A DNA stretch of 64,000 nt from TPA_inf: Saccharomyces (lineage: Eukaryota). Below, in pieces: positions 1-64,000 of the stretch (position 1 is its first letter; the number at the start of each line of letters is the position of its first letter). A program made the translations under genes and the position numbers. The notes under the pieces were generated by a model. The model made no database searches. It saw only the letters and a list, made by a program, of their open reading frames with translations, and had not been told where the DNA came from. The stretch spans positions 1 to 64,000 of the forward strand of contig BK006934.2 in assembly GCA_000146045.2 (NCBI GenBank), in the 5' to 3' direction.

Positions 1-35
1 CCCACACACACCACACCCACACACCACACCCACAC
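1..35. repeat. Terminal telomeric repeat, (C1-3A)n on the + strand = TG1-3 on the - strand; left telomere end
   Basis: Seen directly: cccacacacaccacacccacacaccacacccacac at the window start, the irregular C1-3A pattern characteristic of S. cerevisiae telomeres. Confidence 0.9.
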
Positions 36-245
36 TTTTCACATCTACCTCTACTCTCGCTGTCACTCCTTACCCGGCTTTCTGACCGAAATTAAAAAAA
101 AAAAAATGAAAATGAAACCCTGTTCTTTAGCCCTACAACACTTCTACATAGCCCTAAATAGCCCTAAATAGCCCTCATGTACGTCTCCTCCAAGCCCTGT
201 TGTCTCTTACCCGGATGTTCAACCAAAAGCTACTTACTACCTTTA

Positions 246-256
246 TTTTATGTTTA
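246..256 (+). promoter_or_regulatory. Perfect ARS consensus (ACS, WTTTAYRTTTW) match, ttttatgttta, inside the Y' element. Candidate Y' ARS.
   Basis: Exact 11/11 match. Y' elements are known to carry an ARS. Flanking AT-rich sequence could serve as a B element. Confidence 0.4.
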
Positions 257-444
257 CTTTTTATAGGTTGTCTTTTTATCCTACTCTTTCCCACTTGTCT
301 CTCGCTACTGCCGTGCAACAAACACTAAATCAAAACAGTGAAATACTACTACATTAAAACGCATATTCCCTAGAAAAAAAAATTTCTTACAATATACTAT
401 ACTACACAATACATAATCACTGACTTTCGTAACAACAATTTCCT

Positions 445-2235
445 TCACTCTCCAACTTCTCTGCTCGAATCTCTACATAGTAATATTATATCAAATCTAC
501 CGTCTGGAACATCATCGCTATCCAGCTCTTTGTGAACCGCTACCATCAGCATGTACAGCGGTACCCTCGTGTTATCTGCAGCGAGAACTTCAACGTTTGC
601 CAAATCAAGCCAATGTGGTAACAACCACACCTCCGAAATCTGCTCCAAAAGATATTCCAGTTTCTGCCGAAATGTTTTATTGTAGAACAGCCCTATCAGC
701 ATCGACAGGAATGCCGTCCAATGCGGCACTTTAGATGGGGTAACTCCCAGCGCAAGCTGATCTCGCAAGTGCATTCCTAGACTTAATTCATATCTGCTCC
801 TCAACTGTCGATGATGCCTGCTAAACTGCAGCTTGACGTACTGCGGACCCTGCAGTCCAGCGCTCGTCATGGAACGCAAACGCTGAAAAACTCCAACTTT
901 CTCGAGCGCTTCCACAAAGACCGTATCGTCTTTTGCCTCCCATTCTTCCTGGCACTTTTTCTCGTCCCAGTTCAAAAAGTACTGCAGCACCTCTGTCTTC
1001 GATTCACGCAAGTTGCTCCATACTTTATAATACAACTCTTTGATCTGCCTTCCAGACATGCGGAAAACTTGGCTCCCTTGCTTGCCTCTTGTCGAATCCA
1101 ATACACTAATTGTTTCTCTTCTTCTAGTAATGGCCAGGTACCAAGCATAATTTCTCTGTATCTGAGAGTAGATCTCTCTCCTTTTTACGCTAAAAAATTT
1201 CAAATACCCTACAGGGTCCCCATGATATGGCTCGATGTCTTCCAAGTATTCTTTGTATTCCTCGTCATTTCGCAGCATTCTCTCCACAGCTAGTGCTTCC
1301 CAAGCCATCCTCCGATACGATACTTTCTGGCCAGCCCAACAGACACAGAGCTCGAACATCTTTTGACAGCCCTTGCATAATCCGTATTGTGTGAATACGC
1401 CCTCTGGGCAGAAGTATATGTCAATACCATAGAGGAAAAGATGTTTAATTTCGTCAGACCGAAATCCAAGAAACTGTAAGACATTCATATTCTCGGAAGT
1501 ATTGGGAAATTGTGCTTTCAGTTTCTTTCTCTCTAGCAAAACCATTTGACTCCCTTTCCGCTTATACGGCTCTTTGTTAATGTCGGTGACTGGATGGAAT
1601 CTATTATCCTCAGCATTGCCATCTTTATTGGCGTCCTCCTTGGCACTAGCGTTGGTACTTTCAGTGGTAGTAGCATTAGTGCTGGAGTTGGTGCTAGCAG
1701 TGGTAGTAGCATTAGTGCTGGAGTTGGTACTTTCAGTGGTAGTAGCATTAGTGTTGGAGTTGGTACTTTCAGTGGTAGTCGCACTAGTCCTGACGTTGAT
1801 GCTGGCAGTGGTAGTCGCACTAGTCCTGACGTTGATGCTGGCAGTAGTAGTAGCACTAGTCCTGACGTTGGTGCTGGCAGTGGTAGTAGCATTAGTGCTG
1901 GAGTTGGTAGTCGCATTGGTACTGGCGTTAGTACTGGCATTAGCACTACCATGAATGCACGTGTCGCTGTCCTCATCACTGCTGCAATACTTTCTGTACC
2001 TGTCACTGCTATTGCTCTCCTGGAAGCTAGACGGTAACGCAACGATCGACATGGAAGCTGTCGCCTGATTTTCAGCCAATCTGTCCATTCTTTCTATCAG
2101 TTCCACTGTGTCAGCAGACAGGTCTGTCCTGGAGCCACAGCATCCAACATGCTGGCCCTTTTTTCCTTTCTTTGATTCAAGTCCATAGAACTCGCGTACC
2201 TGTTCGGTTATACAGCCTTCCTTAATTGGTGGCAA
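445..2235 (-). CDS. YHL050C: Y' element helicase C-terminal portion, the continuation of the Y'-Help1 ORF in a different frame. It contains the 12-aa (36-bp) [12 protein letters not shown] tandem repeats.
   Basis: 596 aa ORF. Upstream of its first Met the same frame reads ...[24 protein letters not shown], continuous with the intact Y' helicase sequence, so 445-3671 is one gene split by a frameshift or intron. Confidence 0.8.
1600..1930. repeat. 36-bp in-frame minisatellite (at least 7 imperfect copies) inside the Y' helicase ORF
   Basis: Units agtggtagtagcattagtgctggagttggtactttc, agtggtagtcgcactagtcctgacgttgatgctggc and similar, repeated head to tail. They encode 12-aa repeats on the - strand and spawn spurious ORFs in other frames. 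Confidence 0.85.
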
Positions 2236-3671
2236 TTCACCCTTACGATTCCTTGCGGCCCAACTGTTTTTTCTAGATAATAGATAACAGAGCCCCCCCC
2301 CCCATCTCTTAGTCTCCCTACGCCTTGAATGAGCTCAATAATATTAAGTCTATTATCAAGCATGATCACCATCATCAATTGCTTAATGTCAATTCCTTCA
2401 GTCACTAATTTTGTTCCGATGAGAACTCGCATGCTACCGTCAGTGACAAACTCCTTTGTGCGAGACACCTTTTCTGCAGCACCCAGCTTCCCGTGTATCC
2501 ATACCACCCTAAAATACTTTCTCCAAGAGCAGGCCAATTCTTCCACTTCGTTGGTTGTGCTTGCAACTACAATGGCCTTCGACTCTGGTTCACTTTCAAA
2601 GAGGGCTAAAAGAAGCTTCAGTGCTTCTTCGGGCTGTGATTCCACTTTCTTCCGAATTTTATGAACATGCCCTAAAGGCACCTTGGATTTCTCCTTGATT
2701 AGATTAAACATCCGTGTTGGATAGCTGGATAGACCTCTGCTGAGATCTTCCGACCGTTTGAGCTCGTTGATGTCCATCGACTTCTTGGCCAGTCCCGTAA
2801 GCCCAATACGCTGCAACGCAGCATCAGCAACAGCCTCAGGGGCTGTGCCGCTCAAAAAGATTGCTTTCTCAAAAGCGTCAAAATCAAGGTTAGTTATGCC
2901 CCCAAATTGCGACTGCCGGTAGACCTCCGTTTCAAAGTTGTGCAACTCATCTACAATGAGGTAACCCAATTTTACGTTGTTGGTCCTAAAGGTGCACTCA
3001 ACAATATTCTCCCACGCAGCTATCCTGTCTGTGAAATTAGTGCTAGCAAGATCATCGTAGATCCCCACGTATAAATCAGTAACGCCATCGCAACCTTCTT
3101 CAATAAAGTTTCTTACAGGGGCCACATTCAAGCAACCGCATCGGCCCAACCTGATCATGCAATTAGCAAGCAACACTGTGTACGGTACAAACAGAAACGA
3201 CACATATTCCACGTCGCCCTTAGACGCCAGTGCTATCAAGGGGAGATGAAATAACTCCGTCTTACCATAGCCCGGTGGGGCCTGTACTGCCACAGAGGGT
3301 GTGTCTGCCATGTATATTTCATGACATAAGCGCAACTGATGCAAGTCCCTGAATTCAAAGGAGCTGCCAAAGAGTTTCTGGCCTGCGACGAGGATATCGT
3401 TTGTACTCTTGGGCTCTCGGGGCCTTTTTCGCGTTACTCTTGAAATTTTTTGATCATGATCTGAACTCGCCGCCTCACCTGCCACTACGTCTTCCGCATT
3501 CCGAGTACTAGAGAATGAACAATGGTAGTCGCTTTCAAGGCCTAACCATTGAATCCAGCGCTCGGAAGTGAGTCCGTCAAGCGTCTTTAGTCGAGGCTCC
3601 GATGAACCGTTCTTGTTGTATCGTCGACGTATACGTTGCGCTGTAGCTCTGGATAACGGTAAGCGTATCAC
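2208..3671 (-). CDS. YHL050C: Y' element helicase, N-terminal/helicase-core portion (DEAD/DEAH-like; GYGKTE Walker A, VDELH, SGT motifs). It is disrupted relative to intact YRF1 by a frameshift. The reference model, as I recall it, starts at Met121 (nt 3311) and joins this to the downstream ORF through a putative intron.
   Basis: ORF track 487 aa with motifs [26 protein letters not shown]. The C-terminus [13 protein letters not shown] diverges from intact Y' helicase ([33 protein letters not shown]) immediately after a G11 run. Confidence 0.8.
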
Positions 3672-3725
3672 CGTAAGCTCGTCAATTATTTTTGAGAGCC
3701 GCGGTCATTTTGTTAGTATCTCTTC

Positions 3726-4541
3726 TCAACTTGGGCAGCACACATGCAAAACATCACCCAATCGGTCCTTTTTGTTCATCATATCGTTACATATCTGTGA
3801 AAAGTACTTTATCTCAGTGGGTTTACGTGGGCATAGATCACGCTTCAGCCGCTCTGTGTCGACTTTCTTTTCGCCAGGTAAACTTGCTTGGTATGCAGAA
3901 AAAATCGATAGCTCATCTACGTGTAGTAACAAAAACATGTGGGGTGCCAAATTGTACCCATATTTCCTTATGGTGCTTTTCTGAAGACTCCTTACAATAG
4001 GTGCGCCAGAAACAAAGTCAGTGAAAGTACGCATCGTAGAGCTGTCGTTCGGCCTGGCACTCGCTATTTCGTGACAACGTTCCAGGACACGGAAACTCAA
4101 CTCATTATAGTATCCTCTGTTGAGGTAAAAAAGAGAAAGGGTATCGTAATCCTTTCTATTGAATTTCAAAGTATGCACTTGAAACAACGTGTAGACCATC
4201 AAGTTGATTTTCTTGGGAATAAGATACTTTGAAGGGATTGGTCCGCCCTGGAAATCTGGTTCGTCTTCAACAAACGTCAGGAACTTTTGTACATTTTTCC
4301 CGACCATGACGGAAACGACAATTTTTTCAAAAGACCTTTTCCTATCCATTGCACCAGTTCTGAATTTTACCACTTTGATTAGGCCAGACTTTTCGTCTTC
4401 GTAGAATGACCGCACTTCCGTGGGGATCGATTCAAATAAAGTTATTGAGGGACAATGTACCAAGTCGTTTTTGTTATTTAGAGCCGACTCAAACTCGTCA
4501 AAGTTTGCTTTTTCAAACTTACGCCTATCGGAAACTTTCAT
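3726..4541 (-). CDS. YHL049C: Y'-element-encoded protein (second Y' ORF), 271 aa, unknown function
   Basis: 271-aa ORF inside the Y' element downstream of the helicase ORF. Its position and length match the Y' ORF I recall as YHL049C. Confidence 0.6.
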
Positions 4542-5059
4542 TTTATTTTTGTAAGTTTCGAAATTAACAATAGTATGTTGATTGTTATGCTTTTTGACAA
4601 GAAATCCATCAATATAAACAAAAGATTGTCCAGTTTCCGTCTTATCATCATCTAAGAATGTAATAATTAAGCTACTCTATTGAGAAGAAGCAGAATCTGC
4701 GCTATGCAGGTGCAAATCTCCAGCAGCAGCAAAGAAAATTCAGTTAATAAGAAATCTCACTAAGATAAGCGACTGTCTGTCCCAACATAGAAAACAGAAG
4801 GATGTCTCATTCATCGCTTGATTTCCGGCCTGCAAAAATAAAGCAGTCGGTACGTGCTTTCGTTTTCAATTTCCATGGTGCACAGTATCTTAACCGTCTG
4901 CTTAGTCGAGGAGAACCAGGATTCTGTTCGTTGCTCAGCCGCTTCGTGGATAAATTTTATTACCCCGCTGAGGTAGAGGAGCCCTTTTTGGCGTACCAAG
5001 TCACTTCCTAATGCTCCATGTCCCACCCACCATGTTGAAACGTTGACAAATGATCGTAA

Positions 5060-6360
5060 ATAATACACACGTACTTACCCACACACACCACATGCCACAC
5101 TCACTTGCACTTGTATACTGGTACGGCATACGCACACGGATGCTACAGTATATACCACTCTCAACTTACCCTACTTTCACATTCTACTCCACTCCATGAC
5201 CCATCTCTCACTAAATCAGTACTAAATGCACCCACATCATTATGCACGGCACTTGCCTCAGCGGTCTATACCCTGTGCCATTTACCCATAACGCCCACGA
5301 TTATCCACATTTTAATATCTATATCTCATTCGGCGGCCCCAAATATTGTATAACTGCTCTTAATACATACGTTATACCTCTTTTTCACCGTATACTAACC
5401 ACTCAATTTATATACACTTATGCCAATATTACAAAAAAATCACCACTAAAATCACCTAAACATAAAAATATTCTATCCTTCAACCATAGTACATAAACAC
5501 ACTCAATTGCGTATCAATACCACCATGACGTCATTAACTTAAATGTTCCTTAATACCGTCATACCACTATGCTCTATTCCATATATTGTAATATAACTGT
5601 ACTCTATAGTCATACAGACGCTTTTACTTCACCCTATCTTCTCATACTATTGTCATAGAATCTCACACTGACGCATGATTAAAACGAATAATTTTTACTA
5701 TAAGGCCTCCCATCCGTGCTCTACCCTTTTGTTTGCAATATTTATACAGAATCTCAAAGCAAGCGGGAGAAGTGGTGATTACCCAGATGTCATGCATGAT
5801 CTGAGCACCACCGTACCTCTAGGTTTTGCCTTGATCAATTTTACAGTGACACCAAGCATAAGGATAAAAAATGGTATTGAAAGGTTGTCCACATTTGTAA
5901 GTAACTTGGTTCTATGAATCTTCATGTCAGATACGTAGGACGGACTCTTTCCTGTGTAAATATTTGTGACAGCTACGTCTATTTTCTACTAGATGTTTAC
6001 ACAGTTTTGTCACAGGAAATCTACGCTTAAAATATGTATTTCATTCAAGCGGTAACCGCTGTACGAGCAGTGACATTGCTGGTCGCACCTTAAATGTAAA
6101 CCAAAGTTACGGCACACCGTGATGCACCCGCATTAAAGTTTTGTAAATTCGTTATTACGATTATCGAGTTGGCTAGATAGAAAACCGGAAATGAAATGGA
6201 TGCCCTTTTCGAATAGCTGAGTTTCTTTGCCTAAAATAGCCCAATATTGTTTCCCTTTTTCTATCACGAGGTTACTGAGCCATTGCATGAACGCGCGCGC
6301 CTCGGCGGCTTTTTTTTTCTGCTGTGCTGTATAAAAGCGAAAAGTCAGAAGTTACTATTT
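5060..6360. repeat. X-element-like subtelomeric region: degenerate internal telomeric repeats, subtelomeric repeats and a core-X-like segment. Boundaries are uncertain.
   Basis: cccacacacaccacatgccacactcac at about 5060-5105 is a degenerate TG1-3 junction. The AT-rich repeat at 5396-5500 recurs at 7690-7795. There is a 10/11 ACS-like match, ggtttacattta, on the - strand near 6098-6110. Confidence 0.45.
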
Positions 6361-6400
6361 CGAATAAAAAACCCCTCGAACTGCCATCTCACTACCGAAA

Positions 6401-7546
6401 ATGAAAGAGAATGAAGTCAAAGATGAGAAAAGCGTAGATGTGTTATCCTTCAAACAGCTCGAATTCCAAAAGACCGTTCTACCTCAAGATGTTTTCCGAA
6501 ACGAATTGACCTGGTTTTGTTATGAAATTTACAAGTCTTTAGCGTTTCGCATCTGGATGCTGTTATGGCTACCACTTAGCGTCTGGTGGAAACTTTCCAG
6601 CAATTGGATTCACCCACTTATAGTTTCACTTCTTGTCCTGTTCCTGGGACCATTTTTTGTCCTTGTTATTTGTGGACTTTCTCGTAAGCGTTCCTTATCG
6701 AAACAACTCATTCAGTTTTGCAAAGAGATTACTGAAGACACACCAAGTTCGGATCCTCATGATTGGGAAGTCGTTGCAGCAAATCTAAATTCGTACTTCT
6801 ATGAAAATAAGACTTGGAATACCAAGTACTTTTTTTTCAATGCCATGAGCTGCCAAAAAGCGTTTAAAACAACCCTTCTCGAACCCTTCTCTTTAAAAAA
6901 AGACGAATCTGCAAAGGTTAAGTCATTTAAGGATTCCGTTCCTTATATCGAAGAGGCCTTGCAAGTGTATGCTGCAGGATTTGACAAAGAGTGGAAGCTG
7001 TTTAATACTGAGAAGGAAGAGAGTCCTTTCGACCTGGAAGACATTCAGCTCCCCAAAGAAGCTTACCGATTTAAGCTTACCTGGATTCTTAAAAGGATTT
7101 TCAACCTGCGGTGTTTACCACTCTTCCTTTATTATTTTTTAATTGTCTACACGTCTGGAAATGCTGACCTTATATCACGTTTCTTGTTTCCGGTAGTAAT
7201 GTTTTTTATCATGACGAGAGATTTCCAAAATATGAGGATGATTGTTTTATCCGTGAAAATGGAACACAAGATGCAGTTCTTGTCAACTATTATAAATGAG
7301 CAAGAAAGTGGTGCGAATGGATGGGACGAAATTGCAAAGAAAATGAATAGGTATTTGTTTGAGAAAAAAGTCTGGAATAATGAAGAGTTTTTCTACGATG
7401 GACTTGACTGCGAATGGTTTTTTAGGCGCTTTTTCTATCGTCTCTTATCTTTAAAAAAACCTATGTGGTTTGCTTCGTTGAACGTTGAGCTATGGCCATA
7501 CATTAAAGAAGCGCAATCGGCCCGCAATGAGAAGCCCCTAAAGTAG
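6401..7546 (+). CDS. COS8: COS (DUP380) family subtelomeric membrane protein, 381 aa
   Basis: 381-aa ORF with N-terminal TM helices and conserved COS motifs (NELTWFCYEIY...). It is paralogous to the ORFs at 14901-16119. Position and length match COS8. Confidence 0.85.
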   Translation: MKENEVKDEKSVDVLSFKQLEFQKTVLPQDVFRNELTWFCYEIYKSLAFRIWMLLWLPLSVWWKLSSNWIHPLIVSLLVLFLGPFFVLVICGLSRKRSLSKQLIQFCKEITEDTPSSDPHDWEVVAANLNSYFYENKTWNTKYFFFNAMSCQKAFKTTLLEPFSLKKDESAKVKSFKDSVPYIEEALQVYAAGFDKEWKLFNTEKEESPFDLEDIQLPKEAYRFKLTWILKRIFNLRCLPLFLYYFLIVYTSGNADLISRFLFPVVMFFIMTRDFQNMRMIVLSVKMEHKMQFLSTIINEQESGANGWDEIAKKMNRYLFEKKVWNNEEFFYDGLDCEWFFRRFFYRLLSLKKPMWFASLNVELWPYIKEAQSARNEKPLK

Positions 7547-8350
7547 GAACAAATGTTCCTTTTCCAAAATATACTATGTGTAGTTGATCGAATATCAGTA
7601 AGTCAAAACGTATTTTACTTGTTTATTATTATTAATACTCCTTTTCGCATATGTTTTATCACTTTACACCATACAATAACCACTAAATTCAAAAACACTT
7701 ATTTTCAATATTTGTTATAGAAAAATAACCACTAAAATCACCTAAATATAAAAATATTCTACCCTTTAGCAATAAGACTGAAACACTTTACTTGGGGTAA
7801 GAATACTGCCATGGTGTCATTAACATGAAAGTTCAATAATGTTTTCATACTAATCAATATGTACACAGGCTTCACATTAGAACATCATATATTAAAGCGG
7901 TAACTTAAAATCCAGATAATACATTTTTGGTCATATAAGTGCTTTTTTTTTGTAGGATATAATCGCAAATGATATCACTACACTATGACATATTGTTGAC
8001 GTAGTAAATTACGATTTAGCTTATATGTCATAATGTAGTAAGTTTATATATGTTATGTAAATGTAAGAATTACATAGGTACTGTTTTTGTACACAGAAGC
8101 TATAATTTCTCAAGTACTACCGGATTAGAGGTTTGCTACAATACGTTTTCCACTATATGTTTTCTATGTGTGAAACATTACTGAAACATTACTCATATTA
8201 CGCTTTTGTGTTATCACATTAAACATATACATGGTAACAAATATTACTATCACTTATCTTGCTTCATCTTATGTACCATACAAAAATTACTGCGCATATC
8301 AGAGATCATTTTTTCGAACACATATCCTGTTGGGGTTTTGTAAATCTTTC

Positions 8351-10213
8351 TTATGACCTGCCTAAGGCCTTTGCAAAACGTTTCGCGATCCAGTCATTGA
8401 TAGGATCATCTTCCTTGGTTTGGACATATTCTCTGTCAGGTAACTTTTGGGCAAAATCTTCAGTCAACCGAGGATCTCTTACGCAGAATGTTAGAAGGAA
8501 CATAGGCGCTGAAAATACAAGCGCAACAATAACTTCGTATTTTTGAACGTGTCTGTAAGCTTCAACCATCGCAGACCTAACTGGAGTACCCCAGGGATTG
8601 GAAAGAATAAAAGTTAGTGGTGAGCCATATGCTGCTGTAGCCAGGTCAGCGTCTCCCATGTAGTGCAATAATTTAGGGTACAATGACTGCGTCCATATGG
8701 CACCGGAAATGGCAGCTGCAACTGCTCCACCTATTCTGAAAACTGTATAGTTTAATGCTGTGACAGTAGCCATATTCTCATGGGATGTTACCGACTGAAT
8801 AGAAACAATTGTAGGATAATCGAATAAACAACTACTGAGACCCCAAATAACCATACCAGCAATTATACCTCCATCGGCGTCTTGACCTGACCTGTAGCGG
8901 TAAAATAGTCCCATAGTAATGAAATAAAGTGAGCCACCAAAAATAATATACGACTTCAATCTAGATGATCTCGTAACGATGAGCCCCAGAAATGGAGCAA
9001 CAACAGCAGTCACAAAAGAGTATAAGTTTATTATTCTTGTAGCTGAGGAAGCGCTCTCATCTACCGCAACTACTAGAATGGTGTAGAGATACCCAGCAGC
9101 CATTTGATATACAAAGCAGATAAAAAACATAATTCCCAATGGGGCCCACACGCCACGATCTTTTAGCAGCTTGAATGGAGCGAAAGGAACCAAAGCAAGT
9201 CGACTTTCCCAATATATGAAGCCTGGAACCAGGACAAAGCCAAGCACAAAGGGCCCGATAATCTTTGAATTTCTCCAATTTGTAGAGACGCCACCAGCAA
9301 GAGTGAGTGGTACAAGAATACAACCAACACCAGCAGTAAACAACAACACACCGACAACATCTAGCTTCCAGAACAACTGTACCAGCATTTGTACTAATCC
9401 GTGCGTTTGATAGTACGATTTTTCATCCTGTAATTCTTTCCATTCCACGTCATTTCTTACTTTCCATCTCATATGGAGCATACACAAAATCAATGGGATA
9501 CAGCATAGAGGGAAAATGAACGCCCACATAGCAATATTCCACGACCAGTTCTCTAACGGGTTTGCTGCCTCCACTACACTACCTGAGACCCACGTAGTGA
9601 TAATCGAGGGCCATGAAGGTATCAATGTGTAAAATAGCCTCCATTTTAATGAAGAATTATCAGACAACATCAAAACAACCTGTAGCATAACACCGACAAG
9701 TCCCACATAATAAAAGACAGCTCCAGCAGCATACCTCTGGACATCATATGCTTGAGATTGAATTATTGTACCCACAATGTAAAGTACAATGGATACAAGA
9801 AACAACGTTAGCCTTCCAAAGATATCTGATAACCCTCCAAAGATCACCTGTGAAACAGCAGATATCATTAGAACTATGACGCTTACTGTAGAAATGAGAG
9901 AATGTGCGGAGTACGAGTTCATTGCGTAGGTCATATATGTACCCCTTATGCTGCTATCTAATCCATAAGCGAAAGTGCAAATGAATGCAGAAAACAGGAA
10001 TATAGCTTTTAATTGCCAAGTATCATACTTTTTAGCCATTAGCTCAGACTTACGAATAATCAATGATTTTGTTCCCTTTAATTTATCTTTCATTTCATCT
10101 CTGGGCGACGAATCGTCATCCATCTTTTCATCAACCATCAGTTCATTACAATTTTTTTCAGTATTCTTACGCTTTGTTTGGCTAGAACGATTGTCTTCTG
10201 GGACTTCGATCAT
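8351..10213 (-). CDS. ARN2: ARN-family siderophore-iron transporter (major facilitator superfamily), 620 aa
   Basis: 620-aa multi-TM ORF, about 55% similar to the 627-aa ORF at 19088-20971 (shared QAYDVQRYAAGA, SHENMATVTALNYT). A TGCACCC (Aft1-type) motif lies upstream at 10654-10660. Confidence 0.85.
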   Translation of the reverse strand: MIEVPEDNRSSQTKRKNTEKNCNELMVDEKMDDDSSPRDEMKDKLKGTKSLIIRKSELMAKKYDTWQLKAIFLFSAFICTFAYGLDSSIRGTYMTYAMNSYSAHSLISTVSVIVLMISAVSQVIFGGLSDIFGRLTLFLVSIVLYIVGTIIQSQAYDVQRYAAGAVFYYVGLVGVMLQVVLMLSDNSSLKWRLFYTLIPSWPSIITTWVSGSVVEAANPLENWSWNIAMWAFIFPLCCIPLILCMLHMRWKVRNDVEWKELQDEKSYYQTHGLVQMLVQLFWKLDVVGVLLFTAGVGCILVPLTLAGGVSTNWRNSKIIGPFVLGFVLVPGFIYWESRLALVPFAPFKLLKDRGVWAPLGIMFFICFVYQMAAGYLYTILVVAVDESASSATRIINLYSFVTAVVAPFLGLIVTRSSRLKSYIIFGGSLYFITMGLFYRYRSGQDADGGIIAGMVIWGLSSCLFDYPTIVSIQSVTSHENMATVTALNYTVFRIGGAVAAAISGAIWTQSLYPKLLHYMGDADLATAAYGSPLTFILSNPWGTPVRSAMVEAYRHVQKYEVIVALVFSAPMFLLTFCVRDPRLTEDFAQKLPDREYVQTKEDDPINDWIAKRFAKALGRS

Positions 10214-11922
10214 ATTTCCTTTGGCCCAAAGAGTTACAACTGTTTTTGGAGCTCAAGTGGAAAGGACACAAGCAAAGTTCTTCTACCAGGATCTCATGTC
10301 TTTATAGAAAAAAGTAAGGTGTAAAAAGGCTACTGGGTAAAATTCACCACGTTATCTTCTTAACTTGCCCTTAGTGAAAAGCTGTATCATTTCAGCTTCT
10401 GTGCAGATTAGTGAGTAACTGTCTTAGATTTGTGGAATCGGAGCACAGAAACTCCAGTAGGGTTGTTACGGACTACGTTCTGAAAGTATATTCCGTTTTC
10501 TTAAAGCAGGTGCAAGTTACTGGCATAACAGGACCCATCACTTCAGCCACAGCTTTGCTTCTAAAGATATATACGACATACTGGTAAAGCACGGAGCCCT
10601 ACGGACGCTCAAAGTTATTCTTTTTTTTTTGTTCCTTACTGTGAACTAAGAACTGCACCCATTTTCTGATTGCTTGCTTGAGATAGGTGCTTATATACCG
10701 GGTGTTTGTATATAGCAAAGGTAGAGGGAGAACGGATTGCACACAACCCGGCCTGACAGGGAAATTTAATATCTGCAGGAAAGTTTCGTATGATCCCGGA
10801 CGGGAGGGAAACCTTTAGAATTTAATAAAAGACGATCATTGGACTCACATAATTTAAATTAACAAGGAAAAATATTGCTAGGTAGGTTGTCGACAACTCA
10901 ATATATATGAAAAAAAAAGAAAGATGCTAAAACGAGGCTTTTTTCTTTTGGACAAGGGGAGTCCAACCGCCCTGCATAAGTTTATTCAGCCTGTGAATGA
11001 CTATAAACCATATATCATACTTCTTGCTTCTTTATACATTTTTTTCAATGGAAATATTTATATAGAAAGGGCGCTGCGCTTTTTGAGGTGAATGTTTTCA
11101 TTTTTCAAGTTATTCAGTAGCGTTACCCAGTTGAGTGGATAGAGAATTCAAGTTTAAAGCTCATCTCAAACAAACAGTAAAGGATTCTACGCGGTACAGA
11201 CTTATTTCCTAGTCGAGCATGATTCGATCATTGACATATATCCCATCTCTTGATCTAAGACTTGATCATTTTCTTTAAATTAAGAGTTTTGGGCAAGTGT
11301 AAAGCAAGGGTTAAATGATTATGTAGTTATGGAAGTACCAAATTCAAGTTCGTAAGAGGCTTGCTTTCTACTGATATATAAAACGCTCGACCGATTGGTT
11401 CTTCAATTGGTATAGCTAATAACTATAGCTGGACTAATTAAGACTTCAAGGACGTCTTACGCAAGCGTGGGTGATTTTATTATTAAACAATTTTTCTGTC
11501 TCTATACGCATATATGTTCTATAACATAAATATGTAATGGATACTAACCTTTTTCTGTGATTAACTTACTCTTTGCGTTACACCTCCATCTGACTCATAA
11601 AACAGGAAGACTCAGATTTATTAACTTTAGCATTTACGCCGCAAATGGTAAATGCTCCGGCCCGATACCCTGAAATAGCAACATGTACGAAAGAAGGTAT
11701 TCAACTGAAGCCTTTTAGACAGACAAGACTATTGGATTATCAAGGCACTATATTTTACCACTACAGTAAATACTTCTGATAAGAACGGCATGAATAATCA
11801 AGTAGGTTTTATAATACTGGTATACATTAATATAATCAACTATTTATACTATCAAAAAAAAAAGCTTTTTTTTTTTTGTTTTTTTAAGTTTTATGGAATT
11901 TCATTCGTAAAGGCGTTTGTCT

Positions 11923-12285
11923 CTAGTTTGTGATAGTGTAGATACCGTCCTTGGATAGAGCACTGGAGATGGCTGGCTTTAATCTGCTGGAGTACCATGG
12001 AACACCGGTGATCATTCTGGTCACTTGGTCTGGGGCAATACCAGTCAACATGGTGGTGAAGTCACCGTAGTTGAAAACGGCTTCAGCAACTTCAACCGGG
12101 TAGGTTTCAGTTGGGTGGGCGGCTTGGAACATGTAGTATTGGGCCAAGTGAGCTCTGATATCAGAGACGTAGACACCCAATTCAACCAAGTTGACTCTTT
12201 CGTCAGATTGAGCTAGAGTGGTGGTTGCGGAAGCAGTAGCAGCGATGGCAGCGACACCAGCGGCGATTGAAGTTAGTTTGACCAT
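11923..12285 (-). CDS. PAU13: Seripauperin (PAU family), 120 aa
   Basis: [51 protein letters not shown]...GIYTITN is the canonical PAU sequence. Confidence 0.9.
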
Positions 12286-12489
12286 TGTATTTGTTATGTT
12301 TGTTATGTTTGTTAGTGCTGATATAAGCTTAACAGGAAGGGAAGGAATAAAGACATATTCTCAAAGGCATATAGTTGAAGCAGCTCTATTTATACCCATG
12401 CCTTCATCAGTCATCACTACTTAAACGATTCGTTAACAGACGCTCATTTAGTACCTCGCATATTCTCCATATCTCATCTTTCACAGAAT

Positions 12490-12849
12490 TTGATTATCAC
12501 TATGAAGATGTTATTGTTTTTAAACGAGGCATGCATCTTTATAGATTCCGTATGCGAAGGTATTGTTTTCTGGGGCCTTTGTCTATTCGTATGCGCAGAA
12601 TGTGGGAATGCCTATTATAGGGGTGCCAGAGTGCCTTATAAAACCCTTTTCCGTGCCTTTGAAGTTTCCGTTTTCGGTCAAAAAGAATATCCGAATTTTA
12701 GATTTGGACCCTCGTACAGATTCTTATGTTTAAGCCCATATTCAATTTGCTGTAAACAGCCTCCAATGGAAGAGGTAATACTATATTATCCCTCTCCTGA
12801 TAGTTTAATTAAAAATAGAAAACGTGTATTGGGAGTCGCTTATTTGTAG
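12490..12849 (+). CDS. YHL045W: Small ORF of doubtful coding status (119 aa, Cys-rich)
   Basis: ORF only, with no recognisable domain. I recall a dubious or putative ORF annotated here. Confidence 0.25.
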   Translation: MIITMKMLLFLNEACIFIDSVCEGIVFWGLCLFVCAECGNAYYRGARVPYKTLFRAFEVSVFGQKEYPNFRFGPSYRFLCLSPYSICCKQPPMEEVILYYPSPDSLIKNRKRVLGVAYL

Positions 12850-13564
12850 AGTTTGTAGTTTTTAAGCGTTCTCAGGAAATTCATTGACGCAATTACGTAA
12901 TTGTAGGCCGCTGAGAAGCAGCTAGTATTGGAAGAGCCGCGTATGGTAAAAAAAAAATGTTGAGTTCAGTTTGTAGCAGTACTACAACTCTGTGCGGTGG
13001 GAAAAATTTATTCTTCGAGGCACAGTATTTTTCTTCTAGCTAGATATAAAGAAAAGTGAAAAAGGCAATATATGGCGCTAATGTATTTTATTCAATTAAA
13101 AACTTTCTGTAGGAAATGGTATTAATAGTTGGTATTCCTTGTAGACAAAACCATCGCTATATTCATGGTGACGGCTCATCTCTAAAGCTTCTTAAATGTA
13201 CAGTCAGCTAAGTGTTCTCATAAGAAAGGGTTTGAAGAAGTCTCCGATAGCGTGCTTTAGTATGTTGACGAAAGAAATCAAGATCTAGCTTATATGTCAT
13301 AATGAAGTAAGTTATATTGGAGTTTTTCTGGTAAATTCTACAAAAGTTATGCAACATACTTATTTCTGTCCTCTTCTTACTCGTCTTGCGGCCAAAACTC
13401 GAAGAAAAACATACGGGCCAAGAAAAATGATGCAATCCTCCCAGTTCTAGATATTCCCGCTTTTAAGTCCCGAATTATAACAATATAAAAAGGATATAGA
13501 AAATGTAATTGTTAACTTGTGGTATAAAGACAAATTCAAAAGCAAGTGAGGGCCCGCTAAGGCT

Positions 13565-14272
13565 ATGAGTTCAGAATTATTAATATCTAATTCTAAACCA
13601 AGACCAGAAGGATTAAGAAAATTATGCGAAGGTGAGACAGTGATCCTTCCAAGGGACATAACCCCCAGCAAATGCGCTTATTTCTTAAAACAGAATATCG
13701 TATTCATTTCATATATTTTCATCCATATTATTATTACCATAATCTTAAACCGCCTGGCATTATCTGCACACGGTAATACTTTGATTATTATCTTAGCGGC
13801 TTTACTAATTACAATTTCACTATTCCTTTTACTCCTCTTACCTTACTTAAGCTGCTCAAGATATAAGTTAAGATGTTTAGATGATGATTGTAAGTTCAAA
13901 CTATTAGCGGAAGTCATTACACATAAACCTAACATGGACTTGAGCACATGGGACCGGATTGCATATGACATGAACCAATTTGTATATGACCGTCGTATAT
14001 GTGCAGATAGATCTTTTTTCTACGATGGCAGTTATTGCTATCAGGTTTTTAAAAAGTTGGTGGCTACCCCGTACCTTGTGAATTCCAATATGAATAGTAT
14101 ATATGCTGATCTGGAGATGAGAAGTAATGGAGCAACCAACATTAACGATTCTGGTAATAGTTCATTACACATCGAATTGGGCACTTATATTTTTAAAGCA
14201 TTGGCCGTTTTCAGGAACTCTGTTGACAAGTACTGGGAGGATAAGTATCCAGAGATGGGGGTCACAGTTTGA
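13565..14272 (+). CDS. YHL044W: DUP240 family membrane protein, 235 aa, two predicted TM segments
   Basis: 235-aa ORF with the hydrophobic stretch IVFISYIFIHIIITIILNRL...LLITISLFLLLLLPYL and a C-terminal region (RICADRSFFYDGSYCYQVFKKL) resembling COS/DUP proteins. Confidence 0.75.
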   Translation: MSSELLISNSKPRPEGLRKLCEGETVILPRDITPSKCAYFLKQNIVFISYIFIHIIITIILNRLALSAHGNTLIIILAALLITISLFLLLLLPYLSCSRYKLRCLDDDCKFKLLAEVITHKPNMDLSTWDRIAYDMNQFVYDRRICADRSFFYDGSYCYQVFKKLVATPYLVNSNMNSIYADLEMRSNGATNINDSGNSSLHIELGTYIFKALAVFRNSVDKYWEDKYPEMGVTV

Positions 14273-14900
14273 TTGGAAGGTATTTCTAGGTTCTACTTTA
14301 GTTTTTTATAACGCATCCAGTACAAAGAAATGATATTGGTATTTGGAAAAGTCATTGAATATTCTTGAATAGATTATAAGTGAGCTTCCTTTCTGTATCA
14401 GGATATGTGGCTTAACTTTAAACTCGTATAATAAAAGTACTCGTATTTTTGTGGGATGTTTGCCTCCGTAAATTTATAAATGGCAACAGGAACACTATTA
14501 TAATGTAATGTTACAATATTACTTTTACTGTATAAGTTTAATGCTTTATAAAACTAGATGGCAGCTTCTAAGTTGTGGCTTGTGTCGGAGGTTCAAGCTG
14601 TCCTCCAAGTTCAGCGCAGCGATTATTTGCAAATTATCTACGTAAGGACTATATAAACGTTTCGATGCCCTCTCTTCACATCTTTTGTGTCGAACCTCGA
14701 ACATCGAGCATGCATTGTCCATTTTTGAGCCAGTTTCTGCTTATTCTCGTATTTCAACAATAATGTTGTTGCATAATGTACGCACACTTTGTGCGGCATT
14801 TTATAGCTTACAGATACAGATGAATTTACGAGCTGTATAAAAGAACTACAAGGAAGTTGTAACTGCAAAAAAATGTCACCGGGACGATATCATCACAAAT

Positions 14901-16119
14901 ATGGAGGGCCGCAAAAGTGAAGATGAAAAGAACGAAGCCGCTTTAGCCTGTGATGTCTTTGAATCCTCCAATGCCAAACTACCAAAGAATGTATTCAGAA
15001 GTTCCTTTACTTGGTATTGCTATGAAGTTATCAATAGGTCAGCATTCCATATTTGGTTATTGTTATGTTTAACGCTCATTGTTGGTTGGAAGGTTTTTTC
15101 AGGCATCGGTGGTAGAAGACCATCTGACTCAAACATGGACGGCCCCCAAACCAAACATAAACGGAATCCAGGTTTTTTGAGGCGTCATTCGACCATCGTT
15201 ATCTTAGTTATATCTTTAGCAGTGTCTTTCTCATGGGAAGCTTTCAAAATGTATCGTGAACGCACCTTCGGGAAACAAATCACTCAGTTTGCCAAAGAAA
15301 TTATTAAAAGTGCGCCAAGCACAGATATGGAAAGCTGGGACCGTGTTGCAGCGGATTTTAACTCTTATATGTACGAAAATAAACTTTGGAACACAGAATA
15401 CTTTTTTTGTTGATGGTTCTAGCTGCCATGTAGCATTTAGGAGAACCCTTCTATGGATTTCCTCAAGAATTGACGGCGACTATAAAATAGAATATTTTAG
15501 GAAACACCCTTATATTGAAGAAGCCCTTAAAGTATATTTTGCAGAAGTGGATAGAAAGTGGAATTTAAATACTTCTCAGCAATTGTTAAGCAATATTTCG
15601 GTTGGAAATATCAAACTTCCTGGTCAATCATGTCGTTTCAAATTATTTCATATTTTCAAGAAAGTCATGAAACAGCGTTTTTCTCAAGTAGCAACTGTTA
15701 TATTCTTCGTCATGAGTATCCGTTCTCCAAGAAATCTCGGCTTTTTTTTTACTCTTGCCCTTTTTGTCGTACTTGTTTGCTCCCAGGAATGGTTCTCCTT
15801 TGAAATGAATAGATCTTGTTCAATGAAAGTGGAACATAGAATGCAATTTTTGTCAACTATAATCAGTGAACATCAGAAATCGGATGTGAATTGTTGGGAC
15901 CAAATCGCAAAGAAGATGAATGTATACTTATTTGAGCAGAAAGTTTCCGGCTCAGACGTGTTTTTCTTAGATGGAGCAGATTGTGAGCGCTTTTTCGAAC
16001 GTAATTTCCTCCGTTATCTACCCTCAAGAAAGTCTTCCCATCCTGACCTACCAATTGCTGAATTGTTGCCGTATATCAGAAAAGCCGACATTGCCTGTGC
16101 TGGTAAGCAATTGATTTAA
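14901..16119 (+). pseudogene. ECM34: COS-family gene split by a 1-nt frameshift in a T7 run (15402-15408). ORF 1 is 14901-15413 (170 aa). ORF 2 is in the next frame (track ORF 15256-16119; in-frame ATG at 15667).
   Basis: ORF 1 ends ...NTEYFFC* where COS8 reads NTKYFFFNAMSCQKAFK. ORF 2 continues FVDGSSCHVAFRRTLL..., parallel to COS8. One fewer T would restore a single COS-length ORF. I recall these being annotated as two genes, ECM34 (YHL043W) and YHL042W. Confidence 0.8.
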
Positions 16120-17391
16120 CTACTGAAGTTTGCCTTTGGTTTGAAAAATAATTCTGCCAGCCAGACATGTTTTTAATAGCGCTAACCTAAATAATAATAA
16201 ACAGCAGTGCGTAATAGACTTATGATACTACCTGATAATTAGTTTGACGTTTCACTTCGCAGCCTTTTCTGGTCTGGCCACAAGACTATATGGCATCAAG
16301 AAAGGTGTTTACGTTTATAACACACGTATTGTACAAGCTTTCTGCGTTGGCTTTAGTGTCTGTAGAAAATTATAGAAAATTCTAATTATGTTTTAAGGTT
16401 AAGTGCTAGTGGTGCTCAAAATAAAAAACTGTTTAGTAACTGCTCGTGTAAAATGGAAGTACTCCAAAAGTCCCTTTTCTTACTGAATTGCGCCGATTTT
16501 AACCTTTTAATTCGGATGTTTTATGTTTTTTTTTCTACAATTGCACCCGTTTAGTCCAAGGCATATTACATTTCGATCTGAGTTTAATGAATAGGAAGAA
16601 TTTATTACATAGCATACCAGTCCCTTTTAATGGCACCATATTTTGTGCATATGTGATACATTGGTAGGCCACAGTGCAGATCACACACATCAGTAGCGCA
16701 TAATTATTTTTTTGCCTGTTCAATTTAACTCTGCGCAAATAGCGCATCTCTATACGCACATATCCGATTTCAGCACGAACTATACTGCGGGAACTGTAAA
16801 ACTAAAAGACATGGTAATAATTTTCATGTTTTTCAATCCCTTACAATGGACAATCTAGCCAATGTCCGAATCTGTAAAAGCGGTAGATGAAGAGATTACG
16901 AAGACAGGCAAGTGAAAGATTAAGATAACTTGCTACAACATATGAAAAGGCTTACTTTAGGCTTCAGGCACCCTATAGAGGCCAACCACTTAATAAATTC
17001 TTGGCGTAGTGCAATCAAGCAGTGAACAGAAACAAATCACATGTTTCCTTGGCAGAATGCTCATATAAATGATGACGTAATTTTTACAAGAATGCCATAT
17101 ATTAACTTTTTAGGGCCAAATTAAGATTGAGTTGAAATATTCATTTTTACACTACTAATCTTTTTGAATGCGCGCAGTTTTCTAAGTATCAAGCTCTCTG
17201 CAATCTTGTATGAAAGATGCAGCTAGGCACATAGGAAATGAGAAATCATAGTTATTTTTATTTTTATTTCTCTCCGTAAATATGCACTTCATACAAACAA
17301 GGAAAAAATATGATCAAAGAAAGGCAAAAATAGTAAGTTCAGGCAATATAGAGAAAATAATTTATTTCTACAAGTAGAGGGGCGCAGTAGA

Positions 17392-17841
17392 ATGCATTTG
17401 TATAGCATAGCCAAGTCAACAACAATACTGCGTTTTCTAAGGCATATTTTATTGCCATTTTTGCATCTCTCTATTCATTTTACTAGTTGCTTGTGCAGAA
17501 TAATCTATGTTGGCTGGAAAAGTTTTTGGAAACATTTTTTTTTTTGCGGGCATAAAATAAAAACTCCGCTGTTCATCGCTTCCTACGCAATGTTCTTAGC
17601 CAAGCAAAAAATTATAGTTACAATGTTTGAGGTTTCTTCCGTTCTAGAGAAACTGCCGCAGAATATTTTACTGTTTCACTACCCTCTTCCTTCCAAAATG
17701 GGAAATAATTTATTAATGTCGTTCTTAACACAAAGATCGATCGATGAAAAGGAAATTGATGCATTATTACATCCTAATGCGGTCTATCGTTTCTGCAATA
17801 TGAGAACCACATTCAGAACATTATCCTCATATGGCAAATAA
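17392..17841 (+). CDS. YHL041W: Small ORF of doubtful coding status (149 aa) in an AT-rich gene-poor gap
   Basis: ORF only, low complexity, no motif. Probably non-coding. Confidence 0.15.
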
Positions 17842-19087
17842 ACGAGATATCAAGATACCGGACCCCCTTTTTTACAGTAGATAAACCGGAGAATACCAGA
17901 GTATTTTCCAAATATAGAAAGAAAAGGGTTATTTCTAATTCTCGCTCTCTGTTTTTGGAAGACGAAGTTATTAAGTTTTTGCCTGCATTTGGAAACCTGC
18001 TGCGATTTCCTCGATATTGAAAAAAAGTAAAGGCCACAAGAAAAAAATTTTATAGTTGCCTTGGGATGACAAACAGCTGGATATTATTATTATTGGCAGT
18101 AGCCCTAGTATGTTGTAAAAGAGTTATTTACAAGATTTTCTTTTTACGAGGGCACGTTATAACGTTGGACTCAAGGGGAAAGTTTCTAAAGGCACAAATA
18201 AACATTATGGGCTTATGGAAAAGGTGCCAGTGACGTGATGGTTACGCCTCGCCATTCATGTTAAACGATGTAAATTACTTCTATTACAGGATATTTTCTT
18301 GCCTTCGTTTAGCGTATTATCAGCCCTTTTCTCTGTTTTACAAATAAGGAAAGCGCGACGTCAGCCAATGTGAATACCGTTTATGGTTCAACCTTGTCTA
18401 CATTTAGCTACTTTTTTTTCTTTTTCGAAAGCATTGATGCGTTTGCTCGGTGATTACATCATAATTAGTGAACACACGCAGCAAACCGTGATCACTGCGA
18501 GTATTCTACTCTTGTCATCCCAGACTACAAGTAAATCATACTATCTCTTTACAAGCTGAATGGAATGGGGCTTAGCCGACTGGAAGGATAGGCTTGCCAA
18601 GGAAAAACAAAGAAAAAAAGGCGAGTGGATTTAAGATTCAGCGACCGCCTGTCTTCCCTTCCTTTTTCACCATAGTTGACATAACACTTTATCTTGTCTT
18701 TATATCTCTTCTCGAAGCACTTATGATAACCGACTTCAAAGTCAAGGTACATAATTATTCAACGCCTCTAATTTTTCACTTGTTATGAAGCAAGTGCTGA
18801 GACAACTGGCCAATCGATGTTATAAACAGGCAGAACAAAAGAAGTAAAGATATTACTCTGTTACGTAATATTAAGTAGTGCCGCACTATACATGTAGATA
18901 TGCATATACTGTTATGGTAAAAGGAATATGCAAAGAACTAGACATTTCTGATCTTTTCTTTTCTTGGTTATGATCATTAGAATGGTAGAGTCTTGTAGAG
19001 AGGAAAAAGTAGGAGGTGACACCGTATATTTTGGGCAATATAGTCATGGAAAGTGATATCAAGCAATCATGCAACGTAAACATCAAC

Positions 19088-20971
19088 TTATTCCCGTTTA
19101 AAAGTGAATTTTGATGGAAGTTTTTCAAACCAATCCAAAATTGGATCATTGTCTTTCGTGTCGACATATTCGCCATCCTCGATGTATTCCACAGCAACAG
19201 TATCAGTCAATTTAGGATCCCTTAGACATAAGGAGAATGCAATTAATGGAACACAAAATACTAAAGCCACGATAGTTTCCAATCTTTGAACGTATTTGTA
19301 AGCGTTCATTAAGGCATTCCTTTGTGGGGTACCCCAAGTATAGGTTTCAATGAAAGTATATGGAGATTCGTAGGCAGTTGTGGCTAGAGCAACATCACCC
19401 ATTCTCTTCAAAATTTGTTTGTACAAAGTCTGAGTCCAAATGGCACCGGAAACTGCGGAACCGACAGCAGAACCAATTCTATAGAGGGTATAGTTTAAAG
19501 CTGTAACTGTCGCCATGTTTTCATGAGAGACGGCAGATTGTACAGAGACGGTAACTGGGTAAGTGAACAAAGTAGTGCCCACACCCCAGACACATAATGC
19601 ACCAATAATACCTGAATGGGACTGACTTCCACCTCTAAAGTGGTACAATAAACCCATAGCCACCATCCATAGCGCGCATCCAAACATTATGAATGGTTTC
19701 AATCTCGTACATCTTGTTACAAGTAAAGCGAAAAATGGAGAGGCCACAGTAGAGACAAATGAAGATAATGTGGCAATTCTGGTTGCAGATTTAACGGATT
19801 CATTGACGGCAACAATCATAACCGTGTACAAATAATCAGCGGCCATATAGTAAATAAAATCAATCAGGAAAGAAATACCCATAGAAGACCATACAGCCCT
19901 ATCTTTGACCAGCCTATATGGAAGAATTGGATCTCTAGCGAATCGATATTCCCAAATCCATAAGATAGGGATCAAAACAAAGCCAAGAACAAAGGGGCCG
20001 ATCAATCTTGAATCATTCCAGGTAGTTTTGACCCCACCAGCCAAGGTCAGTGGGACCAAGATACAACCTAGGGAACAACCCATCAAAAGGACACCAACGA
20101 CATCTAACATCCAAAATAATTGCTTTAAGATCTTAATAAAACCATGTTCTTGATAATAGGACTTCTGGCCCTTCAAAGCGTGCCATTCAGGAGTCTTTCT
20201 GGCCCTCCATTGCATGTGCAACATACACAAAACGATTGGAACACATGATAGGGGAAAGATGAAAGCCCACATACCTACATCCCAAGACCAGTTGACAACA
20301 GGATTGGCTCTGGAAGTGATATTACCAGCAATCCATGTGTTGATGATAAAAGGCCAAGTCGGGACAAATTGATACAGCAGTCTCCACTTTAAAGATGAAA
20401 AATCGGATAGGATAATCAAAAGAATAAGGATTACACCCACATAGCCAGCATTGTAGAAAATGGCACCTGCAGCGTATCTTTGAACATCATAAGCTTGTGA
20501 TTGAATAATTGTACCCACAACATATAGGATGACAGCACTAATGAAAAGGTATAGTCTACCAAACACATCAGACAACCTAGCGTATATGATTTGCGAAGCG
20601 GCACTGACCACAGCATTAATGACGTTGATTGTAGACAGCAGAGAATGCTCACTATAGGATGATGTGGCGTAACCAGTGTAAATATAACGGATGTTACCGT
20701 CCAGTCCATAACCGTAGCCACATATGAAAGCACTCAAAAGTAAAATCGCTTGTAAGTACCATTTATTGTAAGCAGAGCCAATGATTTCAGTCTGCTGGAT
20801 AATTAGGCTCCTGTTCTGTCTCAAGGCATTGTATTTTTCAGATAACTGAGGGAGACCATATGAGTCGGAGTTGGAATCGTTATGAGTCTCAGGATTCAAC
20901 TCGTGTTCCATTCCCATGAAGACATGTTTCTTTTCCTCCTTAACAGGATCGCGAGAGTGAACAGACTCCAT
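19088..20971 (-). CDS. ARN1: ARN-family siderophore-iron (ferrichrome-type) transporter, MFS, 627 aa
   Basis: 627-aa multi-TM ORF paralogous to the ORF at 8351-10213. A GGGTGCA (Aft1-type) motif sits at 21225-21231 in its promoter. Confidence 0.85.
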   Translation of the reverse strand: MESVHSRDPVKEEKKHVFMGMEHELNPETHNDSNSDSYGLPQLSEKYNALRQNRSLIIQQTEIIGSAYNKWYLQAILLLSAFICGYGYGLDGNIRYIYTGYATSSYSEHSLLSTINVINAVVSAASQIIYARLSDVFGRLYLFISAVILYVVGTIIQSQAYDVQRYAAGAIFYNAGYVGVILILLIILSDFSSLKWRLLYQFVPTWPFIINTWIAGNITSRANPVVNWSWDVGMWAFIFPLSCVPIVLCMLHMQWRARKTPEWHALKGQKSYYQEHGFIKILKQLFWMLDVVGVLLMGCSLGCILVPLTLAGGVKTTWNDSRLIGPFVLGFVLIPILWIWEYRFARDPILPYRLVKDRAVWSSMGISFLIDFIYYMAADYLYTVMIVAVNESVKSATRIATLSSFVSTVASPFFALLVTRCTRLKPFIMFGCALWMVAMGLLYHFRGGSQSHSGIIGALCVWGVGTTLFTYPVTVSVQSAVSHENMATVTALNYTLYRIGSAVGSAVSGAIWTQTLYKQILKRMGDVALATTAYESPYTFIETYTWGTPQRNALMNAYKYVQRLETIVALVFCVPLIAFSLCLRDPKLTDTVAVEYIEDGEYVDTKDNDPILDWFEKLPSKFTFKRE

Positions 20972-21782
20972 TAGTACGTTGCTATGCAGTGGCTTGAACT
21001 ACTGTCCATATATTTTTAAGAAAGAAAACAAGAGATATAGTGAACGAAAGCAAAAAGAGAGCTATCGAATGTTTCCTCCCCTATATACAATTATTCCTGA
21101 AATCTTCAGTTCTATGCATCTTGCATTACTTCATGTAAACTGTACTCCGATTTGCTTGGCCTTTTTTTCTCTTTGACACTATTTTCCTAACGATATGTGC
21201 TTGTTATATCACACCTGCTTTTATGGGTGCATTTTGATAAATTTGCAATCCCAAACAGGAAAGAAGTGAAAAAGGCCAAGACATATGTGGCTTTCTAACA
21301 AATACAGGCACACAAATTTCGTAAGAGAACAAGTCCTAAAGATGAACGTTAATGATAATATACAATTGTCTTCTCATTTCTGTTGATGGATTTTCATTCG
21401 CAGGTGTATTTTTCCATCGCTTCGTGATAGAGCTGCCAGTACGCTTCATCGCGGTCGCTTACATGCGTGATATTTAGGGGATCTTTCATTGGCTTCCGAT
21501 CAGATAATATGTATCATTAGTCAGCGGAAGTTACAGGTGGAAACCCTCCCCACCTTGATAGTTGTCTTGATTGTATAGGCCTGTAATCTATTACTATTAT
21601 TCTATTGGAGTCCTGCTCGTTGTTCGTTCAAGGCGAATGTGCCTGCGATGAGTTGACTATGAAAAAGAAAATTTTTCAACTTGAACTTGACCATTCCAAC
21701 AAAGAAGAAATGATGGAAGTAAAAAAGACTAAGGAATCAAGCTTGGTGAAGCTACCTCGTCATTTAATTAACGAACTTCTGC

Positions 21783-23540
21783 ATGATCACCCAAACTGAG
21801 CTAGATAACTGCTTACAATGGGCTCAAAATAATGGAGCCTTCATCGATCCGAAAATCTCTTTTAGGATTACAGAGGATGCTGGTGTTAGTGCATTTGTAA
21901 ACGAAAAATTCTCTCCCAAACCCGACCAAGCTTTGATTAGGGTACCCGAAACTCTGCTGATCACTTCCCAGCAAGCTTTATCAGAATTTTCCCAGGCTGC
22001 TAATGAAAGGAGTCTTTTGAATTCCGTGACACAGTTGTACTTGTCAAAGTTGAAATTTGGCACCGATGCAGTTCACCTGAAATCCTTTTACAAACCATAT
22101 TTAGATGTGCTACCCTTGCACCTTCCACAACCATATTTTTGGTCTACTGATGAAGTCATGAATTTGCATGGTACAGACGTGTACTTAACTATGAGAGATA
22201 CGCTGAACAAACTAGTAAAGGAGTGGAGGATGCTGTTCCAAGCTTTATCTATTGAACACTCTTCTCAAGATAAGCAGTTCTTGTCTTTATTCCAGGAGAA
22301 TAAAGACTCTGCCGTAGTGCCGTTGGAACAGTTCTGCGCACACATCAATGGATGTAAACTAGAAGATTCGGAATGGAACTCGTTCGTGGCGTATCTTTGG
22401 TCGTACTGCATCTTTAATTCTAGGGCATTTCCTCGTGTCATTTTAGGCAGGGCCGGTACAGACCGCACCAATCTGAACGAAGGATTTTTGTATCCAATAG
22501 TAGATTTATTAAACCATAAAAACGATGTACCAGTAAGATGGGAGATGAATGAACAAAATGAACTTTGTTTCATGTCGCAGACTACCACATTTAGTGCACA
22601 GGATGAATTGTTTAATAATTATGGTAATATTTCTAATGAAAAATGTTTGTTAAACTACGGGTTTTGGGATTCCTCGAATAAGTTTGACTTCTCTAGGTTG
22701 ACTTTAAAGCTACCATCCACCTTAGTTAGCGGTTTGCCCGTGGATTTTAACAAATCAGGTAATTTTGTTACTGACGATGGAGAAACTACCATTTTACAAT
22801 TTAGTTTAAAAATTTCTGAACCATTACCACCGGTTCTACTAGCGTTATTTGCCTACCTAAGTAAATTAAAGTCTGAAGAAACTCCAACCGTAAGGAGCGT
22901 ATTGGAAGGTATTGATCAATTAACATCTGTAGTATCCCAGAGATTGCTGTTTTATAAGAATTTTAAAATTAAAACTTCTTCGACTCAAAAATTACGCCCT
23001 CATGTTATTAAACTAATCAAACTATACTATCAAGATAACAAAAAAATTCTGAACGCCACTACTGAGAAATTGTCCGTTTTACAAAAAAAAATATATAGCA
23101 ATAATAAGGAGTTTTCTCTGTCATTCAAGACAATTTTTAAAAACGACAAAATATTTGCCAATTCTCTCTTACTGGTATTTGGTGCTATAAATTACGAAGA
23201 TTTGATCACAAAAGACTGTCTTAATGACGCATTGTTGCTCTGGATAGTCAAATTAATCAACGATAAAAGTAATAATCAGGGAGGTTTCATTAAACAAACC
23301 TTCAAAGAAGTTAGTGATTCAATTGTCATTGAAAAAGAAGATGTTATGGAGTTTTTGCCGTTCTATAAAAAATACTTCCCTAATTTATCGGAGAGAATTC
23401 CAGAAATTTATAGTGTCGGTGATTGGGGCATAAGACAGTTCATTGTGGCAGATACTGCGATTGATAGATTGGTTTGGATCAGGAAATCAAATAAAGAGCC
23501 TATATTTCTAATGAAGAAGGCATACGACTTACAGATTTAG
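21783..23540 (+). CDS. EFM1: SET-domain protein lysine methyltransferase (eEF1A methyltransferase), 585 aa
   Basis: 585-aa ORF whose position and length match YHL039W. The SET-like region is recognised only loosely from the translation. Confidence 0.7.
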   Translation: MITQTELDNCLQWAQNNGAFIDPKISFRITEDAGVSAFVNEKFSPKPDQALIRVPETLLITSQQALSEFSQAANERSLLNSVTQLYLSKLKFGTDAVHLKSFYKPYLDVLPLHLPQPYFWSTDEVMNLHGTDVYLTMRDTLNKLVKEWRMLFQALSIEHSSQDKQFLSLFQENKDSAVVPLEQFCAHINGCKLEDSEWNSFVAYLWSYCIFNSRAFPRVILGRAGTDRTNLNEGFLYPIVDLLNHKNDVPVRWEMNEQNELCFMSQTTTFSAQDELFNNYGNISNEKCLLNYGFWDSSNKFDFSRLTLKLPSTLVSGLPVDFNKSGNFVTDDGETTILQFSLKISEPLPPVLLALFAYLSKLKSEETPTVRSVLEGIDQLTSVVSQRLLFYKNFKIKTSSTQKLRPHVIKLIKLYYQDNKKILNATTEKLSVLQKKIYSNNKEFSLSFKTIFKNDKIFANSLLLVFGAINYEDLITKDCLNDALLLWIVKLINDKSNNQGGFIKQTFKEVSDSIVIEKEDVMEFLPFYKKYFPNLSERIPEIYSVGDWGIRQFIVADTAIDRLVWIRKSNKEPIFLMKKAYDLQI

Positions 23541-23616
23541 CTTTGATCTGTAGCCTAAGTATAAAATTCTACGTATGTATATATTTACATGCAATTTTTT
23601 CTTTTTCCAATTCATG

Positions 23617-25509
23617 TTAATGTTCTTCATCATTTGATAATAGGCCAATGATATTATCTACTATCTTCTCCTTTTGAGGAGAAGCTGCTTTCACTTCCTC
23701 GTTGCTTTTCTCTTCGTATAAATACATGAATTTCGACTTGTCCAGCATTTTTTTATCAATACAATGCATGTGCCCATGAAGTTCTACCTCCGACAAATCT
23801 TTAACAAAATATGTCGTTATTTGTGTCATGAATTTCAGTAGGGTTTGAAATATTTCGGGTATGGCGTTCTTCTTATCCAGAATAACAATTTTGTAGTTTG
23901 CTGATAATGTTATTGGACGAAGCTGGATGGGCCTATTTACGCGGAACTTTTCGCCATATATTTCCTGTTCGAAGTATAAAAGTTGGTTGGCCAATTTCTT
24001 TAATCCGTTTGCAGATTGTAGCGATTGTTCATTCGCAAAACCAGGTTCTATTGTTGCATTTATTGACTCAGTGAAACCCACCAACTCCATTAAAGTTGGT
24101 CTTAAATCATCTTGCATAAACTTGTACAAGTTTGGCTGGAAAATTCTAATCATTTTCGATTTTGTCAGCACGGTTTGCAAAATTAATGTGATGTGTTCAA
24201 ATCTTGATAAAGTCGTTTCATCATTTTGGAAAATAGAGAATTGGTTCCATTTCATTTCTGAAATTACCAGTGCGGAATATGTTTGTAGGTCATGAAGAAA
24301 AGAGTCGTATTTTGTCTTGTAGTTGATCAGAGAAGCTTGGTCCGTGGGTATTTTCATGGACTCGGTCTCTTGATATTGCTTCCATATATATGAGTCCCAA
24401 ACATTCCAACTAAATTGAAAGGAAGGCGCATTATCGTTACCAGAGAAGGAACGGATGCTTTTCTTGTTACGTTGTAAAATGGTGAATATATTGTAGAGAA
24501 TGAAATTTTTGCAAAATTCAGCCCTCAATTGCCGGATGGAGAAGTCGTTTGATAATATTGTAGCTCTTAAAATGTCTCCAGGGCACGTTCTGTCTTTGTT
24601 TGATTGTTTGCTCCACAATGTCTTATGGCTAACCGATCTTTCTAAAAGTTGCTTCAAAGTGACGACATTACCACCAGCGATTCGAGTTGTGGCACTGTTT
24701 GCATCCAGATAGAATGGTTTACCCTCTTCGTTCGCCAGTATCCGACCAGCGTTAGCCTTCTCAATGCGCTTTCGTTCATTCAAGGTGCAAAGTGGCGAAG
24801 CTATCTTGGTCTTCAATTTGTCTACCTCAGTAACGAAAAATTCTCTATGTTTATCTACAAAGTAAGGGAAAATACCAATTCCATCGAATTCCCCAATCAT
24901 CGCCTCATCGGAAACCTGGAAAAGAGGCAAGGGCTTTGCATTAGCTGGGTTTACAAACATGGGTACCTCACCATTATTTTGTTCCAAGAGTCTATCGTAA
25001 GTGCTCTTCTTAACCCCGATTCCCCGACAAAAGTTTGAAAATATCGACTTAGGCCAAATTACACGCTGCAGTTTCAACTTATCATCTTTGCATCGTACCC
25101 TTATTAATTGTTGCCACTCGAAAGATGGCTTGAAGTCCTCATCCATTTCGCTGAACAACTTCTCGTAGAGACTTAAGGGGTGGTCAAACATAGGCGCAAT
25201 CCGTTCCCAGTGTTGGATCCTCTTCTTCGAGGATTTTTGAGTTAGATCTGTTCTAACAATCTTGAATGCGTGTTCGCGAGGGGCGTTTATATCACGTAAT
25301 AGCAGTTTTTGCAAGTCCGTGAGTGAAATATTATACAGTACTCCTTCAAGATCACAATATTCATAAGATAAGTTTGTCTTCTTAAACGCTTGCTTACAGC
25401 GAGGGAACACCTGATGTGTGATATTCTCCATGTTGAACTTATACCTGTAACGAGAGGAACTGCCCTGTCTCCTCAATGAGACCATGAACAATGTTTGCCA
25501 ATTCACCAT
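23617..25509 (-). CDS. CBP2: Mitochondrial group I intron (cytochrome b bI5) splicing factor, 630 aa from the second in-frame Met
   Basis: The ORF begins MTKMVNWQTLF. CBP2, as I recall it, begins MVNWQ and is 630 aa. The track ORF extends 3 codons further, to 25518. Confidence 0.75.
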   Translation of the reverse strand: MVNWQTLFMVSLRRQGSSSRYRYKFNMENITHQVFPRCKQAFKKTNLSYEYCDLEGVLYNISLTDLQKLLLRDINAPREHAFKIVRTDLTQKSSKKRIQHWERIAPMFDHPLSLYEKLFSEMDEDFKPSFEWQQLIRVRCKDDKLKLQRVIWPKSIFSNFCRGIGVKKSTYDRLLEQNNGEVPMFVNPANAKPLPLFQVSDEAMIGEFDGIGIFPYFVDKHREFFVTEVDKLKTKIASPLCTLNERKRIEKANAGRILANEEGKPFYLDANSATTRIAGGNVVTLKQLLERSVSHKTLWSKQSNKDRTCPGDILRATILSNDFSIRQLRAEFCKNFILYNIFTILQRNKKSIRSFSGNDNAPSFQFSWNVWDSYIWKQYQETESMKIPTDQASLINYKTKYDSFLHDLQTYSALVISEMKWNQFSIFQNDETTLSRFEHITLILQTVLTKSKMIRIFQPNLYKFMQDDLRPTLMELVGFTESINATIEPGFANEQSLQSANGLKKLANQLLYFEQEIYGEKFRVNRPIQLRPITLSANYKIVILDKKNAIPEIFQTLLKFMTQITTYFVKDLSEVELHGHMHCIDKKMLDKSKFMYLYEEKSNEEVKAASPQKEKIVDNIIGLLSNDEEH

Positions 25510-25777
25510 TTTGGTCACTCTGTCTCAAACCTTTCCTTCAGCGCAGCCTTACTCCTTCAAGAGAAGCCTTCATTGTCCATTCACTTAAGCATAATTTGTC
25601 ATCTTCAATGCAATTGAACTTTCACTAAATACACCCATACACACCAATCTTGGATTCTACTCGGCGGCAATCTTCACTCTTTCCTTTGTTTTATCATTTT
25701 CTATTCCACCTTTAGTTCCCCAACTTCACCTCTTATCGAACTATCAACACATTTGACTATCATTTTGGCAAATTCAC

Positions 25778-26179
25778 TCACGTGAGGGCGTGTGCTAACC
25801 ATGCAAGGGTTATGGCATGCGCATCCATGTGGCGTTTCCTACTTTTATTTTTACATAATATATAAGATAATTGCACATGCAAACAGTCAATCTTTTTCCT
25901 GCAATTGATGTGGAGACCAAAAGGTTTGCATCTCCTAGTACCACGATTTTTTGGTGCAAAAGTGTTGATAATGTAATTCAGGTAGAAAAGGTAGAAGTTT
26001 CCTCTAGTATGTTCACAGATTGGATTAGAAAAAAAGATCACGCGACTCTTGCCGGAAAAAACTGTGGCGTCGCTGCATATATATGACAAATCAATCATAT
26101 AGATTAGAGGCCTGCCTGAGTCAAGGGGCAAAAACAATACACATATAAAGACCTGGATGCTTATCGATGATCTGTACAT
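25778..26179 (-). CDS. YHL037C: Small ORF of doubtful coding status (133 aa)
   Basis: ORF only, no motif. Confidence 0.15.
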   Translation of the reverse strand: MYRSSISIQVFICVLFLPLDSGRPLIYMIDLSYICSDATVFSGKSRVIFFSNPICEHTRGNFYLFYLNYIINTFAPKNRGTRRCKPFGLHINCRKKIDCLHVQLSYILCKNKSRKRHMDAHAITLAWLAHALT

Positions 26180-26240
26180 TCTGTTTGTAGTCTAAGTTGC
26201 TGAGGGCAACGTAGACGTACAGTGCTCAAAATAAGTAAAA

Positions 26241-27881
26241 ATGGAACCGCTGCTTTTTAATAGTGGGAAAGCAAATCCCTCTCAAGATGTTTTCATAGAT
26301 GTGGAAGTTGGTGATATTACCACAAAATATGGTTCCACAAATACTGGATCATTCAGTTCGATGGATACTGTGGAAGCGCAGGCGATAAAGGCAGAGACGG
26401 CAAGATTCATGGAAGTTCCACAGGGAAGACATTTAGGTGTGTTCTCCACGGTTGTGTTATTTGTTTCGAGGATAATGGGGTCAGGTATATTTGCAGTACC
26501 CAGTGTGATTTTACTGAATACAGGTGGTAATAAGCTGATATATTTTGCGATCTGGGTTTTTAGCGCTGCGATCGCTTTTGCAGGATTGTATCTTTTTCTA
26601 GAATTTGGTTCCTGGATACCGAAATCAGGTGGACGTAAAAACTTCCTCGAACGGAGTTTTGAAAGACCCAGACTATTAATTAGTGTGGTGTTTTCGTGTT
26701 ACAGTGTTTTAACTGGCTATGCATTGACGGGATCTATCGTCTTCGGTAAATACGTGTTGAGCGCATTTGGAGTCACGGATGATTCGTGGTCCAAGTACGT
26801 CAGCATATCATTTATAATATTTGCCGTTCTCATTCACGGTGTCTCTGTAAGGCACGGAGTGTTTATACAGAACGCACTTGGTGGTTTGAAGTTGATCATG
26901 ATTGTCTTGATGTGCTTTGCCGGGCTATACACGCTTTTCTTTTATAAAAGCACCGGTCAAGTTGCCTGGGACCTCCCAGTAACCCAAGTTGAGAAAGATT
27001 CTCTCCTGTCGGTGTCCTCTATTGCTACTGCCTTTATCAGCTCATTCTTTTGTTTTTCTGGATGGGATACAGTTCACACAGTTACATCAGAAATTAAGAA
27101 TCCCGTTAAGACGTTGAAGGTGTCAGGTCCCTTATCGTTGATAATTTGTTTTGTCTGCTACACAATGATGAATGTGGCATACTTGAAAGTTTTGACATAT
27201 GAGGAAATTGTTAGTGCAGGCCCCCTGGTTGGTTCCGTGTTGTTTACCAAACTTTTCGGACCCAGAGTTGGTGGCAAATTCATTGCTTTTTCTATCGCCA
27301 TTTCTGCAGCATCTAATATTCTGGTTGTCATTTACAGTATATCAAGAGTTAACCAGGAAATATTCAAAGAAGGTTATTTACCATTCAGTATTCATATGTC
27401 CAAAAATTGGCCATTTGATGCACCTCTACCATCTATTTCTTTATGTGGCTTTATAACCATTGCTTGGATATTGATTTTACCCAAAGAGGGCGAATCCTTC
27501 AATTATCTGGTATCGATGGATGGTTATGGTAATCAGTTTTTCTTATTATTGGTCGCTATTGGGCTCTTTATTTGGAGGTTCAAACACAAGAACGAAGTCC
27601 CAGAGATTCGTGCATCTACTTTTGGAGTATTAGCCATTATTACATTATCATTATACATGTTGATGGCACCATTCTTTGCCGACCCTAGCCTAAACAGAGT
27701 TGGGTTCCTGCCGCCCTACCAAATCATGTCATTACTGGTAATAGTTGCATGCTTCTTTTTCTGGTTAGTTAAATTCGTTTTACTACCTAAATTCTTCCAT
27801 TATAAACTTTTACCCAAAATCACTTATTTGCATGATGGGCTCATTGTCACAGAATGGGTGAAAAAGCCATGTCTGTGTTAG
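26241..27881 (+). CDS. MUP3: Amino-acid permease of the APC/LAT family (low-affinity methionine permease), 546 aa, about 12 TM
   Basis: 546-aa polytopic ORF. Position and length match MUP3. Confidence 0.8.
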   Translation: MEPLLFNSGKANPSQDVFIDVEVGDITTKYGSTNTGSFSSMDTVEAQAIKAETARFMEVPQGRHLGVFSTVVLFVSRIMGSGIFAVPSVILLNTGGNKLIYFAIWVFSAAIAFAGLYLFLEFGSWIPKSGGRKNFLERSFERPRLLISVVFSCYSVLTGYALTGSIVFGKYVLSAFGVTDDSWSKYVSISFIIFAVLIHGVSVRHGVFIQNALGGLKLIMIVLMCFAGLYTLFFYKSTGQVAWDLPVTQVEKDSLLSVSSIATAFISSFFCFSGWDTVHTVTSEIKNPVKTLKVSGPLSLIICFVCYTMMNVAYLKVLTYEEIVSAGPLVGSVLFTKLFGPRVGGKFIAFSIAISAASNILVVIYSISRVNQEIFKEGYLPFSIHMSKNWPFDAPLPSISLCGFITIAWILILPKEGESFNYLVSMDGYGNQFFLLLVAIGLFIWRFKHKNEVPEIRASTFGVLAIITLSLYMLMAPFFADPSLNRVGFLPPYQIMSLLVIVACFFFWLVKFVLLPKFFHYKLLPKITYLHDGLIVTEWVKKPCLC

Positions 27882-27977
27882 TTTTTCCTTTTCTACATAA
27901 ATATTTTATAGACTACTATTGCATTTTTAATAAATAATATTCATCCTCATCTTTGAATAAAAGAAAGAAACATTCGA

Positions 27978-30900
27978 TTATTTCATCATCTTACTTGATT
28001 GCTTGGCTATTTGCTTCAAAAGCTCTAGGCCCCCACTGTCACGACACATACTATAAAATATACCGCGTTCATCTTTCAACAGTTCACTAGGGCGATCATA
28101 TTCTTTTACCTCACCGGCATCCATCACAATTATCCTGTCGTAATCGATAACAGATCTCAAACGATGTGCAATAGTAAGAATTGTGCTTTTATTAAACTCA
28201 CTTCTTATAATACCCTGAATTAAATGGTCAGAATCGTAATCAATAGAGGAAGTAGCCTCGTCCAAAAGTATTATCTTTGGCTCGCGTAACAATGATCGTG
28301 CAATAAAAAGCAATTGCCTTTCACCTTGGGACAGATTTAAGCCGCCCTCAGCTATTTCTGTGTGAAGATTTAAAAATTTATTATGAGTGCTGTTAAAGCG
28401 TTCCTCCGAGTTAAGCACTTCTTCAAATTCATGTGAAGAAATTAGATTTACTTGTGAAAGTGCTTTGAATATTTTTTTTTCATCATATTCATCATATGGA
28501 TCAACATTACTTTTGATTGTACCTGCAAATAGAATAGGGTCCTGAGGGATGATAGTAATGGAACGACGTAATGTAACGAGATCAATTTTACTTATATCCT
28601 GCCCATCTATTTTGATACATCCGGTTATTGGTTCTAGTAATCTGAATAATGCCGTTATTATGGTAGATTTGCCTGCGCCAGTTCTTCCGACAATCCCAAT
28701 CTTACTTTGAGGATCCACTTTGAAACTAACATTTCTTATGACAGGAGGCAAATTTGGCGCGTAACGTAAAGATAAGTTTTCAATTTCAATTTCTCCATCT
28801 TTTGGCCACGATGGTTCGTTTAGAAGTAGAATGCGGCCTTCATCATGGCCAAGATAGTTCTCTTGTTCAATGCTAGAATATTCTTTTAGTCTTTCAACAG
28901 AGTTCATGTTCATTTCAAATGTTGAGTACAGTCTAACTAACCATAAAGCACCATCTGTAAACAAAATGGCATATGTCAAAGAAATGCCGGCAAGACCCGA
29001 GTCAATATTTGCAATATTGAGCAGAATAAAAGAACCTGATGCTAAAACAATGAATGCGCCAATCATGTCGACTCTAAAAGAAAACCATTTGACAGTAACT
29101 GATAAATAAAAGAATGCTCTGTTATTTTGGTCAATTTTGTTCATATTTTCTAAAATGAATCTCCTCTCGTCGCCAAATGCACGAATTGTGCAAACGCCTA
29201 CCAAGGTCTCTGAGAAATGTTGAAAAATGGGTGATTTGGTTATTGAATCTAACCTTTTCAATTCTCTACTTGCCGTTAAGTACCATTTCCCCACAAAGAA
29301 ATATAAAACAAAAACGATAACGGCGACTGTCAAAAAGCGAGGAGTTATTACGGTAATGAGAAATATAATTGATGCGCATTGAATTAGGCAAAATATAGTT
29401 ACTTCTAAGTATGGAATCAATTCTTGATCAACACCTTCGATGTCCTTTGAAAAGCGATTCATGATTCTACCAACCGGCGTCACGTCGAAAAATCGTATTT
29501 GGGCATGTAGAACTAGATCTAGCAGATTATTAAAGATCTTTCTGGAGGCTCGCATACCGGATAAAAACGTCATCATTGTTTTAAAACCACCTAGCATTGC
29601 CTGAATGATACCAATAAGAAAATATACGGTTAAGTAATAAAATGCATTATGTTTATTTTTCGAAGAGTCGGTCATCCCTTTTAATGGCAGCGTGTCCATC
29701 GCAAAACCTGGAGCATTTATTCGTACATTGGTATCGTTGACCCAATGTCGTATCCACCAAGACTGACTGATGAACAAAATTTGAGCTGTGATATAAAGAG
29801 CGAACAGGGCTGTTAAAGCTTTGAAGCCTCCAAAAAATTTCAGGTACCATTTATAAACATCGGGGCTTATGGCACCGTTTGATTTTTCTTCCTCTTCTAT
29901 TAGCTGGCCATCATTGACAAAATTTGCATCAAAATTTATGTTCTCGGTGACAGGTTCGATTTTCTGAGAGTCATTTTTTCTGGGAGCTTTTAATCTATTA
30001 GCGTTCTTTTCATTAATGCTATCTCGAGAAGAAAGTTGAACATATTTTTCCTTAAAAAGCCCTTTGCTTTGTAATTCTGTAATAGTTCCTTGATTCTTCA
30101 CTTTGCCATTTTCCAACACAATCGCGAAATGGGCATTTCTAAGTGTTAATGAAACATTGTGCGTAACTAAAATGCAGGTTCTATTTTTCATTAGTGGACC
30201 TGTGATGCAATTTTCATAGATCCATACAGCAGTATGTGAATCGACAGCGCTCAAACAATCATCTAGTAAGACATGCTTAGCACTCGAATAAACAGCTCTC
30301 GCCAAGGAAATTCTCTGTTTCTGCCCTCCTGATAAAGTTATACCCTTTTCACCAATTTCTGTTAGGTCACCTGCTGGTAAAATCTCCAGGTCTCTTTTCA
30401 GCCCACATGCATCAATTACTTTGTTGTACCTATCCTCGTTATAGAAGTTATCAAAGATAATATTGTTTTTTACCGTGTCATTTAATAGCCACGCACTTTG
30501 TGAACAATATGCGAAGGAATTGGTTAAACCTTCGCAGTCGGGAATTAAATCATGCTTTGGTTCTAAGCTCGGAACAATGATAGAGCCACTAATTAGATTT
30601 AGTTCACCCAGTAAACCCAGCAGCAATGCACTTTTACCAGATCCTGTAGAACCCAAAATCAAATTTAACTTACCAATTTGAAATTTAATATTCAAACCAC
30701 ATAATTTGAATGCATTCATATCGCTGTCATTTTCATTCCAGGTTAAAGTCGCATTTTTAAATTCAATTTTATTTTTGTCTGGAGATATGGTTAGTTGATT
30801 ATATTTTTCTGTATCGTCCATCCTTAAAAAATCGCTTATTCTTTTTAGAGAGACTTTTGATTGATTTATGAAACTTAGCATATTTGATAATTGATCCAGG

Positions 30901-32756
30901 GGTGTCTTTAACAAAGTGAAGAGTGACAAAGTAGTGAAAGCAAGCGGGGCATTCAAATCTTCATGTTGAACAAATGTACAGATGGCGAAAGTGACACCTG
31001 TCACCAAGGTCGGTGTCACGAACCAAAGAAAAGAAGTTACGGACCACACCAAAGATTTTTTTAATAAGGATCTTAATTCCTTTTGCCTTATTGATTTGAT
31101 TTCATTTATAATATTCCTTTCCCAAGCAAAATATTTGACAATTCTTATGTTCTGTAAGCACTCGTTCAATTTTGAGATTCTTTGGTCAGTACATTTCAGT
31201 GTTTGCTTTTGAAACTTACCTAACAAATTCGCTAACAAGAAATTCAATGGGAACATCACTAAGATAATTGAAATTCCTGCAAAAGCTGAAACACCTAAAA
31301 AGTTGAAAAGTAGTCCTACAACAACTATTATCATAATTACTGCCTGAACTGTCACATAAAGGTAGTTTGCTAGTTCCGATACCTTAAATGAGTCAATAGA
31401 AATGAGATTAATTATGGTACCAAGGTTTGCGGAGATACTATCTGAATCAGAGCTGGTTTTTGGAGATGTAAACAGCCTCCTACGTAAGCCTTTTGCATAA
31501 ATTTCTCCTATGAGTATGGCTCTTATTCTTAAACAAATCTTATCAGAAACAAATTGACCTTGGGAATTACAAATTGCTAATGTCAATCTACAAATGAACA
31601 TACCAATAATATAAAGCCACGCCAAATTCATGCATGATGAGGAACGGTTTGGGTTATCCACAATTTCTAAAAATCTTTTCATTAAAATTGTGGGAAGAAG
31701 GTTTACAATACTGTTCACCAGAACCCATAACATTCCTATGAGTAAATATGTTTTGAAAGATTCAAACAGTGCTAGCGTCAAATTATTAATGTGCTTGTTT
31801 CTCCTGGTAAACCCTTTTAGAATGAAAATGCTATAGTCTTCCATTGATAAGCCCCAAATATCCTTTAACTTAATAGTGTTCTTTTGGGCCTCCCATATAA
31901 AATTGGTAATCCAGCTCCAAGTAATGCAACTTAAAATTGAGGATATGTGTTCCCTCGAAGGAGACGTATGGTCGTCTCTAACGTAGATGATGGATGAGTT
32001 GTCTTTAATCGGTGAAGTGAGCTTTATTGGCTGTAAGGTTGAAGTAATTACGAATTCAAAGATGTAAAATATCTGTGAGGGTACATCATCGATATTACCA
32101 ATATAGACCGAACGAATTGGAATCCAGGTTGAAATCCAAATAGTTGTATGGGCAGTAAAACAGATGGCCCAAAGATTCGTTGAACGCTTGTAAACTCTTA
32201 AGATACTTAGGGAAAGTAGTATTAACCAAAATAATAGTAAAGTTGTAACATCTCTGTTCGTTAATTCAATATTGATTTTTGTTACTCTTAAAAAGGAAAG
32301 GCCAATTATTTGTAAAGACATTAATACAATTTCAGATGATTTTCTTAAGTGGTCACTAGTAGACGGTCTACTAAACGTTAGTCCACCATGATTTTTAGCA
32401 TCGATTTGCTTGACATCTATAGTTGTTATATCAAAATGTCTAAGTTTCAAAATCCTTCCTTGCTTTTTGACGTTGACGTAATTGGCTTGGGTATTTGAGT
32501 TCCGTAGAAGTCTTTCTATACTATTATCTTCTTTTCTCTCTTCTTGTGCGCCAAATAGATATTCGTTCACTAAATCGCACTCGGCAGATCTTACATAACG
32601 AGATAATCCACTGCGACAAAGTGCGAAAATGCCAATTGAGGCTATGATAGCCAATGGTAAATAGTAGCTCAATAGCTGAGTTCTTCCTAAACGAGTAAAA
32701 TCATCAACTTCCCAAAATGAACCATTATTTCGGATAATAAGGGGATCCGTTCCCAT
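27978..32756 (-). CDS. VMR1: ABC transporter, ABCC/MRP subfamily (vacuolar), 1592 aa, two nucleotide-binding domains
   Basis: Walker A motifs GSTGSGKS and GRTGAGKS. ABC signatures LSGGQKQRISLARA and LSQGERQLLFIARS. TMD0+TMD1+TMD2 architecture. Confidence 0.9.
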   Translation of the reverse strand: MGTDPLIIRNNGSFWEVDDFTRLGRTQLLSYYLPLAIIASIGIFALCRSGLSRYVRSAECDLVNEYLFGAQEERKEDNSIERLLRNSNTQANYVNVKKQGRILKLRHFDITTIDVKQIDAKNHGGLTFSRPSTSDHLRKSSEIVLMSLQIIGLSFLRVTKINIELTNRDVTTLLLFWLILLSLSILRVYKRSTNLWAICFTAHTTIWISTWIPIRSVYIGNIDDVPSQIFYIFEFVITSTLQPIKLTSPIKDNSSIIYVRDDHTSPSREHISSILSCITWSWITNFIWEAQKNTIKLKDIWGLSMEDYSIFILKGFTRRNKHINNLTLALFESFKTYLLIGMLWVLVNSIVNLLPTILMKRFLEIVDNPNRSSSCMNLAWLYIIGMFICRLTLAICNSQGQFVSDKICLRIRAILIGEIYAKGLRRRLFTSPKTSSDSDSISANLGTIINLISIDSFKVSELANYLYVTVQAVIMIIVVVGLLFNFLGVSAFAGISIILVMFPLNFLLANLLGKFQKQTLKCTDQRISKLNECLQNIRIVKYFAWERNIINEIKSIRQKELRSLLKKSLVWSVTSFLWFVTPTLVTGVTFAICTFVQHEDLNAPLAFTTLSLFTLLKTPLDQLSNMLSFINQSKVSLKRISDFLRMDDTEKYNQLTISPDKNKIEFKNATLTWNENDSDMNAFKLCGLNIKFQIGKLNLILGSTGSGKSALLLGLLGELNLISGSIIVPSLEPKHDLIPDCEGLTNSFAYCSQSAWLLNDTVKNNIIFDNFYNEDRYNKVIDACGLKRDLEILPAGDLTEIGEKGITLSGGQKQRISLARAVYSSAKHVLLDDCLSAVDSHTAVWIYENCITGPLMKNRTCILVTHNVSLTLRNAHFAIVLENGKVKNQGTITELQSKGLFKEKYVQLSSRDSINEKNANRLKAPRKNDSQKIEPVTENINFDANFVNDGQLIEEEEKSNGAISPDVYKWYLKFFGGFKALTALFALYITAQILFISQSWWIRHWVNDTNVRINAPGFAMDTLPLKGMTDSSKNKHNAFYYLTVYFLIGIIQAMLGGFKTMMTFLSGMRASRKIFNNLLDLVLHAQIRFFDVTPVGRIMNRFSKDIEGVDQELIPYLEVTIFCLIQCASIIFLITVITPRFLTVAVIVFVLYFFVGKWYLTASRELKRLDSITKSPIFQHFSETLVGVCTIRAFGDERRFILENMNKIDQNNRAFFYLSVTVKWFSFRVDMIGAFIVLASGSFILLNIANIDSGLAGISLTYAILFTDGALWLVRLYSTFEMNMNSVERLKEYSSIEQENYLGHDEGRILLLNEPSWPKDGEIEIENLSLRYAPNLPPVIRNVSFKVDPQSKIGIVGRTGAGKSTIITALFRLLEPITGCIKIDGQDISKIDLVTLRRSITIIPQDPILFAGTIKSNVDPYDEYDEKKIFKALSQVNLISSHEFEEVLNSEERFNSTHNKFLNLHTEIAEGGLNLSQGERQLLFIARSLLREPKIILLDEATSSIDYDSDHLIQGIIRSEFNKSTILTIAHRLRSVIDYDRIIVMDAGEVKEYDRPSELLKDERGIFYSMCRDSGGLELLKQIAKQSSKMMK

Positions 32757-33192
32757 TCTCCGAGGTAGTGAACCATTGAGGTTGCAGCATGAATAAGATA
32801 TAGGTGAGAGCTAGCGATTTGACATTTAGTACATAGATATTTATATATATATATAAGGGAGTTTTTTTTTATTTTTTTTTTCAAAATACGAAAATAGCAG
32901 TTCACGAGGCACTCACTTACTGGTTTTTAAAAGTGCACCCCTTTCGAAACGTTATGATGCAATCCTTCGTAGTGCTAAAGCAAATCATGTCGAAGAAGTT
33001 AAAGTAGTGTCATTGCAAAAAACTATACGGGGAAGTGTTTGAAAATAAAACAGGGGCGTCTCATTTTTACATATCATATATAGGTATACACGCATATATA
33101 AATACACATATTTCTTTTGCAGGGAAGGTGAACAAAAATACAAAACTCTAGCAAAAACTCAAGTTAGAAATAGGGATGTGGGTAAGAAGTAA

Positions 33193-34077
33193 TTATTCTT
33201 GCTTTTCTTCAGAACCAGTTTCTTGCTCAATTTCTTCTTCATCATTTTCTGGTCTAATAACAGCAACATCTACAGTTAACTCCCTGTCACCGAAAACCTT
33301 GCCTTTAAATTCTTCAGCTTTAGCTTCAATATCAACGTTTTCACCACTGAAAGTGACAAATGCCATACCTCTATTAGCAGAATCGGATGTGAAGATCCTA
33401 CCAGTGTGTTGGTCTCTCATTTTTCTCATTGGCAAAGAGATGGAGTCGGCGTCAGTACCGAAAAATTCAGCGACCTCCTCTTTGGTAGCTTTGAATGGGA
33501 CGTTATTAATATATAAGGTATCCTTTGATCTTTCCATTTGGTCTAATGGAATCTTTTCCCTTTTTTGTCCATTGAAACCACCTCTGGCGCCGCCTCTACC
33601 TCTGAAGTTCCCTCTGCCTCTGAAACCTCCTCTGTAGCCGCCTCTGAAACCTCCTCTAAAACCTCCTCTGCCTCTGAAACCGCCTCTGCCTCTGAAACCT
33701 CCTCTTTGCATTTGGCCTGGAGTTCTAGCTCTCTTAATATGAATTTCTCTGTCCTTAACGACTTTCGTGTCATAATTCTCCTTGATATTATCAAAATCAA
33801 TCTTGGTTGGGAACTTGACTAGAGCGTGTTTACTAGCTGGAATGTGACCGTCGGTGTGTTCCTTAATTGGGATCTCTACGCTGACTTCATCCCCGAATTC
33901 CTCCACAAACAATTGCTTCAAGTCGTCTTCGGTACATTCGTGAGCAACATTACCAATAAAGATTGTGTCCTCGGGGTCAATTACTGTCTTATGAGTAGGA
34001 GCCCTTGGTTGCTGTTCGGAGTCGTTGATGCTCAAGTTGTTTACGGCATTAGTAGCTTCTTCAATTTCAGCAGACAT
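33193..34077 (-). CDS. SBP1: RNA-binding protein with two RRMs and a central RGG box, 294 aa (translation repressor, P-body component)
   Basis: [42 protein letters not shown] flanked by RRM-like segments. Confidence 0.9.
33556..33720. repeat. Tandem GGN/AGR codon repeats encoding the RGG box of SBP1
   Basis: The pattern ctctgcctctgaaacctcctct repeats on the + strand. This produces the spurious ORFs 33543-33800 (-) and 33565-33822 (+). Confidence 0.8.
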
Positions 34078-35254
34078 ATTTTTCTTCGTTTGAGGGTTTT
34101 CTTCTTTCTTTTGGGGGAAACTTCTTCTCTCGATGTAGTGATAACTCAGTAACTTCCTTTAAATTTGCAGAATGATTATTTTGAGTCCAATTGCGTATCC
34201 TTTATGCCACAACCTGTGACACTCAGGGTGGCTAAATTAGAAAAATTTTATTCTGCTTTTCGACTAGTTTTGCCCCTTCCCTTTGGCGACGCGTCACCTG
34301 GGACGGGAATTTAAAGATAATAAAGAGGCAATTCATACAAATTTTAAAATATTTAGCGGCAGTAGTGACCCAAAAAATAGTGTACTATCATATTTTCACT
34401 ACCATAATTGGCTGCAAAATAGTTACTAGTACAGGTCAAAACGAGCAGGGCCTTTTTAGGAGAAATTGTATATACTTTTCAATATTTTCCGCTCGATGAT
34501 AAAATTGGTAAATTGTAGATCTAATAACTTAATTGCAGAGAAATTTATGTATTTGAGATCCCTAGATAGTGCCTACATTGCCTTAGCCTTAATTTTAAAT
34601 ATAAAGTTCCCCATACAAAATGCAAGTGTACAGCGCGGCCACCTGCAGAAGTAGCATGGTGACTCTTAGTGTGCGGCCTCGAAGTCTTTCATAACTGTAA
34701 CGGACGTCTACTGACGACATTTCAAATGACATTACATTTATTCTTGACTCGACCAATGATCGTGGAGTTTCAAACATCGTTAAACACGCCATATCAGACT
34801 AACTGGACGCTGGCTTCAAGATTGCCAGCTGCACGGGTAGCGCAAGTGAGAATATGAATTTGAACTTCTTCCCAGCATCAATCCGATATGGCAATACTTA
34901 TTTACAACGGTGACTACTTCTGTAACTTTGTCTCGAAACCACGGCTTTCACTCACTTCAATGGCACAATCATATCGCTTTTGGATGTTAATGACCTTCTG
35001 ACCTAATAATCTTGGATGCGATCAACATAGCTTAGGTAATCCAAAACTACTAAGGCATGCAAAATTATTGTGATATTCAAAATAAGTCGATATGATTTTC
35101 CTATAATGAGGTACTTCCCATGGTCCAAGTATCAAAGCTTCAACAAAGCAATCACCTTAAAAGGTTATTTAAGGTCATTATTATATTAAAACGTTTGAAA
35201 ATTAATATTATTATTAAAAAATAAATTTTTTATGCAAAATTTCTCATTTTCAAT

Positions 35255-36025
35255 TTAAGCGGAGTCGGAGTTCTTAGCTCTCTTGTCCATCTTGGCTTGA
35301 GCCTTGTTACCAAGGATACCACCACCCCAGTGCTTCTTGACTTCATCGTATTTGTCAGCGAAGTTAGCGTCAATGGTAGAAACCAACTTAGCCAAAGCAG
35401 CTTCGTCTTCGGCTCTGACTTCAGTCAAAGCGGCAACGGCAGAGGTCTTTTGGTTAACCAAGGTACCCAATCTAGCCTTACCCTTGACAATGGCGTATGG
35501 AACACCCATCTTCTTACACAAAGCTGGCAAAAAGACAACCAATTCAATTGGGTCGACATCGTTAGCAATCAAAACCAACTTAGCCTTCTTGTTTTCGATC
35601 AAGGCAACAACGTGGTTCAAACCGTACTTGACAGCGTATGGCTTTGGAGAAGCATCTTGCTTGGACTTACCTTCAGCAACAGCGGCAGCTTCTTTGGTCA
35701 ATCTTTCCTTCTTTTCAGCAGCAGTTTCTGGTCTGTACTTGTTGAACAACTTGAAGGTTTCGGCAGCGGTGTTTCTGTCCAAAGTGTATTGGAATTGAGC
35801 AATGGTTGGAGGAACCTTCAATCTGATGGACAAGATCTTCTTTTGTCTTTGCACTCTGACGTATTCTGGCCATTTGACGTATCTGGACAAGTTTCTCTTT
35901 GGTTGGACAGCTTGACCAATACCGAAGTTCTTTGGAGTAGAGTGAGTCAATGGGTTTCTAGTCTTGTTAGACTTAGTTGACTTAGCACCGAATGGAGCTG
36001 GAGCGACTTTCTTACCTGGGGCCAT
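35255..36025 (-). CDS. RPL8A: 60S ribosomal protein L8 (L7Ae/L30e family), 256 aa, no intron
   Basis: [65 protein letters not shown]... and strong codon bias. Confidence 0.95.
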
Positions 36026-36254
36026 TTCGAATTAGTTGTTTTGATGTGATAATAGAGGGTAAGCAATGTAAACTGACAACTGGAATAGTAATTGATAGAT
36101 ACAAATTCCTCGCCTTTATAAACAATTTAGCGTCTTTTTTTTTTTGCGTTGGTTTTTCCAATTTGTTTGCGTCGGTTATTATTTTTCAATAAAAATAAAT
36201 AAGAAAATGAGAAAAAAATGAAAAATGAAAAAAAAAAAATCTGATGGCCTAGAT

Positions 36255-36266
36255 ATGTTTGGGTGT
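36255..36266 (-). promoter_or_regulatory. Rap1-like site (ACACCCAAACAT on the - strand, 1 mismatch to ACACCCRYACAYM), about 230 bp upstream of the RPL8A ATG. Flanking dA:dT tracts at 36137-36148 and 36228-36240.
   Basis: Sequence match only. Its position is typical for ribosomal-protein gene promoters. Confidence 0.45.
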
Positions 36267-36378
36267 TTTCTTCATAATACTAGTGTTACAGTCATTTGAA
36301 TAGTACATGATGCAATAGAAGGTGGAGAGGAATATAAAATTATGGAAATTACATTGTTAATAGAAATTATTTATGTTG

Positions 36379-38508
36379 TTATTGGAAGTTTTCTAGAACC
36401 TGTTCGTGTTCACCTTCTATGTCCTTCAGCCAACCTTTGGATCTTTCCACGGCAACTTCCCAATACTTCCAATGCTTTCTCCTTTCAGCATCGTCGGATT
36501 CACTTCTGAATATCTTAAGGTTTGGATGAGCCTCTGGTGATATTTGTTCGTTTTTCTCCATTCCATTGTAAAAGACCCATTTCTTAACATCGTGTAGGTC
36601 CTTCCATAATGGGCGCTCGTTCACATCCTTGAAAGCCATATTGGCTGCAATGGCTGCCCCCAATGCGGTACATTCCGCTGTCGGAGACCTTCTGACTTTG
36701 ACACAGGGACCTAAGATATCGGCTTGAATTTGCATGACTTCATTAGACCTCGACATCCCGCCATCCACTGCCAGAACCGACAGGGGCGACTTTTCATATG
36801 TGACGTCGGAAATTTCCTCTAAAAAGTCCCTGTCTTTGGAACCTTCACCAAACGCGTCAGAACTCATTGCCTTCAAGATAGCCCTGGCTTGAAAGCAAAC
36901 ACCTTCCACGGCAGCTCTGGCGATGTGGGAGGCAGTAGTGAATTGAGACATCCCCATTATGGTGGCTCTGGCATCTGGGTCCCAATAGGGAGCGAATAGG
37001 CCACTAAATGCGGGGACGAAAACTACGCCACCAGAATCAGGAACCGTAGATGCAATCGGTCCGACATCCTCTGATTTATCGATCAATCGTAAATTATCAC
37101 GTAGCCATTGGACCACAGCACCAGCCACAGCGACGGAACCCTCTAATGCAAAATGTGGCTTGCTCAATTCTGGTTTTTGGCCACCGTACTCTTGCAAATG
37201 TGGGAACCAAAATGCTAGAGTCGTCAGTGCGCCATGTTGGGAGATCAATTTTTTGGTCCCCGTATTGTACAGTAAAAAGCAACCGGTACCATAAGTACAT
37301 TTTGCAGCACCGGGTTTGTAAGCGAGTTGCCCCACCATGGATGCGCTTTGGTCGCCCAGACAGCCCTGTATGGGCAGGTTTCTCTTGACTAGATCTCGCA
37401 GTACTGTTTTTGGCGAATCGTGTAGCTTTTCCATTATCCAATCAGGAATGCCAAAGTCACCGTAGTATTGAGATGAGGACACAATTTCGGGCATGTGAAT
37501 CAGGTTCTTGTCAATACCCCAAAATTCCAGCAACTCGTTGTCGTACTTTAAAGTGGAGAGGTTCATAAATCCAGTTCTGGAAGCGTTGGTTACGTCAGAA
37601 ACGAACGCCTTTTGTTTAGTTAATTGGTAAATCAGCCATGTGTCCACAGTGCCGAACATCAGGTCGTTCTCCTCATACGCCTTGGTACACAGAGGCTCAT
37701 TGTCGAGGAACCAGCGCAGCTTGGAACAGGAGAAATACGTGGAGAGCAATGGCAATCCAGTCTTCTGTCTAAGCTGCAGTTGCCTATCGACGCTAGTGTT
37801 TTGCCATTTGTCTCTAACGATTTTGATCGTTCTGGTGTCGTTCCAAACAATACCGTAGTTAACAATTGGTTTTCCTGTGCGGCGGGACCACAGAATTGTG
37901 GTTTCTCTCATGTTTGCTATACCCATGCATATTACCTTGTAAGGTGGGAGACCGTTTGCTACACGTTCGCTGTTGATAGTCTGCAGAGAGAGCAAACTTG
38001 AGGCAAGGCATTGGACGACGTTCACCAGTAATTTCTGCGGATGGCACTCAACCCAACCCGGTTTGGGGAACTTCAACGTGGGTTCGTTATGGAAGTCCAA
38101 GTCCAATTCCTCGATTTTTAGGAATTTGGTTTCTTGAATGGCATAGCCTTCTGCAGAAAAGATGGGCTTTCCGCTGGTTTTGATGTCACCGGCGTTTGGT
38201 GTTTCACGAGCTGGGGCTGTAGAGGGTCTCCTTAGGCCAGACACCCCAATCTTGCCCTTCGATGCTGAAGTTGAATATTCAATTTGGTGTTTTGAAACGT
38301 CCTGGCCCCATCTGTTGAACAGAATGCATCTGGATGAGGTCGTTCCTACATCAATACTGGCGATAAGCGGGACGTAGTCACTTCGTAAATCTTCCATTAT
38401 TTTGGACATACGGCTCTGTTCTTGTTTTAAACTAGTGTAAAGGCGCTGGCTTGATCGGAATATGTAACGTTTGGAGAATACTACAAGTCGGAAGAGAGAG
38501 GGAAACAT
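36379..38508 (-). CDS. GUT1: Glycerol kinase (FGGY family), 709 aa from the second in-frame Met. The ORF extends 11 codons further, to 38541.
   Basis: FGGY N-terminal motif GTTSSRCILF. The length matches GUT1 (709 aa) if translation starts at MFPSLFRLVV... Confidence 0.9.
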   Translation of the reverse strand: MFPSLFRLVVFSKRYIFRSSQRLYTSLKQEQSRMSKIMEDLRSDYVPLIASIDVGTTSSRCILFNRWGQDVSKHQIEYSTSASKGKIGVSGLRRPSTAPARETPNAGDIKTSGKPIFSAEGYAIQETKFLKIEELDLDFHNEPTLKFPKPGWVECHPQKLLVNVVQCLASSLLSLQTINSERVANGLPPYKVICMGIANMRETTILWSRRTGKPIVNYGIVWNDTRTIKIVRDKWQNTSVDRQLQLRQKTGLPLLSTYFSCSKLRWFLDNEPLCTKAYEENDLMFGTVDTWLIYQLTKQKAFVSDVTNASRTGFMNLSTLKYDNELLEFWGIDKNLIHMPEIVSSSQYYGDFGIPDWIMEKLHDSPKTVLRDLVKRNLPIQGCLGDQSASMVGQLAYKPGAAKCTYGTGCFLLYNTGTKKLISQHGALTTLAFWFPHLQEYGGQKPELSKPHFALEGSVAVAGAVVQWLRDNLRLIDKSEDVGPIASTVPDSGGVVFVPAFSGLFAPYWDPDARATIMGMSQFTTASHIARAAVEGVCFQARAILKAMSSDAFGEGSKDRDFLEEISDVTYEKSPLSVLAVDGGMSRSNEVMQIQADILGPCVKVRRSPTAECTALGAAIAANMAFKDVNERPLWKDLHDVKKWVFYNGMEKNEQISPEAHPNLKIFRSESDDAERRKHWKYWEVAVERSKGWLKDIEGEHEQVLENFQ

Positions 38509-38814
38509 ATAACTATTTGTATAGTTCCGGCCACAACTCAAACCACATGGTATATTTTATATGGTTCGAGAACAGGCATCCCCCCACATTTTATTACACC
38601 TTATCCGTTCTAAAAGTCTTGGCTGTCTTTTTTTCCTTTCCTTTTCCTTTTTTTTTTTTCAATTTTTTTGTCAATGCAGTCAGCCCCTCACTATGCTACT
38701 CCACACCCTTTAATTGATGGTTTTACTCCAATTAGAAGAGAAGAATTACGAAATGGCCTGTATGGGTAGATTCTTGTTATGTTTTTACATACGTTGTTTA
38801 ATAAAAGTCGTTAT

Positions 38815-39486
38815 TTACCATGTGAAAAACAAAAACAGTATACAAAGGGTGGTTATCGTGGCCAATACAAACGCGTTTTTCTTCCTTCTCGTGTTAATCT
38901 TCATAATAAGCTGATTGACACCTGGTATTCTTTGTAAAGTTTGCAACACCTTGTTGTTTGCCGTGTTCAGCACGTTGCTCTGCGAGTGGAACTGCGACCG
39001 AGTCTCCCAGGCTTGGGAGATGAGACGGTCGACTACGTTGTTGGACTGATCGATTCGCCTTGTTTCGTTCTGAATGTACTCGTCAGCATCCCCTATAGGA
39101 GCTGGCGCGTCCGTTGTGGAATTAGCAATATCGTTCTTCACGCTGAATAACAAGTTTAGTCTGTTGCGCTCTTGCTGGATGGAGGACCTGATATTGCGGA
39201 AGCTCTTCCAGTGGTCTTGTAAGATCTCCTTGTGGCGGTGCAGTTGGGAAAGCTTTGAGGCGGAGATTGCCGGGTTAGAATCGCAGATTTGTGTTAATGA
39301 ATCGATTACATCCTGTCTCTGGCCTAAGATTCCCTCCAACTGCTTGTCTATCTTCTTTTCTTGGCCAGTTTGTTCTGAACTAGTTGTCTGCGCGAATGTG
39401 GAGTACTTGGAAAGAAGTGACTCCGTTTGTGTTTCTAGAGAAATGGCCTTGCCCCTTATGGTGACGAAAGACGGTTGTGAGCTCAT
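38815..39486 (-). CDS. GOS1: Golgi v-SNARE (Qb), 223 aa, C-terminal TM anchor
   Basis: Coiled-coil SNARE region plus hydrophobic tail ...ATITTLCILFLFFTW*. Confidence 0.85.
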   Translation of the reverse strand: MSSQPSFVTIRGKAISLETQTESLLSKYSTFAQTTSSEQTGQEKKIDKQLEGILGQRQDVIDSLTQICDSNPAISASKLSQLHRHKEILQDHWKSFRNIRSSIQQERNRLNLLFSVKNDIANSTTDAPAPIGDADEYIQNETRRIDQSNNVVDRLISQAWETRSQFHSQSNVLNTANNKVLQTLQRIPGVNQLIMKINTRRKKNAFVLATITTLCILFLFFTW

Positions 39487-40083
39487 GTGGTGTGGTTGCT
39501 TGTCTGGAATTGGGCTTTTCCCTGTGTCTAGTTAGTTTATTTTTTCCTTGTCTTTTTATCTCTTTTTTTTTGTTTTTCGTTCTCTTTATTTTCAACAACG
39601 CCTAGAAAATTTGGTTACCAACCACACTATTGAACAAAGATAACTAACTGATTGAACAAGAGTAGGCGTCTTACACTGGGTTTGCAAGTGTCATTGACTT
39701 TTGTTGCATTGCTGTGAAATGCACATTCGGAGCAGTTGAAGGTCTCTTGCTGAATGCTCACATATTTTCAAAATATTGTTTTGGCTGCGGAGTTTGTGCC
39801 TGATCAGTAACTACCAATCTCGTGAGATTTTTCATAAGCATCTTTGAAAGCTTTTATACTTATTTGATCTTTGTATATATCAGGTTTTACCAGTTTAGCC
39901 GCCAGAGTTTTGGTATTTATGTGTTACCCGGTATATCCATATGCCTTTTCTTGGTGGCAAAAAAAAGGTACTTCCTGATATAAAGAAGCTGGTAAGCTCT
40001 CGATAACTGATCTCTTTGTCTTTGTGCAGGATTGGATAATACAATAATTATAGAAAAGTTTCTATTTCACCACGAACAACATT

Positions 40084-43000
40084 ATGTCCATTTCTTCTGA
40101 CGAAGCGAAAGAAAAACAGCTCGTGGAGAAGGCAGAATTGCGCCTGGCTATCGCAGATTCCCCTCAAAAGTTCGAAACTAATCTGCAGACTTTTTTGCCT
40201 CCATTATTACTAAAACTCGCCTCTCCACATGCCTCCGTTAGAACAGCAGTATTTTCAGCCTTAAAAAACCTCATTTCTAGGATAAATACGCTGCCCCAGG
40301 TTCAGCTTCCTGTGAGGGCGCTTATTGTCCAAGCAAAGGAACCCAATTTAGCCGCTCAACAAGACTCGACCAATGTCCGCCTTTACAGTCTGCTACTGGC
40401 GTCTAAAGGCATAGATAGGCTTTCCTTGCAAGATAGACAGCAGTTGCTACCGTTAGTCGTTTCGAACATCTCGTGTCTAACAGGCACAGTAGCCGCCAGA
40501 ATGTTCCACATCCTTTTGAAGCTTATTTTGGAATGGGTTGCACCCCAGGAGTCTTCACATGAGCAGGAAGAATTTGTTCAGTTCCTTCAACTGGACAACG
40601 ACGGTTTTTCGTTTTTGATGCGCCAATTTACCAGGTTTTTTCTGCTGGTACCTTCAAAGCAAGTCCAGGTTTCTCAACAGCCCCTGTCGAGAGGTTACAC
40701 ATGTCCGGGCCTATCTCTAACTGATGTGGCATTCTTTACTTATGATGCGGGCGTTACTTTCAACAAAGAACAGCTGAATAAGTTCAAAAAGGCTATTTTT
40801 CAATTTGTTTGCCGTGGCATGGCGGCTACCCAAACTATTGAGCAGTCACCTAGGATGATTGAACTGATGGAATTTTTGTGCGTTGTCTCTACGGATTCTA
40901 CAAATTTATCTGATGATGCGGCTCAGTTCATGAAACGGTTTCCCATGCCTTATGAAAACGAAGAGTTCATCACCTTTCTTCAGACGCTGTACATCGGCAA
41001 CACAGCAAATGGAAGACCGCCGGTCAAGGCTATCTTGCAAGAAAAAATCCTGTCCATATTAAACAGAAGTCACTTCGCCACCACCAAAGCAGAATGTATT
41101 TCGTTGATTTGCTCTATTGGATTGCATTCATCTGAGTATAAACTTAGATCTTTGACTCTTTCTTTTATTCGACACGTAGCAAAATTAAATTACAAAAATT
41201 TAAATCCTGCTTCTTCATCACCTTCATCAACAGACTTTTCCACTTGTATTGTTTCCTTGATTAGAAATAATCTTCATGCCGAAGGTTGGCCGAAGTTACA
41301 ATTGGGGCCTCAGACCCCAGCTTTCAATACAGCCATTCTGCAGAGACAGCTGCAATATGAAACATTGGGTGATATCTTGAAAAGAGATTTTGAGCTTGTA
41401 AGTGACTTATCCTATATTGAATTTCTATTCGAGTCCTTGAAAAATGACTTACCACAGTTCCGCTCCAGTATTCAGGAGTCTCTGCTTTCTCTAGTAGGCC
41501 ATTTATCAATTCTACCCCAACAATCTAAATTAAAATTAAAAAATTTGCTCAGGAAAAACCTGTCAATTGACGAGCAACAGCGGGAGGATAATAATGATGC
41601 TGTTAATTCTATAATGGCACTCAAATTTGTATCTATAAAATTCACTAACGCTGCCTTCCCCTTCCATGATCCTGAGGCAAGGTTATTCAATATTTGGGGT
41701 ACTGTACGAACGAATAGATTTGACATTATTGAAGAATCCTTTAAGGGGCTTCAACCCTTTTGGTTCAGGGTTAATAATGCTTCCATAAATACATCAGCTA
41801 CCGTGAAAACATCCGATCTGTTGGGCTCTCACTTGTCAGAGACTGAATTTCCTCCATTCCGGGAATTTCTTCAGGTTTTGATCGACCAGCTAGATTCGGA
41901 AGCTGCATCAATTACACGAAAATCACTGAACAACGCTGTCAGATTTAGTAAACAATGTCTCATTTCCAATGCAATATACGGTAAAAAAACAATGGTTATA
42001 CAAGATGAGGATTGGTCAGTTAGAATAGACAAAGCTTTGGAACTTGACGACACAGTTGTGTCCCGAGTTAATGAAATGGTTCAAGGCATGAATGATGATA
42101 TTTTCATTCGCTATTTGACTCTTCTGTCAAACGAGTTTACAGCTACGAACAGTAAGGGTGAACAAATTGCAATATTTCCATATCAAGATCCAATTTTTGG
42201 TTCTGTCTTATTAACTTTATTGAATTTTGTGAGCAATAATGTTTTACGGAGATTGGAAATTCTTGTTCCCGATTTATACCATCTAGTTATCATGAAATTT
42301 CAATCGTTGAGTGATAATGATCTTGCAGTCTGTGCAACCATCATCGGTATAATTTCTACTGCTATCGCAGACTCGACTCACGTTAAGCGAATCACAAAAA
42401 TAGCACAATCACAAACAATGGCAGAGACATATGTTGCATCTTATGTTGTTCCACGATTATATTTGAAAGATCAAACAAATCACATTGAATCTGACAGTAT
42501 CCTAAACCTATTAAACATTTTAACAACTCATCTATCGCATCCTGGCACTAACAAGGATATGATATTAAAGTTGGTCTGCCAAGTGACAAAATTCGGTTTA
42601 CTTCTCCAAGTAAGTGCACAAGAAAGGAAAGATTTCTTGAAAAAAGTCATGGATACTATACAAGACAAATTGATCAACGATGTGACAGCAATTCAAACGT
42701 GGTCATACCTATCACTATATTCAACAGATTTAGAGAATTCCAGTCTTTTTCAAGAAAAATTACTTGAAACTAACGTTTCTAAGCAAAACGATTTCTTATT
42801 TTCAGTTGGTGAATCTTTAAGTGTTGTGGCTGGTAAATGGTCAAGTAAGTACTTGATCAAACAGATTGATATTCCTAATTTCAATGTTGAGATCATGCAA
42901 CAAAAATTCCCTGCTACAAATGTTACCACTATACTTGATGAGATCTTTTCAGGTTGCGACTCTACAAAACCCTCTCTGAGGAAGGCATCTTGTATTTGGC

Positions 43001-45690
43001 TGTTATCATATATTCAGTACTTAGGTCATTTGCCAGAAGTAAGTTCCAAATGTAATGATATTCACTTGAGATTTATGAGATTTTTGGCAGACAGAGATGA
43101 ATTTATACAGGATTCCGCCGCTAGAGGGCTTTCTTTGGTTTACGAAATTGGTGGTTCTGATTTAAAAGAAAGTATGGTCAAAGGGCTACTTAAATCATTT
43201 ACAGAATCAACCGCAGGGTCTGCATCTACAAGTGCTACTGGCATCTCAGGTTCAGTCTCCGAAGAGACCGAGTTATTTGAGCCAGGAGTTTTAAACACTG
43301 GAGATGGGTCCATTAGCACTTACAAAGATATTTTGAATTTGGCATCTGAAGTTGGGGACCCCGCACTTGTTTACAAATTTATGTCTCTTGCCAAAAGTTC
43401 TGCGCTATGGTCATCTAGGAAAGGTATCGCATTCGGTCTTGGCGCCATTATGTCTAAATCTTCTTTAGAAGAATTATTACTAAAGGATCAGCAAACTGCC
43501 AAGAAATTAATTCCAAAATTGTATAGATACAGATTTGATCCATTTCAAGCAGTATCACGCTCGATGACAGACATCTGGAATACTTTAATTCCAGAATCCT
43601 CTTTGACGATTTCCCTCTATTTCAATGATATTCTTGATGAGCTTTTATGTGGCATGGCTAATAAAGAATGGAGGGTCAGGGAGGCCAGTACTTCAGCTTT
43701 ATTACAATTGATTCAATCTCAACCGCAAGAGAAATTTTCCGAAAAAATGCTGAAAATTTGGACAATGGCATTCAGAACGATGGATGATATAAAAGATAGT
43801 GTCCGTGAAGTTGGTACCAAGTTCACCACTGTATTGGCCAAAATTTTGGCAAGATCTATTGATGTGGAAAAAGGTGTGAACCCTACCAAGTCTAAGGAAA
43901 TACTAGACAATATTTTGCCATTTTTATGGGGTCCACATGGTCTGAACAGTGATGCAGAAGAGGTTAGAAATTTTGCGCTCACAACTTTGATTGACTTGGT
44001 GAAACACTCCCCTGGAGCCATCAAACCGTTCACTCCAAAATTAATTTACGATTTTATCACATTGTTTTCTTCCATTGAACCTCAGGTGATTAACTATTTG
44101 GCATTAAATGCTGCAAATTATAACATTGATGCTAACGTCATTGATACGCAAAGGAAAAATGGTGTCACAAATTCACCTCTATTCCAGACCATCGAAAAAT
44201 TAATTAACAATTCAGATGATTGTATGATGGAAGAAATAATTAATGTGGTTATTAAAGCTAGCAGAAAATCAGTCGGATTGCCATCTAAGGTCGCATCCTC
44301 ACTTGTCATAATTATCTTAGTGAAACGGTACTCTATCGAAATGAAACCCTATTCTGGAAAGTTGTTGAAAGTCTGCTTGACTATGTTTGAAGATAGAAAT
44401 GAGTCGGTTAATATAGCATTTGCAATTTCAATGGGATATTTATTCAAGGTTTCAGCGTTGGATAAGTGTATTAAATACTCTGAAAAACTAATAACGAAAT
44501 ATTTTGAGCCTACCTCAACAGAAAATAACAAGAAAGTTGTTGGTACAGCGATCGACTCGATTTTGAATTATGCGAAGTCAGAATTCGATAATGTGGCAAG
44601 TGTATTTATGCCTTTGATTTTCATAGCATGCAATGATGAAGATAAAGATTTGGAAACCTTATATAATAAAATCTGGACGGAAGCTTCCAGCTCTGGCGCC
44701 GGTACGGTTAAATTATACCTGCCAGAAATTTTAAACGTACTTTGTGTGAATATAAAGTCAAATGATTTCTCTATTCGAAAAACATGTGCTAAATCAGTCA
44801 TACAGTTGTGTGGCGGTATTAATGATAGTATTCCTTATCCACAAATTGTTAAGTTATTTGATATATCGAGGGAGGCATTAAGTGGTAGATCATGGGATGG
44901 TAAAGAGCATATAGTGGCAGCATTGGTTTCATTAACAGAAAAATTTTCTCAAACTGTGGCCGACAATAATGATCTACAAGAATCAATTAATCATGTAATG
45001 TACACTGAAGTTTCGAGAAAAAGTATGAAATATGTTAAGAAGATACTACCGCTTTACGCGAGATATATCAATGTGAATCCACAAGAAGAGACGATCACCT
45101 TCTTAATTGAAAAAGCCAAAGAAATGATTCGATTGTTGGGCAGCGAATCTGATGATAGTGAAGGTTCCATTAAGCAGACTTCCGATGAATCCACAATAAA
45201 AAGAATTAAGCCTAACACTGAAATTACACAAAAGTCATCCAAAGAGAACATTGAGAACGAAGAGTATGTGATCAACTTGTTAAAAGTTAGTGTTGACATA
45301 TGCAACAATTCTAAATCGAGGTATCCGATGAATTTATTGGAGTTCATTATAGATGAGATTGCATACCTTTTCCATAATGACAGAATTATACACACATGGA
45401 GAACGCAACTAGCTGCTAGTGAAATTGGTATCTCGATAGTTGGAAGATTTAGTACCATAAGTAGCGCTGACTTTATCCAAAATGTGGGGAGACTATGGGA
45501 TCAAACTTTTCCAATAAATTGTAACAAGGAAACCATTGAGAATGTGAAATTGCAGATGATAAAGTTCGGTGGCCTGATCATTCAGAAGATTCCAAGCTTG
45601 CAGAACAATATCGAGGAAAACTTACGGTTGTTGAACAGTATTGATTCAACGAGCAGAATTGAGTTGGAATTGAAAAATATTGGTCTATGA
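40084..45690 (+). CDS. ECM29: Proteasome-associated HEAT-repeat scaffold protein, 1868 aa
   Basis: 1868-aa helical-repeat ORF. Size and position match ECM29. Confidence 0.85.
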   Translation: MSISSDEAKEKQLVEKAELRLAIADSPQKFETNLQTFLPPLLLKLASPHASVRTAVFSALKNLISRINTLPQVQLPVRALIVQAKEPNLAAQQDSTNVRLYSLLLASKGIDRLSLQDRQQLLPLVVSNISCLTGTVAARMFHILLKLILEWVAPQESSHEQEEFVQFLQLDNDGFSFLMRQFTRFFLLVPSKQVQVSQQPLSRGYTCPGLSLTDVAFFTYDAGVTFNKEQLNKFKKAIFQFVCRGMAATQTIEQSPRMIELMEFLCVVSTDSTNLSDDAAQFMKRFPMPYENEEFITFLQTLYIGNTANGRPPVKAILQEKILSILNRSHFATTKAECISLICSIGLHSSEYKLRSLTLSFIRHVAKLNYKNLNPASSSPSSTDFSTCIVSLIRNNLHAEGWPKLQLGPQTPAFNTAILQRQLQYETLGDILKRDFELVSDLSYIEFLFESLKNDLPQFRSSIQESLLSLVGHLSILPQQSKLKLKNLLRKNLSIDEQQREDNNDAVNSIMALKFVSIKFTNAAFPFHDPEARLFNIWGTVRTNRFDIIEESFKGLQPFWFRVNNASINTSATVKTSDLLGSHLSETEFPPFREFLQVLIDQLDSEAASITRKSLNNAVRFSKQCLISNAIYGKKTMVIQDEDWSVRIDKALELDDTVVSRVNEMVQGMNDDIFIRYLTLLSNEFTATNSKGEQIAIFPYQDPIFGSVLLTLLNFVSNNVLRRLEILVPDLYHLVIMKFQSLSDNDLAVCATIIGIISTAIADSTHVKRITKIAQSQTMAETYVASYVVPRLYLKDQTNHIESDSILNLLNILTTHLSHPGTNKDMILKLVCQVTKFGLLLQVSAQERKDFLKKVMDTIQDKLINDVTAIQTWSYLSLYSTDLENSSLFQEKLLETNVSKQNDFLFSVGESLSVVAGKWSSKYLIKQIDIPNFNVEIMQQKFPATNVTTILDEIFSGCDSTKPSLRKASCIWLLSYIQYLGHLPEVSSKCNDIHLRFMRFLADRDEFIQDSAARGLSLVYEIGGSDLKESMVKGLLKSFTESTAGSASTSATGISGSVSEETELFEPGVLNTGDGSISTYKDILNLASEVGDPALVYKFMSLAKSSALWSSRKGIAFGLGAIMSKSSLEELLLKDQQTAKKLIPKLYRYRFDPFQAVSRSMTDIWNTLIPESSLTISLYFNDILDELLCGMANKEWRVREASTSALLQLIQSQPQEKFSEKMLKIWTMAFRTMDDIKDSVREVGTKFTTVLAKILARSIDVEKGVNPTKSKEILDNILPFLWGPHGLNSDAEEVRNFALTTLIDLVKHSPGAIKPFTPKLIYDFITLFSSIEPQVINYLALNAANYNIDANVIDTQRKNGVTNSPLFQTIEKLINNSDDCMMEEIINVVIKASRKSVGLPSKVASSLVIIILVKRYSIEMKPYSGKLLKVCLTMFEDRNESVNIAFAISMGYLFKVSALDKCIKYSEKLITKYFEPTSTENNKKVVGTAIDSILNYAKSEFDNVASVFMPLIFIACNDEDKDLETLYNKIWTEASSSGAGTVKLYLPEILNVLCVNIKSNDFSIRKTCAKSVIQLCGGINDSIPYPQIVKLFDISREALSGRSWDGKEHIVAALVSLTEKFSQTVADNNDLQESINHVMYTEVSRKSMKYVKKILPLYARYINVNPQEETITFLIEKAKEMIRLLGSESDDSEGSIKQTSDESTIKRIKPNTEITQKSSKENIENEEYVINLLKVSVDICNNSKSRYPMNLLEFIIDEIAYLFHNDRIIHTWRTQLAASEIGISIVGRFSTISSADFIQNVGRLWDQTFPINCNKETIENVKLQMIKFGGLIIQKIPSLQNNIEENLRLLNSIDSTSRIELELKNIGL

Positions 45691-45928
45691 ACTCCGAAAC
45701 TTTTTCATATTGATAAATAGAACAGTTAATAAAACTTATCTAGAAAGACGTTTGTTTATAAAATAATGTATAGTATCGGTACTAAATATTAACTTTTCCG
45801 AAAAATCAAAACATCAAAGTATTCAAAAAGTGCTTGAAGAATATTGATTAGAGATAAAAATTCGTATGCAAGGTGTTAAAAATTGTGTAGAAGTAGTATA
45901 TAATTCTAAAGGAAATAATTTCAACTTT

Positions 45929-47968
45929 TCAAAGAGAGCTTTCCTCTAACTCTCTCCATAGCCATTTCCTCCAAATATCCCCAGCCATATTTAAAAGATC
46001 ATCAAAACAATGGGAAGCCTTAGCATCATTACCGACTTCGATTAACATGTGATAATTCGAGATATGGGCACTCGAATTGGAACTGGATTGTAATGACGCC
46101 ATTGTAGAAGTAGTCGGTGAAGAAGGCAAACTGGTTATGCTAGATTCTGTATTCTCGTATAACTTCCTATAGGAAGAGTCATCAAATTTTGTTAGCAGAG
46201 GAACGTTATTAAGAAACTCAGAAATTTCCGCTTCTTCAAATTCTAATAGCTTAAATTCGTTAAACTGCAAAATCGCGATGAAAATGAAAATCAATTGCAT
46301 ATGAGGATCAATGGAAGAAAACGGTAGTTTCAATTCTGACTTATCATTTGAATCACTACCAGGAGATGGTACTGTGTTGTCCTTTTGAGCTTTGCTTTGA
46401 GTACCTCCGTATCTATTCCTTAAAATTAATTCTTTGAAGACACTATAATCATAGGGAAATTTTTTCGAACCTAGTGCCATGCTATCCAGATCGGGGAACC
46501 AAAACGGATCATTATTGTACAAAGCGATCCAATCTTTCATCCAGTACTGCTCGTTGTCACATTGTGGTGTATCGTGATAGAGGTGATCCATTTTCTTATC
46601 GTTATAGTTCAAAAAGAAATTTATCGTGTCCATGTTTGGTTTGGGCCTCCAACCGAGCAGCAAATCCCATACACGCCCTCTATCTTGTCTTTGTAAAGCT
46701 TTAGCTCCAGAGCATTTCAACCACCAATATATCCAGGAGTTTCTTGACGACGAAGGTTGTAAGGAAGATTCCTCTGTCAAAGGTTGGTACAGCTCTGGCA
46801 AAATTGAAGAGAATACCTTGAAAAAAACTTGGGTCTGAAATGAAAGATCGCCACCAGATATAATAGGGAAATAATTTGTGTTGAAGTTTGAGTTTGCCTT
46901 TGAGCTGGAAGATGCGTTCGAGTCATTTTTCAATTGTTTGTGTGCCAGTATGGTATCAGGGCAATGTAGAATGACAAGAGCTAGTCTTTCGAAAAGGGCA
47001 CTAAATGAGAAAATTGGTTTTGTAGGCAATTTTGATCGCAGCTCAAAGGGTAACGGATATTCCTTATAAAGATATGATAACGTGTGAGAAATGTACGGAG
47101 AATTGTGCAAGCTGGTATTTGTGTTGATGCTCAAGTTGTGCATGCCCGATGTTATATTCGTGTTATTGTTGTTGGTGTTGTTGCTAGAGGAGTTGCTATT
47201 TCCGTTATTGCCGTTGTTAGTGCTTAGAAGAGCGTGCTTTCTTCCGCTCAGAACTACATAATCCTCCACTTCGTAAAATGAATGAGTCTCGTTGAAAGGA
47301 GACATGGTTTCGTAGGGATAGATGGGATACCATTCAGCCAATCCCAGAGCAATCCAGGCAAGACCGCTTTCGTACTTGAAGATTTTTGACCACTTCAGCA
47401 GAAATTTCACGATGGCATTTTTCAAAGTCTCGATGATCTGGAACTCATAGTCTAATGAGGGAGACAGTACCTCCATAGAAGAAATAGTGGAAGCGTCGGA
47501 CGACGAAACAGGTGTCGGGGTGGCGATATTGGTGGTGTTAGCATTACTCGATGAGCCAGCAGGATTAGACCTGGAGTGGAAGTATTTTTTCAAATCATGC
47601 AGGATAATGGATTCGATATCGTACGGGAGAATATTTTCATCGTCGCTCTTGTCTTGCTTATCGGTTGGAGCCTTACTTTTCAGAAAAGGGTCATTAAGTA
47701 TGAAATCATTGGTTATTGGGTCCCAAGAAATGGTATTGGAGGTAATGTTTGGTGAAATGCACATTGGGTGGTACTTCAGCAGGATCGGCCACACGACGTG
47801 TCGCAACTGTGGTGGAACCCCGTATGTTCTTGCTAAAAAGGCCAATGAGTCATGGTCATTGCACTTTACTAGATGGATAGTCGTTTCGATAAGGTTCTTG
47901 TTGCGAAACTGCTGTTTTAGATTTTTCAAGTAGTGGGAATTCGCCATGGGCGACTTCTTGTCGTGCAT
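45929..47968 (-). CDS. OCA5: Cytoplasmic protein with an Asn/Ser-rich low-complexity segment (OCA family), 679 aa
   Basis: 679-aa ORF. Position and length match OCA5. [21 protein letters not shown] low-complexity region. Confidence 0.75.
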
Positions 47969-48215
47969 ATTTGCTAGCGAGCCCTTTACCCTGTAACGTC
48001 TCTAAGAAATTTCGAATAGTGATCTACAGGTACGTCTGAGCTATTATCAATTTCTACCAGGAATTTGAAGCTCCCACAGAATAGCTTCCAAGAAACCTGA
48101 AAAAAAAAAAAAATGAAAAATATGTATCATTCCTCACGAATGAGTCCATTGCTTTCCCGTCTCAAATGATTGAGAATATATCGTATGATAACGTAAGAGT
48201 ATTCAGTATCAACGG

Positions 48216-48268
48216 CAACAACAACAACAACAACAACAACAACAGCACAACAACAGCACAACAACATC
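48216..48268. repeat. (CAA)9 microsatellite followed by CAGCACAACAA units in the OCA5/WSC4 divergent intergenic region
   Basis: caacaacaacaacaacaacaacaacaacagcacaacaacagcacaacaacatc is seen directly. It lies outside both long ORFs. Confidence 0.8.
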
Positions 48269-48762
48269 GAACGGTTGCTACTGCGACGTTACGGATTATA
48301 TCCACAGTATATGGCGTGCAGCGATAAGGCTCGAGACACCGTTCTGTACGGACCTGACGTTGACTGTGAGACACAGACGGGGCCGCGGGAACCCTTAATG
48401 TGGTTCCCGGAACGGAATGAGTACGGTGAAAAAGGGAATCAGGAGGCACGGTACCTGCATATTGCGCCTTTTTTGGTTTCCCCTTCGGGCAGCAAGTGTT
48501 TACTGTAGGATAATGGTACTATTACGGTATTTCCACTTTGGGCGACGTTAAGATACGGGCATGAATTAAGGTAAGCAAATCCTTTTGTTGCAAACAGCAA
48601 GGTCGTTATGTGTAAATATATATATATATGCGTTCTGTGCTAGTGTGATTTGCCCTGCTTCAGGGGCGGGTGCAGTAGGGAGCTCATGACAGCAAGTACA
48701 TTTTGTTTATTTTTTAAAAGGAAAGAAAGGCTAGATACCTCGAATTACAAAACCAAAAACGC

Positions 48763-50580
48763 ATGCAGACGTCAATGGTGAGCGCAAAAGTTAGTATATG
48801 GCTAGTATGTAGCGTTATATGCAGTAGCCTGGTACGGGCTACGCAATCTGTGTGTTCGTCGCAAAACACAGCGACCACTGACGGTGTACGAAATCAATTT
48901 CAGAGTAATGGTTGGTGTTCAAATAACTGTGCTGGTCATCAGTTTGCCATCGTACAGGGGTTCATGTGCTGGTGCAGTGATTCGGAACCGAGCACTCAGA
49001 CATCGGTGGGAGACTGCAGTGGCACTTGTCCCGGTTATGGCTACGAAGATTGTGGTAATGCGGATAAGGATCTTTTTGGTTATATATATCTGGGGCAAAC
49101 CCCGCTAAGTTCTGTACAGAGTGTGGAAACGTCAACAGAGTCCAGTGTGTACGTTTCAAGTAGCTCTATCACGAGTAGTAGTAGTACGAGTATTGTGGAC
49201 ACAACCACAATCTCGCCGACTCTGACGTCAACGAGTACGACCCCATTGACAACCGCCTCAACCAGTACAACACCATCAACTGATATAACATCGGCACTGC
49301 CCACGACTACAAGCACAAAGTTGTCAACATCCATTCCCACAAGCACGACATCGTCAACCTCTACCACCACAAGTACCTCATCGTCGACTTCTACGACCGT
49401 AAGTGTCACATCATCAACATCTACCACCACAAGTACTACGTCGTCAACCCTCATTTCCACGAGCACATCATCATCATCATCATCAACTCCAACCACAACA
49501 TCGTCAGCCCCCATTTCTACAAGCACGACGTCGTCAACTTCCACTTCAACAAGTACAACATCGCCAACTTCTTCTTCAGCACCTACAAGCTCGTCTAATA
49601 CAACACCAACGAGCACAACGTTCACTACGACATCACCCAGTACAGCCCCTTCAAGCACTACGGTTACTTACACCAGTACCACAGCATCTCCAATAACGTC
49701 CACTATAACTTCTGTAAACCTGCAGACCTCCTTAAAGTATTCTGTGATAACAGTGACTTCAGTGCACACCATGGACACTAACATTTCGGAAATCACCTCG
49801 AGATATCTCACCATGAAAAAAGTAATAACGCAGATTTACTCTTCCACCCTCGGGGCTACTCCTACTTCTGCAGTGGCTACTACGTCTGCCAGCGTAGGTG
49901 GTAGAATAACAAACAATAACAATAGTAACACCACCAACAGCAATACACCAACTAACAAGTCTACAGAAAAGAAAGGGTACTGGGATTCGCCCGGGAAAAT
50001 AGCCGCTACTTTCGTCGTGGTTGGAGTGGTATGTTTGGTAATTATATGCATACTAATATACTTAATACATCATTATAGAACAAGACCCGCTCGGAAGGCT
50101 CAAGATTTTGAGAATGAATATCAGAGTAAGTTTTACCAGTCCAAGTACCCAAATGAAGTTACCACTACCACGTTACACACGCCTTCACCATCTTCAAATT
50201 CAACTTTCTCGACCCCAAGATTAATATACACTGATGAAAAGGGACAAATTATGTCTGAATCACCATCCCCACGTCAATCTACGTATTCCTTGACTGCAGG
50301 CAGTCCACCAAATGACCCAAGCACGTTGGCAAGCCCATTTCACGATCCCATTCTTCCCAGAAGAACTTCTACTTTTCTTCATTCGCCCATTCAAAAGCAA
50401 CACGAAAAAATGGAATCAAACGTTACTCTAGGTGAAGACACGGTACTGGTGGATCAGAGGCTAGACCCAAGTAAGATGCTTAACACTTTAGCAAATGACG
50501 ATGCCACAAACCACTCTACCATTTCGTTATCAGACAACGTAGACTACTCCAGGAGGGTTCTGCGGCTAATGAACGAATAA
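48763..50580 (+). CDS. WSC4: Cell-wall integrity sensor (WSC family): signal peptide, Cys-rich WSC domain, long Ser/Thr-rich O-mannosylated stalk, single TM, cytoplasmic tail; 605 aa
   Basis: N-terminal hydrophobic signal. WSC Cys motif (GWCSNNCAGHQFAIVQGFMCWCSD). S/T stalk of about 200 aa. TM helix IAATFVVVGVVCLVIICILIYLI. Confidence 0.9.
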   Translation: MQTSMVSAKVSIWLVCSVICSSLVRATQSVCSSQNTATTDGVRNQFQSNGWCSNNCAGHQFAIVQGFMCWCSDSEPSTQTSVGDCSGTCPGYGYEDCGNADKDLFGYIYLGQTPLSSVQSVETSTESSVYVSSSSITSSSSTSIVDTTTISPTLTSTSTTPLTTASTSTTPSTDITSALPTTTSTKLSTSIPTSTTSSTSTTTSTSSSTSTTVSVTSSTSTTTSTTSSTLISTSTSSSSSSTPTTTSSAPISTSTTSSTSTSTSTTSPTSSSAPTSSSNTTPTSTTFTTTSPSTAPSSTTVTYTSTTASPITSTITSVNLQTSLKYSVITVTSVHTMDTNISEITSRYLTMKKVITQIYSSTLGATPTSAVATTSASVGGRITNNNNSNTTNSNTPTNKSTEKKGYWDSPGKIAATFVVVGVVCLVIICILIYLIHHYRTRPARKAQDFENEYQSKFYQSKYPNEVTTTTLHTPSPSSNSTFSTPRLIYTDEKGQIMSESPSPRQSTYSLTAGSPPNDPSTLASPFHDPILPRRTSTFLHSPIQKQHEKMESNVTLGEDTVLVDQRLDPSKMLNTLANDDATNHSTISLSDNVDYSRRVLRLMNE

Positions 50581-51110
50581 AGACTGCAGCTCTTATACGT
50601 AATAAATATTCCACGAACGATAATACATACATAATTTTAATTCTGAACTTTGTTTTTTTCCTTCGAATGTTCTCAAAAGAATGCTTTACGACAATAACGC
50701 TGTTATCTTGTACATACTTTTCTCTGCCCAGTGACAGCAGGCACAATAATCTAAATACCGCGTTCGTGCGAGACATTCTCTGTGATTCACAGATTACGGC
50801 GCAGAAAATAAAATAGCCGTCCAGCTCGGAGTTTCTAAAATTACGTCCGAGATGACGGAGGCTTATAAAATCATTTCAGACGGGTGAGGGATGCCAATCT
50901 ACGAGACAAAAGATAAAAAATTAAGACTCAATAATATAGAAAGGAACTAAATGTTTTCATAAGAGTCACCGTCTATAACCTTTTTTTTTTTTATTGGTCT
51001 GTTATCACTTCCACTGAGAAAGTAATATTGCTATTGCACAACACTTTTTGAACAAGTGCAAAGATAAAATACTGAAAACGGTAAAGTAGGTTTGTTTAAA
51101 TTGACTTAAG

Positions 51111-52988
51111 ATGGTGCCATTGGAAGATCTGCTTAATAAAGAAAATGGCACTGCCGCACCTCAACACAGCCGGGAGAGTATAGTAGAAAATGGGACAGAC
51201 GTTTCTAACGTCACAAAGAAGGACGGGCTGCCCAGTCCTAACCTATCTAAAAGGTCTTCTGATTGTTCGAAGAGGCCTAGAATTAGGTGTACCACGGAAG
51301 CTATTGGCTTGAACGGTCAAGAAGATGAACGGATGTCACCAGGCAGCACTTCTTCATCATGCTTACCATATCATAGTACTTCACACTTGAACACTCCTCC
51401 ATACGATCTATTGGGCGCTTCGGCAGTTTCACCCACCACATCATCTTCCTCTGACTCGTCCTCCTCCTCGCCATTGGCACAAGCGCATAACCCGGCAGGT
51501 GATGACGACGATGCGGATAATGACGGTGATTCTGAGGATATAACACTATATTGTAAATGGGACAACTGTGGTATGATTTTCAACCAACCAGAGCTGCTAT
51601 ATAATCATCTGTGTCATGACCATGTTGGCAGGAAGTCACATAAGAACCTACAATTGAATTGTCATTGGGGAGACTGTACCACGAAGACGGAGAAAAGGGA
51701 CCATATCACCTCGCATTTGAGAGTTCACGTACCATTGAAACCGTTCGGTTGCTCTACGTGCTCCAAAAAGTTTAAACGTCCGCAAGATTTAAAAAAGCAT
51801 TTGAAAATTCATCTGGAAAGTGGCGGTATTTTGAAAAGAAAGAGGGGACCCAAATGGGGCTCAAAAAGAACTTCTAAGAAAAACAAAAGTTGTGCAAGCG
51901 ACGCAGTGTCGTCTTGTTCTGCATCTGTGCCTTCCGCTATAGCTGGTAGCTTTAAGTCACATTCTACTTCTCCACAGATATTACCCCCATTGCCCGTGGG
52001 TATATCTCAACATCTGCCTTCACAACAGCAGCAGCGGGCTATTTCCTTAAACCAACTATGCTCAGACGAGCTATCTCAGTATAAGCCGGTATATTCTCCA
52101 CAATTGAGTGCCAGATTGCAAACGATCTTGCCGCCATTATACTACAATAACGGCAGCACGGTAAGCCAAGGTGCCAACAGTCGGAGCATGAATGTCTACG
52201 AGGACGGTTGTTCTAATAAGACCATAGCAAACGCCACCCAATTCTTCACCAAACTATCGAGAAATATGACAAATAACTACATTTTGCAACAAAGCGGTGG
52301 TAGTACTGAGTCCTCGTCATCATCTGGGCGCATCCCCGTAGCACAAACAAGCTATGTGCAGCCACCTAATGCTCCTTCATACCAATCCGTACAAGGTGGT
52401 AGCTCTATTTCGGCCACTGCAAATACAGCAACTTATGTGCCAGTACGGTTGGCCAAGTATCCAACTGGTCCTTCGCTTACTGAACATTTGCCACCTTTAC
52501 ATTCGAACACTGCCGGTGGTGTTTTCAACCGCCAATCACAGTATGCTATGCCACACTATCCATCTGTTCGTGCTGCGCCTAGCTATTCCTCCAGTGGCTG
52601 TTCTATATTACCGCCTCTACAATCAAAGATACCAATGTTACCATCGCGCCGTACAATGGCAGGTGGAACTTCATTGAAGCCTAACTGGGAATTTAGCCTG
52701 AACCAAAAAAGCTGTACTAATGATATTATCATGAGTAAGCTGGCGATTGAAGAAGTAGATGACGAAAGCGAGATAGAGGATGATTTCGTAGAGATGTTGG
52801 GTATAGTGAACATTATCAAGGACTACTTGTTGTGCTGTGTCATGGAAGATTTAGATGATGAAGAAAGTGAGGACAAAGATGAAGAAAACGCATTCTTGCA
52901 AGAATCTTTAGAAAAATTGAGTTTACAAAACCAAATGGGAACTAACTCAGTTCGCATCTTGACCAAGTATCCCAAAATTTTGGTATGA
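51111..52988 (+). CDS. RIM101: C2H2 zinc-finger transcription factor of the PacC/Rim101 alkaline-pH pathway, 625 aa
   Basis: Three tandem C2H2 fingers: [73 protein letters not shown]. Acidic C-terminal region. Confidence 0.9.
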
Positions 52989-53218
52989 TATGGATTGTCG
53001 GATATTTTATTCTTAGTTGTTTCTTTGCGGCTGTATAGTAAATGAATAAATCACACATGCCCTAGCGCGGCGTCGCGGATTAAACAAGGTAACAATGGTT
53101 AAAGGAAAAATTATTTGTTAAGGTGGGTATATTATAGATTGCTAATTGTAAAGTATTAATAGTTTATTAAGTATTAAACTAGAGTTCGCACATGCTTTTA
53201 TTTTTTTGTTGCTTTTCT

Positions 53219-54166
53219 TCACGCTACCGCTTCTTGAGACTGTTGTTTGGTAGTACTGATATCTTGATCGGTTGATCCCGAGCTGCGATTACCCGTGGAG
53301 CAAACTTCTTGATCCTGCTGTAGCGTACCGTTTGCTAAGCCTTCATAGTAAAGTTCCTCGTGAAACTGGTTTCTCAACACAATGACGATGATGGCCACTG
53401 GAGTGCATACAAAGGCAATTACAACGGCATAAATCAACTTCATGACCTGCGGTAGTGGATAATCGTTGAAGTAGTAGTCGTGGGACCCGACCTTATGGCC
53501 TATACCAGCAAGGATACCCATAGTGACTGGCCAAATGACAATGAACATGGCAATGGCTAGGATCATAGATCTGATGAATTTCTGCACAAACCATTCTATA
53601 AAGTTCATGAATTTGGACTGAGTAGAATCATGAATGAACTGAGATGTGAGAAAACCTTTCAACGTAGCTTCTTTACCTTTGGGAATGATTCCTCTATTGA
53701 CCTCTAAATAGCCAAAGAGCCAATTATGCTTATGATACAGAGTGTTCTGCTTCGCAACGACGTTGTCTTTGGATTCGAAGTAATCCACAATGAAACGCTT
53801 TTTAGGGGGTGGTATTTCTTCGTTAGATTCGGTTTTCAGTGGTGACGGTTTCGTAATCCATTTATTCAATCTGAAAACAGGCCTCTTGTAGTCATCGAAT
53901 CCAACTAAAATTTCCTCGCTAGCCCATGTAAGACCCACCTGGATGAATAAACTTAGTGCACAATCGCCTGAAATGGTGTGAGGAAATGCCCATAAGGTGA
54001 TAAGATCTACACGGGAATGGTACATGGCATATGCGATGGCAAACTCGATGCCGCCCGAGATTATTGCAGAACCTAGCGCTTGGATGACGAAAAGGTAGAA
54101 GATGATGAACCAGATGGAATTTCTGAACCCGGTCGGGGTCGCTGGCGCTGGCTCTGAGGATTTCAT
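53219..54166 (-). CDS. YHL026C: Integral membrane protein of unknown function, 315 aa
   Basis: 315-aa ORF with several hydrophobic helices and no recognisable domain. Confidence 0.7.
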   Translation of the reverse strand: MKSSEPAPATPTGFRNSIWFIIFYLFVIQALGSAIISGGIEFAIAYAMYHSRVDLITLWAFPHTISGDCALSLFIQVGLTWASEEILVGFDDYKRPVFRLNKWITKPSPLKTESNEEIPPPKKRFIVDYFESKDNVVAKQNTLYHKHNWLFGYLEVNRGIIPKGKEATLKGFLTSQFIHDSTQSKFMNFIEWFVQKFIRSMILAIAMFIVIWPVTMGILAGIGHKVGSHDYYFNDYPLPQVMKLIYAVVIAFVCTPVAIIVIVLRNQFHEELYYEGLANGTLQQDQEVCSTGNRSSGSTDQDISTTKQQSQEAVA

Positions 54167-54850
54167 ATATGTGAAGAGCGTCTATTTTCAAGGGTGTTGA
54201 TGCATATATATCCGTATATATGTGTGCCGGTGGAAGGTTATAACATCTTGAAGAAAGAAAGAGGAGAAATTGGTTTTAGATCAAGGACAGATAAACTATA
54301 TCTTTCAAAAGCCGATGCAAATCGTATACAGCAAATATCAATGAAGGAATGCGATGGAGGTGATGCTAGTGTGGACTGCACTATTTTTTTTTCCTGTTTT
54401 TTTCCACTTTTGTGTAGGAAGAGTATTGAATCAGGAAAGCGGGAAAAACCGCAAAGAAAAAAGTAAACTTATCCGTGAAAATCAATTACATTACCGAAAA
54501 TGGCAAGATCCAAACAAGAAAAGTAAGTAAACGAATGCGAATACTGGAACAAGCAGGGCATAAAGAGGCACATGCGTCGTTTGTAGCCGACGTGCTTCAT
54601 TTATCAGGTTAGTTGGCAGCGGCTGGACCATACAGGTTCTCACAATGTGTTGGTCTACGTTCGGTCATGCACCACGGTTGTTCCGTCAAACGGTCAGAAA
54701 ACACACGCGGAAAATCCAAAGGAAAAGATGGGAGAGAAAAAACATGAAGTTGAGAAGCAACGAAACAAGGTTTGATCCAGAAAGGGGAGGCTAAAGGCGA
54801 AAAAGGCGAAAGAAAAGCGTTTAAGAGAATTTTACAAACGTAGTAAAATA

Positions 54851-64000: not shown

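Follow-up and report, generated by a model that had tools for sequence, protein, structure and literature searches.

The helicase gene of the chromosome VIII left end

The window, meaning the whole stretch of 64,000 nucleotides that was analysed, is the left end of chromosome VIII of S. cerevisiae S288C. It begins with telomere repeats, and the Y' element behind them carries a helicase ORF that is read from the minus strand and ends at position 445 (Table 1). When 3311..2671 is joined to 1897..445 on this strand, the resulting 697-aa translation equals NP_011813.1/P38721 (YHL050C, S288C) residue for residue. A preliminary description of the window had stated that the reference gene model bridges two ORFs with an intron running from 2670 to 1898, and the identity of the spliced translation to NP_011813.1 bears this out.

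The product of the upstream ORF contains a superfamily-2 helicase core, with Pfam matches to DEAD (aa 6-163, nt 2823-3296, E = 1.8e-13) and Helicase_C (aa 231-334, nt 2310-2621, E = 2.3e-16). The internal array of 36-bp repeats that marks the Y' family is also present, and the Y' region shares 96-99.5% nucleotide identity with Y' loci of other strains. Location, domains, minisatellite and near-identity all make the gene a typical Y' helicase of the Y'-Help1/YRF1 family. It departs from the family only in lacking a continuous ORF, and only in the reference sequence. According to the passages of PMC6726248 that cite Yamada et al. 1998, Y' helicases have ATP-dependent helicase activity and are induced in telomerase-deficient survivors.

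Table 1. Features of the Y' element and its surroundings, in window positions
Feature	Position	Strand	Remarks
C1-3A telomere repeats	1..35	.	Place the Y' element at the chromosome end
Downstream helicase part	445..2292	-	LCYLLSRK...REVGE*; 616 codons open; one base out of frame with the upstream part
36-bp minisatellite	1651..1937	-	TRF period 36, 8.0 copies; Ser/Thr/Asn-rich repeats; contains the putative branch and 3' splice sites
YHL050C "intron"	1898..2670	-	773 nt; GCATGT 2670-2665, TACTAAC 1933-1927, CAG 1900-1898 (AG 1899-1898)
CC (GG on the coding strand)	2251..2252	-	Fits the single-C insertion of R64, which was probably placed in this dinucleotide; 41 nt from the tract
G11 homopolymer	2293..2303	-	Gly-Gly codons GGG GGC, expanded in this copy alone; read as G12 by three further assemblies with this haplotype
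Upstream helicase part	2304..3311	-	Annotated Met (MADTPSV...) to ...GRLRD
YHL049C	3726..4541	-	Exact match; 271-aa ORF with a weak Sir1-domain match; N-terminal-side fragment of the short Y' coding region

The interruption lies at a homopolymer that reads C11 on the plus strand and G11 on the coding strand and begins 7 nt past the end of the Helicase_C domain. It is the sole C/G homopolymer of at least 8 nt within the 64 kb, and a C11 run was expected by chance 0.00 times (100 dinucleotide-preserving shuffles). The upstream frame is open as far up as 3671 and, with G11, runs out of frame past the tract to a stop at 2208 (...KAV*). The ORFs at 2208-3671(-) and 445-2235(-) are both present in the mechanical ORF list, and the run of 11 sets them out of frame. 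Codon starts fall at 2 mod 3 in the upstream ORF and at 0 mod 3 in the downstream ORF, so the frame is rejoined by the loss of two bases or the gain of one, that is, by a run of 9 or 12. The preliminary description had placed the split at this tract and had named these two run lengths as its repair. Its coordinates and frames agree with ours, and the length of 12 is directly seen in three assemblies, as described below.

The annotated intron of YHL050C

The intron of the reference model starts at codon 214 and lies wholly inside conserved coding sequence. Its excision removes Helicase_C (aa 231-334), and Pfam finds DEAD only in the spliced 697-aa product. The exon junction of the spliced model is CCAAGGTGCCTTTAGG|CACTAATGCTACTACC, and the k-mer that spans it is CCAAGGTGCCTTTAGGCACTAATGCTACTACC. 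The 5' site has a C at position 2, which is off the yeast consensus and makes it other than a GU-type site; no GTATGT occurs in the helicase ORF 445-3671(-). At the 3' side, TACTAAC is followed after 28 nt by CAG and thus lies within 10-60 nt upstream of a YAG. This heptamer arises in one variant repeat unit (AGT ACT AAC). The notion that it is a trivial coincidence, common in the minisatellite, was rejected: TACTAAC occurs once in the window ORF and nowhere in YPR204W, and the two strands of the 64 kb together hold 6 occurrences.

If the 773-nt GC-AG intron (2670..1898) were real, splicing would bypass the frameshift and give the 697-aa YHL050C. The order GCATGT...TACTAAC...CAG, the yeast-like spacing from branch to 3' site and the in-frame exons would suit such an intron, with TACTAAC-(28 nt)-CAG as a mild coincidence in its favor, and the model is carried by RefSeq and UniProt. 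However, the 5' site is non-consensus, Helicase_C is lost, the branch site is specific to this copy and the intron is superfluous when the tract is G12. Molecular tests of SGD-annotated Y' introns have been negative, and RNA-seq shows just two Y' introns, neither of which matches the SGD models (Talkish et al. 2019, PMC6726248). In the portions of the supplementary tables of Talkish et al. 2019 and Schreiber et al. 2015 that were available, neither a YHL050C entry nor a 1897/2671 junction was found. A functional intron at this position is therefore very improbable, and the doubt that the preliminary description had cast on it was well placed.

The site in other Y' copies and in other assemblies

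The state of the site elsewhere in the family was examined in Y' helicase proteins drawn from a homology search (12 cluster representatives, YPR204W not among them) and from cluster-member lists. Of the proteins obtained, 47 cover the site. They stem from many strains and include S288C YPR204W, YLL067C and YBL112C, and some derive from yeast DNA present as a contaminant in bacterial assemblies. Reading continues uninterrupted through RDGG-LCY in 46 of them, and the sole exception is a protein identical to the window ORF. At the DNA level, 14 loci elsewhere read GAT GGG GGC CTC, which is five G followed by CC. A Y'-like copy with just 84% identity has GGT AGG GGC CTC, so GGC-CTC is ancestral. 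The expectation that intact Y' helicases read through the site as one ORF thus held for both proteins and DNA.

Contig collections were also scanned for the junction. A G run of at least 6 was absent from the metagenome-contig and prokaryote-genome-contig collections, where the denominators are small, and the G5 form was present in 7 copies (6 of them on metagenome contigs, the seventh on a contaminated Streptomyces contig). With such denominators, these scans only show that expansion is rare. Since all the other Y' copies examined read G5CC, the tract is a derived expansion specific to this copy, which differs from the others by a C-to-G change and by 5 additional G, or 6 where the tract is G12. 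A one-base slip in a homopolymer common to the whole family does not describe it. This bears on the slippage allele considered in the preliminary description: the site is indeed a homopolymer here, but the intact copies have no shorter uninterrupted run of G from which a simple gain or loss of one base could have started. Another copy-specific variant, GGGCCGCAAGG, sits 31-41 nt downstream of the tract; the window copy has TGGGCCGCAAGG, whose end lies 41 nt downstream of the tract; in other copies the sequence is TGGGCGGCAAGG.

The closest comparison is with YPR204W, the S288C short-Y' helicase of 1032 aa, which shares with the window copy the MADTPSV... start, the DEAD and Helicase_C core, the 36-bp minisatellite and the C-terminal region. 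The window copy, taken from its annotated Met at 3311 through its stop at 445, was aligned with this intact gene of 1032 codons. Over ~2.9 kb, the two differ by 33 substitutions, by three gaps in the minisatellite that together make the array of the window copy 240 nt shorter, by one 3-nt indel, with one additional Ile codon near the C-terminus of the window copy, and by 5 extra nt at the tract. Where YPR204W has GAT GGG GGC CTC, the window copy has GAT, G11 and CTC, with G12 in other assemblies. The 5 extra nt are the sole frame-changing difference from this paralogue, and no other Y' copy aligned has G11. After frame correction by the addition of one G, the window copy has 17 synonymous and 17 non-synonymous codon differences from YPR204W, and dN/dS is 0.0077/0.0295, or ~0.26. 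An old decaying pseudogene was rejected because the tract is the single lesion and because of this ratio.

A run of 11 might also be expressed as it stands, if it were decoded to the full-length helicase by -1 ribosomal frameshifting or by slippage of RNA polymerase II that adds one G. The stretch G GGG GGC formally fits the slippery pattern X XXY YYZ, and homopolymers of at least 9 nt permit transcriptional slippage in other systems. Nevertheless, the 120 nt 3' of the tract hold no stimulatory structure, with a minimum free energy of -23.3 kcal/mol where shuffles give -24.5 (z = +0.37). With this downstream fold and no homologue sharing the arrangement, a programmed -1 frameshift site was rejected. 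Recoding of either kind is extremely unlikely, since an arrangement found in no other Y' copy is not a conserved expression strategy and the frameshift is gone in other assemblies.

The same chromosome end was found in three other deposited assemblies by exact-protein look-ups. GCA_010356925.1 (CM021134.1) matches window positions 1984-6311 with 0 mismatches over 4329 nt, and its one gap is the tract, which is G12. GCA_016858165.1 (CM029096.1) is one of five public S288c assemblies (bioRxiv 10.1101/2025.09.11.675652) and shows 0 substitutions over 8.5 kb. It differs from the reference in G12, in 144 bp more of the minisatellite (4 units), in A12 rather than A13 at 94-106 and in longer telomere repeats. 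GCA_947370305.1 likewise has G12, the additional 144 bp and A12 at 94-106. Over the first ~59 kb from the telomere, its strain is identical to S288C, and SNPs follow beyond, so it is a separately maintained mosaic strain. The differences between these last two assemblies are confined to the telomere repeats, which shows that they are independent.

With G12, the ORF is continuous in all three assemblies and has 1003 codons from MADTPSV to REVGE (reading RDGGGG-LCY), within 1134 open codons. The preliminary description had expected a continuous helicase at a run of 12, and one is found. Exact-protein look-ups gave no record of this full-length product (1003 aa) or of the product of the downstream ORF in the reference (547 aa from the first ATG). 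On the identical haplotype, the tract is thus 11 in the reference and 12 in three assemblies, as derived from assemblies in which error and true variation are inseparable. The A13 run is another point at which the two full-length G12 assemblies and the reference disagree, so either their homopolymer calls are fallible or the reference is wrong there as well. In 17 kb of unique DNA, a sister assembly of the same accession series (L021) was compared with the reference at 9 A/T runs of 9-14 nt, and all 9 have the same length.

It could be argued that G11 is correct throughout the lineage, that G12 arose from long-read or polishing errors and that the TEL08L helicase is a recent frameshifted pseudogene. 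Homopolymer miscounts are a typical long-read error, and a 2026 survey of Y' elements (GBE, PMC13177704) found homopolymer frameshifts to be frequent in long-read assemblies of Y' ORFs and indistinguishable from real events. Moreover, polishing with short reads cannot be relied on in multi-copy Y' DNA, and the same assemblies conflict with the reference at other long runs (A13 and, in GCA_947370305.1, T13 against the T14 of the reference at 58901). The unspliced 367-aa product would retain DEAD and Helicase_C and lack the C-terminal 600-odd residues. Against this, the same additional base is called in three separately deposited assemblies, and a uniform assembly bias is not indicated because the gain of one at the tract opposes the loss of one at the A13 run. 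G12 also restores an ORF of 1003 codons that has no other lesion, as a random length error would do at most one time in three, and the dN/dS of the frame-corrected copy is ~0.26. We consider it quite unlikely that G11 is the correct length throughout.

Length of the tract in the S288C lineage

The history of the reference at this spot is informative. The R64 release inserted a C at chromosome VIII position 2251, logged as TEL08L / YHL050C within the intron (Engel et al. 2014, PMC3962479, Table S1), so the original reference had a one-base indel error here. In that work, resequencing was done with 36-base reads, repetitive, telomeric and GC-rich regions were excluded and low-quality discrepancies were ignored (PMC3962479). 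Because such regions were left out, the tract length still rests on the sequence of the 1990s. A point that counts against G12 is that the 2010 resequencing mended a base only 41 nt away and the tract stayed at 11.

We think it probable that the true allele of the lineage is G12, an in-frame insertion of two glycines after motif VI, that the reference is one base short and that the intron was drawn to patch the annotation. GGG GGC has turned into a pure G run in this lineage, and its real length is most likely 12, which keeps the frame, adds two glycines (RDGGGG-LCY) and leaves an intact helicase ORF of ~1000 codons. The reference count of 11 would then lack one base and split the ORF into 2208-3671 and 445-2235. 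Long G/C runs are prone to both undercounting and slippage, and the missing base could reflect a Sanger undercount of a telomere clone in the 1990s or a one-base slip in the clone or isolate. The 773-nt GC-AG intron would be a bookkeeping device that rejoins the frames and is not spliced. Thus, G12 rather than G11 is most likely the true S288C state, and splicing most likely does not occur. The preliminary description had given a slippage allele and a sequencing-length error equal odds. Both are retained here, but not their equality, since the three G12 assemblies tilt the balance towards an undercount or a slip private to the clone.

Both lengths could also be real, as states of an unstable G11/G12 microsatellite that contracted by one in the reference isolate or clone, giving ON (G12) and OFF (G11) states in the S288C lineage. 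G/C runs of at least 10 nt are reportedly frameshift hotspots in yeast. Indel rates climb with homopolymer length (PMC4216917), the lengths of 11 and 12 occur on an otherwise identical haplotype and the remaining differences also lie at mutable repeats (A13/A12 and the 144 bp of minisatellite), where they could be true private changes. Still, just two lengths have been seen, and the outlier is the oldest sequence, a Sanger-era one from a single clone with a proven 1-nt error 41 nt off. Furthermore, all three assemblies, including that of the mosaic strain, have 12, which argues against rapid switching. On balance, two real lengths seem unlikely. A more specific proposal is that the TEL08L poly-G is a hypermutable switch that, in populations of the S288C lineage, toggles between a full-length G12 protein, in which a Gly4 linker follows motif VI, and a 367-aa core-only G11 protein. 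This is speculative and in our estimate improbable; if true, the tract would be a eukaryotic contingency locus in a gene family associated with telomere maintenance. The stochastic frame restoration raised in the preliminary description is likewise speculative.

The locus is already known, and what is new is that other assemblies resolve its frameshift. If the tract is 12 in S288C, the YHL050C model in SGD, RefSeq and UniProt is wrong, the 697-aa protein without a complete helicase domain set does not exist and the Y' element of the chromosome VIII left end encodes an intact helicase of ~1000 aa. The YHL050C intron is among the few annotated GC-AG introns of yeast and enters splice-site statistics. 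Newer assemblies depart from the reference at the tract, at the A13 run and in 144 bp of minisatellite, and the case shows that the reference subtelomeres have in part never been revalidated. The outcome is a matter of curation, of the tract length and of the YHL050C intron, and not a new biological mechanism.

The YHL050C intron resembles the other Y' introns of SGD (YBL111C/YHR218W/YLL066C/YLL067C/YML133C; YIL177C/YJL225C; YRF1-3/-6/-7) in that these are also predicted and lengthen reading frames. However, those introns are common to groups of paralogues (PMC3226532) and are located upstream of the helicase core. In contrast, the YHL050C intron is confined to one copy, has a GC 5' site, excises Helicase_C and merely bypasses a homopolymer frameshift. 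It is needed only because of one homopolymer base and is superfluous in the G12 assemblies.

Bacterial contingency loci likewise have a long G/C run in their coding sequence, and a gain or loss of one base there toggles between a full-length and a truncated product. At the window locus, in contrast, repeated switching or selection for it is not in evidence, and the tract lies in a single copy of a multi-copy, non-essential eukaryotic subtelomeric gene. A further parallel is offered by the homopolymer frameshifts in assembled Y' elements (PMC13177704), where frame changes are frequent and error is hard to separate from biology. Here, however, the suspect is the Sanger-era reference rather than a long-read assembly, and the tract is specific to one copy rather than shared by the family.

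Repeat lengths and frames in the helicase segment

At two repeats near the left end of chromosome VIII (TEL08L), the reference was found to differ in length from GCA_016858165.1 and GCA_947370305.1, independent assemblies that share its haplotype. The run at window positions 94-106 is A13 in the reference and A12 in both newer assemblies, and the minisatellite at 1651-1937 is longer in both by 144 bp, or four 36-bp units. Judged from these alignments, the reference TEL08L seems to carry length discrepancies at several repeats, beyond the G tract alone.

Some Y' copies from public read assemblies contain a frameshift at an A6 run (AGAAAAAACAG); this run corresponds to window 2267-2272 and lies downstream of the G tract site, at a distance of 20 nt. 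These copies encode the proteins P0039, P0040 and P0041, which come from Logan contigs (11, 2 and 1 contigs, respectively). Whether real or artefactual, this would be a further change of frame associated with a homopolymer in the gene segment that holds the G tract.

The tract is G12 in assembly GCA_010356925.1. Its annotated protein KAF1907227.1 (P0013) is nevertheless the 367-aa product that the frameshifted G11 ORF of the reference encodes, with a CDS of 1105 nt and the flag 'LOW QUALITY PROTEIN'. The annotation seems to have carried the frameshift of the reference over to a G12 sequence that lacks it.

Yeast Y' DNA in bacterial assemblies

Among bacterial genome assemblies, those of Bifidobacterium, Streptomyces, Streptococcus uberis, Clostridioides difficile, Clostridium butyricum and E. 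coli also contain S. cerevisiae Y' helicase DNA on short contigs, with the bacterial annotation 'DEAD/DEAH box helicase'. Contamination with yeast DNA is almost certainly the explanation; one guess at its source is the yeast extract in growth media.

Y' sequences in bacterial assemblies and the intron listed near YHL049C
Feature	Source	Accession, protein or position	Strand	Remark
L003	Bifidobacterium longum	WDTB01000051.1		Y' helicase DNA
L015	Streptomyces narbonensis	NZ_BMSF01000042.1		Y' helicase DNA
Y' helicase proteins	bacterial assemblies	P0016, P0021, P0025, P0029-P0031, P0037, P0046, P0048		
Intron	Schreiber et al. 2015	chrVIII, window 4652-4857	-	upstream of YHL049C

YHL049C and the short Y' structure

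Schreiber et al. (2015) assign to YHL049C a 206-nt intron supported by RNA-seq (support 27). At the listed coordinates, the minus-strand sequence starts with GCACGTACC and ends with TTCTTAG, which makes the exact 5' boundary or its signal tentative. The product of the upstream ORF (2208-3671, minus strand) reads ...KTLDGLTS|ERWIQWLG... at residues 30-45 (window 3560-3740). Upstream of this point, the coding region is broken into YHL049C (3726-4541), which lies in a different frame. We take KTLDGLTS|ERWIQWLG to be the junction of a large internal deletion, the defining feature of short Y' elements in comparison with the long-Y' YRF1 proteins.
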